A stretch of DNA of 64,000 bases from an uncultured virus (IMG/VR IMGVR_UViG_3300021958_000021) (lineage: Duplodnaviria > Heunggongvirae > Uroviricota > Caudoviricetes). The notes below the pieces were generated by a model, which was not told the origin of the DNA, did not search any database, and saw only the letters and a list, made by a program, of their open reading frames with translations. A program made the translations under genes and the position numbers. The DNA is taken from positions 1-64,000 of the IMG/VR virus record IMGVR_UViG_3300021958_000021; one strand, written 5' to 3'. Below are positions 1-64,000 of this stretch, piece after piece. Numbering within the stretch: position 1 is the stretch's first letter; the number at the start of each line of letters is the position of its first letter.

Positions 1-450
1 ATTCCCCAAATCATTGAACACTTGCTCTAAACGCATATCTAACTTCTGCACATTGTTTGAAAGCAAATCAACTTCATTTACTTCCTTTTTCGCTATCATC
101 ATGGCCGCAGATTCTTGGACGATTGGGGCCAAGTGGTGCTTCATGTGGCGTTGCACCTGCGTTTTTGTGGTGTCTAGCGCAGAAGAAACAGCCTCACTTG
201 AAATATTACCTTCTTTTAACGCTTGTTCGTAGTGTTTCCTCATTGGGTCTGTGCATAGAACACATTGAGGATTTGATGACATTTTGTATTCGCCCATGTG
301 GTTTCTTTGATGTTGTGCGGCAGTTCCACTTCTCCAATTGTGGATAGTGTCTAATTCGTCGCAACTGGCCTGACTTGTTTCAAGAGCCGATTCAAGTTCT
401 TCCCTGTTTGGTGCTTGACAAAGACCACAACGCTTGCGATTAACTGTCAT
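1..450 (-). CDS. Probable terminase small subunit / Zn-HTH DNA-binding protein (partial, runs off left edge)
   Basis: Not in the ORF track; translated by hand from ATG at 450: MTVNRKRCGLCQAPNREELE...HQRNH...CVLCTDPMRKHYE...RHMKHHLAP. It has two CxxC...HxxxH repeats followed by a coiled segment and lies on the same strand as the structural genes. Confidence 0.5.
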   Translation of the reverse strand, partial: MTVNRKRCGLCQAPNREELESALETSQASCDELDTIHNWRSGTAAQHQRNHMGEYKMSSNPQCVLCTDPMRKHYEQALKEGNISSEAVSSALDTTKTQVQRHMKHHLAPIVQESAAMMIAKKEVNEVDLLSNNVQKLDMRLEQVFNDLGN

Positions 451-455
451 AAATC

Positions 456-791
456 TCACCTATGAAAAATATCATACCCTTTGGATAAAGTAAGAATTGC
501 ACTATAATAAGCCATAAAGTCATCAGTTCCAATACTTTCTTCCATCAAACTTAATGTGTGTTGCATAGCAAGATAAACATTGGGTTCTTTTGCAATAATC
601 TTGTTCTTATTTGCTTGAATTTTACTTTTTGTATCTTTATACTTTTTAGTATGTCTTTCAATATCTTTAGCAGCATTCGCCATATTACTATTAAGACTAG
701 CCTCTTCCATTTCTTCGGGAGCGTATTTATCGCCTAACTCGTTAAACTCCCTTGCTTCATCAGGGTCTAACTTTAAAATGTCTTTCCACAT
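456..791 (-). CDS. Hypothetical protein with N-terminal MWKDILK motif
   Basis: 111-aa ORF tightly coupled to its neighbours; shares the N-terminal motif. Confidence 0.75.
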   Translation of the reverse strand: MWKDILKLDPDEAREFNELGDKYAPEEMEEASLNSNMANAAKDIERHTKKYKDTKSKIQANKNKIIAKEPNVYLAMQHTLSLMEESIGTDDFMAYYSAILTLSKGYDIFHR

Positions 792-792
792 T

Positions 793-1920
793 TTAATCCC
801 GCCATAAAAGTTGTTGCCACATTTTAGAAATAACCTTGTTATCTAAATTACCTTGGGCTTCTTCCCCGAACTTTTCTCTTCTAGTTTTTCTGTAATCAAA
901 ACCAGTTTTTCTATCGCTCTGCCATGCTCTAAAACCATTAGGTGCTTTGTTAGTATTTCTGCGCTTTAGTGCTCTATCAACTAAATTAATGATAGGTAAA
1001 GCAGTAAGTCTAATTCCAGTCACTTGACCAGTTAAAGAATCCTTTTCTCCTTCTGGCCCAATCTGAGTAATTTTTCTTGCTAATGCTTGTTCTTGTGGGC
1101 CTGACTTAATGGGAAACTCCGTAGCCTTTAATTCAGACCTAATTTTACTTGTAAGCAATCTTCCACCAGCATTCCAATAAGTAGCATCACGAACAACCTT
1201 GTTAAAGAACTCTTCAACTGATTTAATTCCATCAATTTCAGTTTCAAAGTTTGGAGGAATGTCTCTAACCTCAACTTCAACTTCCATGTCATCTAAAAAC
1301 TCAGCCGCTTCTTTCATTAGATAAAGAAGCCCTTTAGGATTAGAAAACTTAGTTTTAGTTTCAGAGAATAATGCCTGATGAGGTGGATTTTCACCAGCAA
1401 GCCATTCAGGAGGAACAGCAGTTACACCTTCATTTCTTTCAGCATACCAAGGTGTAGCATAATGTCCTTGAACAAAACGAGGTGCTTTCTTCTGACCTGT
1501 TTTGGTCTTTTCTTGCTCAGTAAAGAGAATAAAAGCAGGGTCAAATGCAGGGCCTTTACCGCCAGCATCCTCACCAGTATCTTTCATATCTTCTAAAGTA
1601 GAGGCTAACTGCTCAATAAGTTTTGCCTGACCTTCTGTGAATAAATCATTATCAACAAACGCTTCAATGACTTCAAGGAATTGAATAGCCCCTTGACCGT
1701 CAAGACCCTTATTTCTGCTACCTGCACGAATATTTCCAGACATATGAGTTTTAAGAAACATATACAGGTTAGGGACACTTTTCACTTGAAGTTGTTCTCC
1801 AGAAATACCCTGACAGGTGCTTCTCCAAGTCTTGAAGTTTTCAATAAAAGGAAAGGTTCCCCCTTGGGAAACTTTATTTCCTTTGAAGTCCTTAACATTC
1901 TTTTTCTTATCTTCGGGCAT
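793..1920 (-). CDS. Hypothetical protein (possible virion protein)
   Basis: 375-aa ORF with an upstream GGAGGG RBS; C-terminus KMWQQLLWRD resembles the shared motif. Confidence 0.75.
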   Translation of the reverse strand: MPEDKKKNVKDFKGNKVSQGGTFPFIENFKTWRSTCQGISGEQLQVKSVPNLYMFLKTHMSGNIRAGSRNKGLDGQGAIQFLEVIEAFVDNDLFTEGQAKLIEQLASTLEDMKDTGEDAGGKGPAFDPAFILFTEQEKTKTGQKKAPRFVQGHYATPWYAERNEGVTAVPPEWLAGENPPHQALFSETKTKFSNPKGLLYLMKEAAEFLDDMEVEVEVRDIPPNFETEIDGIKSVEEFFNKVVRDATYWNAGGRLLTSKIRSELKATEFPIKSGPQEQALARKITQIGPEGEKDSLTGQVTGIRLTALPIINLVDRALKRRNTNKAPNGFRAWQSDRKTGFDYRKTRREKFGEEAQGNLDNKVISKMWQQLLWRD

Positions 1921-2932
1921 CCTTATCCCTCCGCTTCTTCCTACCCCTCACCACTTTATTAAACATAGCGGGGGCAGATGAAGTAGTGACAGTTGCCGCC
2001 ATTTTAAGTTCGCTATCATCAAATTCAACATCTCTACCTACCGACCTTAATACTTTTGAAAGGAATTTTCTATGTTTTTCTCCATATCTTCCAACTAAGT
2101 CTTCTATATCGGCTGGGTCAATATCTCTAAGTTTTTGATTCTTTTTGTGTGTTCTAGCGGTTATTTCCATCCTTGCTAGTTTTTCTTTTGCTTTATCCTG
2201 ATGCGCTTTATTTTTAATATCCGAAGTCAAACCATCAATAAACCCAATAATAACCTTAACTTCTTCTACTGGCTCTTTACTAACTGTTGTTTTAACACCT
2301 ATTTCGCCCAATACACGAGGAAGTATTCTTGTTTGAGAATCTGGATGTTTAAGATAGGTTTTTAGTCTATAATAAGTATTATCTGGGAATTGTCCAACAA
2401 TTGCCCCATATTCTGATGCACTATTAGACATAGGGAATTGTTCTGTTCCCATTCCAGCATGAGTGCCTTCGTGCATAATTGTTCTAATTACAAATTCCAT
2501 TATTTCTTTTTCTGTGGGTTCCCTTTCTAATTTCTGCTTTAAATATCTATAAATACCCTGATGATTAATTCTGATTTTTTCATCAACTAAATCCTTAAGT
2601 TCGGGGGCTTTACCCGTCATCATAGCATTCATCATCATGCTCATTAGCGATGCTGGAGTGTCATGTTTATTTTCAAAAGAATATGCCCCAAACGCTTGAA
2701 GGTCTTTATCAAAGTCAATATCATCTACTTTTAGAATATCCAACCATTTAACTAGCAGTCTTCTTCCTTCTTCTTCTCTCATAGGACAACTCGGACTAAC
2801 AGGTGGTGCTGGAAGTCTTAATGGGCATTTTTGATATTTTGTCACTATTTGCTGACAACGGCGACAATAGCCCGTCATTTGGACACGGCTTTCCACATCT
2901 CTTTCGTCAAACTTGACAATTTCTTTCCACAT
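1907..2932 (-). CDS. Putative zinc metallopeptidase (HExxH) with N-terminal Zn finger and two WxxIxK motifs
   Basis: RTIMHEGTHAGM followed by SEYGA (zincin-like third-ligand candidate); CRRC...C...C near the N-terminus; MWKEIVK at the start and an internal KWLDILK. Confidence 0.55.
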   Translation of the reverse strand: MWKEIVKFDERDVESRVQMTGYCRRCQQIVTKYQKCPLRLPAPPVSPSCPMREEEGRRLLVKWLDILKVDDIDFDKDLQAFGAYSFENKHDTPASLMSMMMNAMMTGKAPELKDLVDEKIRINHQGIYRYLKQKLEREPTEKEIMEFVIRTIMHEGTHAGMGTEQFPMSNSASEYGAIVGQFPDNTYYRLKTYLKHPDSQTRILPRVLGEIGVKTTVSKEPVEEVKVIIGFIDGLTSDIKNKAHQDKAKEKLARMEITARTHKKNQKLRDIDPADIEDLVGRYGEKHRKFLSKVLRSVGRDVEFDDSELKMAATVTTSSAPAMFNKVVRGRKKRRDKDARR

Positions 2933-2933
2933 A

Positions 2934-3197
2934 TCAATCTTTCCGAGTAAATGGATTCTTGGGCTTAGGTTTCTTTTTCTTTGCCGCTTCTTTCATAGAT
3001 TCGGTTCTGTTTCCATCACCGTCAATGTCTATGTAATCAGGCTTTGCACCTTTAGCGGTATGTCCACAAATACATTCGCTTCGTGGTGCATTTCCATCAC
3101 AATGAGGACAACCGCCCTTATTCAAACATTCTTCGCAACTGCAAGTTCCCATTTTTGCGGTGCAATTGCTTTTTCTAACAATATCTCTCCAACTCAT
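2934..3197 (-). CDS. Small Cys-rich protein with EF-hand-like DIDGDGN loop; MSWRDIVRK start
   Basis: Multiple CxC/CxxC motifs; PDYIDIDGDGNRTESMK. Confidence 0.7.
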   Translation of the reverse strand: MSWRDIVRKSNCTAKMGTCSCEECLNKGGCPHCDGNAPRSECICGHTAKGAKPDYIDIDGDGNRTESMKEAAKKKKPKPKNPFTRKD

Positions 3198-3301
3198 TTT
3201 TTCTCACCTGTAATCAAGTCTTTCTTTTGTTTTAGTTCTTCTTCGTCTAAACGCTTTGATTCAGCATCAAACCATGAATCTAAGTAAGTGCATCTTGTCA
3301 T
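3194..3301 (-). CDS. Small hypothetical protein (MTRCTYLDSWFD...)
   Basis: ATG at 3301 after a GGAGA RBS and the shared upstream motif; stop overlaps the next start. Confidence 0.5.
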   Translation of the reverse strand: MTRCTYLDSWFDAESKRLDEEELKQKKDLITGEKK

Positions 3302-3335
3302 GTTAATTTCTCCAAAAATTTTTGGCGGAATTTTT

Positions 3336-3668
3336 TCAAATCTCATCCGTTTGTTGTTCAAATAGACTATGCACTTCTTTAATTGAATCTTCAACCTTGT
3401 TTAAATGCTCGTATAACTCTTCCACAGCACCATAAATTTCAAAGTATTCTAACTCCTCACGCACTTTTTCGCTCATAAGATTTGCTTCCATTTCATCTAG
3501 GTATTTTCCAATTTCACCCCTATTAATGCTATTAACCATTTCTTTAACCAAATCTCTCAAATATGAAAAAGCCTGCTCATCGCCATATTTAAAATTACGA
3601 ACAGGTTTGCCCGTTTTTTCATCTCGCCAATAGCCGAATTCGTTTTTAATAATATCTTCCCAATTCAT
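3336..3668 (-). CDS. Hypothetical protein, MNWEDIIK start
   Basis: Start chosen at the shared motif after GAGATGATTAAC. Confidence 0.7.
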   Translation of the reverse strand: MNWEDIIKNEFGYWRDEKTGKPVRNFKYGDEQAFSYLRDLVKEMVNSINRGEIGKYLDEMEANLMSEKVREELEYFEIYGAVEELYEHLNKVEDSIKEVHSLFEQQTDEI

Positions 3669-3693
3669 GTTAATCATCTCTTTTCTCAAAATT

Positions 3694-3903
3694 TTATCTA
3701 AACTCATTGACTAGTCTTTGAACTTCTTTGAGTAATACAGGCCTTAACTCTTTATCTACCATATTATCAAAATAATCCATATCACGATTTTCTGTCATAG
3801 TATCATCTTCAAATAATTTAGAATACATAGCCTCAACCATAGAATTTACAGTCTCCTGTAATCCAGCCTCAGTTCTTAATTTAAGTATATCCGTCCAATT
3901 CAT
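3694..3903 (-). CDS. Hypothetical protein, MNWTDILK start
   Basis: 5' nucleotide context (AGATGATTAACATGAATTGG) is identical to that of the 3336-3668 gene. Confidence 0.7.
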   Translation of the reverse strand: MNWTDILKLRTEAGLQETVNSMVEAMYSKLFEDDTMTENRDMDYFDNMVDKELRPVLLKEVQRLVNEFR

Positions 3904-3948
3904 GTTAATCATCTTTTTTTTCTCAAAAAATTTTTGGCGGAATTTTTT

Positions 3949-4179
3949 TCAAAATTGACCCATATCAATAATATCTTGTAATTCATCAGCAAATCTATCT
4001 GCTTTTTGGGCTGCTCTTTTCAATGCTTGTCTTTGCTCTTTACTCACCATTTGGGGGTCATTACTAGCCCCAAGGTCATAAAGAGCATCTTCTATATCAA
4101 ATAGCATTTTTATAAGCCTTTTTAGACTATCAGTTGGTTCGCCATAAGTTTCTTCTTTTTTAATTTCTTCTTTCCACAT
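3949..4179 (-). CDS. Hypothetical protein, MWKEEIK start
   Basis: 76-aa ORF with AGGTGA RBS. Confidence 0.7.
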   Translation of the reverse strand: MWKEEIKKEETYGEPTDSLKRLIKMLFDIEDALYDLGASNDPQMVSKEQRQALKRAAQKADRFADELQDIIDMGQF

Positions 4180-4211
4180 AATATCACCTTTAATTTCTCA
4201 AAAATTTTTTA

Positions 4212-4520
4212 CTAGTATTCCTCAGACTTCTGCACATAGGCCTTCATAGCCAGTTGGTATCTATGTAATAATTTAATTAACTCAGTAGGGGAAACATCAA
4301 TTTTTTCACTATTAGGGCCAATATTTTCATTGTGTAGTTTAACTGCTGATTCTAAAATATTAGTCCCTAACCTTTGAAGGTCTTTATGTAAATTTAACAT
4401 CTGTTTATCAATATTAGAATCAACAATTCTACTTGCAGAAAGAGAATTTGAAGTAGTAATCTCTATGTCGTCCTCATCATCTACAAATCTTATGTTTTTC
4501 CTAATCGTATCTTTCCACAT
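4212..4520 (-). CDS. Hypothetical protein, MWKDTIRK start
   Basis: Start at the shared motif; AGTGA RBS-like sequence upstream. Confidence 0.7.
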   Translation of the reverse strand: MWKDTIRKNIRFVDDEDDIEITTSNSLSASRIVDSNIDKQMLNLHKDLQRLGTNILESAVKLHNENIGPNSEKIDVSPTELIKLLHRYQLAMKAYVQKSEEY

Positions 4521-4722
4521 AATAATCACTTTTCTCAAAAATTGGGCTGGAATTTTTTCGGCACTTGCGTTCTGGTTTAAATTTTATGAATTGTATAAAC
4601 AGGATAAAAACTTATTCATTTAAATTTGTTTGTTTAAAGATAATGAGTTTGGCCGCCGTGTAAAGATGTTGTTATAAGAATGCGAATAATAATAATTAAA
4701 TTAATTTATTTAATAGTATTGT

Positions 4723-4965
4723 TTATTGTTCAGTATTTCCGATGCCAAACTGAGTTAATGAGGTTTGCACACGGAACGATGTTATGTATTTATTCAGATT
4801 TGTGCGAACTTGTTTTAATTTATTCAATATCTCATTAAGTGCTCTTTTCTCATCATTTGATAGTTGCCTAATATCTTTTCTCTGTTCTTTGGCTTCTTCA
4901 AGGGTTTCTTTGATTAGGGTGAATATTTCATTTAAATGCTGTCTAGCCTCTTCTTCGGCAGACAT
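4723..4965 (-). CDS. Hypothetical coiled-coil protein
   Basis: 80-aa helical ORF. Confidence 0.6.
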   Translation of the reverse strand: MSAEEEARQHLNEIFTLIKETLEEAKEQRKDIRQLSNDEKRALNEILNKLKQVRTNLNKYITSFRVQTSLTQFGIGNTEQ

Positions 4966-5377
4966 ACTGTATCATGTTATGGGAGGAAGGCATACCCTAT
5001 AATACTGGCGGCTTCAACCTTGCTTTATTTAAAGTTAATGCCCTAAAATAGGAGGTTTAAAGCGATTTCATTCAACTCTACATAAATAAAAAATTTTGAA
5101 ACAAAGCCATATGGTTGTAGATTATGCTTTAGGGGAATAAAATAAATATAGGTCTATATATACGATATAGGCTCCAAAGCGTCCTATGTTAAACAAAAAA
5201 CTATAGAACGCATTACGCAACCCTTCAAACATTGTTTATAAGCCTCTAACCCCTTTTGATGACGTTTCACCCCTAGTCAATATATATAGATGCCTAATCA
5301 ACAAAACCATATGGTTGGCTTTGCCAGTGATTTAACGTAACCCCACAGAAGAGGGGCTACGGGGGGAATTGGAGACA

Positions 5378-5884
5378 TCATTCCTCTTCTTGACCTCCTT
5401 CGTCGGCTTTCACCGCAGGTGGGGTCATTGATGGGATTTCACCGTTCATGGTTCCATCCCAACGACCTTCTTTGTAGCCCTTAACGAGAGCATCATAGGC
5501 CTTTTTGCCCATTGACTGAGCAAGTGCCTCAATATCCTCAAAGGCTCCACCAGTTCGCCCATGAGGGAGAATAACGGTAGTAATCAAGTCAGCGTTAGAA
5601 ATACCCGCAAAGGCAGCAACGACCATATTCTTCACAGAAGCCGCAGACAACTCTACTTCTTCGGGCAAAGACGATTCTCGGCCTCGGCGGGCGACTGGGA
5701 AATCGTCATAAGGACTCCCAATTGAGCGAATTGCTGTCCAATAAGTTGAGCGCAATTCATCGCTTTCCGTTGCATTTCCAAGTGTAATAGAAAGAGAAAT
5801 CGCATTACCGACATCTCCCCTATCTTCACGGTCTAGCCATGCTAGAACCGCATTCGTGTTCTTTATCCAATTTTTCGCATTCAT
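5378..5884 (-). CDS. Paralog family protein A (unknown function)
   Basis: Shares LTLG.A..DELRSTYWTAIRSIGS, RRGRES, PHGRTGG and KEGRWDG with 7043-7567; GGAGG RBS. Confidence 0.85.
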   Translation of the reverse strand: MNAKNWIKNTNAVLAWLDREDRGDVGNAISLSITLGNATESDELRSTYWTAIRSIGSPYDDFPVARRGRESSLPEEVELSAASVKNMVVAAFAGISNADLITTVILPHGRTGGAFEDIEALAQSMGKKAYDALVKGYKEGRWDGTMNGEIPSMTPPAVKADEGGQEEE

Positions 5885-6040
5885 GATAATCAATCCTCCA
5901 ATAAAGGTTTTGATGCTCCGTTTTCCCCCCGAAGCAACCCAACCTTACAATATCCTATAAGGTTGTTTTTATGTTACACTCGCAAAGCGAAAAACAACCA
6001 TATGGTCATATCTTTGAGTAATGACCCGAAGGCCGCCAAA

Positions 6041-6280
6041 TTAGGCAAAGGCTGCCTTTTCAGCACATTCGTTGCAATAGTCGGCAATAATCATCAATTT
6101 GTCGTAACTGCAGCCCCAAAGGAACTCTAAGGGGTTTCGCTGGAATTGAAGCCACTTGAGTTCATTGTAGCGTTCATCGGGGCTATTTGGGAATAGAAGT
6201 TCAATGAAATCGAATTTGTTTAGGCGGTTGAGAAATTTCAAGTTATCAAGGTAGTGTCCGAGGATATTCCAGTTTATCAT
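6041..6280 (-). CDS. Hypothetical protein, probably leaderless
   Basis: ATG ~22-25 nt downstream of an AACCTTAAAT TATA-like box; ends at a small TTCG-loop hairpin. Confidence 0.65.
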   Translation of the reverse strand: MINWNILGHYLDNLKFLNRLNKFDFIELLFPNSPDERYNELKWLQFQRNPLEFLWGCSYDKLMIIADYCNECAEKAAFA

Positions 6281-6496
6281 GCCTAAAGCCACAAATGGCG
6301 CTTAATTTAAGGTTATACCAAAGCATTACCATATGGTGTTGCTTTGCTATAACCCAAGTGGGACGGGAAGAATTACCTCTTTTCTTCCCGCCCCCGTCTA
6401 TCCCTCTATTCCCTGTTTATTTGGGTCATAGTGTCAAGACGAGAGGCTCTTGACTTTCGGGCCGTTTTTGGGGTGCTACGGACTTCATGCCGCATT

Positions 6497-6709
6497 TTAT
6501 GAGACATTGTATGAACGGATTTTATGAGGGTAGGGAACGCCCCATATAAACTCATGATTCTCTTTGAAGGCTTTGATGAAGCGGTCAGCGTCAAAACGCT
6601 CATTATCACGACGGAACATGATAATAAAGCGTTCAATGACGGGAACATTAATACCGCCCAATTCTGCTAGGGTTTCTGCTATTTTTTCGTAGTGCCTTCG
6701 TTGGAACAT
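6497..6709 (-). CDS. Small phage-type hypothetical protein (RRHYEKIA...NERFDADRF)
   Basis: ATG ~22 nt downstream of an AACCTTATAT box. Confidence 0.7.
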   Translation of the reverse strand: MFQRRHYEKIAETLAELGGINVPVIERFIIMFRRDNERFDADRFIKAFKENHEFIWGVPYPHKIRSYNVS

Positions 6710-6800
6710 GATTAACCGCTTGATAAGCACATATAAGGTTTTATTACCAAAGTATGCAACCATATGGGCTTACTTTGGGTATAATGGCCCGAAGGCTCGC

Positions 6801-6917
6801 TTATCGCTCAGATTCGTGAGCAGAATCAAGATAAGCAAAGAATCCGCACCTTTTACATTCATAACATTCATTTTCGGGGTCAAACTCCATTTTTCCACAC
6901 ATACCCGGACAAAACAT
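6801..6917 (-). CDS. 38-aa Zn-ribbon microprotein MFCPGMCGKMEFDPENECYECKRCGFF...
   Basis: Below the ORF-track cutoff; fills the cassette between sites 6760 and 6979, with an AACCTCATAT box upstream and a CTTCGG hairpin downstream. Confidence 0.6.
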   Translation of the reverse strand: MFCPGMCGKMEFDPENECYECKRCGFFAYLDSAHESER

Positions 6918-7042
6918 GATTAACATAAAAATTGGCTGATATGAGGTTGCAGCGTTTCACTATAATCAAAGTATGCAACCATATGGTTAGGCTTTGCATT
7001 AACCCCCCGAAAGGGGCCACAAGGGGGGAAAACCTTGCAGAA

Positions 7043-7567
7043 TCACTCTTCCTCGGAACCTCCTTCCGATTTGCCCGTATTTACAGGCGGTGGCGTGATT
7101 TGGGGAACTCCGTTGTTATCAACGGTGAGTCCATCCCAACGGCCCTCTTTAATGGCCTTAGTCATGTAGGAATGAGCCTTTGTGCGGTAAGAATCAACTA
7201 AATCGCTAAAAGTCTCATAAACGCCACCGGTTCGTCCATGAGGCACAATAACGGAAAGAATCATGCTTTGGTGTTCAGTAGGGATTTGAGCAATAGCATG
7301 AGCCACACTTTCCTCCACAGTCGCCAAAACAAGTTCCTGTTCCTCCGAAAGCGCAGATTCTCGCCCTCGTCGTGCCGCAGGAAAACCCTCCATAGTGGAG
7401 CCAATTGAACGGATAGCCGTCCAATAGGTGCTTCTTAGTTCGTCCGTAGCCGCATTGTCGCCCAAAGTGAGCGATAGCAACACAGCATTCAAATTGTCGG
7501 ATTTGGGTTGATTTTCAGCCCACGCCCGAACCTTGTTCGTGTTCAATGTCCAATTTTTCATCTTCAT
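7043..7567 (-). CDS. Paralog family protein B (unknown function)
   Basis: Start at MKMKNW after a GAGGTGA RBS; clearly homologous to 5378-5884. Confidence 0.85.
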   Translation of the reverse strand: MKMKNWTLNTNKVRAWAENQPKSDNLNAVLLSLTLGDNAATDELRSTYWTAIRSIGSTMEGFPAARRGRESALSEEQELVLATVEESVAHAIAQIPTEHQSMILSVIVPHGRTGGVYETFSDLVDSYRTKAHSYMTKAIKEGRWDGLTVDNNGVPQITPPPVNTGKSEGGSEEE

Positions 7568-7729
7568 GTTTTTCACCTCGTTTTTAAAGTGTCTCCAAGT
7601 GTTTTCCCCCCTTGAAGCACCAAACCCCATGCAATAGCATATAAGGTTGATTCCATGCAAAGCAGTAATCAACCATATGGTTGCACTTTGTAGAAAGCCA
7701 AGAATAATCGCACCTGTTTGATGAATATC

Positions 7730-8020
7730 ATGCAAAGCGTGTTCGTCGTCCAAATCTGTGAATTGCCCGCCAAATACCCCGAATGGAAAACTCAACTCCA
7801 ACACGGAATCTTCCGTCGTCGTGAGGAAGCCGTAAATGCCATGCTCAATTTCATGGCTCGCAAAATGCGAGACGGTATTGATGAGATTCGTGAAATGTCC
7901 TCCACCAAGCGAGGCAAGGGCCTTGCCGACTACAACCGCAAAGTGGATGAAATCGTGGTGCAAATCCCACGCTCAATTCGTGTCCACGAATTGCCTCTCC
8001 GAGACAATCGGGGGTATTGA
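7730..8020 (+). CDS. Hypothetical protein in an inverted-orientation cassette
   Basis: ORF fills the 7673-8068 unit and is followed by a GGGGGCTTCGGCCCC hairpin; start could be 7721. Confidence 0.7.
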   Translation: MQSVFVVQICELPAKYPEWKTQLQHGIFRRREEAVNAMLNFMARKMRDGIDEIREMSSTKRGKGLADYNRKVDEIVVQIPRSIRVHELPLRDNRGY

Positions 8021-8114
8021 CCAAGATGGGGGCTTCGGCCCCCTCTTGGGCCTTAACAAAGATACGACCATATGGTAATGATTATGCTTTGCACTTAATT
8101 AGAACCATATAAAG

Positions 8115-8637
8115 GCTACACCATAACGGACAGGGAAAAGCCTACATTGGTCTTTTTTGCGCTAATTTGTCCGTTATGGTGGGTGAATAAAAGAAACGCC
8201 GCCTACTCCATGCATATCCGACTAACTGCTCCTACTTTGTTTCCATTTTGCCATGTCCCTAGGAACCGTGTCAATTTGTTGCTTTCGGGTCTTACTGCGC
8301 TGTGTTTCGGCTTTGTTTCCGATTGGTGTTTATGGCCAATCAACCAAGGGAATGTGAAAAGGTGGGATGAAGAATTGGGTATCTTCAAGTATGATACGAT
8401 TGGGTCGCACTCACTTTGAACGCTCTAATTGTCTTAAGAGCCATACTGCCGATTTCATGAAGTTGGTTTGTAGCCAACCGCCTTTTGAGCCTTAATCACT
8501 TTCACAGGGAACAATTACTCCATACCACTTGGTCGTCATAACTGCTTTGTGTCCCACAACAGGAGAAATCGCCCATTACCCCCGTTCAAAGGGCATTAAT
8601 GGTAATCCCCTCCGAGGGGAGCGACCCCCCGAAGCAA
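8115..8637 (-). ncRNA. Putative ~500-nt structured non-coding RNA
   Basis: No credible ORF; same promoter and TGCTTCGGGGGG start as paralog A; several nested and long-range inverted repeats (see findings). Confidence 0.5.
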
Positions 8638-8745
8638 TAGAACCTCATGGTTAGCAGATAAGGTTGTTAATGTGCAAAGCAATCATCAACCATATGGTAA
8701 TGCTTTGTAATACCCTAAACAAATATGATATTGTATATTAGAACC

Positions 8746-8988
8746 ATGTCAAGAGAGATTGTGAACCTGCTATGCCAAACCTTTCCTAAAATCCTTCAGC
8801 CTTTTATGGAGAAGCAATTTAACCAAGCCATTATCACCGATATGCACTATGTTGATGAACCTCACGCCATGATTGCTCTTATTATTTTTGAACAATCATG
8901 GGCGGGATTTGCTGAGGCTATGACCCATCAAGCGATGATGGATATGATGGACATAGCATTATCCAAGTTTCAAGAGGATATGGCTTAG
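8746..8988 (+). CDS. Hypothetical protein
   Basis: Fills the 8690-9021 unit; CTTCGG hairpin right after the stop. Confidence 0.65.
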   Translation: MSREIVNLLCQTFPKILQPFMEKQFNQAIITDMHYVDEPHAMIALIIFEQSWAGFAEAMTHQAMMDMMDIALSKFQEDMA

Positions 8989-9149
8989 GCCGCCCTTCGG
9001 GGTCAAAAAACAAAGCATGACCATATGGTTTGAAAACATCAAAGAGAGAAGAATCTTCTTATTTAGCCGTAGTCAATGCAACTGAAATAGGGATAATTTT
9101 CAGCCCCCGAAAATCCGTCAGTTTTGACAGGGTGTTCCCCAACTGTGGT

Positions 9150-9515
9150 TATATTAATTCGTATTCATATTCTAATATTCAATATTAGTATTATATTAAA
9201 CAAAAGTGGTTGTCTCATGGTCGGGAGGGTATGAGACGAGACAACACATGAAAGAATCATTAAGGTTGTGTAACATAAGTATAGATTTATTATATATTTC
9301 TCATTATCTCATCTATCTCATCTATCTATCTATCTTCTTCTTCTTCTCTTACATAACCCCTTATATTCTATGGGGTATGGAGAGAGAAAGATTCCCCTTT
9401 TGTGATGAGACGAGACGAGACAACCTTTTTTTGCGGGTTTCCGCAAAGTTCTAAGGGGTTGTGTTGCATAACCTCATTGTCTCAAGATGAGACAACAGGC
9501 GAGACAGTCTCATGT
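9150..9515. other. Candidate replication origin (AT-rich tract plus GAGAC/GTCTC iteron-like repeats)
   Basis: AT-rich 9150-9205; around ten GAGAC/GTCTC copies in both orientations plus TCTCA variants; lies at the strand switch. Confidence 0.45.
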
Positions 9516-9698
9516 GTCGTGCCGACAAAGTTATTTCAATGGGCAAACTATTGTTGTAAATAAAATCTATTTGTTTTAACAAAACGATTAACTAACCAAT
9601 TAGTTAAAATAACAAAAGTGAAAAATACTTGCCCTGCCAAACTCGCCTTAGCAAAAAGTTGGTAATTCCTCCAAGTGAAGTGCATTCGGAGGCATTTC

Positions 9699-9715
9699 TG
9701 GACTCCTTTATATAC
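9699..9715 (+). promoter_or_regulatory. Archaeal-type promoter GGACTCCTTTATATAC (copy 1)
   Basis: TTTATATA box; identical 16-mer at 18172. Confidence 0.65.
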
Positions 9716-9765
9716 CTCAAGACAACTGTTGAGAATACCCCGCAAAGGGGAAGGAGTTAGATAAT

Positions 9766-10239
9766 ATGGATAACACAGCATGGGATTCACTTGTCATTGA
9801 AGTGAACGAATACCTTGAAGCCGACCAGACGCTTGACGCAGGATTGCGCCAAGTTGTTGAATTGAACCTGCAAATCGGGACGAACAACCCTGATGAGCGA
9901 ACTGCCGCCGAAGGTGCTTTAAAAGCCCTTTTGCGAGGCCGTGACGGAACCCCGTTCCGCCGTGGACAAAAGAGCGCAGTTCCCGCATCTGTTCGTGTCG
10001 CTATTGACCGAATTTGTGGCGTTGTTGAAGAAGCCTCCGTTGCTTACTACAACCACGACACCATTATCGGTGCAATTACGATGAAGCACATCAAATCTGG
10101 CGGTGGAGCCTTTGATGACGCAGAAGATTACGCTTCTGCCGTTGTCAAGAGAACCCGAAACAATTTGAGCAAAATGTTCAAAGACGGTTCTTGGGATGGT
10201 TCGGTTGATTCCCTTTTGGGCGAATCGGACGAACTTTGA
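9766..10239 (+). CDS. Paralog family protein C (diverged)
   Basis: RRGQKS, HIKSGGGAF and KDGSWDG match paralogs A/B; GGAG RBS; hairpin cluster downstream at 10268-10365. Confidence 0.8.
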   Translation: MDNTAWDSLVIEVNEYLEADQTLDAGLRQVVELNLQIGTNNPDERTAAEGALKALLRGRDGTPFRRGQKSAVPASVRVAIDRICGVVEEASVAYYNHDTIIGAITMKHIKSGGGAFDDAEDYASAVVKRTRNNLSKMFKDGSWDGSVDSLLGESDEL

Positions 10240-10379
10240 AGTTTAAAACTTCAATCCAACACCATTACAGGTCATTGACCTGAACAACAGGGGATAAGGG
10301 GCCAAGGCCCTTTATCCACCTCTTTTCCAATGGGGGAGAGTCTCTTTTATTTGGGACTCTCCCTCGCCTTTGGGGTGAT

Positions 10380-10640
10380 TTGATGCGTTTAGTAGAAGAA
10401 GTGTATGTCAAAGCCAAAGAGGATTTAATCTGTCAATCTTGTGGAATTGATATTCCTAAAGACAGTAATCATCTTCTTGAGTCTTATGTGCATCACGGAG
10501 TTATTTCAACTAGTCATTATTGTTTAAACCCAAAGTGCAATCCTCCGAATAATGTTCGTTTAAAGTTATTTTGGGGAACCGTTGTTATAGGCGTTAGCCT
10601 GTGGCTTTCATACTTTTTTTATCAAAACGCAGGGTTTTAG
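10380..10640 (+). CDS. Small Zn-finger protein with C-terminal transmembrane helix
   Basis: CQSC...HYC...C; hydrophobic C-terminus. Confidence 0.6.
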   Translation: MMRLVEEVYVKAKEDLICQSCGIDIPKDSNHLLESYVHHGVISTSHYCLNPKCNPPNNVRLKLFWGTVVIGVSLWLSYFFYQNAGF

Positions 10641-10778
10641 GTCTATTCGCTTGAGCGACCCCCTGCGCCGAACCTTATACGCCCTCCGAGGGTGGGGTTG
10701 TCTTTCAACAGTCGCAAACGACCCAGTTTCACTTTTGTAAATTGAAATTGGTGTGGCTTTGATTGAACAATCACAAAT

Positions 10779-10862
10779 GCTGAGATGGCTGAGTTTGGTT
10801 AAAAGCGCAGGGCTTAAACTCCTGTCCTAAACGGTTCGCAGGTTCAAATCCTGCTCTCAGCA
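10779..10862 (+). tRNA. tRNA-Leu(TAA)
   Basis: Acceptor stem GCTGAGA/TCTCAGC, anticodon arm CAGGG-CTTAAAC-TCCTG, long variable arm, GGTTCAAATCC T-arm. Confidence 0.9.
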
Positions 10863-10975
10863 CTTCCAATTTCACATGGGGAAGGTTGAACAAAGGGGCT
10901 ACTTAGAAGTAAAATGCCGAGTAATCGGTATTGTTCCCTTCCCCACCTATTCACTAATTTTAATGAGGTAATAAA

Positions 10976-11164
10976 ATGAACAACGAAGAAAAAGACATGG
11001 TGTATTCATTGGTTGAACACACTAAGCAAGAAGCACGAAATGAGAAAAGAGAAGCACTTGTTATGATGCGTAAAGTGTATCATGACTGGATGGTTTCTCA
11101 AGAAATTGAAATCCCTGAACTTTTCAAGCAGGGAGATTTCATTGATTTTTTCGTGAACAACTGA
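10976..11164 (+). CDS. Hypothetical protein
   Basis: 62-aa ORF with GAGGT RBS. Confidence 0.6.
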   Translation: MNNEEKDMVYSLVEHTKQEARNEKREALVMMRKVYHDWMVSQEIEIPELFKQGDFIDFFVNN

Positions 11165-11174
11165 GGTAAAGAAA

Positions 11175-12602
11175 ATGAAACATACAGAAGAACAAACAGC
11201 AATCTTTAATTGCATAGAAAATACGGAGAACCACCTAATTATCAATGCAGGTGCAGGAACAGGGAAAACTACGACTATTGTTGAAGCAGCAAATCGTATT
11301 AATGGACAAAAAGCCGCTTTCTTGGCTTTCAACAAGTCTATTGCTACTGAATTGGCTGAACGACTTCCAACAGGTGTTGAAGCAAAAACTTTCCACGCTT
11401 TCGGCTTTGCTGCTATTCGTGCTGCTGGAGTTAGAACTCGCGTGAATAATTTCAAACTTAACAACATTATCAAGGAATTACTTGGTGCTGATTATCATAT
11501 CGCACCACTTAAGAAATTGGTTTCGCTTGTCAAGGGTAGTTTGGTTTCACCAACTGACAAAAACGCAATTCTTGGTTTGATTGATGAATACAATATCAAC
11601 TTTAATTCTGACCGTGAAGAGACAATTGCTATCAATGCTATTCCTTCTATTCTTACTCTTTGTAAGAGCCAAACTCATCACATTGATTTTGATGATATGA
11701 TTTGGATGCCCATTGTAAATGAATATCCTTTTCCAAAATACGATGTTTTGTTTGTGGACGAAGCGCAGGATTTCAACGAAGCACAACGAGAAATGATTTC
11801 TTTGTGCGTTAATGGTGGTCGTTGTATTATTGTCGGTGATAAAAACCAAGCAATTTACGGTTTTCGTGGTGCTGATTCAAACTCAATCGCCATGTTCCGA
11901 CAACGGCTTCTCAAGACCCAACGAGAAATTAGCGAATTTCCTCTTTCAATTACTTGGCGTTGTCCAAAGTCGGTTGTTAAGGAAGCCAATCGGTATGTTG
12001 TTGAGTTTAATGCACCCGATTTTGCCGAGGAAGGCGCAGTTATCGTAGATGCTCCCTTTAATCCACAACGAAACGATATGGTTCTTTGCCGATACAATGC
12101 TCCTTTGGTGTCTGCTTTCTATGATTTGATTTCACAGGGTAAATCTGCTTATGTGCTTGGTCGTGATATGACAAAGGGTTTAATTACTGCCGTTCAAAAG
12201 ATTACCAAGAACAACCAAATGGGCGTTGAAGAGTTTGTCCAATTGTTCCAAAAAGACTTTGCTTATAATTATCAACGACTACTTAACCAAAACAAAGAGA
12301 ATCAAGCGATGGCTCTTGAAGATAAGCGTGATTGTGTTATGATTTTCGTTAATAAAGCAACAACTGTTGGCGGAATTATTGAAGAAATTAAGCGTGTCTT
12401 TGACGGTAATGATGAAGGTGAAATTATGCTTTCAACCGTTCACAAGGCTAAGGGTCTTGAAGCAGACAATGTGTATATTCTCGCTACTGAACGAATGCCT
12501 CATCCTTTCGGAAACAAGGAAGAGAATAACATTTGTTATGTTGCGATTACACGGGCTAAAAAGAATTTATTCTATGTCGGCCCAAAACCGGGAATTGTTT
12601 GA
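11175..12602 (+). CDS. UvrD/Rep-family SF1 helicase
   Basis: AGAGTGKT, VDEAQD, VGDKNQAIYGFRGA, STVHKAKGLE, YVAITRAK. Confidence 0.95.
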   Translation: MKHTEEQTAIFNCIENTENHLIINAGAGTGKTTTIVEAANRINGQKAAFLAFNKSIATELAERLPTGVEAKTFHAFGFAAIRAAGVRTRVNNFKLNNIIKELLGADYHIAPLKKLVSLVKGSLVSPTDKNAILGLIDEYNINFNSDREETIAINAIPSILTLCKSQTHHIDFDDMIWMPIVNEYPFPKYDVLFVDEAQDFNEAQREMISLCVNGGRCIIVGDKNQAIYGFRGADSNSIAMFRQRLLKTQREISEFPLSITWRCPKSVVKEANRYVVEFNAPDFAEEGAVIVDAPFNPQRNDMVLCRYNAPLVSAFYDLISQGKSAYVLGRDMTKGLITAVQKITKNNQMGVEEFVQLFQKDFAYNYQRLLNQNKENQAMALEDKRDCVMIFVNKATTVGGIIEEIKRVFDGNDEGEIMLSTVHKAKGLEADNVYILATERMPHPFGNKEENNICYVAITRAKKNLFYVGPKPGIV

Positions 12603-12895
12603 TTCCAAACATGGCTGTAAGTGTGAGCCTATACTTGACACTCAACAAGGTGCGAAGCCAATACAAATGAGGTAATGAAAATGAAGAAAAAAGAATTTGA
12701 CAAATTAACCGAACTATGGAGTTATACTGACATTGTATCTTTCATTATGGAAGATAGCAAGTGGTGTCATATGATTATGCAATTTATTGATGAAGCATGG
12801 TTTAACGACAATGAAATTGAATTGGGCGAACTAAATGCCTTTGGAAAAGGTAAAGGCTACCCTGAACAAACTCAACTTAATTTGGAGGAATAAAT

Positions 12896-14200
12896 ATGGA
12901 ATCTATTATTGCTAAGAGAGAACTCGGTAATGGCCGATGGGACAAAGCATTGAAGCGTAATATGGTTGCTCTTTCTGTTGCAGATAATTATAATGATGCT
13001 AAAGAAGAATGGATTGCTACTGGTGAAGTTTGGTGGGCAGGAAATGAAGAAATTCCTGATTGGGTTTCTGATTCGCAAATGGGACAAGGTAAGTGTCTTT
13101 GCGGCCATATCGTTGTTTATCACTTTCAAATTGTGAACACCGAAAATGGTGTTGTTGAATGCGTTGGTAGCGACCATATCAATACCTATCTTATTATGCG
13201 AGCAATTGCAGAAGATGAAGGGATTTCAATTGATGCTATTACTGATGAGAAGATTCAAGAATGGATTGATGTGCGAACTAAATCAATGAAAGCAGAAGCA
13301 TGGTGGAAAGCCAACGGTGCTGGATTTGAAATGATGTTTGATTCTGTCAAGGAACTAGATTTGTTTGTAAATGTTCGTGAAGGCAATAAGACCTTCTATG
13401 ATTCTGAAACTCAATGGTATGAAACTGAAAAGTTTATTCGTAAGAGAGCAGAAGGCCAATTTGGTAGTCCTGAATATAAGATGGCTTCTATTGTTTGGCG
13501 GTGGAATCACCCCGATAACCCAAAGGCACAAATCAATACTACTGGCTATCCTAACGATAATCTAATGAAAGATTTGTCATTGTTGTATGTCACTCAAACT
13601 CAGTATTTATCTAACTTTAATCAGGCTAAAATTCGTAGAAAAGAAAGAATTGCTGAATTGGCTGAACAAAAGCGATTGCGTCTAGAACGCTTAGAACAAG
13701 AGCGTATTCAGCGTCAAGAACAAGAAGCCGAGCGTTTGCGTATTTACAATCTTCCCGAAAATGTTGAAAAGCGTCGTCTTCAAGCAATTGAACAAGAACG
13801 CATCCGAGCCGAACATCAAGAACGATTGCGTATTGAACGCATTGAGCGTGAAAAGCGGGAACAAGCACGAAGGATTCAAGAACAAATGCAACAAGAGGAA
13901 ACACTTGCCTCAAACAATGCTGAGTTTGAAAATATGTGTGGCTACTATGGTATTCCTGTCTTTGATGAAACAATGGCTGGTAATGATTGGGAGAGAGAAT
14001 TTCTCTCCAGTATTAAAAAACAATTGCTTGCTGGTAAAACCATGTCTGATAGACAACTCAACACACTAAGGAGACTCCTTGTTCAAGATAAGGCAACCGA
14101 AAAGCAGATTAACTATCTGCGTAGTCTCGGTTTTACGGGGGAAACCTCAACCCTCACTAAAATGCAAGCAAGTAAATTAATTGAGGAATATATTCAATAG
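12896..14200 (+). CDS. Hypothetical protein with metal-binding N-terminal domain and coiled coil
   Basis: CLCGH...HF...CVGSDH; E/R/Q-rich coil; C-terminal ATEKQINYL...ASKLI motif. Confidence 0.75.
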   Translation: MESIIAKRELGNGRWDKALKRNMVALSVADNYNDAKEEWIATGEVWWAGNEEIPDWVSDSQMGQGKCLCGHIVVYHFQIVNTENGVVECVGSDHINTYLIMRAIAEDEGISIDAITDEKIQEWIDVRTKSMKAEAWWKANGAGFEMMFDSVKELDLFVNVREGNKTFYDSETQWYETEKFIRKRAEGQFGSPEYKMASIVWRWNHPDNPKAQINTTGYPNDNLMKDLSLLYVTQTQYLSNFNQAKIRRKERIAELAEQKRLRLERLEQERIQRQEQEAERLRIYNLPENVEKRRLQAIEQERIRAEHQERLRIERIEREKREQARRIQEQMQQEETLASNNAEFENMCGYYGIPVFDETMAGNDWEREFLSSIKKQLLAGKTMSDRQLNTLRRLLVQDKATEKQINYLRSLGFTGETSTLTKMQASKLIEEYIQ

Positions 14201-14752
14201 GTGGAGGTTCGCAGTCTATCTCGTTGTCCACCTTTGAAACCGCAGGTTTAAAAGTAAAAATCATCTTCTGGGTTCGGCCTCATATTTGATGGTTTTCCTG
14301 CACCTTCTCACGGGGTTTTTCCAGTAAAAACGGCATTTCTTTACCTCATGGAATAGTAGATTTGTTCTCTATGAGCCGTTTTCCCCAACCTTTAGGGGTT
14401 GCTAATAATGAAATTAATGAAAGATATAATTCCTGCCCATTCACAGCGTTTTTACAAAAAAGAGTTTTTGTTGCGAAGTTCTTGGGCAGAAAAGAATAGA
14501 AAAAGAATATTTAAAGAACTAAGGAGTTTAGGAATGCCTCCGTATCAAGCATTCCAAATATCAATAAAAAGGATGTATGAAAATGAATGAAGAAATTAAG
14601 AAAAAAATGTGGGAATTGCTTGAGTATGCGACTTCTACTTTGAAGCACTATGATAAAGGAGATGAACATTGGAAAGTTACGCTTTCTTTGGCTCGCCATG
14701 AAGCGATAGAATTGCTAAAATTGACTGAATCTTTGAATGAGGAGGAATAATT

Positions 14753-14986
14753 ATGGAAGATAACTTTATTACTATTGAATGGGGAAATACTATTCATAAC
14801 GACAACACTATCCACAAGCGAACTATTTATCAGTTTGATACTATTAATGGTTTGCGAACTGCTTGGGAAAACCGAAATCGTTTGTCTGGTTGTGAATATG
14901 AAGCAAACACTAGAGAATTGACTATTACTGCCCGTGAATGGGTAAATGTTGATGAATACTTTGTTATGATGGAGGAAGAAGAATGA
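14753..14986 (+). CDS. Hypothetical protein
   Basis: 77-aa ORF with GGAGG RBS. Confidence 0.6.
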   Translation: MEDNFITIEWGNTIHNDNTIHKRTIYQFDTINGLRTAWENRNRLSGCEYEANTRELTITAREWVNVDEYFVMMEEEE

Positions 14987-15098
14987 GAAAGGTTTTTTGC
15001 TCTAATTGTTCGGTTCCTATTGGTAAATCACCACATAATTTTAACACCAAAGTCATATTTTGTTGGAGTTGCTCAGATTTGAAGGAGAATGGAATTAT

Positions 15099-15758
15099 AT
15101 GAATATCTTTGCACTATCACGAAACCCTGTTGAAGCGGCTCAACAAATGATTGATAAACACATTATCAAAATGCCGACTGAAACCTGTCAAATGTTGCAT
15201 ACTAACATTCTTTATATGCAATATGTCAAAGAACACGGTGAAGAACCTCAATTGAAAGACCTTAAGGCTTTTCACCTCGCCACCGAGTCCAATTTAATGA
15301 AGCCAGCCATGCTAAACCACCCCTCAACCATTTGGGCGAGGCAAACTTATGCTAATTGGAATTGGCTTTATGAGCATGGCTTGGCTCTTTGCGACGAATA
15401 CACTTATCGTTATGAGAAAAAACATGGAACTCTTCAAAGAATCCTTGATTGTATTCCTTACTTTGATGTGGTGTTTGAACACCCCTTTCAAAAGAAGAGA
15501 CTACAACCCGTAACAATTGCTATGGACGACCAGTATCGGATTCGTAATCCAATGGAAATTTCTAACTGGAATTTTGTAATTAAATCTTATCGCCACTATT
15601 ATCTTGAGGGCAAGTGGCGTATTGCTGAATGGCGTAAAAATCGCCGTCCTAATTGGTTTCCTGCAAACCATTACGCAAAGAAATATAATGTAGGTGTTCG
15701 TGCCTACAATGCCCGCAAACCACGATACCCTCAAAAACTAATGGAGGAAGAAGAATGA
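15099..15758 (+). CDS. Pyrimidine-dimer DNA glycosylase / endonuclease V-like protein
   Basis: MNIFAL...DKHIIKM..E..QML...NHPSTIWAR...WLY.H...LC.EY..RY.K.H pattern. Confidence 0.75.
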   Translation: MNIFALSRNPVEAAQQMIDKHIIKMPTETCQMLHTNILYMQYVKEHGEEPQLKDLKAFHLATESNLMKPAMLNHPSTIWARQTYANWNWLYEHGLALCDEYTYRYEKKHGTLQRILDCIPYFDVVFEHPFQKKRLQPVTIAMDDQYRIRNPMEISNWNFVIKSYRHYYLEGKWRIAEWRKNRRPNWFPANHYAKKYNVGVRAYNARKPRYPQKLMEEEE

Positions 15759-16030
15759 GTGAAAATATTAACTGGAAAGAATGCGCCCAAGACTATTACA
15801 ACAAAAACGGAAATGACCTTACTTGGGCTTTTGAGGTTGTTGATTCCTATATTCCCATCTATTATAATGATATTGCACAAGAAGCGATGCGCCTTAATTT
15901 GTATGGTGAAGAAATTGAAGAAACAATGTCTGGTTGGCCGATTTATAAAGTGCTTCAGATGTTGATTTTTAATGAATATTATGGCCTTTTCATTGAAGAA
16001 TATACTGAACTTTTGGAGGAAGAAGAATGA
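15755..16030 (+). CDS. Acidic hypothetical protein
   Basis: Strongly acidic 91-aa ORF (EVVDSYIPIYYNDI); acidic DNA-mimic-like composition, function unproven. Confidence 0.6.
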   Translation: MSENINWKECAQDYYNKNGNDLTWAFEVVDSYIPIYYNDIAQEAMRLNLYGEEIEETMSGWPIYKVLQMLIFNEYYGLFIEEYTELLEEEE

Positions 16031-16142
16031 AAATTAGAACACCACGACGATGTATTGCTTGTAATGTAGTAGTGAATAGAAAATACCCCTACTGCTTTAC
16101 TTGTTTAAATGAATTAGAAGATAAAAAAGGAGATGAATTGTA

Positions 16143-16394
16143 ATGTATAGTGAAGTAGAAAACAAAGTTATTCAATCCCTACAAAAAGAGTTTGGGATGA
16201 TTTATGAAGAAAACGAAGAACATATTGTTATGGAAAAGGTAAGGATTGCCCGCCACTTTTATGAAAAGGCAACCGATGATTTCCGAGTGAATCAATCTGC
16301 TCAAAACTATAATAATCTAATTATTGCTATGGTTTCTTTACAATACTGGAATCAGAAGAAAGTTCGTCTGTTCTCAATTAGGGAGGACTTTTGA
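16143..16394 (+). CDS. Hypothetical protein
   Basis: 83-aa ORF with GGAGA RBS. Confidence 0.6.
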   Translation: MYSEVENKVIQSLQKEFGMIYEENEEHIVMEKVRIARHFYEKATDDFRVNQSAQNYNNLIIAMVSLQYWNQKKVRLFSIREDF

Positions 16395-16497
16395 ATGTGT
16401 GGTGCGATTTCTACCCCATGTGAAACTGAAAACTGTGAGCGATTTACTAAAGAAATTTATTGCTCTAACTGTAAGGCAAACATGGCTCATTTAACAG

Positions 16498-16809
16498 GTG
16501 TTTAAGATGGAATGTAAAAAATGTCAAGGAACAGGATGGTATAAAGTTCCAAATGTCCGTCTTGAAATTATGGAGAATGTTGAGTGTCTAGATTGTTTAG
16601 CACATGAAAACTACAAAGACCATTTGAAAGGCGAATTATCCCGTCTCTTAATCAACACAAGCCAACAAAAACTTGCACAAATTGTAGCACAGTTAATTGT
16701 TAATTCAGTTGATAGGAATGAGAACGACGACATTCAACGGATTGAGGGCATCATCCATACTAAAGACACAATGAACGCTCTCACGCTTGCAGAAGCGTAT
16801 TCACAATAA
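16498..16809 (+). CDS. Zn-finger protein (CxxCxGxG)
   Basis: CKKCQGTGW...CLDC. Confidence 0.6.
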   Translation: MFKMECKKCQGTGWYKVPNVRLEIMENVECLDCLAHENYKDHLKGELSRLLINTSQQKLAQIVAQLIVNSVDRNENDDIQRIEGIIHTKDTMNALTLAEAYSQ

Positions 16810-16824
16810 GGAAATGGCTCACAT

Positions 16825-16900
16825 GGGCGTATGGTGTAATGGGATAGCATTTTGGCCTTCTAAGCCGAAGATTCGGGTTCAAATCCTGATACGCCCGCCA
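16825..16900 (+). tRNA. tRNA-Arg(TCT)
   Basis: GGGCGTA/TACGCCC acceptor stem, TTGGC-CTTCTAA-GCCGA anticodon arm, GGTTCAAATCC, encoded CCA. Confidence 0.92.
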
Positions 16901-17015
16901 TTTCCTGTTGTTAAACCAACTTTTAGACAGGCCCGCCGCAGTTTTGAGTTTTTTATATACTCTCGGCTGTCAGGCCTTTCAACCAAATCAAATTAAAAAT
17001 AAAGAGGTAATAAAA

Positions 17016-17390
17016 ATGTATAGTGAACAAGAAACGATGCAAACCGTGATTCTTAATATCCTTTTGAATCATGAAAGAGTTACAAATGAAGACTGTAAAA
17101 ATGCTTTGACTCATGCAAATCTTATTAAGCCAACAACCAATGCTATGAATAATACTATTCGTGCATTGTTAATTTCTTTGAATAGATTTTTCAAGGAACA
17201 TGATATTTTGTTGTATCGTGGTTTTTTAGATGTAAAAGATAATGTTAAGTATTACAAAGCAACAGAAGAAGCAGTTGAGTTTTGTAGCAAGCATCTATTA
17301 CAAGAAATGTATGATGAAGATGGACAATTAATTGGGTATTTCTTTCAACACCCAATTGCACTTAAAAAAGAGAGGATGGAATTAATATGA
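17016..17390 (+). CDS. Hypothetical protein
   Basis: Start at MYSEQ after a GAGGT RBS; the ORF-track N-terminal extension is unlikely. Confidence 0.6.
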   Translation: MYSEQETMQTVILNILLNHERVTNEDCKNALTHANLIKPTTNAMNNTIRALLISLNRFFKEHDILLYRGFLDVKDNVKYYKATEEAVEFCSKHLLQEMYDEDGQLIGYFFQHPIALKKERMELI

Positions 17391-17635
17391 ACGAAATAAA
17401 ACCAAAAGTAGAATTTAGAATAATTGATGCAGAAGATATGCCGCCTATTGTCATATCACAGAATGAAAATGATGAACCGAAGGTAGTGATTAATACTTAT
17501 CACCGACTTTGGTTAAGTCTTAACCGACGATTAATTGCAGGTATTGTTGATGCTTTGCCTGAAAAGTTTGATATGATTTTAACTGCATATCTTGAGCAAC
17601 AACGAGCATATGAAAAAATGGATAGGGAGGAATAA
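17387..17635 (+). CDS. Hypothetical protein
   Basis: 82-aa coupled ORF. Confidence 0.65.
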   Translation: MNEIKPKVEFRIIDAEDMPPIVISQNENDEPKVVINTYHRLWLSLNRRLIAGIVDALPEKFDMILTAYLEQQRAYEKMDREE

Positions 17636-17637
17636 AT

Positions 17638-18063
17638 ATGGGAATACAAAAAGAATGCAGTATATGTAAAAATACTTTCGTGAGCAGGACGATTAAATCA
17701 GCACGATGGGAAAGGAAATGTCCAGAATGTTATGGAAAATCAAAACAAACAACTGCTGCTGAAAAGGTTCAAAAACAACACCTTTATAATGATGCTTCAA
17801 TGCGTAAAGACATTGAAAAGTTGTATGCAAAAGTTTCTGATATTGATGTTCTGATAAGTGCAGAAATTAGTAATACTCTTGCCTCATTATCAGACAATCA
17901 ATTGTTTGACAAAATCCATCAACAGATGGAACAAACTCTTAATGAGAAACTTAAAGAAATCAACGAAGAGAACGATAAGTTCAAAACTAAGATTCAGAGT
18001 CAATTGATTTCTTTGAATAATAAAATTGTAAAAATTATGCAGGAGATGAAAGAAAATGATTAA
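17638..18063 (+). CDS. Zn-finger plus coiled-coil protein
   Basis: CSIC...CPEC followed by a heptad-rich region. Confidence 0.65.
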   Translation: MGIQKECSICKNTFVSRTIKSARWERKCPECYGKSKQTTAAEKVQKQHLYNDASMRKDIEKLYAKVSDIDVLISAEISNTLASLSDNQLFDKIHQQMEQTLNEKLKEINEENDKFKTKIQSQLISLNNKIVKIMQEMKEND

Positions 18064-18171
18064 AACATTGGTAAAGATAGCATTTTGGGGAACTGTCGGC
18101 GTAGCAACAGGTGTTGTGGGTATTGGCTTACTTGCCGCCCTTGACGACGCAGATTACCCTTTGGAGTAAGT

Positions 18172-18187
18172 GGACTCCTTTATATAC
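18172..18187 (+). promoter_or_regulatory. Archaeal-type promoter GGACTCCTTTATATAC (copy 2)
   Basis: Identical to copy 1; ~40 nt upstream of the Ubl gene. Confidence 0.65.
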
Positions 18188-18227
18188 TTTGGAAGAGTAG
18201 AGAAAACACACATCAGGAGATGATATT

Positions 18228-18434
18228 ATGATTAAGTTAAGAATTATGAATGAAACTGGACATACAGAAGTTGTCCTCGCACAAAGCGAGGTTATTGACG
18301 AAATTGACCGACACCCTACCCATTGGGTCTTTATTGACGGAGAAATGGTTAGCCGAGAATCTATCGGTGAAATTAACTGGGAAACGGTTCAATCTGTTGA
18401 TTTGACTCCCGCAATCGTTGGAGGGTGCTATTGA
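18228..18434 (+). CDS. Ubiquitin-like (beta-grasp, ThiS/MoaD/SAMP-like) protein ending GG-CY
   Basis: 68 aa; MIKLRI..., WVFIDGEMV, VDLTPAIVGG followed by CY and stop. Confidence 0.75.
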   Translation: MIKLRIMNETGHTEVVLAQSEVIDEIDRHPTHWVFIDGEMVSRESIGEINWETVQSVDLTPAIVGGCY

Positions 18435-18519
18435 AATTAGTGTAATTTCTTTACTCTTCCAAAACCGCATATTGGGGGTAGCGTGGGGTTAATCCTCCCT
18501 GCGCTATCCCCTTTTTCGG

Positions 18520-18903
18520 GTGATGCAACCCGATTTGATTAATTTTATCAACCAAAATGGATTAAAAATAATGCTAGACCTGAAAGGATGGAAATTAACA
18601 TCCTGTATTCAGATAAATGGTTTAGCAGTAGTAAAACCTGACTTCTATCCCGCCCGTCATGTCCTCGCTATGGGGACGAGGGGCTACATTTATGCCGAAG
18701 GGCAGACTCGGATTGAATACGCAGGGCAGACATTTTCATCAACAGAAGAATTGCTTCTTTCTTGTGGAAAAAATGCTATTCTGAATTTTAAGGACTGGGT
18801 ATTCCTTGAAGAAATGGAGTGGGTAATAACCGATGGAACTAATTGGTTATCTTCTTTCTCTAATCTTTCTGAATTACCTAAACGAAGTAAATATAGGTGT
18901 TAA
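18520..18903 (+). CDS. Hypothetical protein
   Basis: 127-aa ORF coupled to the RNR gene; start uncertain. Confidence 0.55.
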   Translation: MMQPDLINFINQNGLKIMLDLKGWKLTSCIQINGLAVVKPDFYPARHVLAMGTRGYIYAEGQTRIEYAGQTFSSTEELLLSCGKNAILNFKDWVFLEEMEWVITDGTNWLSSFSNLSELPKRSKYRC

Positions 18904-18905
18904 AC

Positions 18906-20771
18906 ATGACTCAAGCCCCAAATAAGAAAATTTTATCTGACATTACTGTGCATATGAAATACGCAAAATACAACCCCGAACTTCTCCGCCGAGAAACTTG
19001 GGATGAAATTGTTGAGCGAAACATGGAAATGCACATAAAAACCTATCCTCAATTAGAAGAGGATATTCGTGATGTTTATACTCATTTTGTCAAAACTAAG
19101 AAAGTTTTGCCTTCTATGCGCTCAATGCAATTTGGCGGTAAGCCAATTGAAATTAGCCCTAATCGGGTCTATAATTGTGCTTATATGCCTATTGATACTC
19201 ATATCGCTTTTAGTGAAGCCATGTTCCTATTGTTAGGTGGAACAGGTGTAGGATATTCGGTTCAACGACACCATGTTGAATTAATGGCTCCTATTCAGCA
19301 TCCTAACTCAAACCGCCAACGACGATATTTAGTCAATGATTCAATAGAAGGTTGGGCTGATGCAGTTAAAATTCTAATGGAGTGTTATACTGGTGTTAGA
19401 ACATCTACACCTACATTTGATTATTCTGATATTAGACCAAAAGGCTCTCTTTTGAAAACTTCTGGTGGAAAAGCGCCAGGCCCACAACCATTAAGAGAAT
19501 GTCTCGTTAAAATTGAAGGTATGCTTCAAAACATTCCTAATGGTTCTATGTTGAAACCAATTCAAGCACACGATATTATGTGTCATATTGCTGATGCAGT
19601 TCTAAGTGGAGGTATTCGTCGTGCGGCTATGATTAGTTTATTCTCCGCAGACGACCATGAAATGATTGCTTGTAAATCTGGTAATTGGTGGGAAAACAAT
19701 CCCCAAAGAGGCAGGGCAAACAATTCAGCAGTTCTTTTGCGACACCGAGTTACAAAAGAATTTTTTATGGATTTGTGGAATAGAATTAAAGCATCTGGTT
19801 CAGGAGAGCCGGGAATTTATTTCAATAATGATAAAGATTGGGGGACTAATCCCTGTTGTGAAATTGCACTCCGACCATATCAGTTCTGCAATTTAACTGA
19901 AGTTAATGCTTCAGATATTACAGACCAAGCGGATTTAGAATCAAGAGTTTCTGCCGCCGCATTCCTCGGAACGCTTCAAGCAGGATATACTGATTTTCAC
20001 TATCTTCGTGAAGTATGGCGTAAAGCAACAGAAAAGGATGCTTTGCTCGGTGTTTCTATGACAGGTATTGCTTCAAATGTTGTTGAACATTTAGATTTAG
20101 AAATGGCCGCTTATGAAGTCAAGAAAGAGAATGAGCGTGTCGCTAAAGAAATAGGTATTAATCCAGCATCAAGAACAACCTGTGTTAAACCTGCTGGAAC
20201 GACTTCTCTTGTTCTTGGAACAAGTAGTGGGATTCATGCTTATCACGATGAGTATTATATTCGTCGCCTTCGTGTCGGTAAGAATGAAGCAATCTATGGT
20301 TATCTCGCAAACAATCATCCAGAATTGGTTGAGGATGAGTTTTTCAATCCGCACGAACAAGCGGTTATTTCAGTCCCACAAAAAGCACCAGAATCAGCGA
20401 TTATTCGCCATGAATCAGTATTTAATTTACTAGAAAGAGTAAAAAACTTTAGCATTCGTTGGGTTCGTGCAGGACATAATGATGGATTGAATACCCACAA
20501 TGTTTCTGCTACTATTTCTATTAAAGATGATGAATGGGAAACGGTTGCAGATTGGATGTGGCTTAACCGACATTATTATAATGGACTGTCTGTTCTCCCA
20601 TATGACGGAGGCACATATACTCAAGCACCTTTTGAAACCTGCGATAAAGAAACATATGATAAATTGACTGAAGCACTACAAGATGTTGATTTGACTATGA
20701 TTCAAGAATTACAGGACGATACTGACCTTTCAGGTGAAATTGCCTGTGCTGGCGGTGCTTGCGAAATCTAA
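18906..20771 (+). CDS. nrdJ: Class II (B12-dependent) ribonucleotide reductase
   Basis: YNCA, GGTGVG, GGIRRAA, TNPCCEI, VKPAGTTS and the C-terminal CAGGAC redox pair; no small-subunit gene seen in the window. Confidence 0.9.
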   Translation: MTQAPNKKILSDITVHMKYAKYNPELLRRETWDEIVERNMEMHIKTYPQLEEDIRDVYTHFVKTKKVLPSMRSMQFGGKPIEISPNRVYNCAYMPIDTHIAFSEAMFLLLGGTGVGYSVQRHHVELMAPIQHPNSNRQRRYLVNDSIEGWADAVKILMECYTGVRTSTPTFDYSDIRPKGSLLKTSGGKAPGPQPLRECLVKIEGMLQNIPNGSMLKPIQAHDIMCHIADAVLSGGIRRAAMISLFSADDHEMIACKSGNWWENNPQRGRANNSAVLLRHRVTKEFFMDLWNRIKASGSGEPGIYFNNDKDWGTNPCCEIALRPYQFCNLTEVNASDITDQADLESRVSAAAFLGTLQAGYTDFHYLREVWRKATEKDALLGVSMTGIASNVVEHLDLEMAAYEVKKENERVAKEIGINPASRTTCVKPAGTTSLVLGTSSGIHAYHDEYYIRRLRVGKNEAIYGYLANNHPELVEDEFFNPHEQAVISVPQKAPESAIIRHESVFNLLERVKNFSIRWVRAGHNDGLNTHNVSATISIKDDEWETVADWMWLNRHYYNGLSVLPYDGGTYTQAPFETCDKETYDKLTEALQDVDLTMIQELQDDTDLSGEIACAGGACEI

Positions 20772-20780
20772 GGTGATTAA

Positions 20781-21149
20781 ATGACACTCTTCAAATCATT
20801 TGAAGAGTATTTAGAAACAGTAATATTAATGATTAGAGATTTGTCAGACGACTCTCTCAAAAGAATAAACTTAGCAATAAATGTCTGTGATTCATACATA
20901 GATGAGAATGAAAAAATGTTTAGGCTAAATACTACATTAAAAGAATGTTTTTGGGAAATTGAGGAAGCCATCCTTTGTGGTTTCCATAAATACCTAAAAG
21001 AACAAAGTGCTAAGACTAAAGAGTTGGTTGATTATCATAGAGTCAATTGCGAAGGAATGGATTGTAAAATCTGTAAATCAAAAAAATTAACAATAAATAG
21101 AATGAGGAGTTTAAATGAGAGAACACGACCCAAATTATATTCTCAATAA
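20781..21149 (+). CDS. Hypothetical protein
   Basis: 122-aa ORF with AGGTGA RBS. Confidence 0.6.
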   Translation: MTLFKSFEEYLETVILMIRDLSDDSLKRINLAINVCDSYIDENEKMFRLNTTLKECFWEIEEAILCGFHKYLKEQSAKTKELVDYHRVNCEGMDCKICKSKKLTINRMRSLNERTRPKLYSQ

Positions 21150-21280
21150 GAGAAACAATAAACAAATAGCCACACGCTGTCGTGTGTGCGGTGGGCAACT
21201 TATGGTTGCTGATGAAATTAAAAAAGAAATTCACAATAAATGTGATAATGATGATAAAAATATATATATGATGTGATAAA

Positions 21281-22447
21281 ATGAAATTAAATATATCAGT
21301 TCCCGACGATTCCAATAAATATTATAGTTGTGATATTACTTGCGAAACCTTTTCATTTCCTGAACATAAAACCGTTTCTTATATAAGAGCCGCAAAAGAC
21401 CCTGTTCAAGCAGGTTTAGAAACATTCTGGAAAAACATTATTTCTCCAAGAAGAAAACAACGGTATCATAGTCTAAGACAGCGAATACATTTTGCTGAAG
21501 AATTTCATCATATTGTATTTATTGAACAATGTCCCATTGTTCTTTCAAGACAAGGCATTCGCTACCACTTGAACGGTAAATCTTATAGTTTAGCAACCAT
21601 TTGTTCTGCTTTGGCTAGAATTACTTTCAAGGCTTGCTTTGAAAAAGATGGTGCTAAACTTCTTTCTTCTCTTTATTCAACTCTTAATTTACCTGAAGAT
21701 GTTCAGTATTGTCTTGAAAACCGAGCACCTTTTCATTTCTTTGTTGATTTTGAAAAACAAGAGGTTCGTTTAAATGTTGTTCAAATTGATGAGAAAATGC
21801 TGGCTATGGAAATTAGTGATGGTATTTGGGGCGAAATCACTCCTAAGCAATTAGATTCATATTGTAGTTTTTATGTTCATGGAAAGAAAAGAGGTTCTTG
21901 GAAATATCTTTCTCCTAAGAGTCTTTATACTAAATTAATGGGTCGTGAACCTAGCAGTTCTGAGTTAAAGGTTATGATTGCCTTTTTGATGCAAAACAGA
22001 ATGCAAGATATTGTTGATGCTAGGGCATTGGAATTGGTTGGAGATATGCTTGTTCAGCACAAAGGCCGTCTTTCTGCTGAATATGATGATGATGGTATTC
22101 TTAGCACTATTTATATTCGTGGTAAAGAGTATGATTGGATGCTAACCAACAACCGATATAAGTCAGGGATTCAAATGGTTTCAACTTATGTCTATCAACC
22201 AATAGTAGAAATCCTTACTGATGAAAATGATTCTAGCAAGGCTAAAAAGACATTTTCTGAACCAGATTGGCGAGGCCCGATTTGTATTGATAATATGGCT
22301 GAAGGTTCTCCTTTAGGCGACCAATTCGCAACACGGGCATTGGCTTTATTAAACGACTTCCACACAATTAAAATAGTGAATACAATTAGGCGGTATCTTA
22401 CTGCTGAACCTAATGAATATAGAGTTGATAATGATGAATTGCGATGA
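21281..22447 (+). CDS. Hypothetical protein; candidate E2 (UBC)-like conjugating enzyme domain at the C-terminus
   Basis: WRGPICIDN resembles the UBC active-site G-x-I-C-L-D; gene lies between the Ubl and E1 genes. The ORF is secure, the function tentative. Confidence 0.4.
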   Translation: MKLNISVPDDSNKYYSCDITCETFSFPEHKTVSYIRAAKDPVQAGLETFWKNIISPRRKQRYHSLRQRIHFAEEFHHIVFIEQCPIVLSRQGIRYHLNGKSYSLATICSALARITFKACFEKDGAKLLSSLYSTLNLPEDVQYCLENRAPFHFFVDFEKQEVRLNVVQIDEKMLAMEISDGIWGEITPKQLDSYCSFYVHGKKRGSWKYLSPKSLYTKLMGREPSSSELKVMIAFLMQNRMQDIVDARALELVGDMLVQHKGRLSAEYDDDGILSTIYIRGKEYDWMLTNNRYKSGIQMVSTYVYQPIVEILTDENDSSKAKKTFSEPDWRGPICIDNMAEGSPLGDQFATRALALLNDFHTIKIVNTIRRYLTAEPNEYRVDNDELR

Positions 22448-23291
22448 ATGTGGTAGCAAAGATAATTACTTTGATGAGATTCAAGGTGAAAGAATCTGTA
22501 ATGAATGTGGTCTTGTTCTTGTGCAAGAAATGTTTGAAGAAACCGTCCATCTTTTAGATACTGGCGGTAATCTGCAACATTCAGCAGATAAAGGGAAGTT
22601 AGGCTCAGTTATTACTGGGAAAGGTTCTTATAAATTTAATAAGTTTGGTAAAAATAGTGTGATTCCACAATCTATACAAAATGGACTTGTTCATTGTAAT
22701 ATGGTATTAGCAAATGTAGCACCTAATCTTAAGTTAAATGAAAGGGTTGAGAAACTTTACATGGACTTAAACAACAAAGGCATATTTGGCCGAAGTCAAT
22801 TTGAAGCAAGAGCAACCGCAGTTGTTTTTTATGCTTTAAGAGAAAACGGGACTCCCTATTCATTTAAAGAAGTAATGGGTGAATTTGAACCTAATTTAAA
22901 AGTAGTAAAGCGTTTGGTTAGAAAAATCAACCAAACCTATCGTAATAGTGCAAACTATATGCCTATCAATCCTCAGTATTTACTTGAACAAACTCTCAAT
23001 AAAATTACTGATGATTTAGTATTCAAGCGTCAAGCGATTAAAGTGCTTGAATTTTTTGAAGCAAAGGTTGAACAGAATACCTTTAATAGAGGCCGTTCTT
23101 ATTATGCTTCTATTATTTGGATTACTGCAAAAATGTATGTGAATACTCAAATTACACAGGTATTGATTACAAAGAAAACTGGATTTTCTAGATTTAATAT
23201 TCGCAGACAAACCAAAGAGATTCTTAGTATGATTGGATTAGAATTAGCCAATCAAGTTAAAGGAAAACAATTAAGTGAACTAGGTGAATAA
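22431..23291 (+). CDS. tfb: Transcription initiation factor IIB (TFB)-like protein
   Basis: Zn ribbon CDECGS...GERICNECGLVL followed by two cyclin-like repeats (GRS...ATAVVFYALR; GRSYYASIIWI...TQ...TGFSRFNIR). Confidence 0.85.
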   Translation: MMNCDECGSKDNYFDEIQGERICNECGLVLVQEMFEETVHLLDTGGNLQHSADKGKLGSVITGKGSYKFNKFGKNSVIPQSIQNGLVHCNMVLANVAPNLKLNERVEKLYMDLNNKGIFGRSQFEARATAVVFYALRENGTPYSFKEVMGEFEPNLKVVKRLVRKINQTYRNSANYMPINPQYLLEQTLNKITDDLVFKRQAIKVLEFFEAKVEQNTFNRGRSYYASIIWITAKMYVNTQITQVLITKKTGFSRFNIRRQTKEILSMIGLELANQVKGKQLSELGE

Positions 23292-23292
23292 A

Positions 23293-23616
23293 ATGTTTGA
23301 AAAAGAATGGAATAAAATAGCAAAGAAAGTATATACAAATGCAGTTAATCATGGCTTTTGGAAAGAAAAGCCTAATGATGGCGAGCGCATGGCTTTAATT
23401 CATGCTGAAATTAGTGAAGCACTTGAAGCCCTGCGAGAAGGTAATCCTTCTTCATCAAAGATTATTGAATACAGTAATCTTGAAGAAGAATTAGCCGATG
23501 CGGTAATCCGTATTATGGATTATGCTTTTGGTAAAGATTTAGATATAGCGGGTGCGATTCTCGCTAAGATTGAATACAATCAAAGCCGTGAATATATGCA
23601 TGGTAAATCGTTCTAA
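23293..23616 (+). CDS. MazG-like nucleotide pyrophosphohydrolase
   Basis: ALIHAEISEALEA...EEELADAVIRIMD...KIEYN..R. Confidence 0.85.
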   Translation: MFEKEWNKIAKKVYTNAVNHGFWKEKPNDGERMALIHAEISEALEALREGNPSSSKIIEYSNLEEELADAVIRIMDYAFGKDLDIAGAILAKIEYNQSREYMHGKSF

Positions 23617-23628
23617 GGAGGAATAAAT

Positions 23629-24384
23629 ATGGGAAAAACAGTAAAAGATATGAAATGTGGTTTTTGCGGCGTTACTGGACACACCGCTAGAACCTGTGAA
23701 GAAAAGAAAAAGCAAGCAGTTAAGGATGAAAGAAAGGCCAAAAGAAAACAGGCTAAAAAGTATTACTATACCGAATCTAAAAGCCTTGCACCTCTTCTTG
23801 CGAAATTAACAGAAGAAGGAAAAACTGCATTGTTGAATAACGGATTTATGCGTAGCGCACATTTCTTAGTTCAAACTAAGCCCGAAACTGCAATTCAAGA
23901 ATTATTGGTTGAGCCAATGATTGAAGTTATTTCTAACCGAGCAAAACAGGAAGGGTGCAAAATTGATTTTAGCCGTGAGCCGCATTTTAAGACTATTGAA
24001 AATAAGAACAAATACTTGGATTACTTGCTAACTGTTTCCTTCAAGGGACACAAGGCCCCTATTAAGTGGTTAATTGAAGCAGAAGCCCCTAACCAAACAC
24101 ATAAGGGTATTGAACAGGTTGAAGATTTCTTGGCTTCCGTTGCGAATGTCAATGAATATCGCTTTATCGTGACTGATGGTTATTGGTGGCATTTTTGTCA
24201 TCCAACAATTGATAGTGCTTTGGAGTGGACTAGTTTCACTATTGACGATAGTAGTTTTTGGTTGGATAATAATGTCGGTGCTATGGTGTTGGACATTAAT
24301 CCTATTCAAAATATGAAGAAGGCCGCACTTGTTTTAGGTTTTCTAGGAATAGCCTTGGTGTTAAATAATTTTGGAATTATTTAA
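23629..24384 (+). CDS. Zn-knuckle + restriction-endonuclease-like domain + C-terminal TM helix
   Basis: CGFCGVTGHTARTC; E...LDY...LIEAE...Q...FIVTDGYWW resembles the type I HsdR N-terminal nuclease-like fold; hydrophobic tail. Confidence 0.55.
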   Translation: MGKTVKDMKCGFCGVTGHTARTCEEKKKQAVKDERKAKRKQAKKYYYTESKSLAPLLAKLTEEGKTALLNNGFMRSAHFLVQTKPETAIQELLVEPMIEVISNRAKQEGCKIDFSREPHFKTIENKNKYLDYLLTVSFKGHKAPIKWLIEAEAPNQTHKGIEQVEDFLASVANVNEYRFIVTDGYWWHFCHPTIDSALEWTSFTIDDSSFWLDNNVGAMVLDINPIQNMKKAALVLGFLGIALVLNNFGII

Positions 24385-24396
24385 GGAGGAATAAAT

Positions 24397-24600
24397 ATGA
24401 GCGAAGAAGAGAATATGAGCGAAGAAGAGAGAATAGTGAAAGCATATCGTGATTTAGGACACAAGGTTGTATTCCACATGGAATATGACGCATATTTAAA
24501 TTACACACTTGAACAGAAAATAGGACTTGAAAATTGTGGAGATGTTGCTTGCGAATACTGTTGGGTTGAAATTGATTGGAAGAAAATTAAGGAGGAATAA
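24397..24600 (+). CDS. Small hypothetical protein
   Basis: 67 aa; duplicated MSEEE start. Confidence 0.55.
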   Translation: MSEEENMSEEERIVKAYRDLGHKVVFHMEYDAYLNYTLEQKIGLENCGDVACEYCWVEIDWKKIKEE

Positions 24601-24772
24601 ATATGAGAGAAGATAAATTAATGACAGGTTTTACTTGTATTTGTCTTGATGTGCCTTTTGGTCATCATGAAACGGTGGTCAAATGGCTACCGACAGATAC
24701 AACCGCAGAATGTCTTGAATGTCAGCGAATCTGGGATTTAGACACAATTAGATATACAAAAGAAAATGGAGG

Positions 24773-25339
24773 ATGGGAATAATGAGAAAAGTATTAATTA
24801 TTGGAGCAGGTGGAATTGGAAGTTTTCTAATTCCAACATTAGATAAAGTTGGTCTTTACCGCATTCATGTGGCTGACCCTGATAGCGTAGAAACAAAGAA
24901 TCTACCTTATCAAAACTTTAAGAAAGGTCATGTTGGGCAGAATAAGGCCCAAGTAATGATGGATTCTTATGAATCTGTCGCTACTTATAGTAAATATCCT
25001 ATTTTGACTGAAAAACAAATGTCGGGCTATGACCTTGTGATTTGTTGTGTGGATAACATCGGAGTAAGACGAACCTTATACAACACAAGTTTTAAATGGC
25101 TTGACTTACGAGCGCAGGGCAGAAATGCCGCCCTTGTGTCGCATAAGGCCGACCCTAAAATGTATGATGTGCTTCTAGCAGGAGATGATAGAAGTTATTC
25201 GTGTCAAGGTGATTCATGGGATGGAACGAATAGTAATGTTCATTTTATGCAAGTAGCAATTGCAGGATTAGGCGCACAATGGACGCAAAGATATTTTAAC
25301 AAAGAAGAAGTAAGAGAATATATGGTGGTGAATGTATGA
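24773..25339 (+). CDS. ThiF/MoeB/E1-family adenylyltransferase
   Basis: VLIIGAGGIGS, DPDSVETKNLPYQ, GQNKA, DLVICCVDN. Confidence 0.9.
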   Translation: MGIMRKVLIIGAGGIGSFLIPTLDKVGLYRIHVADPDSVETKNLPYQNFKKGHVGQNKAQVMMDSYESVATYSKYPILTEKQMSGYDLVICCVDNIGVRRTLYNTSFKWLDLRAQGRNAALVSHKADPKMYDVLLAGDDRSYSCQGDSWDGTNSNVHFMQVAIAGLGAQWTQRYFNKEEVREYMVVNV

Positions 25340-26379
25340 GAACAAGAAAACAATATACTGATGAAGAAATTGCATATATGGTTGTAAGTAGGACTCTCAA
25401 GAAAACTTGGGAAACTATTGCTGATGAAATGGAAGTAAAGTTCGGTTATCGTCGCAACCCGTCAAATCTTTCAATCAAATATAATACTTTGATTGGATTA
25501 GATTTTAGTAATCATTTTACTGATAAGCAAACACAGTTTGTTTTTGATGCTTGGCGAAATAATTTTTCTATGAAGAAAATTATCGCTGGATTTGAGGAAC
25601 AATTTCAGCAAAACATTAACAAAAATAATGTTGATTTTATCGTGAAACAGATGGCTCACGAACAAAAAGTTAAACAAGAATTAACTGAAACAAAAAATAA
25701 AATAAAACAAAACATGGAGATGAAAAAGATGAAGAAAAGTGTATGGACAAAAGAAGAAGATGAGCAATTGCTTGCTTGTGGTTCTTGGAAGAAGGCTATG
25801 GAATTGGATAATGGTCGGTCAAGGTCGGCTAAAAACAATCGTTGGACTATGCTTCAAAAACAAAAACCAAGAAAAGGTGCAAAGCGTGGACGAATGACAA
25901 TGGCCGAATTAGAAATGATTCGCAATTGTGAAACCGTTGAAGAAGCAATCGCTCTTAACCTGCGAAAGCCCGAAACAATTATTCGGCAATTTGCTACGCT
26001 AAAAAGTGTTTCCCCTCCTCAAAAGGAATTGAAGAAGAAAACTTCTAAGAAAAAGTCTAAGCAACGGTATGTTCCTCGTTGGACGAAAGAAGAGGACTAT
26101 GACCTTATCTTAAACTTTTACGAACTTTCAATTGATGAAGCCCGAACCCGATTTAATCGGTCATACGGGGCTATCGCAACCCGCTTAGAAAGGTTGGTTG
26201 ATAGCACAAAGCCTGAGCATATCTCTATGCTTATGGAGGCTTCTAAGGAAATTAAAACTCGCAAGCAAGCACAGAAGCCAACACCCAAAAAGAGCCGCAG
26301 AACGCTACGCAAGGAGCGAAAAAAGGCTAAGAAAGAGGATAAGTTGAAGGCCAAGTTGCGAAGAATCCGAGGTGAATAA
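25336..26379 (+). CDS. Basic DNA-binding protein with Myb/SANT-like repeats
   Basis: YTDEE, WTKEEDEQLL...GRS...NRW, RWTKEEDYDL...NRS...RL; K-rich tail. Confidence 0.6.
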   Translation: MRTRKQYTDEEIAYMVVSRTLKKTWETIADEMEVKFGYRRNPSNLSIKYNTLIGLDFSNHFTDKQTQFVFDAWRNNFSMKKIIAGFEEQFQQNINKNNVDFIVKQMAHEQKVKQELTETKNKIKQNMEMKKMKKSVWTKEEDEQLLACGSWKKAMELDNGRSRSAKNNRWTMLQKQKPRKGAKRGRMTMAELEMIRNCETVEEAIALNLRKPETIIRQFATLKSVSPPQKELKKKTSKKKSKQRYVPRWTKEEDYDLILNFYELSIDEARTRFNRSYGAIATRLERLVDSTKPEHISMLMEASKEIKTRKQAQKPTPKKSRRTLRKERKKAKKEDKLKAKLRRIRGE

Positions 26380-26381
26380 AC

Positions 26382-26972
26382 ATGGGAAAAATTAAAGATA
26401 AATACTGGAAAGAAATTGAAAATGAAGATGATTCTGGCTATGATGATTGGGTGGCTGAAAATGCCCGCATTGATGAAGCACGACTTACTGTTCAACAAAT
26501 CATTGAAAACCACTTTGAAGAATTGCTTCAAGAACAATTAACTTCTTGTGCTGGCCCAAAAGAAAAACTTCTTGATGTTGCTATGCACAACCATAGTTTT
26601 CACGATACTATTTGGGAAGCATCAACGGTTCTTTTGCCCAATCTTGAAGTTCAAGTAGTTATTGATGGTAAGAACAATTGTTTCGTATCAACAGGAACAG
26701 CAGGATATGTTGATTTCTTTAAACCCCCTGTTGGAATGAGTCTGCCTATTCGTTGTTGGATTCATACTCATCCCTTTGGGGCGGCATACTTTAGTGGAAC
26801 CGATATTCGGACTGTTTCTATTTGGGAACCAAATATGGAATGTGCATATGTTCTTGGTGGAGAAGGCCACTTTGGTTTTTGGAATCAAAGAGAACCGCAA
26901 CAACTTGAAATCTATCGCAACTTTGAATCAGAAAAAATTCAAACTTGGAACAAAAAGGAGGAAGAAGAATGA
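26382..26972 (+). CDS. JAB/MPN+ (JAMM) metalloprotease
   Basis: E...WIHTHP...FSGTD, the HxH-x7-S-x2-D motif. Confidence 0.88.
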   Translation: MGKIKDKYWKEIENEDDSGYDDWVAENARIDEARLTVQQIIENHFEELLQEQLTSCAGPKEKLLDVAMHNHSFHDTIWEASTVLLPNLEVQVVIDGKNNCFVSTGTAGYVDFFKPPVGMSLPIRCWIHTHPFGAAYFSGTDIRTVSIWEPNMECAYVLGGEGHFGFWNQREPQQLEIYRNFESEKIQTWNKKEEEE

Positions 26973-27256
26973 CGAAGTTTAGAACAATTAAAAGTGGATT
27001 AAGCACCGCAAAGAAATACGGAGAAAGACCAATGCGCCGACATGATGAAGAACCATTGGAACCTCATCATATTCGTCATCCCAATGACAAAAATGAGCGA
27101 AGAACCGATAAAGGCGTTCAATGGGTTAAAAAAGGTGCAAAAAAGACTGAGCGTGAAAAGCGTCTTGCACAATTTTACAAAACTCATGTTTATACTTGGG
27201 TTTCAGAAAACCGCCGAGCATGGGTCGCTATTCCTCAATCGGAGGAAGAAGAATGA
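26969..27256 (+). CDS. Basic hypothetical protein
   Basis: ATG overlaps the JAB stop (ATGA). Confidence 0.6.
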   Translation: MTKFRTIKSGLSTAKKYGERPMRRHDEEPLEPHHIRHPNDKNERRTDKGVQWVKKGAKKTEREKRLAQFYKTHVYTWVSENRRAWVAIPQSEEEE

Positions 27257-27471
27257 AGGCTTTGGGAAATTATGCAGTAATCAAACTAGAAAACTCAGTA
27301 TCTTCTTCAGGTATTCAGGTCAAAATTGATAGCACAGGTATTGTGCATTCATGCCCTTCAATGCCTGAAGTAGAAGGTAAATTGGTTCTATTTGATGATA
27401 GACACCGTTTCGTTTCTCACGAAGATATGATTATTGTTTCGGTTGAACATTTGTTAGGGGTGATTGAATGA
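27253..27471 (+). CDS. groES: GroES-like co-chaperonin
   Basis: MKALGNYAVIK...SSSGI...GIV...GKLVLF...EHLLGVI, directly upstream of GroEL. Confidence 0.75.
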   Translation: MKALGNYAVIKLENSVSSSGIQVKIDSTGIVHSCPSMPEVEGKLVLFDDRHRFVSHEDMIIVSVEHLLGVIE

Positions 27472-28991
27472 TTTTAAATGGGGAAGAAGTAAAACAAAAG
27501 TTGCTACAAGGTATTAACTTGGTTGCTGATACTGTAAAACCTACGCTTGGCCCTCAAGCCAAGACTGTTATTTTGCAGGGTAATCCACCAGTCGTCATTA
27601 ATGACGGAGTAACTATTACAAAGTATGTTTCTCATAATGACCCCTATGTTCAAATGGGTGTGCAATTGGTTCAAAACTTAGCAAGTAAAGCACAAGAAGG
27701 TTCGGGAGACGGAACGACTACTGCTTGTATTCTTGCACAGGCTTTTTGTAACGAATTGATGAAGAATGAAGAACAACTGACTACTCACAACTTTAATCTC
27801 CTAATGGAATCTCTTCGTGAACAGACTATCAATTTCTTGAATAGTATTTCTATTGAAGTTAAGGATGATGATATTATGAATGTCGCTACTATTGCGGCAA
27901 ATAACGACTCGTCATTGGGTGAATTGATTCAAGAAGCATTTAATACGGTTGGTCGTGATGGAGTTATTACTGTTGAGGAATCTAATAATTACCAAACACA
28001 ACTAATTCTTCGTGAAGGTATGGAGATTCAAGAAGGCTATCTTAGCCATCTTATGTGTAATACAGAAAGTGGAAAAGTTGAATTTGATAATCCTGTTGTT
28101 TTCATGTCAAATATGAGCCTTCGCCATTTCAAGGACATTATGCCTTTGCTTGAGTATTCAGCAAGTCAAAGCCGACCACTTTTAATTATGTGCAAAGGTA
28201 TGGATGGTTCAGCACTTAACAATTTGATTATGAATCTAATCAATAAGACTGTTGAATGTGCAGTAGTTATGGCTCCTAACTTCGGAGATGCTCAGATTGA
28301 TGAGTTGTCTGATATTCAGTCTTTGATTGGCGGTAAGGTCTTTGTTGAAGAAAGCAAAGATGATTCTAAACTTTTTACTGAAACTGATTTGGGAACCTGT
28401 TCTAAGGTTATTATTACAAAGGAAACTACGACCTTTGTTGGTGGAGAAGGTAATACAGAAGAACGCATTAAATCACTAAAGCAACAGGCTCAAGAATTAA
28501 AGGGACACGATTTGGCTAGGATTAAAACGAGAGTCTCTCGTCTAAAGGGAGGTATTGCTACTATTAAGGTCGGTGCTTCATCTTCAATTGAAATGCGTGA
28601 AAAGAAAGAAAGACTTGATGATGCACTTAACGCAACAAAAGCCGCTTTAGAAGAAGGTATTGTTGTCGGTGGCGGTGTTCCGTTTATTCGTCTTGCTTAT
28701 GCAATTGAAGCACCCGAATGGTTCAGAAAGTCAGTTGTTAAGCCTTATCGTGTTCTATTGGACAATGCAAACTATACCGAGCAAACAAGAGTCGTTGGGT
28801 TTGAAATTGAAAAGACAATTGATGGGACAAATCCTAATTGGGGATTCAATGCTGTTTCATGTCAGCATGAAGATTTAGCAGAAGCAGGAGTCTTTGACCC
28901 TGTGAAGGTTTCTAAGAATAGTTTCTTAGCGGCATTATCAATTGCTCAGTTGTTTTATTCAACAGATGTAGCAGTATTAGTGGAGGAATAA
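27468..28991 (+). CDS. groEL: Group I chaperonin GroEL-like
   Basis: TLGP, INDGVTI, GDGTTT, GVITVEES, APNFGD, LDDALNATKAALEEGIVVGGG, DPVKV. Confidence 0.95.
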   Translation: MILNGEEVKQKLLQGINLVADTVKPTLGPQAKTVILQGNPPVVINDGVTITKYVSHNDPYVQMGVQLVQNLASKAQEGSGDGTTTACILAQAFCNELMKNEEQLTTHNFNLLMESLREQTINFLNSISIEVKDDDIMNVATIAANNDSSLGELIQEAFNTVGRDGVITVEESNNYQTQLILREGMEIQEGYLSHLMCNTESGKVEFDNPVVFMSNMSLRHFKDIMPLLEYSASQSRPLLIMCKGMDGSALNNLIMNLINKTVECAVVMAPNFGDAQIDELSDIQSLIGGKVFVEESKDDSKLFTETDLGTCSKVIITKETTTFVGGEGNTEERIKSLKQQAQELKGHDLARIKTRVSRLKGGIATIKVGASSSIEMREKKERLDDALNATKAALEEGIVVGGGVPFIRLAYAIEAPEWFRKSVVKPYRVLLDNANYTEQTRVVGFEIEKTIDGTNPNWGFNAVSCQHEDLAEAGVFDPVKVSKNSFLAALSIAQLFYSTDVAVLVEE

Positions 28992-29237
28992 ATATGTTAG
29001 ATGCTTTAAATATTTTATTAGATAACGAAATTGTGAGAATGACTGTTGTTTATGCTGATGGTTCACTAGATATTCTTCTTAGGCAAAAGGACGGGACATT
29101 TAGTGTAGAAAGGAGGAAACCCTGATGGAATGTCCAAATTGTAAAAGAAGTGTTATTCCTCATTTTGGTGGGTATCATCTCCGAAGATACGGTATGTGTC
29201 AAGATTGTTGGGAAATTAAATTTAAAGAGGGTAAAAA

Positions 29238-29633
29238 ATGAAAAAAGCAGTAACTGTGACTTTACCCGCACCTCACAAAGCAAGGGTTAAATGCCCTATT
29301 TGTGTGGGAAATAAATGCAAAGTCTGCGGAATGACTGGAGAATTAGCAATTGAAGTTGCGCCAAAAATCCCTATTCAAAGAGCACATATTATTAAATATG
29401 TTGTTGAAAATATTCATGAAGTAGCGAAAGAAATAACCAAAAAGTATGGTTTAGTTCCAGAAATCAATACTTCTGAAGTATTGGAAGTTAATCAAGGACA
29501 GTATGAAGTGGTTCAAGTTTCTAGTCTAGGTGGTGTTTGTTGGGTCGTTAATCGTTTGGATGATTTAGATACCCCAAGATATTTTACTTCAAAACAGGAA
29601 CTTGACAAGTTTAAACAGGGGTGGATGAATTGA
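29238..29633 (+). CDS. Zn-finger hypothetical protein
   Basis: CPICVGNKCKVCGMTG. Confidence 0.65.
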   Translation: MKKAVTVTLPAPHKARVKCPICVGNKCKVCGMTGELAIEVAPKIPIQRAHIIKYVVENIHEVAKEITKKYGLVPEINTSEVLEVNQGQYEVVQVSSLGGVCWVVNRLDDLDTPRYFTSKQELDKFKQGWMN

Positions 29634-29842
29634 CAGATGATTTAGAAGTAAAAGGAACCATAGTCCGTAATGCTGAACTGGACTGTAAAATAAAGCGTGG
29701 TGTCTATTGGAACATAGATGTCATGGATATTCGTTGGTATCGTAATGACAAGCCAACAAATAAAGGCATTCGTTTGAATGTTGATGAAGCAAAATTGTTA
29801 TTACAAATTTTAAGGAGAGAATTAGATGAAGAGAGTAAGTGA
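29621..29842 (+). CDS. PC4/Sub1-like ssDNA-binding protein
   Basis: VMDIRWY...KPTNKGIRL...E...L matches the PC4 signature. Confidence 0.7.
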   Translation: MDELTDDLEVKGTIVRNAELDCKIKRGVYWNIDVMDIRWYRNDKPTNKGIRLNVDEAKLLLQILRRELDEESK

Positions 29843-30089
29843 TGTTCAATCAAAGAAAAGCCTACGGGCGGCAAATGAAGAAAGACAATATGGACAGGGA
29901 GCAGTTCCTCGTTTTGGGACTTGTTCTGGAAAAATTATTGATTTGTTTGCTATTTATGTTGAAGAAAGTATGACTGTTCCGCCTAAAGGTGGAAGAGGTT
30001 GTCGTGTTCAAAAAGAACATATTGATTTGTGTTTTGGTAAGTTTTATCAGGCTATGAGAGAGTTTATGGATGGTGAAAAGAATGAATAA
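29826..30089 (+). CDS. Small protein, possible histone fold
   Basis: Helix-loop-long helix pattern ending GRGCRVQKEHIDL, similar to the histone-fold RKT(V/I)xxEDI. Confidence 0.4.
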   Translation: MKRVSDVQSKKSLRAANEERQYGQGAVPRFGTCSGKIIDLFAIYVEESMTVPPKGGRGCRVQKEHIDLCFGKFYQAMREFMDGEKNE

Positions 30090-30435
30090 ACTTTACTTGA
30101 TTACAACCAACAATAAGAAGTTTGATTCTTGGTCTAAAGAGATGAAGAAGAAACTAAAAGATGCGGCATTAGACCATTTCAATGCAGGATATAATGATGT
30201 TGTAAATGGGAATTATTTTGCTAGAGCGTCATTTGTTTGTTATTGGGAGATTTATGACAATGATTCCCTTGCACGATTAGCACCCGCTATTACCCAAGCA
30301 TCATTTGTTCATATGTTCCATAGGTTCATGGAAATGGGAATGCACGAAGAAATAAGGGTTGTTGAGCAATTAATGATGAATTTCTTGCGACTCCTTCAAA
30401 GACTAGAAGGAGAGGAAAATAATGAAGAAGAGTGA
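30082..30435 (+). CDS. Hypothetical protein
   Basis: Coupled ORF (start MNKLY). Confidence 0.6.
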   Translation: MNKLYLITTNNKKFDSWSKEMKKKLKDAALDHFNAGYNDVVNGNYFARASFVCYWEIYDNDSLARLAPAITQASFVHMFHRFMEMGMHEEIRVVEQLMMNFLRLLQRLEGEENNEEE

Positions 30436-30551
30436 TTGGATTTACTTGGCGAAAGCCATGTGGTCTTATTCAGAAAAAAATGAAGGTAAAGTCAGTAGCC
30501 TTCTAAAACAACTGATTAGAGAAATAAATAATAATAAGGAGATGATTGAAA

Positions 30552-32093
30552 ATGACATGGGAAAATATGAGCAGAATGCTACAAGCGACAGACCAATTGA
30601 CACCGACTCAACAGATAAGTCGGATTTCACGGGACTTGGAAAAATTCACGACGGAGAAGAGTAGTCCTTCTTTAGTTTTGCAGATTCTTGATAAAGATAA
30701 ACTAGAAGCAAATAGTCTCGGTTTAGCAAAGGCAAAGAAATGGATGGCTAAAATCTTTGATGTTTTTGATGATGAAATTGATGGATTAATGTATGCCCAT
30801 GATGATTTGGGCGAAGCAATTTATCACCTTGACCCATCAGCAGAAAAACAACGAAACTTTTCTGTTCAGTATGTTCATCGTATTTTGAATATGAACTGCG
30901 GAAAGATTGATTCTAACGAGTTTTCTATTCTTGAGGAATCAATTTTGGCTATGTCTGCAAACGCACGACGCTGGTTCATTCGCTATATGCTAAGAACACC
31001 ACGAAACGGAATCAATGAAGGAACAGTTGCGAAGATTATCGTCAAGCACTACAATAAGAAGCAAGCAGATGTAAAGAAACATTTGAACTTCAATTCTGTT
31101 GAAGTAGTTGTTTCTCATTATGTTGCTGGTTCTAATCCTCCATGTAATCTAACATATGGAAAATTCATTAAACCAATGCTTGCTAAAGAAGTTCCGATGA
31201 ATAAATGGCCGACTAACTTTGTTGTTGATTACAAATATGATGGGAACCGCTATCAGATTCACATTGATGGTGATAAGACGATGATTTTTAACCGTAAAGG
31301 TAAGATTGTGACTAATCAATTCCCTGATGTTGTTGAATTGGTTCAAGCATATGATGTTCAAAATGCAATTCTTGATGGTGAAATCTATCCTATCTTAGAA
31401 AATGGCGCACCTGCACCTCATAAGCAAATGGGAACAAGAGTTCATTCAAAGAATATTCAAGAGGCTATGGAAAGGGTCAAGGTTGAATGGGTCATTTTTG
31501 ATTGTCTCATGTTGAACAACGAAACAGTCATGGATTTGTCATACACAGAACGCTTAGAGAAGATGAAAGACTTGCCGAATCAAGCACACCGAATCACCGA
31601 AGGAGACATTATGGCTTTTTACCATGAAGCAATCAACGAAGGGTTTGAAGGAATCATCGTTAAAGATGCAAGCCAACCATACCAATCAGGAAAACGCTCC
31701 GTTTCTTGGGCTAAATACAAACCTCCGCAGATTAATCTTGATGTTGTTGTCCTCTCCGCAAAATACGGGGAAGGAAAGAGGTCAAGTGTTTTCGGCACTT
31801 ACGAATTAGGAGTGAAGGCTGATAATGGTTTTCATAGCGTTGGCTGGTGCGGGACGGGCTTCTCGGATAGCGATTTAATCAACCTCACCAATACGCTACG
31901 GCGTAATGTTGAATCCTTTGACAACGGGCAATTCTTTGTTTCACCTGTTGTCATTTTAGAAGTAAAGGCTGATTTGGTTAGCCGTGATGAAAAGGGGAAC
32001 ATTGGACTCAGGTTCCCTCGTTGTGTTCGTATTCGTGATGATAAGTTCGTTGCAGATATTAATACTTTAAATGATGTGGAGAGATTAGAATGA
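30552..32093 (+). CDS. lig: ATP-dependent DNA ligase
   Basis: KPMLA, YKYDGNR, ILDGE, FDCL, EGIIVK, WAKYK, LRFPR...RDDK. Confidence 0.95.
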   Translation: MTWENMSRMLQATDQLTPTQQISRISRDLEKFTTEKSSPSLVLQILDKDKLEANSLGLAKAKKWMAKIFDVFDDEIDGLMYAHDDLGEAIYHLDPSAEKQRNFSVQYVHRILNMNCGKIDSNEFSILEESILAMSANARRWFIRYMLRTPRNGINEGTVAKIIVKHYNKKQADVKKHLNFNSVEVVVSHYVAGSNPPCNLTYGKFIKPMLAKEVPMNKWPTNFVVDYKYDGNRYQIHIDGDKTMIFNRKGKIVTNQFPDVVELVQAYDVQNAILDGEIYPILENGAPAPHKQMGTRVHSKNIQEAMERVKVEWVIFDCLMLNNETVMDLSYTERLEKMKDLPNQAHRITEGDIMAFYHEAINEGFEGIIVKDASQPYQSGKRSVSWAKYKPPQINLDVVVLSAKYGEGKRSSVFGTYELGVKADNGFHSVGWCGTGFSDSDLINLTNTLRRNVESFDNGQFFVSPVVILEVKADLVSRDEKGNIGLRFPRCVRIRDDKFVADINTLNDVERLE

Positions 32094-32464
32094 AAGAAGA
32101 ACAAGCAATTTGGAATACAAAATATTATCCTGATATTATGGGACGATGCCGTAAGATTTCTGAAATGAGTCTTAAACAATGCAATACAGCAATTGGGACT
32201 TCCTTTGCTAGAATGAAAACAATTAAGGTTCAACTTGATGGTTTATATCAACGGCGTTTTGTTCTCATGCAAGAGATGGGCGAAACAGATTATATGCGTA
32301 AAAACACTAAAGAAAAAATTGTGCAGAATCTTGCCCTTAAAGAACAAGTGCAACCCAATGAAAGAATGCAACAGATTTTACTTACGGCTCTCAATTTTAT
32401 TGAACAAGGCCAAAGTATTGATTTAGTAAAAGCAATTCTTGAACAAGCGAGGGATGAATTATGA
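32090..32464 (+). CDS. Hypothetical protein
   Basis: 124-aa coupled ORF. Confidence 0.6.
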   Translation: MKEEQAIWNTKYYPDIMGRCRKISEMSLKQCNTAIGTSFARMKTIKVQLDGLYQRRFVLMQEMGETDYMRKNTKEKIVQNLALKEQVQPNERMQQILLTALNFIEQGQSIDLVKAILEQARDEL

Positions 32465-32904
32465 TTCAGCAAGGAGAAATGACAATTATTGATACAGTAA
32501 CATATAGGTGTTTAAAAGTTGATGAAGATGGTTATGCTCATCTTAAGAATATCCTCCATGAGCAAGGGAGGCCAAAATTAGTTTTGCAGAAATATTGCCC
32601 TTATATCAAGGATAATCAAATCGTTATTCCTGAGAAGCCTGAGTATCAAAAACCTAAAGCCACCACTAAAATCAATGTCACTAAGTTGATTAAAGAAACG
32701 ACAGACCTTCAAGTTTCAAATGAAGCAAAGTATTTCATTACACAATGGGTGGAAACTGCGATTTCTAATCTTGTAAGCAACGCAGAAGAAAACGCTATTA
32801 ACAGGGGCGACTCTCGCTTAACTGCGGCGCACTTCTTTTGGCTTGAAACAAATACAGCACCAAACGGCTACTGGCCTTCAAACACAGAATACATTCAGGA
32901 TTGA
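32461..32904 (+). CDS. Protein with C-terminal archaeal histone-like fold
   Basis: INVTKLIKETTDLQVSNEAKYFITQWVETAISNLVSNAEENAINRGDSRLTAAHF follows the HMf-type pattern (RVS..A...L.......A...A..AGRKT). Confidence 0.65.
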   Translation: MIQQGEMTIIDTVTYRCLKVDEDGYAHLKNILHEQGRPKLVLQKYCPYIKDNQIVIPEKPEYQKPKATTKINVTKLIKETTDLQVSNEAKYFITQWVETAISNLVSNAEENAINRGDSRLTAAHFFWLETNTAPNGYWPSNTEYIQD

Positions 32905-32908
32905 TAGT

Positions 32909-33265
32909 ATGATTACTGATACCCAAATCCAAAGTTGGATAGAAAAATTTGGGACAGTAACGAGTTTTACTTTTGTTGTTTATGGTGATATGAAAGAAGA
33001 AGAATTAGCCACTATTATCAAAGGTTTAGTTTTTCACTTAAACTGTAAAAATTTTCAACTTGAAACGGCTGTATTTTCAGAACACATTAACGAAGAAAAA
33101 GCAGTTGCTTGGAATACATATCAAGGAACCTCAATTTCTTTTGTTTTTGCAGGAGATGTATTAGACATTGAGAATGAGGTTATTGAAGTCGTTCAAGATG
33201 GTTTAAAGTATCTTAGATACAAAAACGACTACATGGGTAATGATAGGAGTTGTTCTTATGTATAG
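32909..33265 (+). CDS. Hypothetical protein
   Basis: Start MITDTQ; coupled ORF. Confidence 0.6.
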   Translation: MITDTQIQSWIEKFGTVTSFTFVVYGDMKEEELATIIKGLVFHLNCKNFQLETAVFSEHINEEKAVAWNTYQGTSISFVFAGDVLDIENEVIEVVQDGLKYLRYKNDYMGNDRSCSYV

Positions 33266-33653
33266 TAAAGATATGCTTATAGGTATTTTGCTATCTTCGG
33301 GCAAACTAGATTTTAATATTGAAAGAGTAAAAGACTCTCAAATAGGCTATCGTATTCGGGTGAAAATTATCCTTCGTGCTGAAGAACCATTTCTTAGAGC
33401 AGTAGAAAGAACACTACTTCAACATGAAATTATATCTTCTTACAAAGAAAAAGAATCAAAGACAAGACCTAAACCAGTCTTAAAAATTGGCGGCATTAAA
33501 AATCTGTATAAACTGACACAATTAGTTCCAGTATTGCCCGACGCAAAGGATGAATGGGGAATATTTAGAGAATTAGTTAGTTTAATATCCGAAAATAAAC
33601 ATAGAACATCAAGTGGACTTGATAGAATTTTTGAATTAAAAGGGGTCATTTAA
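33258..33653 (+). CDS. Single-domain LAGLIDADG-fold protein, probably catalytically degenerate
   Basis: LIGILLSSG in place of LAGLIDADG; GYRIR and KHRTSSGLDRIFELK resemble single-motif LAGLIDADG homing endonucleases. Confidence 0.55.
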   Translation: MYSKDMLIGILLSSGKLDFNIERVKDSQIGYRIRVKIILRAEEPFLRAVERTLLQHEIISSYKEKESKTRPKPVLKIGGIKNLYKLTQLVPVLPDAKDEWGIFRELVSLISENKHRTSSGLDRIFELKGVI

Positions 33654-34498
33654 TGGGATTGACAAATAAAAATAATAATAATAGAACAATTTTACTAACG
33701 GGCAAAACTGGAACGGGAAAATCAACAAAGGCACTTACATTTGTAAATGACCCAATCGTTCTTTATGCAAACGATATTGATTTTGACATAGGTTCATTTC
33801 CTGTGGAGAACGGTATTGTTATTGAAGATGTGCATTACAAGGCAGATAAGTCTGCAATTCTGCACATCATACGAAATTATCAAGGTCAAGTAGTATTGAC
33901 TTCTATTAATCAAAAATCTGTCCCTAAAGAAATTAAGGATATGTGTAAAATCAAAAGAGCAGGTTCTCATAATTTTCTTGAGGAAGAAATAAAAACAATT
34001 GCACCGAATAGTGATTCTCCTTTCTCTTTAGAAAGAGATACCTATTCAATTGTAAATGGTTTTCTAAAAGAAAGAGATAGGGATTTAGTTGCCGAGGTAT
34101 TGTTATTTAACAAACCATCAGATACGCAGATTTTATCATGGTTGTCTGAAAATATGCACCCTAACAGATTAATTTTTGTTGATGGAAGAGTTAAGAGAAG
34201 ATGGAGTCAAAGATATTTTTATGCGATGCTCGCATATTCTCATACGGGTGGTTTCGTCGGACAGTTAAATATGCCGAAGAGAAAAGCATACTCACAAATA
34301 CCTAAACTAGCAAAAAGACTTGGTGTTAAGAACCAAAGGCTTCTTCCTGCTTTATTAAAAGATGAAGCATTTAAGGAACACGCCAAAAAGAAACTTAATA
34401 ATGCTGAATGCAGACTACTTAAAATTGGTGAAAAAAGGCGTAGAAAGAAAACTACTCCAATTGAAATTCATCAATCTTCATTGGAGGAATACATTTGA
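33653..34498 (+). CDS. Replication factor C large-subunit-like AAA+ protein
   Basis: LLTGKTGTGKS, IEDV; near the RFC small subunit gene. Confidence 0.6.
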   Translation: MGLTNKNNNNRTILLTGKTGTGKSTKALTFVNDPIVLYANDIDFDIGSFPVENGIVIEDVHYKADKSAILHIIRNYQGQVVLTSINQKSVPKEIKDMCKIKRAGSHNFLEEEIKTIAPNSDSPFSLERDTYSIVNGFLKERDRDLVAEVLLFNKPSDTQILSWLSENMHPNRLIFVDGRVKRRWSQRYFYAMLAYSHTGGFVGQLNMPKRKAYSQIPKLAKRLGVKNQRLLPALLKDEAFKEHAKKKLNNAECRLLKIGEKRRRKKTTPIEIHQSSLEEYI

Positions 34499-34737
34499 AA
34501 AATCAATATAAAAAATTAATTCATAGAGTATTAAAAGATAGAGAACCTATGACATCAAGACAGATTTTTGATGCTATTATTGACTTACCTGCGATGGAAG
34601 ATGGAAAGCCAAAAAGAAGGGCAACCATTCCAGAATACAATGTATTAGTTGGAATGTTATCTAATCCCAAATATGGGTGTGTAAGAGCAAACGGTAAGTA
34701 TGTTTATCCTGCTCTTTGGAAATTAAAGGAGGAATAA
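34495..34737 (+). CDS. Small winged-helix-like protein
   Basis: PMTSRQIFDAI...LVGML pattern. Confidence 0.45.
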   Translation: MKNQYKKLIHRVLKDREPMTSRQIFDAIIDLPAMEDGKPKRRATIPEYNVLVGMLSNPKYGCVRANGKYVYPALWKLKEE

Positions 34738-34739
34738 TA

Positions 34740-35648
34740 ATGCTATGGACAGAAAAATATAGACCAAAAAAATTAAATGAAGTAATTGGACAAGAACACT
34801 TTGTATCTGATGCAAGGGGTTGGATAGAAGAAAATAATATGCCTAATATTCTATTATACGGAAATCCTGGAAATGGTAAAACAGGAGCAGGATTAGTGAT
34901 TGGAAGAGAAATCTTAGGTGAATCATTTCAAGATAATTTCATTGAAGTAAATGCGTCAGATGATAGGCGATTAGAAAATGTGCGAACTACAATTAAAAAT
35001 ATCGCACAAAGCGGCACAATCGGTGATGCACCATTTAGAATCGTATTATTAGACGAAATGGATGGTATGACCACCGATGCTCAAAATGCACTAAAGCGTA
35101 TCATGGAACGATATGCAAGCAATATTCGTTTTATTATTACCTGCAACGACAGAAATAAGATTATCTTTGCATTACAAAGTCGGTGTGCAAATTATCATTT
35201 TAAGCCACTCTCTAATGAGGCTGTCCTTGAAGTATTAACTTCAATCCTCAAGGCTGAAGAAATAAACCGATTCTCCCAAGATGAATTGGACTCCTTTATA
35301 TATGCGATGAATGGTGATATGCGGAGGGCGATTACGGAACTCCAAGCGGCAAAGGCCAGCAATTCCACCCTCAAATCGCAAATTGATGCAGGATTAAACG
35401 AATACAAAAAATTGTTAATGAAAATTGTAAATAAAAATACTTTAGCATTAAGCAGTATGCACGACTTTTTACACAACGGATTCACTATCCGTGAAGTCTG
35501 TATTGGCTTACATGATGCAGTAATTGATTCTGAATTAGAGAGTAATTTGAAATTCAAAATCCTTAGAACTATTGGAGAAAGCGAATGGCGTTCAACCACT
35601 ATGACTCCAAAAGTGTTAGCCTCTTGGTTAATTAGCCAACTATCATAG
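34740..35648 (+). CDS. rfcS: Replication factor C small subunit (clamp loader)
   Basis: WTEKYRP, GNPGNGKT, NASDDR, LDEMD, AQNALKRIME, LQSRC, GDMRRAI. Confidence 0.95.
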   Translation: MLWTEKYRPKKLNEVIGQEHFVSDARGWIEENNMPNILLYGNPGNGKTGAGLVIGREILGESFQDNFIEVNASDDRRLENVRTTIKNIAQSGTIGDAPFRIVLLDEMDGMTTDAQNALKRIMERYASNIRFIITCNDRNKIIFALQSRCANYHFKPLSNEAVLEVLTSILKAEEINRFSQDELDSFIYAMNGDMRRAITELQAAKASNSTLKSQIDAGLNEYKKLLMKIVNKNTLALSSMHDFLHNGFTIREVCIGLHDAVIDSELESNLKFKILRTIGESEWRSTTMTPKVLASWLISQLS

Positions 35649-35695
35649 AATTGAACAAAAAAACAAAAATAAAAACAAAAATGGAAGTGAAAAAC

Positions 35696-36913
35696 ATGGA
35701 CGAAAACATGAAAGCAGAAATTGAAAAAAGCGCACAATACATTGGTATGAGCGTTGAAGAAGCGACGAGCAAGTTTGAAGAGATTTGTTCCGAAAACAAC
35801 ATTGAAACCACTAACCCCATTTCAAGGGGTCTTTGGCGTAACTATGTTGCGAATGTGCGAAGAACACAAGATAGCGGAGATTCATCCTCAAGTAATGATT
35901 CTTACTACAAAGCAGCATTTGGTTTCTTTGTTTCCCTTGATGCCCCTAGAGACATGATGGCTTGGAATCGCATGAAGGCAAAAGAAGAGTTTGTGCGTGA
36001 TGCTGATAATGCCCTTGAACAAGGTATTGTTGCTATTGCATCACAAAATGCACTTGGAAAGTGGGTTGTTTCCCGCTATCACAACGGAGAATACGGTGAA
36101 AAGACTGTTTCAACGCTTCCTTCTGGTGCAGAAGAAGCAGAAGATGGTCGTTTCTTTATTCCTTTGGATAATACCGCAACTTACATGAATGGTGGTAAAA
36201 ACAACAATTACGGGAAACCTCTTCCCGCAGAACAAATGCGAAGAAGTGGTGTTTTCTTCGGCTCTATTGGACAAGGAGAAATGAAGCCTTACTATTTCTC
36301 TTACAAAAATGATGCAGGTGTTCAATTTGCCCCAAACACTTTTGAATGGGTGCATTTCCTTTGTATCGCTAACGACAACGGGACTGATATTTATGGGGCT
36401 AAGGATTTGACTTTGAAGAGTCTTTCTCTTAACTCGGAAATGAATCCCGAAAACGAACTTTATCGTGATATGTCGTCTTTTGACTTTGAGGATTGTTTGC
36501 GTGAGAACTTCTCTTCTCATCTTGTTCCTCTTGTTGATATGGATAGAGCGCATATTGAGCGTCAAGCCCTTCCTTCTAAAGAGCGTTATGTGATTACTGA
36601 CGGAACTGTTTGTAATATGAACATGACTCCTACAAAGAACGGAAACAGAATCATTAACCTAACTGACTTAAATGCAGAAATGGACTATGATTCTGAATCA
36701 ACGGGTATTACTACCTGTTGGATTCCCGAACATTTGACTCTTGATTTCGGTATTGGTTCTTCCATTATCGTTATTGGGCGAACTAGTCAAAGAACGACTG
36801 ATGAAGGAGTTGAGCCAGTTACTATCAATGTTGCTGGTCTTTACTGCGTTATTCGTCATGGTTCGGCAGTTGAAGTTTCAGTTCCAGTTGAAGAGGATTT
36901 TGACTGGTTTTGA
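35696..36913 (+). CDS. RPA/SSB-like OB-fold ssDNA-binding protein
   Basis: Beta-rich C-terminal OB-like region, acidic-aromatic tail EEDFDWF, position within the replication module. Confidence 0.6.
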   Translation: MDENMKAEIEKSAQYIGMSVEEATSKFEEICSENNIETTNPISRGLWRNYVANVRRTQDSGDSSSSNDSYYKAAFGFFVSLDAPRDMMAWNRMKAKEEFVRDADNALEQGIVAIASQNALGKWVVSRYHNGEYGEKTVSTLPSGAEEAEDGRFFIPLDNTATYMNGGKNNNYGKPLPAEQMRRSGVFFGSIGQGEMKPYYFSYKNDAGVQFAPNTFEWVHFLCIANDNGTDIYGAKDLTLKSLSLNSEMNPENELYRDMSSFDFEDCLRENFSSHLVPLVDMDRAHIERQALPSKERYVITDGTVCNMNMTPTKNGNRIINLTDLNAEMDYDSESTGITTCWIPEHLTLDFGIGSSIIVIGRTSQRTTDEGVEPVTINVAGLYCVIRHGSAVEVSVPVEEDFDWF

Positions 36914-36995
36914 TTAAAACCACCTTTTGTGTAGTCGTTGGCGTTAATGACGGCCATAGAGGTGCGAAGCCTCTAGTTTTTAAAAAGGTGAAAAT

Positions 36996-37292
36996 ATGCA
37001 AAAGATTACAATTAATGATTATAAATCAGCGTTTATCTCTAATGATTTTGTAGTTAAGTCTGGAAGTTGGATTATAGATTTAAAAAATGTTGAATTTATG
37101 ACTTACAGATTAAACGACAAAGATGAAACTTCATATTTAGTGGCGTTTCATATTGGTGATAAAGAAACAAAAATTATGGTGACTGATATTCATGCGGTTA
37201 GAGAACTGTTTAAAAGTTGGACAAACGCTAAAGGAATTGAATTAGAATTTGAATACGAAGATATTAAAGGAGAAGTGAGAGAATGGGATTAA
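36996..37292 (+). CDS. Hypothetical protein
   Basis: 98 aa with AGGTGA RBS. Confidence 0.6.
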   Translation: MQKITINDYKSAFISNDFVVKSGSWIIDLKNVEFMTYRLNDKDETSYLVAFHIGDKETKIMVTDIHAVRELFKSWTNAKGIELEFEYEDIKGEVREWD

Positions 37293-38104
37293 CCAGTAAT
37301 AATAAAACAAACGCAGTTGATGAAGGAATGACTAACAATGCAAGAGTTATTGCCTTCAAAGAAAAGTTGAAGAAACAAACAGAAGGACGAATGGCTAGAA
37401 ACAATCGTCTTATTTGTGGTATTTGGGGAGAGCCTAAGACTGTTAAAAGCGGTTTGGCTTTAGATTTTCCCGATAAACAGATTTATGTTCTTGACTGGGA
37501 TGATGGTTGCGAACCTACTTGGAGACAAAACCATGAAATGACGGATAGGATTACACTTTGGAATCCCGAAGTCCGAAACAAGAATGGTGAGTTAGATATT
37601 CAAAAGTCTGAAGCAAACTCAGAAGATTTTGTTTTGTTCGTCAAATCAAAGATTGAAGAAGGCGAAGATGTTTTGTTTGTCTTTGATGGAATTGATAAGT
37701 GGCTTGACTGTTGCACTTTAAATGTGACAGGTTCTTCAAAGATTGGAAAGCCCCAAAAGATGAAGTTTGAGTGGGGAAAGCGAAACGCACCATTCTATTC
37801 TCTTCTTATGATGTGCAAGAATCTTGATTGCGACCAAATCTACATTACTCATGCTAAAGCAGATTACGGCGCAACAGGAGAAGTTATTGGTTCTAAACCA
37901 AACTGGCATAATTGGGGTGATTATCTGTATCAAATTATTTCAACAAGAAGAACACGCAAAAAGAATGATGTTGTGTATAAGGCTGAATTACTCAGCAGTA
38001 AAACCAACACCGAATTAGTGGGCAAAACTTGGGAAACTCTAACCGTTGGTGGTGGAAATGTTTCTTGGGAAGGAATGCCTGAATTGCGTGAGGGATTGAT
38101 TTGA
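37283..38104 (+). CDS. RecA-superfamily / Sak4-like P-loop ATPase (probable recombinase)
   Basis: IWGEPKTVKS Walker A variant, VLDWD, FVFDGID, YITH. Confidence 0.65.
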   Translation: MGLTSNNKTNAVDEGMTNNARVIAFKEKLKKQTEGRMARNNRLICGIWGEPKTVKSGLALDFPDKQIYVLDWDDGCEPTWRQNHEMTDRITLWNPEVRNKNGELDIQKSEANSEDFVLFVKSKIEEGEDVLFVFDGIDKWLDCCTLNVTGSSKIGKPQKMKFEWGKRNAPFYSLLMMCKNLDCDQIYITHAKADYGATGEVIGSKPNWHNWGDYLYQIISTRRTRKKNDVVYKAELLSSKTNTELVGKTWETLTVGGGNVSWEGMPELREGLI

Positions 38105-38364
38105 ATGACTTTCATTTAGATTGTGCATATTGCGGTGAATCTATAATTAGTTGGAATAGGCTATGTCAATATGGGGATTATAGGACTATTAAAACTGATA
38201 GAGGGAACTTTTTAGTTTGTAAGGAACATAGTCCGGCCAAAGTAAAAAAGAAATTTTCAAGAGTTCCTTGTCGCCACAAAAATAAAGACGGAACAGATTG
38301 CCGCTATGAGGCTAATAATGTAAAGCCGTATTACTGTGCAAGACATGGTGGTGGAAAAATATGA
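38101..38364 (+). CDS. Small Cys/His-rich protein
   Basis: CAYC...CKEH...C...C...CARH. Confidence 0.55.
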   Translation: MNDFHLDCAYCGESIISWNRLCQYGDYRTIKTDRGNFLVCKEHSPAKVKKKFSRVPCRHKNKDGTDCRYEANNVKPYYCARHGGGKI

Positions 38365-39128
38365 AATTTGAAGTAAATTCAAACGACCTAAGAGAAGCAT
38401 TAGAAAGCGTTCAAGTGAAAGGCAAAGGAACAACAAATAGTGGGTTTGGCTCAACCAATTTCGGCACTTATGCTTATTTGGTGGCTGATACTGCTTCTAT
38501 TGAAATATGGAATGGAAATGCTACCTTTTGTGTCAAAATTAGCATTGATGCCGAGGTTGAAGAACAAGGTAGGGTTTGTTTAAATAGTGAAACTGTTATT
38601 CCCTATCTAAAAAACTTTAGTGGCGAGAATATTATTTTTTCTGTGAATGATTTTATCCTTATCAATTGCGGAACGAAGAAGGCCTCAATTCCCTTAGTAG
38701 TAAATCATCCAAATGCTGATGCTATTTCAAGAATGCAAAACATGATGAATCCTATTTCATATGAAATTCAGCCGCAAACATTTTTTAACTTTGGTAAATC
38801 CAAGTTTGAAGGTGCATTTACTCTTACACAAAGACAATTACAGGATGCAATTAAAGCCTGTGAATTAGTCAAAAGTGGAGTGTATAAGTTTGATTTTAAT
38901 AATGGGGTGTTGAATGTCTCAACACGCCAAAATGTTACAAACAAATACGAAGAAACAATAACTCCTGCTTTTCCTACGGGAGAACCTGCTACGGTGGAGT
39001 TTAGTTCACCAATTTATGCTTTCTTTGAGAAAGACCAGATGTTGAATTTTTATCTAAAAGATGACTTTCCTCTTTTAGTAGTAGCGAATGATAGAATACT
39101 GTTGAAAGCACCACATATTTCAGGGTGA
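38361..39128 (+). CDS. pcn: PCNA-like sliding clamp
   Basis: 255 aa with clamp-like alternating beta/alpha pattern and C-terminal PLLV...LLKAP; directly upstream of PolB. Confidence 0.7.
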   Translation: MKFEVNSNDLREALESVQVKGKGTTNSGFGSTNFGTYAYLVADTASIEIWNGNATFCVKISIDAEVEEQGRVCLNSETVIPYLKNFSGENIIFSVNDFILINCGTKKASIPLVVNHPNADAISRMQNMMNPISYEIQPQTFFNFGKSKFEGAFTLTQRQLQDAIKACELVKSGVYKFDFNNGVLNVSTRQNVTNKYEETITPAFPTGEPATVEFSSPIYAFFEKDQMLNFYLKDDFPLLVVANDRILLKAPHISG

Positions 39129-39134
39129 ATAATA

Positions 39135-40814
39135 ATGATAATTAGTAAAATGAATGATGGAATGAGAATATATAAATCTTGGAGAGAAAACGGAGAGAAA
39201 AAACATGAAATTGTTTCCTTTAGACCTTACTTCTATGTTTTACAAGATGAACCTGAGCGACCTCACTATAAACCTACTAAATATCTTACTAGGGATTTTG
39301 AGTATCAGCGTGGCGATTGGGTTAATCTTGCGGGACAACCTTTGAAAAAAGTATTTGTTGAGTCAGCACAAGATATTAGGAACGCTAAGAATGAGTTTAG
39401 GGAAACCTATGAAGCCGATGTTCCTTTTCACTTTCGGTATTGTGTTGATGAGTTAGATGAAATGCCCGAATATAAACTGCGTAAGTGGTATTGGGATATG
39501 GAATGGGCGCAAGGTGGAGACTATCACGACCAATTGACTACTATTGTTGTGTATGATAATTACGACGAAGAATATATTCAATGGGTATGGTTTCCTGAGA
39601 AAATGCACATGAAACCTTCATTTCCATATGAAGAAATTTCTACGCCCCCTAACGGCCTTGTGCGTTTCTTTCCGTCAGAAAAAGAAATGATTGAGAATTT
39701 TATGAACACTATGATTGTTAAAGACCCCGATATGTTAATTGCTTGGTTCGGTCATTTTGCTGATTTACCAAAGTTATTTGAACGGGCTTGTGCGGTGGGT
39801 CTTGACCCTCGTATTATTTCACCAACTGCAACAGTTAAGGGAGTAAAATCTGTAAAAGATGGCTATGAGTTTAAATATTCGGAGAAAGGTTTTTCTCCAA
39901 TTGAACAACCTATTGGCGGGCGAATTACTCTTTCTTTGGACTTAGCATTTGAAAGACAATGGAATGATTCTCAAAGAGGAACATTACCTTCTCTTTCTCT
40001 TGATTATATCGGTGAAACTGTTCTTGGTAAAAAGAAGTTAGTATCGGAAAAGTTTCCTGACCCTAACGATTTTTACCGAAGAGCATGGCTTGAAGATACA
40101 GCAACTTATCTTAAATATGCTTTAAGAGATGTTGAATTAATGGTTGAAATTGATGAGAAGAACTTTTGTAGTGAAGCAATTGTTTCTCTTCAACGATTAC
40201 TGAAAGCACCATTTGATGCTTGTTTTTATGCTTCTCATATGGGTTCTATTTACTTTATGCGAAATGCTGATTGGAAAGCACCAACAGGTAGTAAAGTAGA
40301 TAAAAGACAAGAATATGAAGGTGCTATGATTTACGACCCACTAAGCGAAGGAACCAATGGTTTGCACCTTAATGTAGCCGCTTTTGATTTTGCTGGTCTA
40401 TATCCTTCAATGATGATTGCACGAAACATTTCTTGGGAGACAAAATCTGTTGAGCCAACTGAGTTTGGAGTTAATATTCTAACTCCTAGAGATTTCAGCG
40501 ATGTTAAACATGAACAAGTGCTATATTACAAAACAGACAAACTCGGCTTGTTGCCGAGAGCCGTTCTTGAGTTGAAGGAACTCCGCAACGAATATAAACG
40601 ACTGATGCGAGAGGCGAGAGAAACGGACAATGGCGAATATGCGAAGTGGTATAACAATCAAATGGCTGTTAAGAGATTAATGGCTTCTTTCTATGGTATT
40701 GTTGCCTTTCAAGGATTCGGTTGGGCTGATGTTGATTTAGCCGCAAGTATCACGGCCAGCGCAAGAGAAGCAATTAGATTAGCCGCATTTGCAGCAAAGG
40801 AGATGGAAATATGA
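39135..40814 (+). CDS. polB: Family B DNA polymerase, N-terminal part (exonuclease plus motifs A and B)
   Basis: WDMEW, YALRDVE, YEGAMI, FDFAGLYPS, KRLMASFYG; ends before motif C. Confidence 0.92.
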   Translation: MIISKMNDGMRIYKSWRENGEKKHEIVSFRPYFYVLQDEPERPHYKPTKYLTRDFEYQRGDWVNLAGQPLKKVFVESAQDIRNAKNEFRETYEADVPFHFRYCVDELDEMPEYKLRKWYWDMEWAQGGDYHDQLTTIVVYDNYDEEYIQWVWFPEKMHMKPSFPYEEISTPPNGLVRFFPSEKEMIENFMNTMIVKDPDMLIAWFGHFADLPKLFERACAVGLDPRIISPTATVKGVKSVKDGYEFKYSEKGFSPIEQPIGGRITLSLDLAFERQWNDSQRGTLPSLSLDYIGETVLGKKKLVSEKFPDPNDFYRRAWLEDTATYLKYALRDVELMVEIDEKNFCSEAIVSLQRLLKAPFDACFYASHMGSIYFMRNADWKAPTGSKVDKRQEYEGAMIYDPLSEGTNGLHLNVAAFDFAGLYPSMMIARNISWETKSVEPTEFGVNILTPRDFSDVKHEQVLYYKTDKLGLLPRAVLELKELRNEYKRLMREARETDNGEYAKWYNNQMAVKRLMASFYGIVAFQGFGWADVDLAASITASAREAIRLAAFAAKEMEI

Positions 40815-40912
40815 AAGAATGTAAAAGATGTAAAAGACGACGGGCCGTTCACCCAATACACGGATATTGCTGGAATTGTTATAGACAATGGAGATGGGAA
40901 AATGAAAACTAA
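40811..40912 (+). CDS. 33-aa Zn-finger microprotein between the PolB halves
   Basis: MKECKRC...YCWNCY; ATGA overlap with the PolB-N stop. Confidence 0.5.
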   Translation: MKECKRCKRRRAVHPIHGYCWNCYRQWRWENEN

Positions 40913-41072
40913 ATATGTAACGATTAAAGTATCATATGATACAGAAGAAACTTGGGATATTACTTTACAAGAAGTAAAGGAGTTATTTCAAATGATGAAT
41001 AATTTAAAGCGTCATGCTATCATTATAGAAGTTGAACAAGGTGTTAATCGTGATGATGGACAGGACGAATGA
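40902..41072 (+). CDS. 56-aa hypothetical protein between the PolB halves
   Basis: MKTKYVTIKVSYDTEETW...; overlapping start and stop. Confidence 0.5.
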   Translation: MKTKYVTIKVSYDTEETWDITLQEVKELFQMMNNLKRHAIIIEVEQGVNRDDGQDE

Positions 41073-41181
41073 ATTACTGGAAGAGTTGCTAGCCATGATA
41101 AATAGAAGCAACAAGATTTTGATGATGGTTAATATAGTAAATATTGCGACTATCATTACGCTACTGGTGGTGGTATTATGA
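41053..41181 (+). CDS. 42-aa membrane microprotein between the PolB halves
   Basis: MMDRTNELLEELL...VNIATIITLLVVVL. Confidence 0.5.
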   Translation: MMDRTNELLEELLAMINRSNKILMMVNIVNIATIITLLVVVL

Positions 41182-41372
41182 GAGATGAAGAATTTTATTT
41201 TGAAGCATTAAAGGAAATTAAGAAAATGAAAGAACAGTTAGAAAACGAATTAGAGGACATGGAAATCAAACTTCGTTCTCTTCAATTGGTTAAGAGGCAG
41301 ATTATGGAACTCCAATATGAAGTTGCTAAAATACAAAAAGAACCTGTTGGTATGCTTTTTTCTTTAGGGTGA
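41178..41372 (+). CDS. Coiled-coil hypothetical protein
   Basis: 64 aa; ATGA overlap. Confidence 0.55.
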   Translation: MRDEEFYFEALKEIKKMKEQLENELEDMEIKLRSLQLVKRQIMELQYEVAKIQKEPVGMLFSLG

Positions 41373-41376
41373 TTAT

Positions 41377-42270
41377 ATGAAAGTAGTATATGGACACACA
41401 GATTCAATTTATGTGCAAATTGATTCTGTTGAAACTGCTGAATCTGCAATTAAGCAGATTGAGGCAAAAGTGCGAGAGCATTTTCCTAATGTAATGGGAC
41501 TGGAAAATCATCCTGTTGTTCTTGAATTTGAGAAATACTATTCTGCTTTGGGTGTTGGAACAACAAAGAACCGCAACGCTGGATTAGTTTCTTGGGAAGA
41601 TGGAGAATGGTTAGATAAGCCAAAGTTTAGTATGACTGGTTTTACTGCAAAGCGTGTTAGTGAAACTAAATTAGCAAAAGAAGTGCAAACTAATACTCTT
41701 AAAATGTGGGTTGAACAAAAATCTTATGCAGAAATTACTAAGTATTTGCATGAAACCTTTAGCGCAGTAAATAACGGTGAAATTCCTCTTGCTTCTATTA
41801 TTAAGAGAAGTCGTCTAAGACAAAACAGATTTACTGTTAAATGCCCCGATTGTAACACTAAATATAATTTAAGAAACTGTTCTACTTTACCGCACAAAGT
41901 TTGCGAAAAGTGCGCTACACCAACGAAGCAATTCACCACTCTTGAAGGAAAGAAACCTACTATTGGTTCAGGAATTGCTGGTGTTTTATACGCATGGGAA
42001 AAGAAAAACACTAATTTTGATGACTCTTATCTCTTCTTAAAAGTAAAGAGGGTAAATGATTTCTATACCCATCCTTTAACTCAAGAAAAGCGAGAAGTTG
42101 AATACTTATCAGGCATAACCTACGAGGATTTTGAGGGTTGTAGTCCCGATTGGGACTTCTATTCTCAACAGGTGGTTAAGAAGGCCGACCCTATTTTCAA
42201 GGCGATGGGGTGGGATATAGCGTCTATACGGACGGGAAAAATACAAGCAAGCCTTGACGAATGGTGGTGA
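41377..42270 (+). CDS. polB: Family B DNA polymerase, C-terminal part (motif C plus thumb)
   Basis: YGHTDSIYV, LEFEK, KNRNAG, G...KR; inserted CPDC...CEKC Zn finger. Confidence 0.9.
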   Translation: MKVVYGHTDSIYVQIDSVETAESAIKQIEAKVREHFPNVMGLENHPVVLEFEKYYSALGVGTTKNRNAGLVSWEDGEWLDKPKFSMTGFTAKRVSETKLAKEVQTNTLKMWVEQKSYAEITKYLHETFSAVNNGEIPLASIIKRSRLRQNRFTVKCPDCNTKYNLRNCSTLPHKVCEKCATPTKQFTTLEGKKPTIGSGIAGVLYAWEKKNTNFDDSYLFLKVKRVNDFYTHPLTQEKREVEYLSGITYEDFEGCSPDWDFYSQQVVKKADPIFKAMGWDIASIRTGKIQASLDEWW

Positions 42271-42274
42271 AAAA

Positions 42275-43201
42275 ATGAATACAGAAGAAAAATATGAAGC
42301 ACGAATTAAATCAATGAGAGAGTTCACTTACGATTGGTCGCCAGAAAATTATGACGACCCTTCAAAACCAATTTTGAAGATTAGCAAATCTTCTCTTGTT
42401 GGTGCTTTTTCTTGGTGTCCAAAGAAGTATGACTTCTCATATATTCAGCGTTTGCCTCAAGACCAAACCGAGGCCATGAGGAAAGGAACTATTCTTCACA
42501 ATAGCAGGGAAGCGTTCTTTGATGAGTTTGATATTAAGAAAGCAGAACAGATGAACAATTCTGAAGTGCTGGAATACTGCACTTCTCTTATGCCTGTTGA
42601 TGATTATTTTGACATTTCTTTGACGGTTGCTGCTTTTGAAGCACAGCGATTTATTGAAGCAAGAACGGAAGATAGAGTCCATGAGTTTTTACCTGTTATT
42701 AATGAGAAGAAGTTTGATTGTGAATTTACTCTCCGAAAAAATACGAGTAAGAAATATCCATTACAACGAGATTATGTTATTCGCCTTCAAGGTATTATTG
42801 ACCGTGTATTTATTGAGAACGGCAAACTTATTCCCTTTGAATATAAAACAGGAGGTTGGAAAGAATCTAAAGCATCTTCTATGCGTCAAGAAATGGCCTT
42901 TTATCAGTTGATGATTGAAAATGCACCCGAAGAAGTTTTAGAAAAACACGGTTTAACAAAAGACATGGAGGTTAGTCATTGGGGCTGGTATTATCCTGTT
43001 GCTAATCACATTACGGTTGAACCTGTTAAGAAGCAATCAATGACAGCACTATTGAATAATATGGCTAAGTTAGTCTATACTTATGAACAAAGAGCATTTG
43101 AGGAAGTAGATTTCCCTGCTATTTTTTGGAGACAGACCTGTTCCCAATATTGTTCTTATTATGGTATTTGTCCTGCGGCTCAAGAGGATGCTTGGTTATG
43201 A
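42275..43201 (+). CDS. Cas4/AddB-like PD-(D/E)xK exonuclease
   Basis: WCPK, GTILH, GIIDR, EYKTG, Q...Y, and C-terminal CSQYC...C Fe-S ligands. Confidence 0.85.
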   Translation: MNTEEKYEARIKSMREFTYDWSPENYDDPSKPILKISKSSLVGAFSWCPKKYDFSYIQRLPQDQTEAMRKGTILHNSREAFFDEFDIKKAEQMNNSEVLEYCTSLMPVDDYFDISLTVAAFEAQRFIEARTEDRVHEFLPVINEKKFDCEFTLRKNTSKKYPLQRDYVIRLQGIIDRVFIENGKLIPFEYKTGGWKESKASSMRQEMAFYQLMIENAPEEVLEKHGLTKDMEVSHWGWYYPVANHITVEPVKKQSMTALLNNMAKLVYTYEQRAFEEVDFPAIFWRQTCSQYCSYYGICPAAQEDAWL

Positions 43202-43408
43202 TAAAAGGAGGTGAAAAAATGGTTGATTTAAAGAAAACAAGAGAAAATTTTAAGAGAGACACTAGGAGAGCATATAGACTGAGACAGGCTACTATGGAAA
43301 AAATAGGGGTCAATTCCTATGAAGATTTTTTGATTGAAGAACTCATCAAAAAACATTATGCTCAATTCTCGCACATTGATTACGAAAAATTATTGGAGGC
43401 TCTTTTAG

Positions 43409-43780
43409 ATGAAAGAATTAATTGAAAAGAAAGTCCTGTCAAGAAATTGGACATTTAATGAGATTTCAAATCTTAATGATACAGTAGTATCTTTATCACA
43501 AGATATTTATTCAGAAATGACGCTCATTGAAAAATTTAAACTTGTCCAAGATTTGAGAATCAAAGAGGACTATGTGGGAGCATATTTTGAAGATGTTCTC
43601 AAACTTACTGTAATGACAGTATTAAATGGCGAAATTGCTATGGTAATGAAGCAATTATTGAATGGTGCAACAATTAGTTTTGGAGGTAATAATAATGAAA
43701 TTTCCGAGGGAAGTATGGGCGGGGAGCCACATCAAGAACGCCCCACAAATGAAAAGAAAAGTCGTCTTAGCGAGGAATGA
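43409..43780 (+). CDS. Hypothetical protein
   Basis: 123-aa coupled ORF. Confidence 0.55.
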   Translation: MKELIEKKVLSRNWTFNEISNLNDTVVSLSQDIYSEMTLIEKFKLVQDLRIKEDYVGAYFEDVLKLTVMTVLNGEIAMVMKQLLNGATISFGGNNNEISEGSMGGEPHQERPTNEKKSRLSEE

Positions 43781-44735
43781 TTATGCTGACTTTATTAATG
43801 CTCAAAATAACAGGACGAATGTATATACTACTGTCTATGACTTTGAACATTTTTCGGAAAAAGCAAAAATAGAATCTTCTGTTATTATTGATAGAGTTTT
43901 TCTTGATTTTGATGCACATGAAAATGACTTAGATTTGGCTTGGAGGGATGTTAAAGTGGTAATGCAATTAGTCCATGCAAAAGATTATTTGCATACTCTT
44001 TTCTTTTCAGGTCGTGGATTTCATTTGTTTTTATTTGGTAAGAGAACAAAGAATATGAGAAATGTTCAAACCTTTTTCCGAGAAATTAAAGCATATCTTT
44101 CTTCAAAAGTGGGTAGCAAAAATAGTCTTGATGATAGGGTAGGGCAAACTACGAGATTGCGCCGTATTCCAAACACCGTTAATATGTCATCTTCGGATGA
44201 TAATGGTAATCCTTATTATTGCATACCTTTAACACGGTTTGACCTTATGTGTGAAATTGAAGATATTCTTGAAATTGCGAAAGAGCCTCGCCTTATCCCC
44301 TTCCAAAAGGACGGAAAAAACGAGGTGTTGTTTCCCGATGCACCCCCTATGGCGACGATAGAGGGAGAGATTTCTGTCCCAAAAACAGTAGGAAAACTCC
44401 CAATGTTGCCTTGTTTGCATAATGCAGTAATGACGGAGAATCCCTCCCATATGTCAAGGGCTTACCTTGTTTCATGGTATCGTGATTTGATTTCAGGCTA
44501 CCGTGATTTGATTTCAGGACAACAAAAAATGCAAACACTTGAGTTAGTCGTTGAAGAACTTGAAAGAGTATTTGCTAATTCTGATTCTGTTTGGTTAGAT
44601 TGGGATAAAAACGAAACGAGAAAACACGCAAGATTTACAGTATTCAATAACTACAATACTCCCCATTGTGATAAATTAATTAGTGAAGGATATTGTGTAG
44701 GTAAATGTTGGAGGTTCCCCGATGCTGATAATTGA
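43695..44735 (+). CDS. Archaeo-eukaryotic primase: PriS catalytic domain fused to a PriL-like Fe-S C-terminal domain
   Basis: FLDFD, SGRGFHL, RLRRIPNT, then LPCL...H..R...YNTPHC...YC...C. Confidence 0.85.
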   Translation: MKFPREVWAGSHIKNAPQMKRKVVLARNDYADFINAQNNRTNVYTTVYDFEHFSEKAKIESSVIIDRVFLDFDAHENDLDLAWRDVKVVMQLVHAKDYLHTLFFSGRGFHLFLFGKRTKNMRNVQTFFREIKAYLSSKVGSKNSLDDRVGQTTRLRRIPNTVNMSSSDDNGNPYYCIPLTRFDLMCEIEDILEIAKEPRLIPFQKDGKNEVLFPDAPPMATIEGEISVPKTVGKLPMLPCLHNAVMTENPSHMSRAYLVSWYRDLISGYRDLISGQQKMQTLELVVEELERVFANSDSVWLDWDKNETRKHARFTVFNNYNTPHCDKLISEGYCVGKCWRFPDADN

Positions 44736-45411
44736 TTCAAGAGAAAAATCAAAACTAGCCAAACTAGTTATGCAGAAAGCAAAAGGATTACAGATTCCTT
44801 TTGAACAGCGTTGGATTGAGATTGGTGATTATGTTTATGATGATATTTGTTTTGAAGCAAAATCCACGACTGATTTCTTAGGTTCAGTAATGTCAAAAAG
44901 ATTATGGACTCAAGTTGATAATATGGATAGACATTACAAAACAAATGTAGTAATTATTCATGGTAGTCTTGATGAAGCAATTATGAATGTTATTGAGAAC
45001 TCTCCTAGCAAAATGCCTATCGGAACAAGAAGTATTATGTTAAACAATAAGTTTCTTGGGGCAATAGGTAGACTTATTCTTGATACGGATATTAAACCAG
45101 TATGGGTAGAAACAGAAGAAGAGGCCGCACTTATTATCACGGCAGTTAGCAAAATGAAACCAATGACAAGAGATGTAATTGCACCTCAAGTATTTAAAAG
45201 ATTAACAACCGATGATTTAAGACTTGATTTATTGTCTAGCATTAAAGGCGTTTCAATAAAGAAAGCAAAAAAATTAATAAAAGAATTTGGTTCTATTATG
45301 GAAATAGGTGAATGTTCAGCGTTTGAATTACAAGCCATTGAAGGTATCGGAGAAACCTTAGCCAAAAGAATTATCTCCACATTAAACTCAGAAGAGAAGG
45401 TGAAAATATGA
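44722..45411 (+). CDS. ERCC4/XPF-family nuclease with HhH tail
   Basis: IIDSRE, GDY, EAKS..DF..S, and IKGVS and IEGIG helix-hairpin-helix motifs. Confidence 0.9.
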   Translation: MLIIDSREKSKLAKLVMQKAKGLQIPFEQRWIEIGDYVYDDICFEAKSTTDFLGSVMSKRLWTQVDNMDRHYKTNVVIIHGSLDEAIMNVIENSPSKMPIGTRSIMLNNKFLGAIGRLILDTDIKPVWVETEEEAALIITAVSKMKPMTRDVIAPQVFKRLTTDDLRLDLLSSIKGVSIKKAKKLIKEFGSIMEIGECSAFELQAIEGIGETLAKRIISTLNSEEKVKI

Positions 45412-46871
45412 ATGAAGAATATGATGAAGAAGAATATATGGAATTACTTGAAACCAATGCAGGTGTTTTTAGCGAAGCCTTACCAAGAATTGTTAGAGAG
45501 TTTCAATCATCAGCAGTTGAAGTATCACACTATAATGATATTCCTGCTGGTATTTGTTTTTTCAATATTTTAGGTCAAATCGTGAAAGATTTTATCACGA
45601 TTCCTAATGGAAGAAACCACGAAGATACTAGAATACATTTTTGTTGGGTGCAAACTAGTGGAACTGGGAAATCTACAATGTGGAACTTTGTTGGGCCTGT
45701 TGCTGAAAAAACATTTGCTATGATTAATTCTAGCAACAAACACCCTCCGTTTGTTCGTAATAACTTACCTATGAACCGCATTTTCAATACTTTCGGCGTG
45801 ACGGATTATACTGATTCTGTTCTTATTGGTGGCTATGACAAAGAAATGAATGATGAGGATGAAGTTGAATTTGTGCGAAGGCCTGGAGTTTTAGAAGGAA
45901 ATGGGCTTGCTCATTGGGATGAGTTTGAATATTCTGGTATCTTTAAACAAAGCCAGCACAAAGAAAACTCAATTGTTTATCTAAATACTTTGATGAACTC
46001 ATTAGCAGGTGAGTCTTGGATTATTTCTAAGGCTTTGACTTCCTTTGGTGGTATGATTATGGAATGTTTTTGTGAGCGTTCTGTTTTGGCTATGACTTAT
46101 CCGCCTAATAATCTAAACGATGTTATGGCTGAAAAGGGTGTTCTTCAAAGAATGCTTTTGTATGTTTGGGAAGTGCCTGAGTTTATTCAGCATAAAATGC
46201 GTCTTGAGCAAATTGAAAAGGCTGGAACTATTGAAGAAGTAAATCAACCAATTGATAAATATGCAAATGCTATCTTTAAGATTTATGAACTTACTCAACA
46301 ACGATTTAATGAGGTAGGAGGCGACCCTCTCAAAACAATGCGTTATACTGAAGATTTCAACCAAGTGTTAAAATTAGAATATGAAAGCATGAGAATGTAT
46401 CTTCATAATACTCGCCCCGATGTTGCTAAAATTGCAGGTAATTTTACTACCCGTTTAATGAAGATTCTCTATAAAATGTCTGTTCTTTGTAGTGTGGCTT
46501 CTGCACCTTCAATTAAGAATAAAGACCAACAATTTGTTGTTACGGGGCATAATGTCCGTCAAGCGGCAACAATCGTCCGACAATGTTATATGACATTGGT
46601 AGATTGGCTAGAGCGAAGCCTCCGAGCGAAGCGCAAGAGCATAGCCGAGAACTCGCTTGAATCAGTCTTTATTGATGTTTATACTAAAATGAAGAAAGAT
46701 GACGAAGGTTTCGTCAATAAGACAACTCTCTTAACAGAAGTCCGAACAAAGGCTAAGAAATCAAGAGCGCAAGTGTATAGACATTTTGATGTAATTAGAC
46801 ACAAGTTTGAAGAACAAAAAGGGTCAAATAACAGGACTTATGTTAAGTTAATTAGGAGTGATGAAGAATGA
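45408..46871 (+). CDS. MCM-like AAA+ replicative helicase
   Basis: SGTGKS, PGVLE, WDEFE, LQR, TTR sensor-like motif and C-terminal winged helix. Confidence 0.7.
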   Translation: MNEEYDEEEYMELLETNAGVFSEALPRIVREFQSSAVEVSHYNDIPAGICFFNILGQIVKDFITIPNGRNHEDTRIHFCWVQTSGTGKSTMWNFVGPVAEKTFAMINSSNKHPPFVRNNLPMNRIFNTFGVTDYTDSVLIGGYDKEMNDEDEVEFVRRPGVLEGNGLAHWDEFEYSGIFKQSQHKENSIVYLNTLMNSLAGESWIISKALTSFGGMIMECFCERSVLAMTYPPNNLNDVMAEKGVLQRMLLYVWEVPEFIQHKMRLEQIEKAGTIEEVNQPIDKYANAIFKIYELTQQRFNEVGGDPLKTMRYTEDFNQVLKLEYESMRMYLHNTRPDVAKIAGNFTTRLMKILYKMSVLCSVASAPSIKNKDQQFVVTGHNVRQAATIVRQCYMTLVDWLERSLRAKRKSIAENSLESVFIDVYTKMKKDDEGFVNKTTLLTEVRTKAKKSRAQVYRHFDVIRHKFEEQKGSNNRTYVKLIRSDEE

Positions 46872-47095
46872 AGTGGGAAAACACATACCTAGTGTTTCAA
46901 GTTGAGAAAGGGCCAAAAGTGATTATTGATACTTTAAACACTTATGGTGAAGATGGTTGGGAATGTTGTTCTCAATTAATCGTAGCAAATAAGCAGATTG
47001 TCTGCTTTTTGAAGCGAAGAACTGACCTTGATGAAGAACCAAAGGTGAACAAGGAAGAAGAAAAGATTAGTAAATTGTGGTCTAATGGTGAATGA
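46868..47095 (+). CDS. Small DUF4177-like protein
   Basis: KWE...LNTYGEDGWE...FLKR. Confidence 0.6.
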   Translation: MKWENTYLVFQVEKGPKVIIDTLNTYGEDGWECCSQLIVANKQIVCFLKRRTDLDEEPKVNKEEEKISKLWSNGE

Positions 47096-47096
47096 T

Positions 47097-47690
47097 ATGT
47101 CAGTATTGGCTATTGACCTTGAAACTAAAAATATGTCTTATGACATAGGCGGCTTTGGTAATACCCATATGTTTCAAGTTTCAACCGTTGCTACTTGGGA
47201 CGGTAATACAGGAACAGTTTATGTGGATGAATCCGTTGATTCATTTGCTAAGTCGGGTCATAATATCAAACCCCTATCTGAACTTAAATATGATTTAGAT
47301 AATCATTTTCAAAAGGGAGGGCTATTGTTAGGACATAACATTAAGGCTTTTGATTTACCTGTTCTTCGGGACTCAATGGACATTTATTGCATCAATAAAT
47401 ATATCAAAGAAGAACAGTTTATTGATACTTCAAAAATCCTTATGAAAGAACATGGTGAAAGATTTCAATTAAAAAATCTTGTTAAATGCACTATGAATGA
47501 TTTTAAATTAATGGAAAGTGCCGATGCACCTAGATTATGGAAAATGGGTCAATATGATGAAGTAGTTGAGTATTGTATGAAAGACACACAGTTAGTTTAT
47601 GACCTTTGGAAATACGGACAGAATAACGGTATCGTTAAGGCTTTTTCTTTAGAACATGGAGAACACAAAGATTTGGAGGTGAATTGGTAA
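47097..47690 (+). CDS. DEDD / RNase H-like 3'-5' exonuclease
   Basis: IDLET, GHNIKAFDL, IDT, YCMKD. Confidence 0.85.
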   Translation: MSVLAIDLETKNMSYDIGGFGNTHMFQVSTVATWDGNTGTVYVDESVDSFAKSGHNIKPLSELKYDLDNHFQKGGLLLGHNIKAFDLPVLRDSMDIYCINKYIKEEQFIDTSKILMKEHGERFQLKNLVKCTMNDFKLMESADAPRLWKMGQYDEVVEYCMKDTQLVYDLWKYGQNNGIVKAFSLEHGEHKDLEVNW

Positions 47691-47983
47691 TGACGACTTG
47701 GGAATGGATTGGTTTGATTTTCTTTTTAATCATCTTAATGCTTCTCTTCTTCGCAGCATTCGGTGGAACTAATATCACCGATGAAAGCGTTGAAGAATAC
47801 ATGAAGCGTTTGATGGGCGAAGAGAACCAAAAGTGATTATATGGCTTTAAAACAAGAATGCTTCTATTGTCAAGAAAAGACAGTAGCAAGAAGACTTCTT
47901 GGTTTTTATGTCGGTTCAACAGAACAGACAAAATTATGGGAATGCCGAGCCTGTAAAGCCATTTGGTCGGAAAAAACAAATTG

Positions 47984-48014
47984 AGGGGAGCGTATGCTCC
48001 CTCTCCTTTTTTTT
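47984..48014 (+). terminator. Hairpin plus T-tract at the end of the plus-strand gene block
   Basis: GAGGGGAGC-GTAT-GCTCCCTCTC followed by CTTTTTTTT, at the convergence point. Confidence 0.65.
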
Positions 48015-48174
48015 GGATTTTTTTCTATGGCCTATTTTAAATTCGCTTATTACGAATTTTGTTGGGCTAAATGAGAGCATTTCCGCATTTTAGAAAGGCG
48101 ACCCCCCTTGCATTCAATACCACAATCTCGGCCAATAAATGCAACGCAAAAGTTGGTATTGTTTAGCCAAATAC

Positions 48175-49494
48175 TCACAATTTGTAAGCCATCCATTCAG
48201 TTCCGCTTAAGCATATAACTTCCCAAATATCGCCAGCCGCACCTGTTGGAGTAGTTTGTGATAAAATTTCATAGGGAGTAAATACTGGAGTTCTAGTAAC
48301 ATCATACAATTGGTCACCACTTTGAACATCAATTGTTAAACTTCCTGTTCCAGTAACGGGAAGAATTAATCTGTAAATTTGTCCCGTTCTTGCAGAAGAA
48401 GCAGAAGGCAAATTTAAAGTCAAATTGTTTCCGATAGGGTCTAAAGAAGCAAGAATAATATAATCTTCATCTGTAATATCATAAGTATTAAATGGAGGTG
48501 GGGCGGCCACTTGTTCAACTAAATTCACAACTAAGCCTTTTGTTTTAGAAACGCCACTTACATGAAGTTCTGCATCGGGAGCCGCTACATTGATTCCGAC
48601 ACCATCTTGACTTCCATCAACAACCAACATATTGACATTATTATCAGACTCAACTCTAAAATCAACACTAGCCCCTGCATCATTAAAAACAACATTTCCT
48701 GCAACAGTTAAAGCACCTGTTAAATCTAATGTTGATTCTCCTTCAACTGCTGAAATAGCCCTTGCCCCAGTATGATATAAATTAGTTGAACCTTCGCTTA
48801 AATCATCAGTATCTTTTGTAGCGAGCCTAGTATCAAAGTCTGTATTAAATGAAGTGTATGCGGATAAGTCTGCGATGCTTTGCGGAGTTACAGTTTTTAA
48901 AGTGTTATCTGTTGCGTCTTTAACATATATTCTATCGTTTGTTCCGTCTAAAGTAACATCTGTTGGCCCAGTAACTAAGATACCGTTAGCATCAGCAGTA
49001 ATAGTTCCTTTTTCAGTATAGCCTGAATTATTATAACCAATACTTAGCGAATTTTCAGTTTTATTAACTGTTAAATACTGAATGGGCATAGGATTTGCCC
49101 CATCATATGTAATCATAGCAATAATAGTGTCTCCTGTTGTTATTGAAGGAACTTTTTGATTTGTTTCAGTAGCGGTAGGGGCTCTTAAAACAATATTATT
49201 TGAAGAATTTACAACTAACAAATGATAACCGTTAGTGTATGTGGTAGTTAAGGTTAAACTGGAAGGAGTAGCAACAATTGAAATACTTTTACCATCTCTA
49301 AAAATTACTCCTGATGAAACATCAATAGATGTGGCGGAATTAATCGTGATATTAAATCCACTAATAGCATAATTTTGACCTAATCCATCTGATAAGGCCT
49401 TAATGATTCCCGTATGGGGAAAATCTGTTCCATCAGTAATTTGGTTTGGTGTTCCTGTTGTGCTTTGTCCATAAAAATTTGGGTTATTCACCAT
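48175..49494 (-). CDS. Tail fibre / receptor-binding-like protein
   Basis: T/S/G-rich beta content; TDDLSEGSTNLY and DFRVESD...GVGIN..PDAELHV motifs typical of fibre proteins. Confidence 0.65.
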   Translation of the reverse strand: MVNNPNFYGQSTTGTPNQITDGTDFPHTGIIKALSDGLGQNYAISGFNITINSATSIDVSSGVIFRDGKSISIVATPSSLTLTTTYTNGYHLLVVNSSNNIVLRAPTATETNQKVPSITTGDTIIAMITYDGANPMPIQYLTVNKTENSLSIGYNNSGYTEKGTITADANGILVTGPTDVTLDGTNDRIYVKDATDNTLKTVTPQSIADLSAYTSFNTDFDTRLATKDTDDLSEGSTNLYHTGARAISAVEGESTLDLTGALTVAGNVVFNDAGASVDFRVESDNNVNMLVVDGSQDGVGINVAAPDAELHVSGVSKTKGLVVNLVEQVAAPPPFNTYDITDEDYIILASLDPIGNNLTLNLPSASSARTGQIYRLILPVTGTGSLTIDVQSGDQLYDVTRTPVFTPYEILSQTTPTGAAGDIWEVICLSGTEWMAYKL

Positions 49495-49495
49495 T

Positions 49496-49834
49496 TTACT
49501 CAACCTCCAATAATACAAATAGTTCTAATACTTCAGTAGTAGAGAAAGGGCCGACTCCATCAAAGTTAATTCTATAAACCAAATCGCTTCCATTAAACAA
49601 ACCTAATTCACGAATTACCTTTCCTTGAATAGAGTTACCATCAACACTTACTTTTACTTCTAATACATTCAAATCTGATTTTGTAATAGTAGGTGTTAAA
49701 GTAAGACCTAAAGGAACATCTAAAGAGGTAGCACTAGGGCTAGTTGAATTACCTCCTAATCCTATATCAGCAGAATCAAATAAATTATCTTTAATATAAG
49801 AAGCAACAAGAGTTTTAAGTTCATCTGTTATCAT
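49496..49834 (-). CDS. Small tail/baseplate protein
   Basis: GKVIRELGLF motif resembles tail-collar/fibre attachment domains. Confidence 0.55.
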   Translation of the reverse strand: MITDELKTLVASYIKDNLFDSADIGLGGNSTSPSATSLDVPLGLTLTPTITKSDLNVLEVKVSVDGNSIQGKVIRELGLFNGSDLVYRINFDGVGPFSTTEVLELFVLLEVE

Positions 49835-52800
49835 ATCAAATCTTCCTCCAGTAAATCAGTTATTGTAGTTATTCCTGCATTGAATCCAAATGGTGTTGTA
49901 GCAGTATTGAAGGCCGTTCCAAAACCGAGAGTTGCTCCGCCCGATGATTCCGTCTTGCGAATCTCCAATTTAAGTTCTTTGGTGTCAAGCGTATTAATGA
50001 AATTATATGAAATTTCATTGGAAGTTAATTCATTACTTCTAAGGGCGGCTTTTGTTTCTTTACTAGAAACCAATAATTCTGAAAAAATATCTGACAAATC
50101 TTTACTATATCTTCCTAATTCTAATTTAATGAATCCTTTAAGTTGGTGTTCCATTTCTAATACAATATATTTATTCATTTCAATATTTTCTCTAGGAATA
50201 GATACATTTACAATATCACCCACTCGTAGTTGATTTATTCCTTTATTTTGCATAGTAAATGAAAGTTTCTGATTAAGACTAGAATGAAGGCGTAAAAGTT
50301 TAGTGGCTTTTTTATCTACTTCTTCTTGAGTAATTAAGGTATTATCTACGACTTCTAATGTTTTTCTTCCTCTTTTTTGTATTGAACGCAAGTCTTTACG
50401 AGTTGCTTTGTGAACATTTCCATAAACAATAATTTCATTAAAAAAGTCAAAGAGAGTAGAAACTTTTTCAAAATCACTAATTAAAAAATTATCGCTATCA
50501 TCAATTGTAATATTTGTTTTTACTGAATTTTCATCATCTGGGAAAATTTTAAACACATTATTTTCTTCAATAAGTTTCATTTCTTTTCTATCAAGAATAT
50601 ATCGGATTGCAGAATATAAGTTTATGCCTTGATAGTTAGGTGCTAAATACATCGGAACATCAGTTGAAGTAGTTGTAAATTCAATTCCTTCCTGTTCAAG
50701 CAGTTCATTTATTAAATCTTCGCCTTCAAGACCAATACTTACAGTTGAACCAATACAGGCTCTATTAGCATCAATTTTTACTTCTTGCTTAGATGTAACT
50801 AAAAAGGTTTCAGAAACAGAAACAACTCCATTTAAATTATAAATATTTGAAAAATTTAAAAGTCCTTCGTTATTCATATTTATTTTTATTTTTTTACTAG
50901 TATTTCCGTCACTAATATGCAAATCATGTTCCCCTTCGCTTAAAATATCATCTATAAAGTTATCTACATCTTTTATGACAATTCCATCATCTGATGATTG
51001 TTTATCTAAATCAATAGCAACAAACATAGATAAAATCCCCTCATCTCCAAAGGTATATGTATCTCTGTAATCTGTGGTTTCTTTCAAAAGGTAATTATCT
51101 TTAATATTATAAATTTCATTTTTATTTGCTATTTTAGTATATTTATTATTTAAAGTATTTAGTTCAATATCTTTAGGGAAAAAAGAATATGAAAAAGTTT
51201 CATTTGGTTGTAAGATACGATAATTTGTTTCATAACTTAATTCAATATCTGTAATTAAGTGAAAGTGATTATCTGTTGTATTATCTGGTTCATGAGAAAT
51301 AACATAAATTAGTTCCTCTGTTCTTAAACCATTAACGCTCCTTGAATCAGCACTATTGGCGATACTAGATTCAAACAATTGTCCTTTTTCTGCTACAAGA
51401 TAACAACCTGTTAAATCAATAAATTTTAAAAATGAATTTGCATGACTTTGGTTACTAGTGCATCTAATAATTGCTTTGTAAATATTACCGTTTGATGAAG
51501 AAATTGTTGTAGAAGATTGTAAAATGGGATTAGTTTCAGTAGAAGCGTCAATTTTTAATATAGGTTTAAAAACCATATATGCCCCATCAATTCCTTGACT
51601 ATCATAATTAGTAGTAGAAGTTGATTTTTCTGTTATACTATCATAAGACTTAAAGTGTTCACTTGTTTTAAGAACAAGTCCTTCATAAGAACTGGGTGAA
51701 CCCGCAGTATCTTGATGATAACCTCCACCAATAATAGAAGAAGTGGTAGCCCCTACATGAGCAGGATATTTTCCACCATCTTCAATACTAAATCTATCTA
51801 AAACAACTCCTTTCATATTATTATATGTATTTTGATGGCTAAGAAAATCATGCAATACTTTTAACTCATAACCATCATATGAATTACTAAACCCTAAGTG
51901 AATATAAATAGGAAGAATTATTTCGGAATCTGTTGCTAAAGAAACAACACCAGTTGCTTGAGGAATAATTACTGTTTTTAAAGGATGAGGAGTAGAATCT
52001 AAATTGTCGAATTTATATGAATTAACTTTGTTTCTTCCTTTAATTTCTTTTTGAGTGGTAGTTATTTTAACACACGAAGTCGCAATAGAACCATTATCTG
52101 TTAAATAAATAAGAGTAGAAGTGTTATAAGTAGAACCTGAAACAAATGAGTCTATTTTACAAATATAATTTCCATTAGTGTCATAAATTTCATCTCCGCT
52201 ACTTAAAGCGGGACTAGGGTTAGTAACAAAAGTAATAGTTGAAGAAGTTACCGAAGAAATATCAGGCAATACTACAACATCAAACGCTAAGGGAATATCT
52301 GCATATCCTCTTGTTTTTTCTTTTAAGTTTTTTTCTGGATTAACAGGATTAAAAAAACAATCATAACAAACTTCTGTTAATCTCATTAAACCAAATCTTT
52401 TGATAGAAGAAATATCTAAATCACTATTAAAATTAAGGTCTTGGAAATTAGCATCAGATAATTGTTCATTAGTATTTACCAAAAATAAATTATAGTTGTT
52501 TAAGTTTTTGTTTCCCGACATAAGACTATCTGTTCTTTTTGAAGAGTATGGTAATAAATCATAATTAACATACAAAAATAGTCTTTGGGCAGAATCATCT
52601 AAAAAGGTATGACTTCTACTAATTAATCCTAATTTATAATCATATTTTATGAAAGCATTTTTTGTTCGGGTTTTATCAATTCTAACATCAGTTAAGTTAG
52701 AACCATAAGTGCTAGTTTGTGCCCTATAATCAATAGAAAAGGTTCTAAAGGCTGAGTCTGTTTTATCCCAGTTAATTATATTATTAGTTTCAGAATAAGG

Positions 52801-55776
52801 AGATACTCGGTAAGCACTTGTTAAATAATTTCTTTTTGAAGGAGAGTCATATAATTTTCTATCTGCTTGGTTAGATGAGGTCATATTTCCTACATTAGAA
52901 CCAAAATTTCCTTTAGAAAATTTAATAGGGTGATAAATAAAATTTCCATATTTATTGCTATAGTGTCCAGAACCATTTGTATTTTCAATATTAAATCCTA
53001 TTGTGCCTAAAGAAGAATCATTTTTTGGATGAATTAATCCTATTGTTTTGCCGCCCCATAAATGTTCACCGTTAATTGTAGCAACATTATGTATTTTAAC
53101 ATTAGCAGTATAAATTTTTGAACTTAAAGGTATATCGCCAACTGCTCTATCTAAGTAGACATTAAAAACACTTCCAGAAGAACTGGTTAGATTAACTATT
53201 TCTAATACTTTTCCTATGTAAATTTTATTTTCTCCCATAAATAAAGGAGTATCTTTTATTAATGTATATGCTGTTGAAGAGGTTGTAGTAAAAACAAAAT
53301 CATTTGTTCCTGCTTGACTTGCAGAAATAGTTGCTACTTCAGTAAAAGTGTATTCATTTTTATAGTCATGATATTCGGCTAATCTTCCTAAAGTGATTGG
53401 AATATATGGAGATAATTCTAATTGGGTAATATTTTCTTTTTTTGTGATAGAAACTACTTCAAAATCAATTAAGGTATTAATGGTATCAAAATTAGAATAA
53501 GCATCTGTTCCATGCTCATCCTTTAATCTAGTTTGAAAATTTAAATCATTAGATATAGAAGAAGGTGAATTAATAGCGTAGCCTATTGCCTGTGAACCAG
53601 AATTAGAACTTGTCCCTACTAATGCATTTTCTTCAACTCCTGTTAAAATATTAATTTCATTTCCAGACTTAAAAACTAAACCCTTATTTGCAGAACCCGT
53701 AAGAGTGCTGGGTTTTATGCTATCTAAGTGTGATGCTCCTAATGCCTTTGATAATATATAATTTTTTACATTTCTATTAACAAAAATTTCTCCAGAATAA
53801 GCAATATTATCTGTCGTTTTTAAATAAATTTTGTATGTTATTCCAGTAATTAGTTCAACAGTTTGGACTTCCCCAATATAAATATCAGTAGTAAAAAGAT
53901 AATCTCCTACTACTGGTAATTGATTTAAGGAAGTAGTTCCCGTTGAAATCAACCTATCGCCCTTTGAAGCATCGTCAGTAGCCGCCACACTAAATGAAGT
54001 TGATGTTTTAATAGAAGTTAATTGGTTATAATAACTTTTAGTAGAATAAATAATATCTTCGCTAAACAAAGTATTTAAATTTACAACAGGAGAAAGTAAT
54101 TTGCTAAATTTATCTCTGCCTTGAATTTCCATAATAGTTTGTCCATCTTCTTTTCTGCTTTCAATATTTTCAACTTCACCGTTAAATCTCTCAATAAAAA
54201 TTTGATATTGTCCTTTAGTAAAACTTAAAGCGTTAGAGGTATATGAATCATCATCAAAAGATAAAGTAATCATTCCTTTAACTGCATCACAAGCAGTAAT
54301 TGTAGCAAACCTTTCATTATGATTTAATGATGTAAAAGAAACATACATCTTGCTAAACCTTCCATTCAGTAGTGAAATATCAAGCATAAGTGTCCCATTT
54401 GTTGCGTTATATGCTCGCCGTTGAAGCACATCTCCGCTTGATGGGGTCGTTGCTGATGAAGCAAAAACTCCCTCGCTCTCGGTTCTCACATAGGGGTCTG
54501 TGCCGTCATTCTCAACTGTGATTGTTTGGGTATTTCCCGACAGGGAACCAAAGTCCTCAATGATGAAAATATTGTTTCCTAATTTAATTTCATCTCCATC
54601 ATTTAATACATCTTCTAAATCATATTCTGTATCAAAGGTATATACATTACCTGAATTAGAACTATAAGTAGCCTTAAGAGAAAAGAAACTATTTAATTCA
54701 CCACGATGAATATTATGCCTTACCCTATAACTATAAAACTCTTTAATTTTACTAGGCATAATTCTTGCATTATCAATAATTAAAGTTTCCGCAAATCCTC
54801 CCTTTCCATCAATAGATTCAGTATTAGTGTGCTCAAATACATTATACAAAATATTTGATTTTGTAGGAGAATAATCATAATGTAAATATCTAGTAGGGCC
54901 AATATAATTAGGAGAATTAATTTCATCATCTAATATTCTGTTAGCATTAATATAAGTTTGATTAAAAACAGTAGTGTCTGCAACCCCTGTTCTGCCTTCA
55001 TTTGAAGTATAATTGCTGGCTTGAAGAGAATCCAATTCTTCTAACTTATCTGTTAATTTAACTCTATGAGAAAATTTACTGTAATCAACAATTATATTAC
55101 CAAAATCCTGAAGAGTCACAAATGTTTTTGATGGGTCTGTATTGTCCAAAGTATAAGAATTAGCCGTTCCGCATTCTCTAACAGCATAATATTTTGTATT
55201 ATGATTTAGTTCATTGGGTTTATCTAACCCGTCATAAAAATAAAAGTGTGGCCGAGCAACCACCATTCTTCTCGCTAATTCATCCACTAGGTCTGCTGAA
55301 TTATCTTGAAGTAATCCCAAAGAAATAGCAACAACATTTGTATTTTTAACCATTTCAAAAATAATGAATTTAGTATCTTTAGGGATTTCATTTCCCAATT
55401 TTGGTGTAAATTCAAAAGCATCTCCTTCTTCATCTTCTGTTTTTACTTCAGTAATTTTAGCAAAATGATGTTGAAATGGACTATCTGAATATAATAAGAC
55501 AAAATAATCATTTGTGTTTAGTTGTAATTCACTAGGATTAAATCTAATTCCCTCGCTAGTTAGTGAATTAAAGCATTTGATTCTAAATCCTTTCGTTGTG
55601 TTTAGATTAGAATATTCTGAAACAGTTCCTCCCCATCCTTGAATAGAAATAGATGGGTTTCCAATAGATGTAATTGCAGTATAAATTCTATCTCCATCTG
55701 AAAAATCAGAAGTAGAAGAAGTCAATTGAGGATTTGTTGGTGCATTAAAATCATCACCTTGAATATTCAAACTCAT
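49831..55776 (-). CDS. Large tail tip / hub (host-specificity) protein
   Basis: 1981 aa; IQGRDKFSKLL and LRVGDIVNV tail-hub-like motifs flanking a long variable region. Confidence 0.65.
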   Translation of the reverse strand: MSLNIQGDDFNAPTNPQLTSSTSDFSDGDRIYTAITSIGNPSISIQGWGGTVSEYSNLNTTKGFRIKCFNSLTSEGIRFNPSELQLNTNDYFVLLYSDSPFQHHFAKITEVKTEDEEGDAFEFTPKLGNEIPKDTKFIIFEMVKNTNVVAISLGLLQDNSADLVDELARRMVVARPHFYFYDGLDKPNELNHNTKYYAVRECGTANSYTLDNTDPSKTFVTLQDFGNIIVDYSKFSHRVKLTDKLEELDSLQASNYTSNEGRTGVADTTVFNQTYINANRILDDEINSPNYIGPTRYLHYDYSPTKSNILYNVFEHTNTESIDGKGGFAETLIIDNARIMPSKIKEFYSYRVRHNIHRGELNSFFSLKATYSSNSGNVYTFDTEYDLEDVLNDGDEIKLGNNIFIIEDFGSLSGNTQTITVENDGTDPYVRTESEGVFASSATTPSSGDVLQRRAYNATNGTLMLDISLLNGRFSKMYVSFTSLNHNERFATITACDAVKGMITLSFDDDSYTSNALSFTKGQYQIFIERFNGEVENIESRKEDGQTIMEIQGRDKFSKLLSPVVNLNTLFSEDIIYSTKSYYNQLTSIKTSTSFSVAATDDASKGDRLISTGTTSLNQLPVVGDYLFTTDIYIGEVQTVELITGITYKIYLKTTDNIAYSGEIFVNRNVKNYILSKALGASHLDSIKPSTLTGSANKGLVFKSGNEINILTGVEENALVGTSSNSGSQAIGYAINSPSSISNDLNFQTRLKDEHGTDAYSNFDTINTLIDFEVVSITKKENITQLELSPYIPITLGRLAEYHDYKNEYTFTEVATISASQAGTNDFVFTTTSSTAYTLIKDTPLFMGENKIYIGKVLEIVNLTSSSGSVFNVYLDRAVGDIPLSSKIYTANVKIHNVATINGEHLWGGKTIGLIHPKNDSSLGTIGFNIENTNGSGHYSNKYGNFIYHPIKFSKGNFGSNVGNMTSSNQADRKLYDSPSKRNYLTSAYRVSPYSETNNIINWDKTDSAFRTFSIDYRAQTSTYGSNLTDVRIDKTRTKNAFIKYDYKLGLISRSHTFLDDSAQRLFLYVNYDLLPYSSKRTDSLMSGNKNLNNYNLFLVNTNEQLSDANFQDLNFNSDLDISSIKRFGLMRLTEVCYDCFFNPVNPEKNLKEKTRGYADIPLAFDVVVLPDISSVTSSTITFVTNPSPALSSGDEIYDTNGNYICKIDSFVSGSTYNTSTLIYLTDNGSIATSCVKITTTQKEIKGRNKVNSYKFDNLDSTPHPLKTVIIPQATGVVSLATDSEIILPIYIHLGFSNSYDGYELKVLHDFLSHQNTYNNMKGVVLDRFSIEDGGKYPAHVGATTSSIIGGGYHQDTAGSPSSYEGLVLKTSEHFKSYDSITEKSTSTTNYDSQGIDGAYMVFKPILKIDASTETNPILQSSTTISSSNGNIYKAIIRCTSNQSHANSFLKFIDLTGCYLVAEKGQLFESSIANSADSRSVNGLRTEELIYVISHEPDNTTDNHFHLITDIELSYETNYRILQPNETFSYSFFPKDIELNTLNNKYTKIANKNEIYNIKDNYLLKETTDYRDTYTFGDEGILSMFVAIDLDKQSSDDGIVIKDVDNFIDDILSEGEHDLHISDGNTSKKIKINMNNEGLLNFSNIYNLNGVVSVSETFLVTSKQEVKIDANRACIGSTVSIGLEGEDLINELLEQEGIEFTTTSTDVPMYLAPNYQGINLYSAIRYILDRKEMKLIEENNVFKIFPDDENSVKTNITIDDSDNFLISDFEKVSTLFDFFNEIIVYGNVHKATRKDLRSIQKRGRKTLEVVDNTLITQEEVDKKATKLLRLHSSLNQKLSFTMQNKGINQLRVGDIVNVSIPRENIEMNKYIVLEMEHQLKGFIKLELGRYSKDLSDIFSELLVSSKETKAALRSNELTSNEISYNFINTLDTKELKLEIRKTESSGGATLGFGTAFNTATTPFGFNAGITTITDLLEEDLI

Positions 55777-56945
55777 TCGTCCACCTCCTCAAATCGCAAA
55801 TATAAAACAGTATTGTTATAGTTCGGCATTAAGTTGTTAATAGCAGAAAATTCAGTTTTACGAATATTCATAATACTAAGTTCATGCAGTTCACCCATAA
55901 ATTGATTATTAGTTGTGGCTGAATTAGCACCCGTTGTTCCACTACCATTTGCACCAATATAAAAATCCTCTGCTTCCATTGAGAATGAATCTGTTTGAGT
56001 ATGAGTTCCACTTTTAACTATTCTTCCGTTAAAAAAGATAAGTATTTCTTTATTTGTATTATCCCAAGAACAACCAATATGATAAGTGTTATTAATATAA
56101 CTAGGTTCTTGAATGTTTTTTATATACAAAATATCACCACTATTAATACTAATAGGTGAGTCAGCAGACAAAGTAATAACACTTCCTGTAAAAGAATCAA
56201 TTGTTCCAATAGAAACAAATTCAGCATCTTGCCGAACAAATAGTTCAGCATTATCAAAAAGAGTTGAATAACCTGCGCTATAATTTACTGTTGTTCCCGA
56301 AGAACCACTTCCAGCAATTGAGTTTCTTCTATATAGCATCTTACCATCAGTATCAAAGCCCTGTAAATCAGCAGTTGTTTGATATTTGTATTGACTACCT
56401 TCATTTGGTAAAATAACTGCATTACTTGTAAAGTATTCCATCGGTGCAGTTCCTAATTTAATTCCTACTTTAATTTTATATCTTGCTGGATTATTTTCAT
56501 TATGTAGAGTATCATTAACTAAACTAATTTGAAAATTAGTGCTATGAAAAATTCTCATCTCATGGTTAATACGATTCGCTCTTGGTAAATATAGTTCACT
56601 TTCATGATTAGTATGAGTTGAAGCAGTATATATTGATTCTTCTAAAGCAGACATGATTTTTTTACTATTTGAAACAATTCCTATTCCATCAGTATGGGTT
56701 TCTTTAGTTAAATTACCTGTTTCGGGAATTGCTATATCTCCGCTTGCACTATGAGTCCCATAGCCATTAATTTCATAAGGAGTTAATACACATTCAAAAG
56801 TAAAATTATCATCTAAGTCCCAAACACCGTAAGAAATACCTGTTCCTGAAGCAATATTATCTGAGTAGTCTAAAGTCAAAAAACCGTTACACATAACTGG
56901 AAAAACAAGCGAGCGTTGTTTTCCTGTGAAGATAGCATAAGACAT
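55773..56945 (-). CDS. Tail protein with LamG/concanavalin-like domain
   Basis: FTFEC...YHIGCSWD...IFFNG...FYIGA...FMGELHELSI...LYLRFEE. Confidence 0.7.
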   Translation of the reverse strand: MSYAIFTGKQRSLVFPVMCNGFLTLDYSDNIASGTGISYGVWDLDDNFTFECVLTPYEINGYGTHSASGDIAIPETGNLTKETHTDGIGIVSNSKKIMSALEESIYTASTHTNHESELYLPRANRINHEMRIFHSTNFQISLVNDTLHNENNPARYKIKVGIKLGTAPMEYFTSNAVILPNEGSQYKYQTTADLQGFDTDGKMLYRRNSIAGSGSSGTTVNYSAGYSTLFDNAELFVRQDAEFVSIGTIDSFTGSVITLSADSPISINSGDILYIKNIQEPSYINNTYHIGCSWDNTNKEILIFFNGRIVKSGTHTQTDSFSMEAEDFYIGANGSGTTGANSATTNNQFMGELHELSIMNIRKTEFSAINNLMPNYNNTVLYLRFEEVDE

Positions 56946-56954
56946 TTTTACACC

Positions 56955-57572
56955 TCAAGGAAGAACAGTTGCTACGACAAACTCCATTGTAAAGGAAACT
57001 TCAACAGTTTCTCCACTCATGTCATAAGAAAAATTTTGAACAAATCCTGAAAGACCTGAAGAAGTTGAGGAAGTAGGAAATGGTTTAGCCAAAACAACAT
57101 TTGTGTTATCTTTTTCTAAACCAATACCTCTTGAAGCAAAGGTTAAAGGAATGTTTCTTTCAGCAACTTGTGAGTAGTTTTCATCCACCATTGAAGGAAT
57201 CAAAACGACTAATTCGTTAATTGCTTGATAAGAAGCCAGACCTGTTGAATCAACACCAGACGCAATCATTTGAGCCAATTCTTGAGGAGTAAAATTAAGA
57301 GAGTCTGGAATGCTTCCTGTTTTTGTGTGTGTTCTTTGAATATTAGTTTCAGTAATAAATCCATTTAAAGTGATTCGTTTATTTGACATACCTAAATCTA
57401 AAGCGACTGTTGCAGATTCTCCTGTTGCTAACCCACTTAAAGGAACAGGAATAGCAGGAATCGTTTTATCAACAGAAACGCTAACAGTATTTACTCTCAA
57501 AGGAATAGTATCAATAGAAGCACTACTTCCCGAATGGTTTTGCAGTTTTAAATAAACGAAATAGTCTGGCAT
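56955..57572 (-). CDS. Distal tail-like protein
   Basis: Directly downstream of the tape measure gene; ALDLG...ITLNG, FSY...FTMEF. Confidence 0.55.
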   Translation of the reverse strand: MPDYFVYLKLQNHSGSSASIDTIPLRVNTVSVSVDKTIPAIPVPLSGLATGESATVALDLGMSNKRITLNGFITETNIQRTHTKTGSIPDSLNFTPQELAQMIASGVDSTGLASYQAINELVVLIPSMVDENYSQVAERNIPLTFASRGIGLEKDNTNVVLAKPFPTSSTSSGLSGFVQNFSYDMSGETVEVSFTMEFVVATVLP

Positions 57573-57577
57573 TTATA

Positions 57578-59290
57578 TCACCTAAATGTGCTAGAAGAAG
57601 TGCTTCTATTAATCTTTGAGTTAATCATCCGTCCAATTTCATCGGCCATTCTTCTCATTTCTGCTTTTGAAGAATCTTTAGCATTAATAGTAATGTTAAA
57701 ATTATTTACTGTTCCGCTTGAGTTCATTCTTCTTGAATTACTGTTAGAATGCACTCTTGAACCTCTCGGTAATGAAACTAATTCTGGGCCTTTTTCACCA
57801 ACAATAGCCATACCGTTATTAGCCATACCACCTGAAGCAAATAGTCCTATTCCTTTAATTTTTTTCCAAATCCATTTAACACCAGCCATTATAATAAAAA
57901 CTCCTAAAACCGTTAAAGCAGCAGGAAGGCCAAAGAAGAAAGCAACAGCCGCAACAATAACTAAGGCCAATTTACCAAAGTTTTCTTTAAATCCTTTTAC
58001 TGATTGTATTGCACCATTAAATAAATTTTCTATTGTTTTCCACGCTAAAGTAAATAATGCACTTGCAGTTACCCATAATATTCCTAAAGCAACCTGAACT
58101 AAGCCCCAAGCAATAGTAAAAATACCATCAAGCATTTGCATTAAATCTCCATTAATAAGACCCATAAATACATCTTTGACCCCTTCCCAAACATTTGCTA
58201 GTCCAGCAAGAAGTAGCCCTAAATTATTTTTAAATACATCAAATGCTTCTTTTAATGCTGGCCAAATTGTTTTTCTTAGGAGAACTACAACAAGAGCAAT
58301 ACCAGTTAAATACATCATACCAGTAATTAAGAATTGCATGACTGGTGTTTTAATTAGTTTAATAAATTGGTCTGCTATTGTTTTTCCTCTTTCTTTCATG
58401 CTCATATTATTAAATAAAATAGCACTTCGTAGAAATTTACTTCTTAACGCTCTTGTCTTAACTTGTGCTTTTAAATGCATAAGTTCTAAAAACCCAATCG
58501 CTTTTTGCATTCTTAAAGAAATTCCTGCCCCTGCACTCCCAACCGCCTCCTTTGTCTTTGTAAAAGCGGATTTTTGGGATTGAGAAACTTTAGTATCAAC
58601 TCTTTTTTGTTGCTCGGCATCAAATCCGAAAAGGCTTCCGAAAACACCCCCTTCTTCTTGTTCTGCTTTAAATCTCTGTGCTTCTGCATCCTGTGTCTTA
58701 GAAAGCCCTATTCTTTCAAAAGCACCCCTAATATTTATTTTTCTACCTGCTTTACCAATTGTAGTAAAAATATTATTTGCATCTTCACCTTCTCCTGCTA
58801 TTTGCCTAAGTGCTGCTGAAGTGGCTCTTAGGCTGGTTGATATTTTATTTACTGCTCTAAACATTCCAGGCGGTAAAAACCCATACATGATTTTTCTAGC
58901 AGTAGCGGCTTCAAATCCAAACACTTTAATTGTTTGACTTGAACTGCTCAAAAGTAAATCAAGATATTCCATTCCAGCAATAACTGTTCCAGTCTTGCCT
59001 TTAATTCCTACAATATCTCTAAAAGTATCAAAATTTTTCTTAGTCTGTGTGAGACTTGATGAAATTAAATTAAGTTCTTTACCTTCTTTCTTTAATCTAT
59101 CAACTAATTTTGAAGAAGCCTGTCCTCTCGTTAAGGCAATCTCATTAGCCTTTTCGGAGACTTTATTTGCTTCTTTTGTAATTCTAGTTGTTCTTTGGAA
59201 TTGTTTTTCTAAATTTCCTAGAACTCTATTCATTTCAACTAAGGCCGCATTGTTCGCAATAAGCGTATCAGTATATGTCGGCCTAGCCAT
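57578..59290 (-). CDS. Tape measure protein
   Basis: Helical with hydrophobic segments; C-terminal FASGG...IVGEKGPELV; follows the chaperone genes. Confidence 0.8.
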   Translation of the reverse strand: MARPTYTDTLIANNAALVEMNRVLGNLEKQFQRTTRITKEANKVSEKANEIALTRGQASSKLVDRLKKEGKELNLISSSLTQTKKNFDTFRDIVGIKGKTGTVIAGMEYLDLLLSSSSQTIKVFGFEAATARKIMYGFLPPGMFRAVNKISTSLRATSAALRQIAGEGEDANNIFTTIGKAGRKINIRGAFERIGLSKTQDAEAQRFKAEQEEGGVFGSLFGFDAEQQKRVDTKVSQSQKSAFTKTKEAVGSAGAGISLRMQKAIGFLELMHLKAQVKTRALRSKFLRSAILFNNMSMKERGKTIADQFIKLIKTPVMQFLITGMMYLTGIALVVVLLRKTIWPALKEAFDVFKNNLGLLLAGLANVWEGVKDVFMGLINGDLMQMLDGIFTIAWGLVQVALGILWVTASALFTLAWKTIENLFNGAIQSVKGFKENFGKLALVIVAAVAFFFGLPAALTVLGVFIIMAGVKWIWKKIKGIGLFASGGMANNGMAIVGEKGPELVSLPRGSRVHSNSNSRRMNSSGTVNNFNITINAKDSSKAEMRRMADEIGRMINSKINRSTSSSTFR

Positions 59291-59294
59291 TTAA

Positions 59295-59525
59295 TCACCT
59301 AAGATTATTCATAGAACTTTTCGTTGCTTTGTCCATTTCTTCTGCTTTAATCTTTTCCGCTTCTGCATGAACTACTAATAAATCTTTGACTAAACTAACA
59401 GGCATTTGATATATTTCTAATGGGCTTATTCCAAGTGCTTGAGATAAAGAATAAACAACAGTAAGAGACACAATTTCAGGGTCAGAAGCCTTCCCCGTTA
59501 ATGCGGCCCTTACTCGTCTTTTTTT
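59295..59525 (-). CDS. -1 frame extension of the tail assembly chaperone (gpGT-like)
   Basis: Open -1 frame from the A7 run (RRVRAALTGKASDPE...MNNLR) to TGA at 59295. Confidence 0.7.
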   Translation of the reverse strand, partial: KKRRVRAALTGKASDPEIVSLTVVYSLSQALGISPLEIYQMPVSLVKDLLVVHAEAEKIKAEEMDKATKSSMNNLR

Positions 59526-59887
59526 CCTTCATCATCCTCCAACGCCATAAATGGATTTGGTAGGACTTCTTTTAATTGATTCCCAATATAGGGAGTGAGT
59601 CGTAAAATGTCAATTGCGGAAAGACTTGGTTCAGTCTTTACCACAAAGTTTTCAACCATGAATTTAAACATAGCATTCAAATCAATGTTCATGTCTTGAC
59701 GCTTTGCATCAATCTTCATCATACTGTTCATGGCTTTGTCCACCTCAAGCCATGTGGGTTCTTTGACCCACACTTTGAGGTATTCATCGCTTTCGGGTGC
59801 TACACGAATATAGTGTAGTTTTGGCTCGGTTAGTGCAAATAGCACACTTTTATCTGATACAATTTTTCTGTTCAACATATTATCCAC
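59510..59887 (-). CDS. Tail assembly chaperone (gpG-like)
   Basis: Between the tail tube and tape measure genes; ends GGA AAA AAA GAC GAG TAA. Confidence 0.75.
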   Translation of the reverse strand: MDNMLNRKIVSDKSVLFALTEPKLHYIRVAPESDEYLKVWVKEPTWLEVDKAMNSMMKIDAKRQDMNIDLNAMFKFMVENFVVKTEPSLSAIDILRLTPYIGNQLKEVLPNPFMALEDDEGKKDE

Positions 59888-60024
59888 CTTTTATACCAAC
59901 AAACAAACGGTGTTGGTGGAATATTATTTAGTTAATTTAGATTTCTTTTTAACTTTCTTTTCTTTCTTCATAAGGTTGCGAGCAACCTTTTCTTTATTTT
60001 TATCGTATGCAGAAGGCAGATAAA

Positions 60025-62040
60025 TCACCCTTGTAGCATCCAATGAGTAGTAACTTCACAAAGAGAACAAGTTCTCGGCATAACTGTTGCTTCAACAACA
60101 ATTGGGCCTTTATCATCAGCAATTGGGAAATTGTTTGCGCTGAGATAATAGTTTTGGAAGTTTAGGTTAATCTTCTCTCCTGTTGATTTTGTAAAAGTTA
60201 ATTCAATAGTATTGCTGGTATCTTCCACTTGATTTAACAATTCATTGTATAATCTATCATCAGTCACATGACCAGTAAATGAAATCTCATAGGTTCTTTG
60301 TGCGGGAATAGCCTCCTGAATAGATTTGCTACCAACACCAAAAAATCTTCGGTCTTGAAGAGAATTGTTCATGGTTAGAGTCAAAGTGTTAATTTTTAAG
60401 AAAGAATGACCGAAGCATTTGAAAACACCATCTGAGAAAAAGAAAGGTTCACGCAGTTCATCAACGGAAGTAAAGTTAAAGAAAGAAGTTTCGTCAGTCA
60501 CGCCTCTTCTAGCATCATAAGATTCAGTCTTTTCTAAAGAATGAACAGCCCTTGTGTTTGCGCTAAGAGTCATTTTAACTTCTTCATTTTCATTAGCAGT
60601 TAAAGTGAGAGTATTAACTCGGCATCCTCTAGCGATTTTAACAAAGTTAAGTTCTTCGTTATCGTTAGCAGTTTGAGTTCGGTATGTGTCCGAAGAAGGC
60701 AATTTGCTCATCACTTGTTCTAAAGCAAACGAAGGAAGAAGGTCTTGTTCTTGTTCGGCAAAAGTATATTTAATAGCATTCTGCAATTTACCGCTAGTTA
60801 ATGAGAAAGCCCCTACTTTATCAAGATTTGCCCTATCATCAATTGAAATATTAACAGGAGGTGTCATTACATTTACACTATTTTCACGAACAGACCTTTG
60901 AAAAATTGGGCCTGTTTCTGAAATTGAATTGTAGTCAATATATACTGCATTTGCGCTTTCAGCAGTAAAATCATTCGTTGGAGGAATCCCGCTTGGCGCA
61001 CTTTCACTAAAAACATCACTTGTGCTAATATTTCCTATATCAACATTAGTGCATCGCCCTAAGAAATAATACAACCAAGCACCGTGATTCGCAACAAGAC
61101 TCAAATCAGCCGCACCTGCGGTTTCAATACCCTTATATTGGTAAGTCCAATTTCTTGAACCTCCAAGAGATAAATTGGTTTGTTTCATTTCAACCTCAGT
61201 AGTAGGGAAAGTAATAGATTCTGTAATGCCTAACCAAGTATCAGCAAGAAGTCTTTTTCCAGTAGTAGTGGTTGCCGTTGTTCCTACTACTGAAGTAATA
61301 GTCAAATTAGAATTAATAGACTTAGCGGTTCCATCTAATTGACTCATTGTAGTTGCTACTGCGTTAGAACCACCATGAACACTAGTAATTGTGACTGTTG
61401 CGCCATTTCTTGTAGCAGTAGCATTAGTTAAGCCATCTGCGGCAGTAGCCAAAATCGCAGCAAATTCTTCTCTTGTGTTGTTTGATACTCCATCAATAGC
61501 CACTTCCGCAGATGTTGAAATACCTCCACTATATGTTTGACCACCAGATGAATCAATAAATAGGGCTGCTTGAGCCAAAGTCCCTCCACCTGATGTTTCA
61601 GCAGAAAGGAGATTCAAAACAATTACATCATCATCATAATCAGTTTTATCATCACTAAGGAAAGTAATAGTCGTAATTAAATCGGTGTGGGTTGTTCCAG
61701 AAGAAACTTTTGGTGCAGGACATGGCGCACCATAGGATTCAATAACGAAATAATCATCTGAAGCCAAAGTATCAACAGAAGGGCTGATAGTGATAGTAGT
61801 TTCTGTATTAGAAGTAATTCTGTGAATAGTTTGTAAATTATCACCAGTATTATATCTGCGAATAACACAACCAACATAAATATCATTCACAAGAGAAAAA
61901 TTATCCGTGAAGTTAGCGTGTAAAGTAAAGGTTGATACATTACTTCCTGCACTTGCAGTTGTAATTTTACAGTATAAGTCCAATTCAGGGACTTTTGTGA
62001 TACTTGCTCCGCTACCTAAAAATATATCGCTATTTACCAT
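60025..62040 (-). CDS. Major tail (tube) protein with N-terminal accessory domains
   Basis: C-terminal tube-like region (GCRVNTLTL, LTMNNSL, RTYEISFTG) in the canonical gene position. Confidence 0.7.
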   Translation of the reverse strand: MVNSDIFLGSGASITKVPELDLYCKITTASAGSNVSTFTLHANFTDNFSLVNDIYVGCVIRRYNTGDNLQTIHRITSNTETTITISPSVDTLASDDYFVIESYGAPCPAPKVSSGTTHTDLITTITFLSDDKTDYDDDVIVLNLLSAETSGGGTLAQAALFIDSSGGQTYSGGISTSAEVAIDGVSNNTREEFAAILATAADGLTNATATRNGATVTITSVHGGSNAVATTMSQLDGTAKSINSNLTITSVVGTTATTTTGKRLLADTWLGITESITFPTTEVEMKQTNLSLGGSRNWTYQYKGIETAGAADLSLVANHGAWLYYFLGRCTNVDIGNISTSDVFSESAPSGIPPTNDFTAESANAVYIDYNSISETGPIFQRSVRENSVNVMTPPVNISIDDRANLDKVGAFSLTSGKLQNAIKYTFAEQEQDLLPSFALEQVMSKLPSSDTYRTQTANDNEELNFVKIARGCRVNTLTLTANENEEVKMTLSANTRAVHSLEKTESYDARRGVTDETSFFNFTSVDELREPFFFSDGVFKCFGHSFLKINTLTLTMNNSLQDRRFFGVGSKSIQEAIPAQRTYEISFTGHVTDDRLYNELLNQVEDTSNTIELTFTKSTGEKINLNFQNYYLSANNFPIADDKGPIVVEATVMPRTCSLCEVTTHWMLQG

Positions 62041-62067
62041 GCTAACTCCCCCTTCCTAACAAACTTA

Positions 62068-62580
62068 CTAGGGAATACTTAATGCAAATCTTTTTGCTTC
62101 TAATGATACTTTATATCCAAATAAACGCTTTGCTCTATCATTTGATTCGCTTCTTGAGCCAACAAATAACTGATTGAATCTTGAGCCATCACTTGCAGTA
62201 TAGCCCTTGCGCTTACCCTCAAGAACCCTACGCAGAATCAAGTATATAGCCCTTAGCCTGTCTTTTCCGTAGTCGGCATCAGCCCCACCTCGCTCATCAT
62301 GCAGGACACGAATATGAAGAGTAAATGAATAAGTTTCATTTCTTACATCATAATGAATTGTTGGGTATGTAATTGATTGAGAATCCTCAAAAACAACGAT
62401 TGTTGCAGGTGTCCTGCTCAAATCAACACGAACACCTTTATTTGCAGATAATGTTCTAATGTCAATAAAATCAGGAGTAACTGCATGAGAAGCATCAATT
62501 GTTCCATCGCTAACAAGGGCAGTAGCGTTAGATGCCCAATTGTTTGATAATAAATCTAAGAGAAGAGAGACTTCATCCAA
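62068..62580 (-). CDS. Tail terminator / completion protein
   Basis: Size and position directly upstream of the tube gene. Confidence 0.55.
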   Translation of the reverse strand: MDEVSLLLDLLSNNWASNATALVSDGTIDASHAVTPDFIDIRTLSANKGVRVDLSRTPATIVVFEDSQSITYPTIHYDVRNETYSFTLHIRVLHDERGGADADYGKDRLRAIYLILRRVLEGKRKGYTASDGSRFNQLFVGSRSESNDRAKRLFGYKVSLEAKRFALSIP

Positions 62581-62780
62581 TTTTCCACCTCCGTATTAAT
62601 TTGTTTTTCAATTAATTTCTGATATTCTTCTAAAGCAAACTTCATTACTTCATCATCACTAAAACCAATATCAATCCCTAATGATTCTGAAACGGCTTGC
62701 ATGGTTAATTGTCTTTCTTTTTGAATCTCAAGTAATTGGTTAAACTTGGAAAGGTCAATTTCAATTGCCATAAAAATCAA
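62556..62780 (-). CDS. Small hypothetical protein
   Basis: 74-aa coupled ORF. Confidence 0.5.
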   Translation of the reverse strand: MIFMAIEIDLSKFNQLLEIQKERQLTMQAVSESLGIDIGFSDDEVMKFALEEYQKLIEKQINTEVENWMKSLFS

Positions 62781-64000
62781 TCCAAGAAATAAACAAGGTC
62801 AGCCTTACCTTTAAGAATATCCATAGCCTCTTTACGAAGAATATCATATTTTTCCTTTGTAGAAATATTTCCACCAGATTCAGTAATCAACACGCTTTGG
62901 TCATCATGTCGGATAATTTCTGATGCGGCTAACTTCGTGGTGGCTTCGTGAATTGCAGAAGGAACTCTATTATTTCCAGCAATATAAGTCACAATAACAG
63001 AATTATTTCTATGATAAGGATAATCCTTTAGAAAGAAAATACGGCCTTCTTCATTAATTGTCCAGTAATCTCCAAGACGGCGCATATCTTCTTTGTCAGT
63101 AAATGCAGTTAGTGTGCAAACTGTTGGTATTTGGTCTGTTGTAATAAATGTCGCTGTTCCCGACCCTGTATTTGTAGTGGCGGCAGACATAGTAACATTT
63201 GTTGAATCCACAATAGCAGTAATTGTTGTTCCACTAGGAATGTGATTGTTATTATCTTCAACTTCCATACCTACAACTAATTTAGACGAATCAGCCACAA
63301 TGAGGTTAGTATCTCCGTTTGTATGTGTGATTGACTGTTTTATGGTGGCCTTTAGCACACAATCTGCCCCATCGTCTCCCGAAAGTAGGGATGAGAAGAG
63401 AATCTCCTTGCCGTTTGACTTGTTCTTTCCAGCATAGAAAAAGTCAGAAATTGATAATTGCGAAGAAGTGAGGCTCTTTGGTGCAGTTGCTCCTGTAAAT
63501 TGAGACATAGTAGGAAAGGTTTCATTTACTAAAGAAAGGATTTCTTCATTGGTTGTCTTGATACCAAAGGTATTACAAAATTCATCGTTTCCTAAATTAT
63601 TCAATGTGTTTTCTGCAGCCATTTCAAAAGATACTCCACTATTCGGTAATTGAAGAATAATAGAATTTAAGTCTCTAAAATTATCTAGAAGAGTTAATTT
63701 TGCTTGAGCCGATGCAATTTCAATATATTGACTTCCCTGCCAGAGTTGTAGAGAAACAATCTTTCTTACTTTCATTTTTGATAATTGCACAAAACCAACA
63801 TGACCGCCATAATATGCCTTGTGTGGGAGATGAGAAAATTCAAAGTTATGATACTCGTCCTTCGTAATAATTGGACGGTATGAACGCTTTACCTTGTCGT
63901 CCACGATACCCTCCACCCGTTTGATAATTGACCCGATTTGAGCCAATGTGGGGTAGGTAGATACCGAAAAAGCGGGAACCTGTAATAGATTAGCAACCTC
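62777..64000 (-). CDS. Head-tail adaptor-like protein (partial, start beyond right edge)
   Basis: Frame is open to the window end; VIVTYIAG...VPSAIHEATTKLAA is typical of connector proteins. Confidence 0.6.
   Translation of the reverse strand, partial: EVANLLQVPAFSVSTYPTLAQIGSIIKRVEGIVDDKVKRSYRPIITKDEYHNFEFSHLPHKAYYGGHVGFVQLSKMKVRKIVSLQLWQGSQYIEIASAQAKLTLLDNFRDLNSIILQLPNSGVSFEMAAENTLNNLGNDEFCNTFGIKTTNEEILSLVNETFPTMSQFTGATAPKSLTSSQLSISDFFYAGKNKSNGKEILFSSLLSGDDGADCVLKATIKQSITHTNGDTNLIVADSSKLVVGMEVEDNNNHIPSGTTITAIVDSTNVTMSAATTNTGSGTATFITTDQIPTVCTLTAFTDKEDMRRLGDYWTINEEGRIFFLKDYPYHRNNSVIVTYIAGNNRVPSAIHEATTKLAASEIIRHDDQSVLITESGGNISTKEKYDILRKEAMDILKGKADLVYFLD

Follow-up and report, generated by a model that had tools for sequence, protein, structure and literature searches.

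A stand-alone structured RNA gene in a predicted marine magrovirus and its likely kinship with manA RNAs

manA RNAs and the magrovirus genome

The manA RNAs have been listed since 2010 as a marine and cyanophage riboswitch candidate commonly located in gene 5' UTRs, according to the accessible portion of the original report (Weinberg et al., 2010; PMC2864571). A preprint has since described, in its accessible portion, manA RNAs shorter than 200 nt that form closed RNA-only cages of 60, 10, and 8 subunits in vitro, held together by intermolecular kissing loops including L5-L7', L8-L9', and L3-L8' (Ren et al., 2026; 10.64898/2026.07.01.735769). The words "in vivo," "archaea," and "metagenom" do not occur in the preprint. 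ROOL, GOLLD, and OLE are large ornate RNAs described as forming homo-oligomers in the available text of a further study (Nature 2025; PMC12286853). A literature search on manA-type RNAs in magroviruses yielded no paper, and a search for a manA ligand yielded none.

The window analyzed here is the first 64 kb (64,000 nucleotides) of a 184,733-bp viral record (G000). This record consists of two collinear ~92-kb genomes, ~70% identical and joined end to end, and the RNA gene described below is found in the first only. Related viral contigs, 92-96 kb long, were reached through proteins encoded near the RNA gene. Genes in the window specify a split family B DNA polymerase (PolB), ribonucleotide reductase, GroEL, an ATP-dependent ligase, a clamp loader, tRNA-Leu, and tRNA-Arg, and among cultured viruses the closest polymerases belong to haloarchaeal tailed viruses (~25% identity). 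The same gene set is given for group-B magroviruses of Marine Group II archaea in the available text of Philosof et al. (2017; PMC5434244), where the terms "promoter," "non-coding," and "intergenic" do not appear. Because the gene sets match, gene content places the virus among the group-B magroviruses. It probably infects archaea (Marine Group II), a host assignment drawn from literature about uncultured viruses.

Strand, fold, and non-coding status of the RNA gene

Cassettes delimited by the exact palindrome ACCATATGGT stand in a row here, and positions 8067-8698 of the window form one such unit. Eight exact copies of this palindrome occur in the window (chance expectation 0.09), every one inside 5306-9029, and two of them, at 8067-8076 and 8689-8698, flank the RNA cassette and are separated by 622 bp. 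A sequence-only reading had proposed that this 622-bp unit has its own minus-strand promoter and specifies a large structured non-coding RNA and no protein. The promoter and start motifs on which it relied are both present, GATAAGGTT (reverse complement of AACCTTATC) at 8657-8665 and CCCCCCGAAGCA (reverse complement of TGCTTCGGGGGG) at 8625-8636; the second is shared with the leader of gene 5378-5893. Its central proposal is borne out by the covariation, G-U bias, unconserved reading frames, and RNA-library contigs described in this section. Coordinates of all features are collected in Table 1.

Table 1. Features of the RNA cassette (window coordinates; strand "." where none applies).
Feature	Position	Strand	Remarks
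Whole RNA gene, ~520 nt	8119..8640	-	Ends placed where conservation begins and ends; covariation spans the range
Upstream cassette junction, palindrome ACCATATGGT	8689..8698	.	Palindrome invariant in flanks of 38/38 aligned homologs
Putative promoter region	8657..8680	-	On the RNA strand: GCUUUGCAC, spacer, TATA-like AACCTTATC (8657-8665)
5' hairpin P1	8610..8634	-	Helix 1; 8 pairs, 89.5% paired, 4 changed on both sides
Probable expanded manA-type domain	8364..8609	-	Closed by GGGAU (8605-8609) with AUCCC (8364-8368)
Hairpin loop, 5' partner of long-range pairing	8583..8590	-	6/9 pairs changed on both sides
Strand between two hairpins, 3' partner of long-range pairing	8414..8421	-	Covariation
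Inserted arm, missing from the short manA consensus	8503..8551	-	Helices 7 and 8 covary; CACA/UGUG pairing
Second conserved domain ("core"), ~175 nt	8190..8363	-	Constant part of the family; without Rfam match
Self-complementary UGGCCA, in loop of covarying hairpin 8322-8348	8332..8339	-	Invariant, 47/47
Core closing helices GAAAC/GUUUC and GCC/GGC, flanking GAA opposite AGUA	8192..8320	-	Helices 17-18
Variable hairpin with palindromic tip (CCUAGG in the window)	8251..8276	-	Perfect palindrome of at least 6 nt in 38/38 sequences
Terminal hairpin, optional	8119..8181	-	Lacking in 3/38 homologs (L012, L123, L114)
Downstream junction palindrome (8067-8076), then promoter-like GCTTTGCAC, spacer, AACCATATAA (8103-8112)	8067..8112	+	Points into the RNA gene

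The TATA-like AACCTTATC precedes the conserved start of the RNA by ~24 nt, and AACCnTAT together with GCTTTGCA is conserved in columns 3-27 of the full-length alignment of 38 homologs (A3). Because the virus matches the magroviruses, an archaeal TATA-like box appears to be the best reading of AACCnTAT at this distance; the spacing also agrees with archaeal promoter geometry for a TATA box at 8657-8665. The 5' end of the RNA would lie at the start of conservation, UUGCUUCGG, and the 3' end is likewise placed from the limit of conservation. The promoter-like element at 8103 on the opposite strand has the same layout as the gene's own promoter and, judged by its letters, is a putative antisense promoter. 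The neighboring gene 7718-8020 is convergent with the RNA gene.

Comparative analysis used relatives found by motif pattern and family profile. The family is present in 63 of 65 marine metagenome stretches fetched with a 21-base two-motif pattern and, by region profile, in 11 of 35 viral stretches fetched with one looser motif pattern; the other 2 metagenome and 24 viral stretches are not members. Scores with the nhmmer family profile range from 184 to 548 bits, and the full-length matches number 67, of which 38 are distinct. Three pattern-fetched stretches from bacterial genomes (an Actinomycetota MAG, a Muribaculaceae MAG, and Reichenbachiella) were set aside as chance hits that match neither the family profile nor the core covariance model (R1, below). 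When the region was compared with 50,697 phage records by blastn, zero matches were returned.

RNAalifold predicted 102 pairs (52 compensated) from 10 sequences and 80 pairs (49 compensated) from the 38. To the alifold pairs we added the 5' hairpin, the terminal stem, a hairpin in the core, and four other pairs of the core, which gave a structure of 105 pairs. On the 38 distinct full-length copies it is 93.9% paired (77.4% in shuffles), and 69 of its 105 pairs show changes on both sides, a count reached by 0 of 500 shuffles. Sliding the partners by 1-3 columns lowers pairing to 40-48%, a control biased in favor of the structure, which was partly derived from the same sequences. In the helix formed by columns 117-123 and 239-245, all seven pairs are compensated. 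The structure contains 445 G-U cells versus 16 A-C cells in the 38 sequences, and the RNA is therefore assigned to the minus strand, where pairing is 93.9% compared with 82.8% on the opposite strand. Single-sequence folding of the region is unexceptional (z = -0.72; 27 of 100 shuffles fold equally well), so the support for a folded RNA is comparative, not thermodynamic. The minus strand of 8119-8640 almost certainly specifies a real structured RNA, and it encodes a stand-alone folded non-coding RNA of ~520 nt. Covariation does not separate intramolecular from intermolecular pairing.

The earlier reading fared unevenly at the level of individual helices: the unit, its motifs, and every complementary string it quoted are present in the window, and about half of the helices drawn from those strings did not survive alignment. 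Among those retained, CTTTGAACG (8414-8422) with CGTTCAAAG (8583-8591), in RNA CUUUGAACG/CGUUCAAAG, is 83.5% paired, and the hairpin at 8462-8478 (helix 11) is 98.7% paired with five of six pairs compensated. The proposed 14-bp stem at 8119-8181 holds in its inner 10 bp (82.8% paired, 8 compensated) but not in its outer 4 bp (49% paired). GGGTCGC/GCGACCC is 78.5% paired, and four of its seven pairs depart by breaking only. ATTACC/GGTAAT was drawn in an incorrect register, with 24 of 38 sequences breaking pair 84-109, and the hairpin at 8607-8619 is 65.8% paired with zero compensation. The hairpin at 8321-8341 is an alternative specific to the window, and its 3' arm belongs to a covarying helix.

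The absence of a credible ORF in the cassette, also part of the earlier reading, is confirmed. All six frames of the cassette are interrupted, and the longest stop-free stretch in any frame is ~106 codons. Stop-free stretches reach at most 57-125 codons in the 38 distinct homologs, and the frame of the longest varies from one homolog to another. Column entropy by position modulo 3 is flat (0.727/0.747/0.720), indicating no three-base periodicity across these homologs, and no shared open frame was found among eight relatives with 72-86% DNA identity.

Parts of the stretch are contained in 24 RNA runs from 14 studies, each with less than half of the sampled words. Contigs assembled from four RNA runs (four studies) cover 8361-8630, and three are identical to the window. 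Cover is confined to this interval, and the gaps at 6800-8360 and 8631-9900 are not evidence of silence. The RNA gene is thus expressed-looking from its presence in RNA libraries, whose contigs carry no strand, ends, or level and may include DNA carry-over.

Domain anatomy, kinship with manA, and family classes

The 5' hairpin P1 has its counterpart in the first manA-model hairpin. Helices 2-15, which make up the manA-type domain, are 90-100% paired, most with compensatory changes. The long-range pairing in this domain is represented by at least six different complementary sequence pairs among homologs, and because it links a hairpin loop (8583-8590) to a strand between two other hairpins (8414-8421), it represents either a pseudoknot or a contact between molecules. 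The inserted arm is the 86-nt insertion seen in the cmscan alignment of locus L120. It carries a pair of GA dinucleotides around a small covarying hairpin, an arrangement that makes a candidate K-turn-like motif. A T-loop-like GUUCAAA was rejected; it is one strand of a covarying helix.

Searches against Rfam place the 5' domain near a single family. In the window, two tRNAs alone reach their gathering score, and the RNA region gives only noise at E ≤ 10. Among 32 family loci examined with cmscan, manA (RF01745) is the sole family matched (E ≤ 0.5 or 1). Eleven of these match it from end to end (36.9-53.8 bits, E 1e-6 to 1e-11) and four others match weakly (19.7-22.1 bits), while none of the 32 reaches the gathering cut-off of 55.2 bits. 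The window's own copy matches RF01745 neither at the gathering threshold nor at E ≤ 10, and five complete related genomes give a single weak match (20 bits). The window RNA aligns end to end with the manA-matching loci L076, L109, L125, L128, L120, L099, and L117. Locus L120 aligns to manA model positions 1-192, with helices and motifs in common and insertions of 86 and 33 nt. From these alignments, the domain at 8364-8609 is very probably an expanded, divergent manA-type domain. No model of ROOL, GOLLD, other large RNAs, RNase P, SRP, tmRNA, or group I/II introns matched in the window or the 32 loci, and readings as RNase P, SRP, 5S rRNA-like RNA, or group I/II intron were dropped for lack of any Rfam signal. 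The sequence-only reading had recognized no RNase P, SRP, tmRNA, or intron signature. That judgment stands; the RNA is nevertheless very probably related to a known family, manA, and it looked unrecognizable because the window's own copy escapes the Rfam manA model.

Prochlorococcus phage P-HM1 carries a canonical manA (186 bits) behind a promoter-like site of its own and ahead of a terminator-like hairpin. An element-order comparison with this manA, made by eye, gives the same succession: a 5' hairpin, then the closing helix GGGNN/NNCCC, next a hairpin and after it a UAAGGUG-like sequence, a long helix around a hairpin with a GUGGUG-like loop, and more hairpins, ending in CCCACCUU. Both RNAs are also marine and virus-borne. 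They differ in that the magrovirus domain is ~250 nt rather than 192, is fused to a second domain of ~175 nt that is absent after the P-HM1 copy, stands alone rather than in a 5' UTR, and is carried by a virus assigned to archaea rather than a cyanophage. The RNA is thus an enlarged form, new to the manA family and built from two domains, rather than an entirely new class. It would extend the manA fold to viruses assigned to abundant marine archaea, as a free-standing gene with its own putative promoter and joined to an uncatalogued conserved domain, and the Rfam manA model misses this sizeable family branch.

The core alignment (A4) contains 47 distinct sequences, and the core covariance model (R1) scores the window copy at 164 bits; with only 13 base pairs, R1 is mainly a sequence profile. 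Many unpaired nucleotides of the core are invariant in this alignment. The stem of the hairpin bearing UGGCCA covaries, with pair 358-387 occurring as UA in 19 sequences, AU in 16, and GU in 3. The GAA opposite AGUA, flanked by the closing helices of the core, is a candidate loop-E or S-turn-like motif. R1 detects divergent copies in two further magrovirus contigs (L024 and L017), and in both GCC/GGC is replaced by GGC/GCC, a compensatory swap. One 5' UGG could pair with two alternative 3' partners in the core. R1 gives noise only (E 0.02-0.7) in the cyanophages P-HM1 and S-H38. The syntenic place in the second genome of the record (G000:100237-100426, plus strand) has a full-length but weak R1 match (17.7 bits, E 0.02) and was not counted.

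The tip of the variable hairpin is a palindrome of 6-20 nt, and its central four letters alternate among CUAG, CAUG, UAUA, and CGCG in the 38 sequences. In the 47-sequence alignment its columns pair in 85.1% of cases, compared with 61.9% after shuffling and no more than 51% after sliding. The pairing columns include two adjacent ones, which are unable to pair inside a single hairpin. The tip fits pairing between two RNA copies and also a DNA-level palindrome constraint. Perfect palindromes could also arise at the DNA level through template switching or cruciform-related constraints. One more long-range candidate, columns 198-201 in the 5' domain with columns 628-631 in the loop of the terminal hairpin, is too short to claim.

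The family comprises three classes. Class 1 (38 copies; the type of the window) consists of the manA-type domain, the core, and the terminal hairpin noted in Table 1, with no ORF downstream and the next junction palindrome instead. Class 2 (seven loci) has a manA-type domain of other sequence, which scores better against Rfam, followed by the core and then an ORF. This ORF is conserved and basic, encodes 75-92 aa, starts 18-26 nt past the core, and is preceded by a GGUGAU-like site; no homolog of it was found in G000, and no protein partner is encoded beside the RNA gene in the window. Class 3 (two loci) has the 5' hairpin and core only. The core is therefore accompanied either by a manA-type domain, which comes in two sequence types, or by the 5' hairpin only. 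In the seven class-2 loci, the ORF gives the RNA the look of a 5' leader.

Large-scale surveys of viral RNA may already hold fragments of the family. The catalogue of Fremin et al. (2023; PMC10690425) runs to 8,495 candidate viral RNAs, and the contig numbers of our family are not in the accessible content of supplement tables 3-6. In the accessible table of that study, "Euryarchaeota" occurs 29 times, and the 27 occurrences examined all list candidates of 35-94 nt (19 marine, 8 not). Pieces of the ~520-nt RNA may be among these candidates.

Mode of action

The explanation that we favor, tentatively and at somewhat less than an even chance as a whole, is a stand-alone magrovirus RNA gene acting by self-association. 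An archaeal-type promoter at 8657-8680 would drive a minus-strand RNA of ~520 nt containing, in order, the 5' hairpin, the enlarged manA-type domain, the ~175-nt core, and the optional terminal hairpin. This RNA would work free and not as an mRNA leader, and its copies would associate by base pairing of exposed self- or mutually complementary loops, much as ordinary manA forms closed RNA-only particles in vitro. Self-association appears to be the best-supported mode of action, and by analogy with manA we regard it as possible, at somewhat less than even odds. Points in its favor are the palindromic tip in 38 of 38 sequences, the adjacent pairing columns, the invariant UGGCCA, and the kissing-loop assemblies of manA in the available portion of the preprint (Ren et al., 2026). 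The preprint RNAs and the magrovirus RNA would belong to the same family, and the loop-to-strand pairing and self-complementary loops supply testable candidate assembly interfaces; the former are shorter than 200 nt and were assembled in vitro, and the variant described here is ~520 nt long. A more specific version treats the core as a new RNA module that, with the manA-type domain, would build an RNA-only multimeric particle in infected cells, the palindromic tip and UGGCCA supplying two-fold interfaces on top of the kissing-loop network of manA. This version is unlikely. If true, it would make the RNA a natural virus-encoded nanocompartment or scaffold, and since the fold occurs in cyanophages and archaeal viruses, such a particle would be independent of host-specific machinery.

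Two alternatives keep the RNA monomeric or tie it to a neighboring gene. As a protein-binding scaffold or decoy, its partner could be archaeal L7Ae or the basic protein of class 2. The GA/GA and GAA/AGUA arrangements, candidate K-turn-like and loop-E-like motifs, the many invariant unpaired nucleotides, and the basic ORF adjoining the RNA in seven loci agree with this idea. It leaves the palindromic tip unexplained, the window encodes no adjacent protein partner, and manA relatives occur in cyanophages, whose bacterial hosts are not known to have L7Ae; we consider it rather unlikely. A riboswitch-like leader, in which a small molecule bound by the manA-type domain, by the core, or by the two together would govern the downstream sequence, is somewhat less likely still. 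It would accord with the listing of manA as a riboswitch candidate in 5' UTRs in the accessible portion of Weinberg et al. (2010), with the alternative 3' partners of the core's 5' UGG, which could make a switch, and with the class-2 ORF and its GGUGAU-like site 18-26 nt past the core. However, neither a regulated gene downstream nor a 5'-UTR position is found in the window or the 38 class-1 copies (an ORF follows in the seven class-2 loci), where the RNA is succeeded by a hairpin, the junction palindrome, and the convergent gene 7718-8020. G000 has no homolog of the class-2 ORF, the literature search yielded no ligand, and the conservation and complexity of the core are far above those of usual expression platforms. 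Carriage by an archaeal virus, the free-standing gene, the added domain, and the RNA-library contigs together argue against a simple 5'-UTR role.

The remaining alternatives dispute the RNA itself. Pairings that belong to DNA or to an opposite-strand transcript, such as an element serving the cassette array in replication or recombination, would account for the palindromic cassette junctions, the perfect palindrome at the hairpin tip, and the promoter-like element that enters the gene from the other side. The excess of G-U over A-C cells is tolerated by neither a DNA duplex nor a plus-strand RNA, RNA-library contigs fall on the region, and homology ties the 5' domain to an already known RNA family, all of which make this reading highly improbable. 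The least credible is a decayed protein gene or hidden short conserved ORF, for which single homologs with open stretches of up to 125 codons could be cited, against unconserved frames, stops in all six frames, the lack of codon periodicity, and compensatory substitutions in the helices.

With self-association as the preferred mode, the magrovirus RNA, which may have a role in infection, invites comparison with ROOL, GOLLD, and OLE, which in the accessible text on them are also large (500-800 nt), ornate, and often phage-borne, and which self-assemble (PMC12286853). The resemblance is in kind only, and at none of the thresholds applied did their Rfam models match it in sequence or structure. 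Two tRNA genes lie near the RNA gene, at 10779 and 16825.

The cassette array

Window 5306-9029 holds a row of small self-contained cassettes, every one delimited by the exact palindrome ACCATATGGT, which occurs in eight copies in the array (0.09 expected by chance) and is flanked by CAAAG/CTTTG arms. Two of the cassette proteins are paralogues (table below), to which neither Pfam nor PHROG assigns a family. The leaders of both paralogues open with the hairpin-forming sequence UGCUUC(G/A)..GGGG, and so does the RNA, a folded non-coding RNA of about 520 nt whose gene is also a cassette.

Coordinates of the features discussed
Feature	Location	Strand	Length
Cassette protein paralogue	window 5378-5893	-	171 aa
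Cassette protein paralogue	window 7043-7573	-	176 aa
Full-length R1 match	G000:100237-100426	+	
RNA core	L024:5796-6003		
RNA core	L017:7221-7427		
Class-2 basic ORF	L136:1642 onward; also L082, L139, L110, L111, L104, L135		75-92 aa
Canonical manA RNA, phage P-HM1 (L146)	GU071101.1:112740-112927		
Annotated CDS PHM1_121	GU071101.1:112705-112881		
Second genome of G000	start near 92000-94000		~92 kb
tRNA-Lys(UUU)	window 36893-36982		90 nt
Family-B DNA polymerase ORF	window 39135-40814		
Family-B DNA polymerase ORF	window 41377-42270		

Relatives of the RNA

The constant 3' core domain of the RNA (window 8191-8372) is kept in two more distant magrovirus contigs, L024 and L017, where its variable region is much longer than that of the window copy (56-65 nt extra). 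In the whole record (G000), R1, the covariance model of the core, gave a full-length but weak match (17.7 bits, E ~0.02) at the syntenic place in the second genome, and this may be a very divergent copy of the core or a chance match. Class-2 loci of the RNA family carry a conserved Lys/Arg-rich ORF, which starts with MRKxQKxGL 18-26 nt past the RNA core; a homolog of this ORF is absent from G000. The canonical manA RNA of phage P-HM1 scores 186 bits, and most of it is covered by the overlapping hypothetical CDS PHM1_121, which is probably a spurious call.

Composition of the record and other features

The record (184,733 bp), of which the window is positions 1-64000, is rated 100% complete and consists of two related collinear genomes, each about 92 kb, arranged head to tail. 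Nucleotide identity between the two ranges from 65 to 89%, by blocks. The two are probably separate strains that were joined in assembly or binning, not parts of one genome.

ARAGORN called a tRNA-Lys(UUU) in the window, and the Rfam tRNA model reported nothing at this position; the call may be an intron-containing tRNA or false. The family-B DNA polymerase is encoded in two ORFs separated by 562 bp, in which no intron was detected by Rfam at the gathering threshold. A split family-B DNA polymerase has likewise been reported in group-B1 magroviruses.
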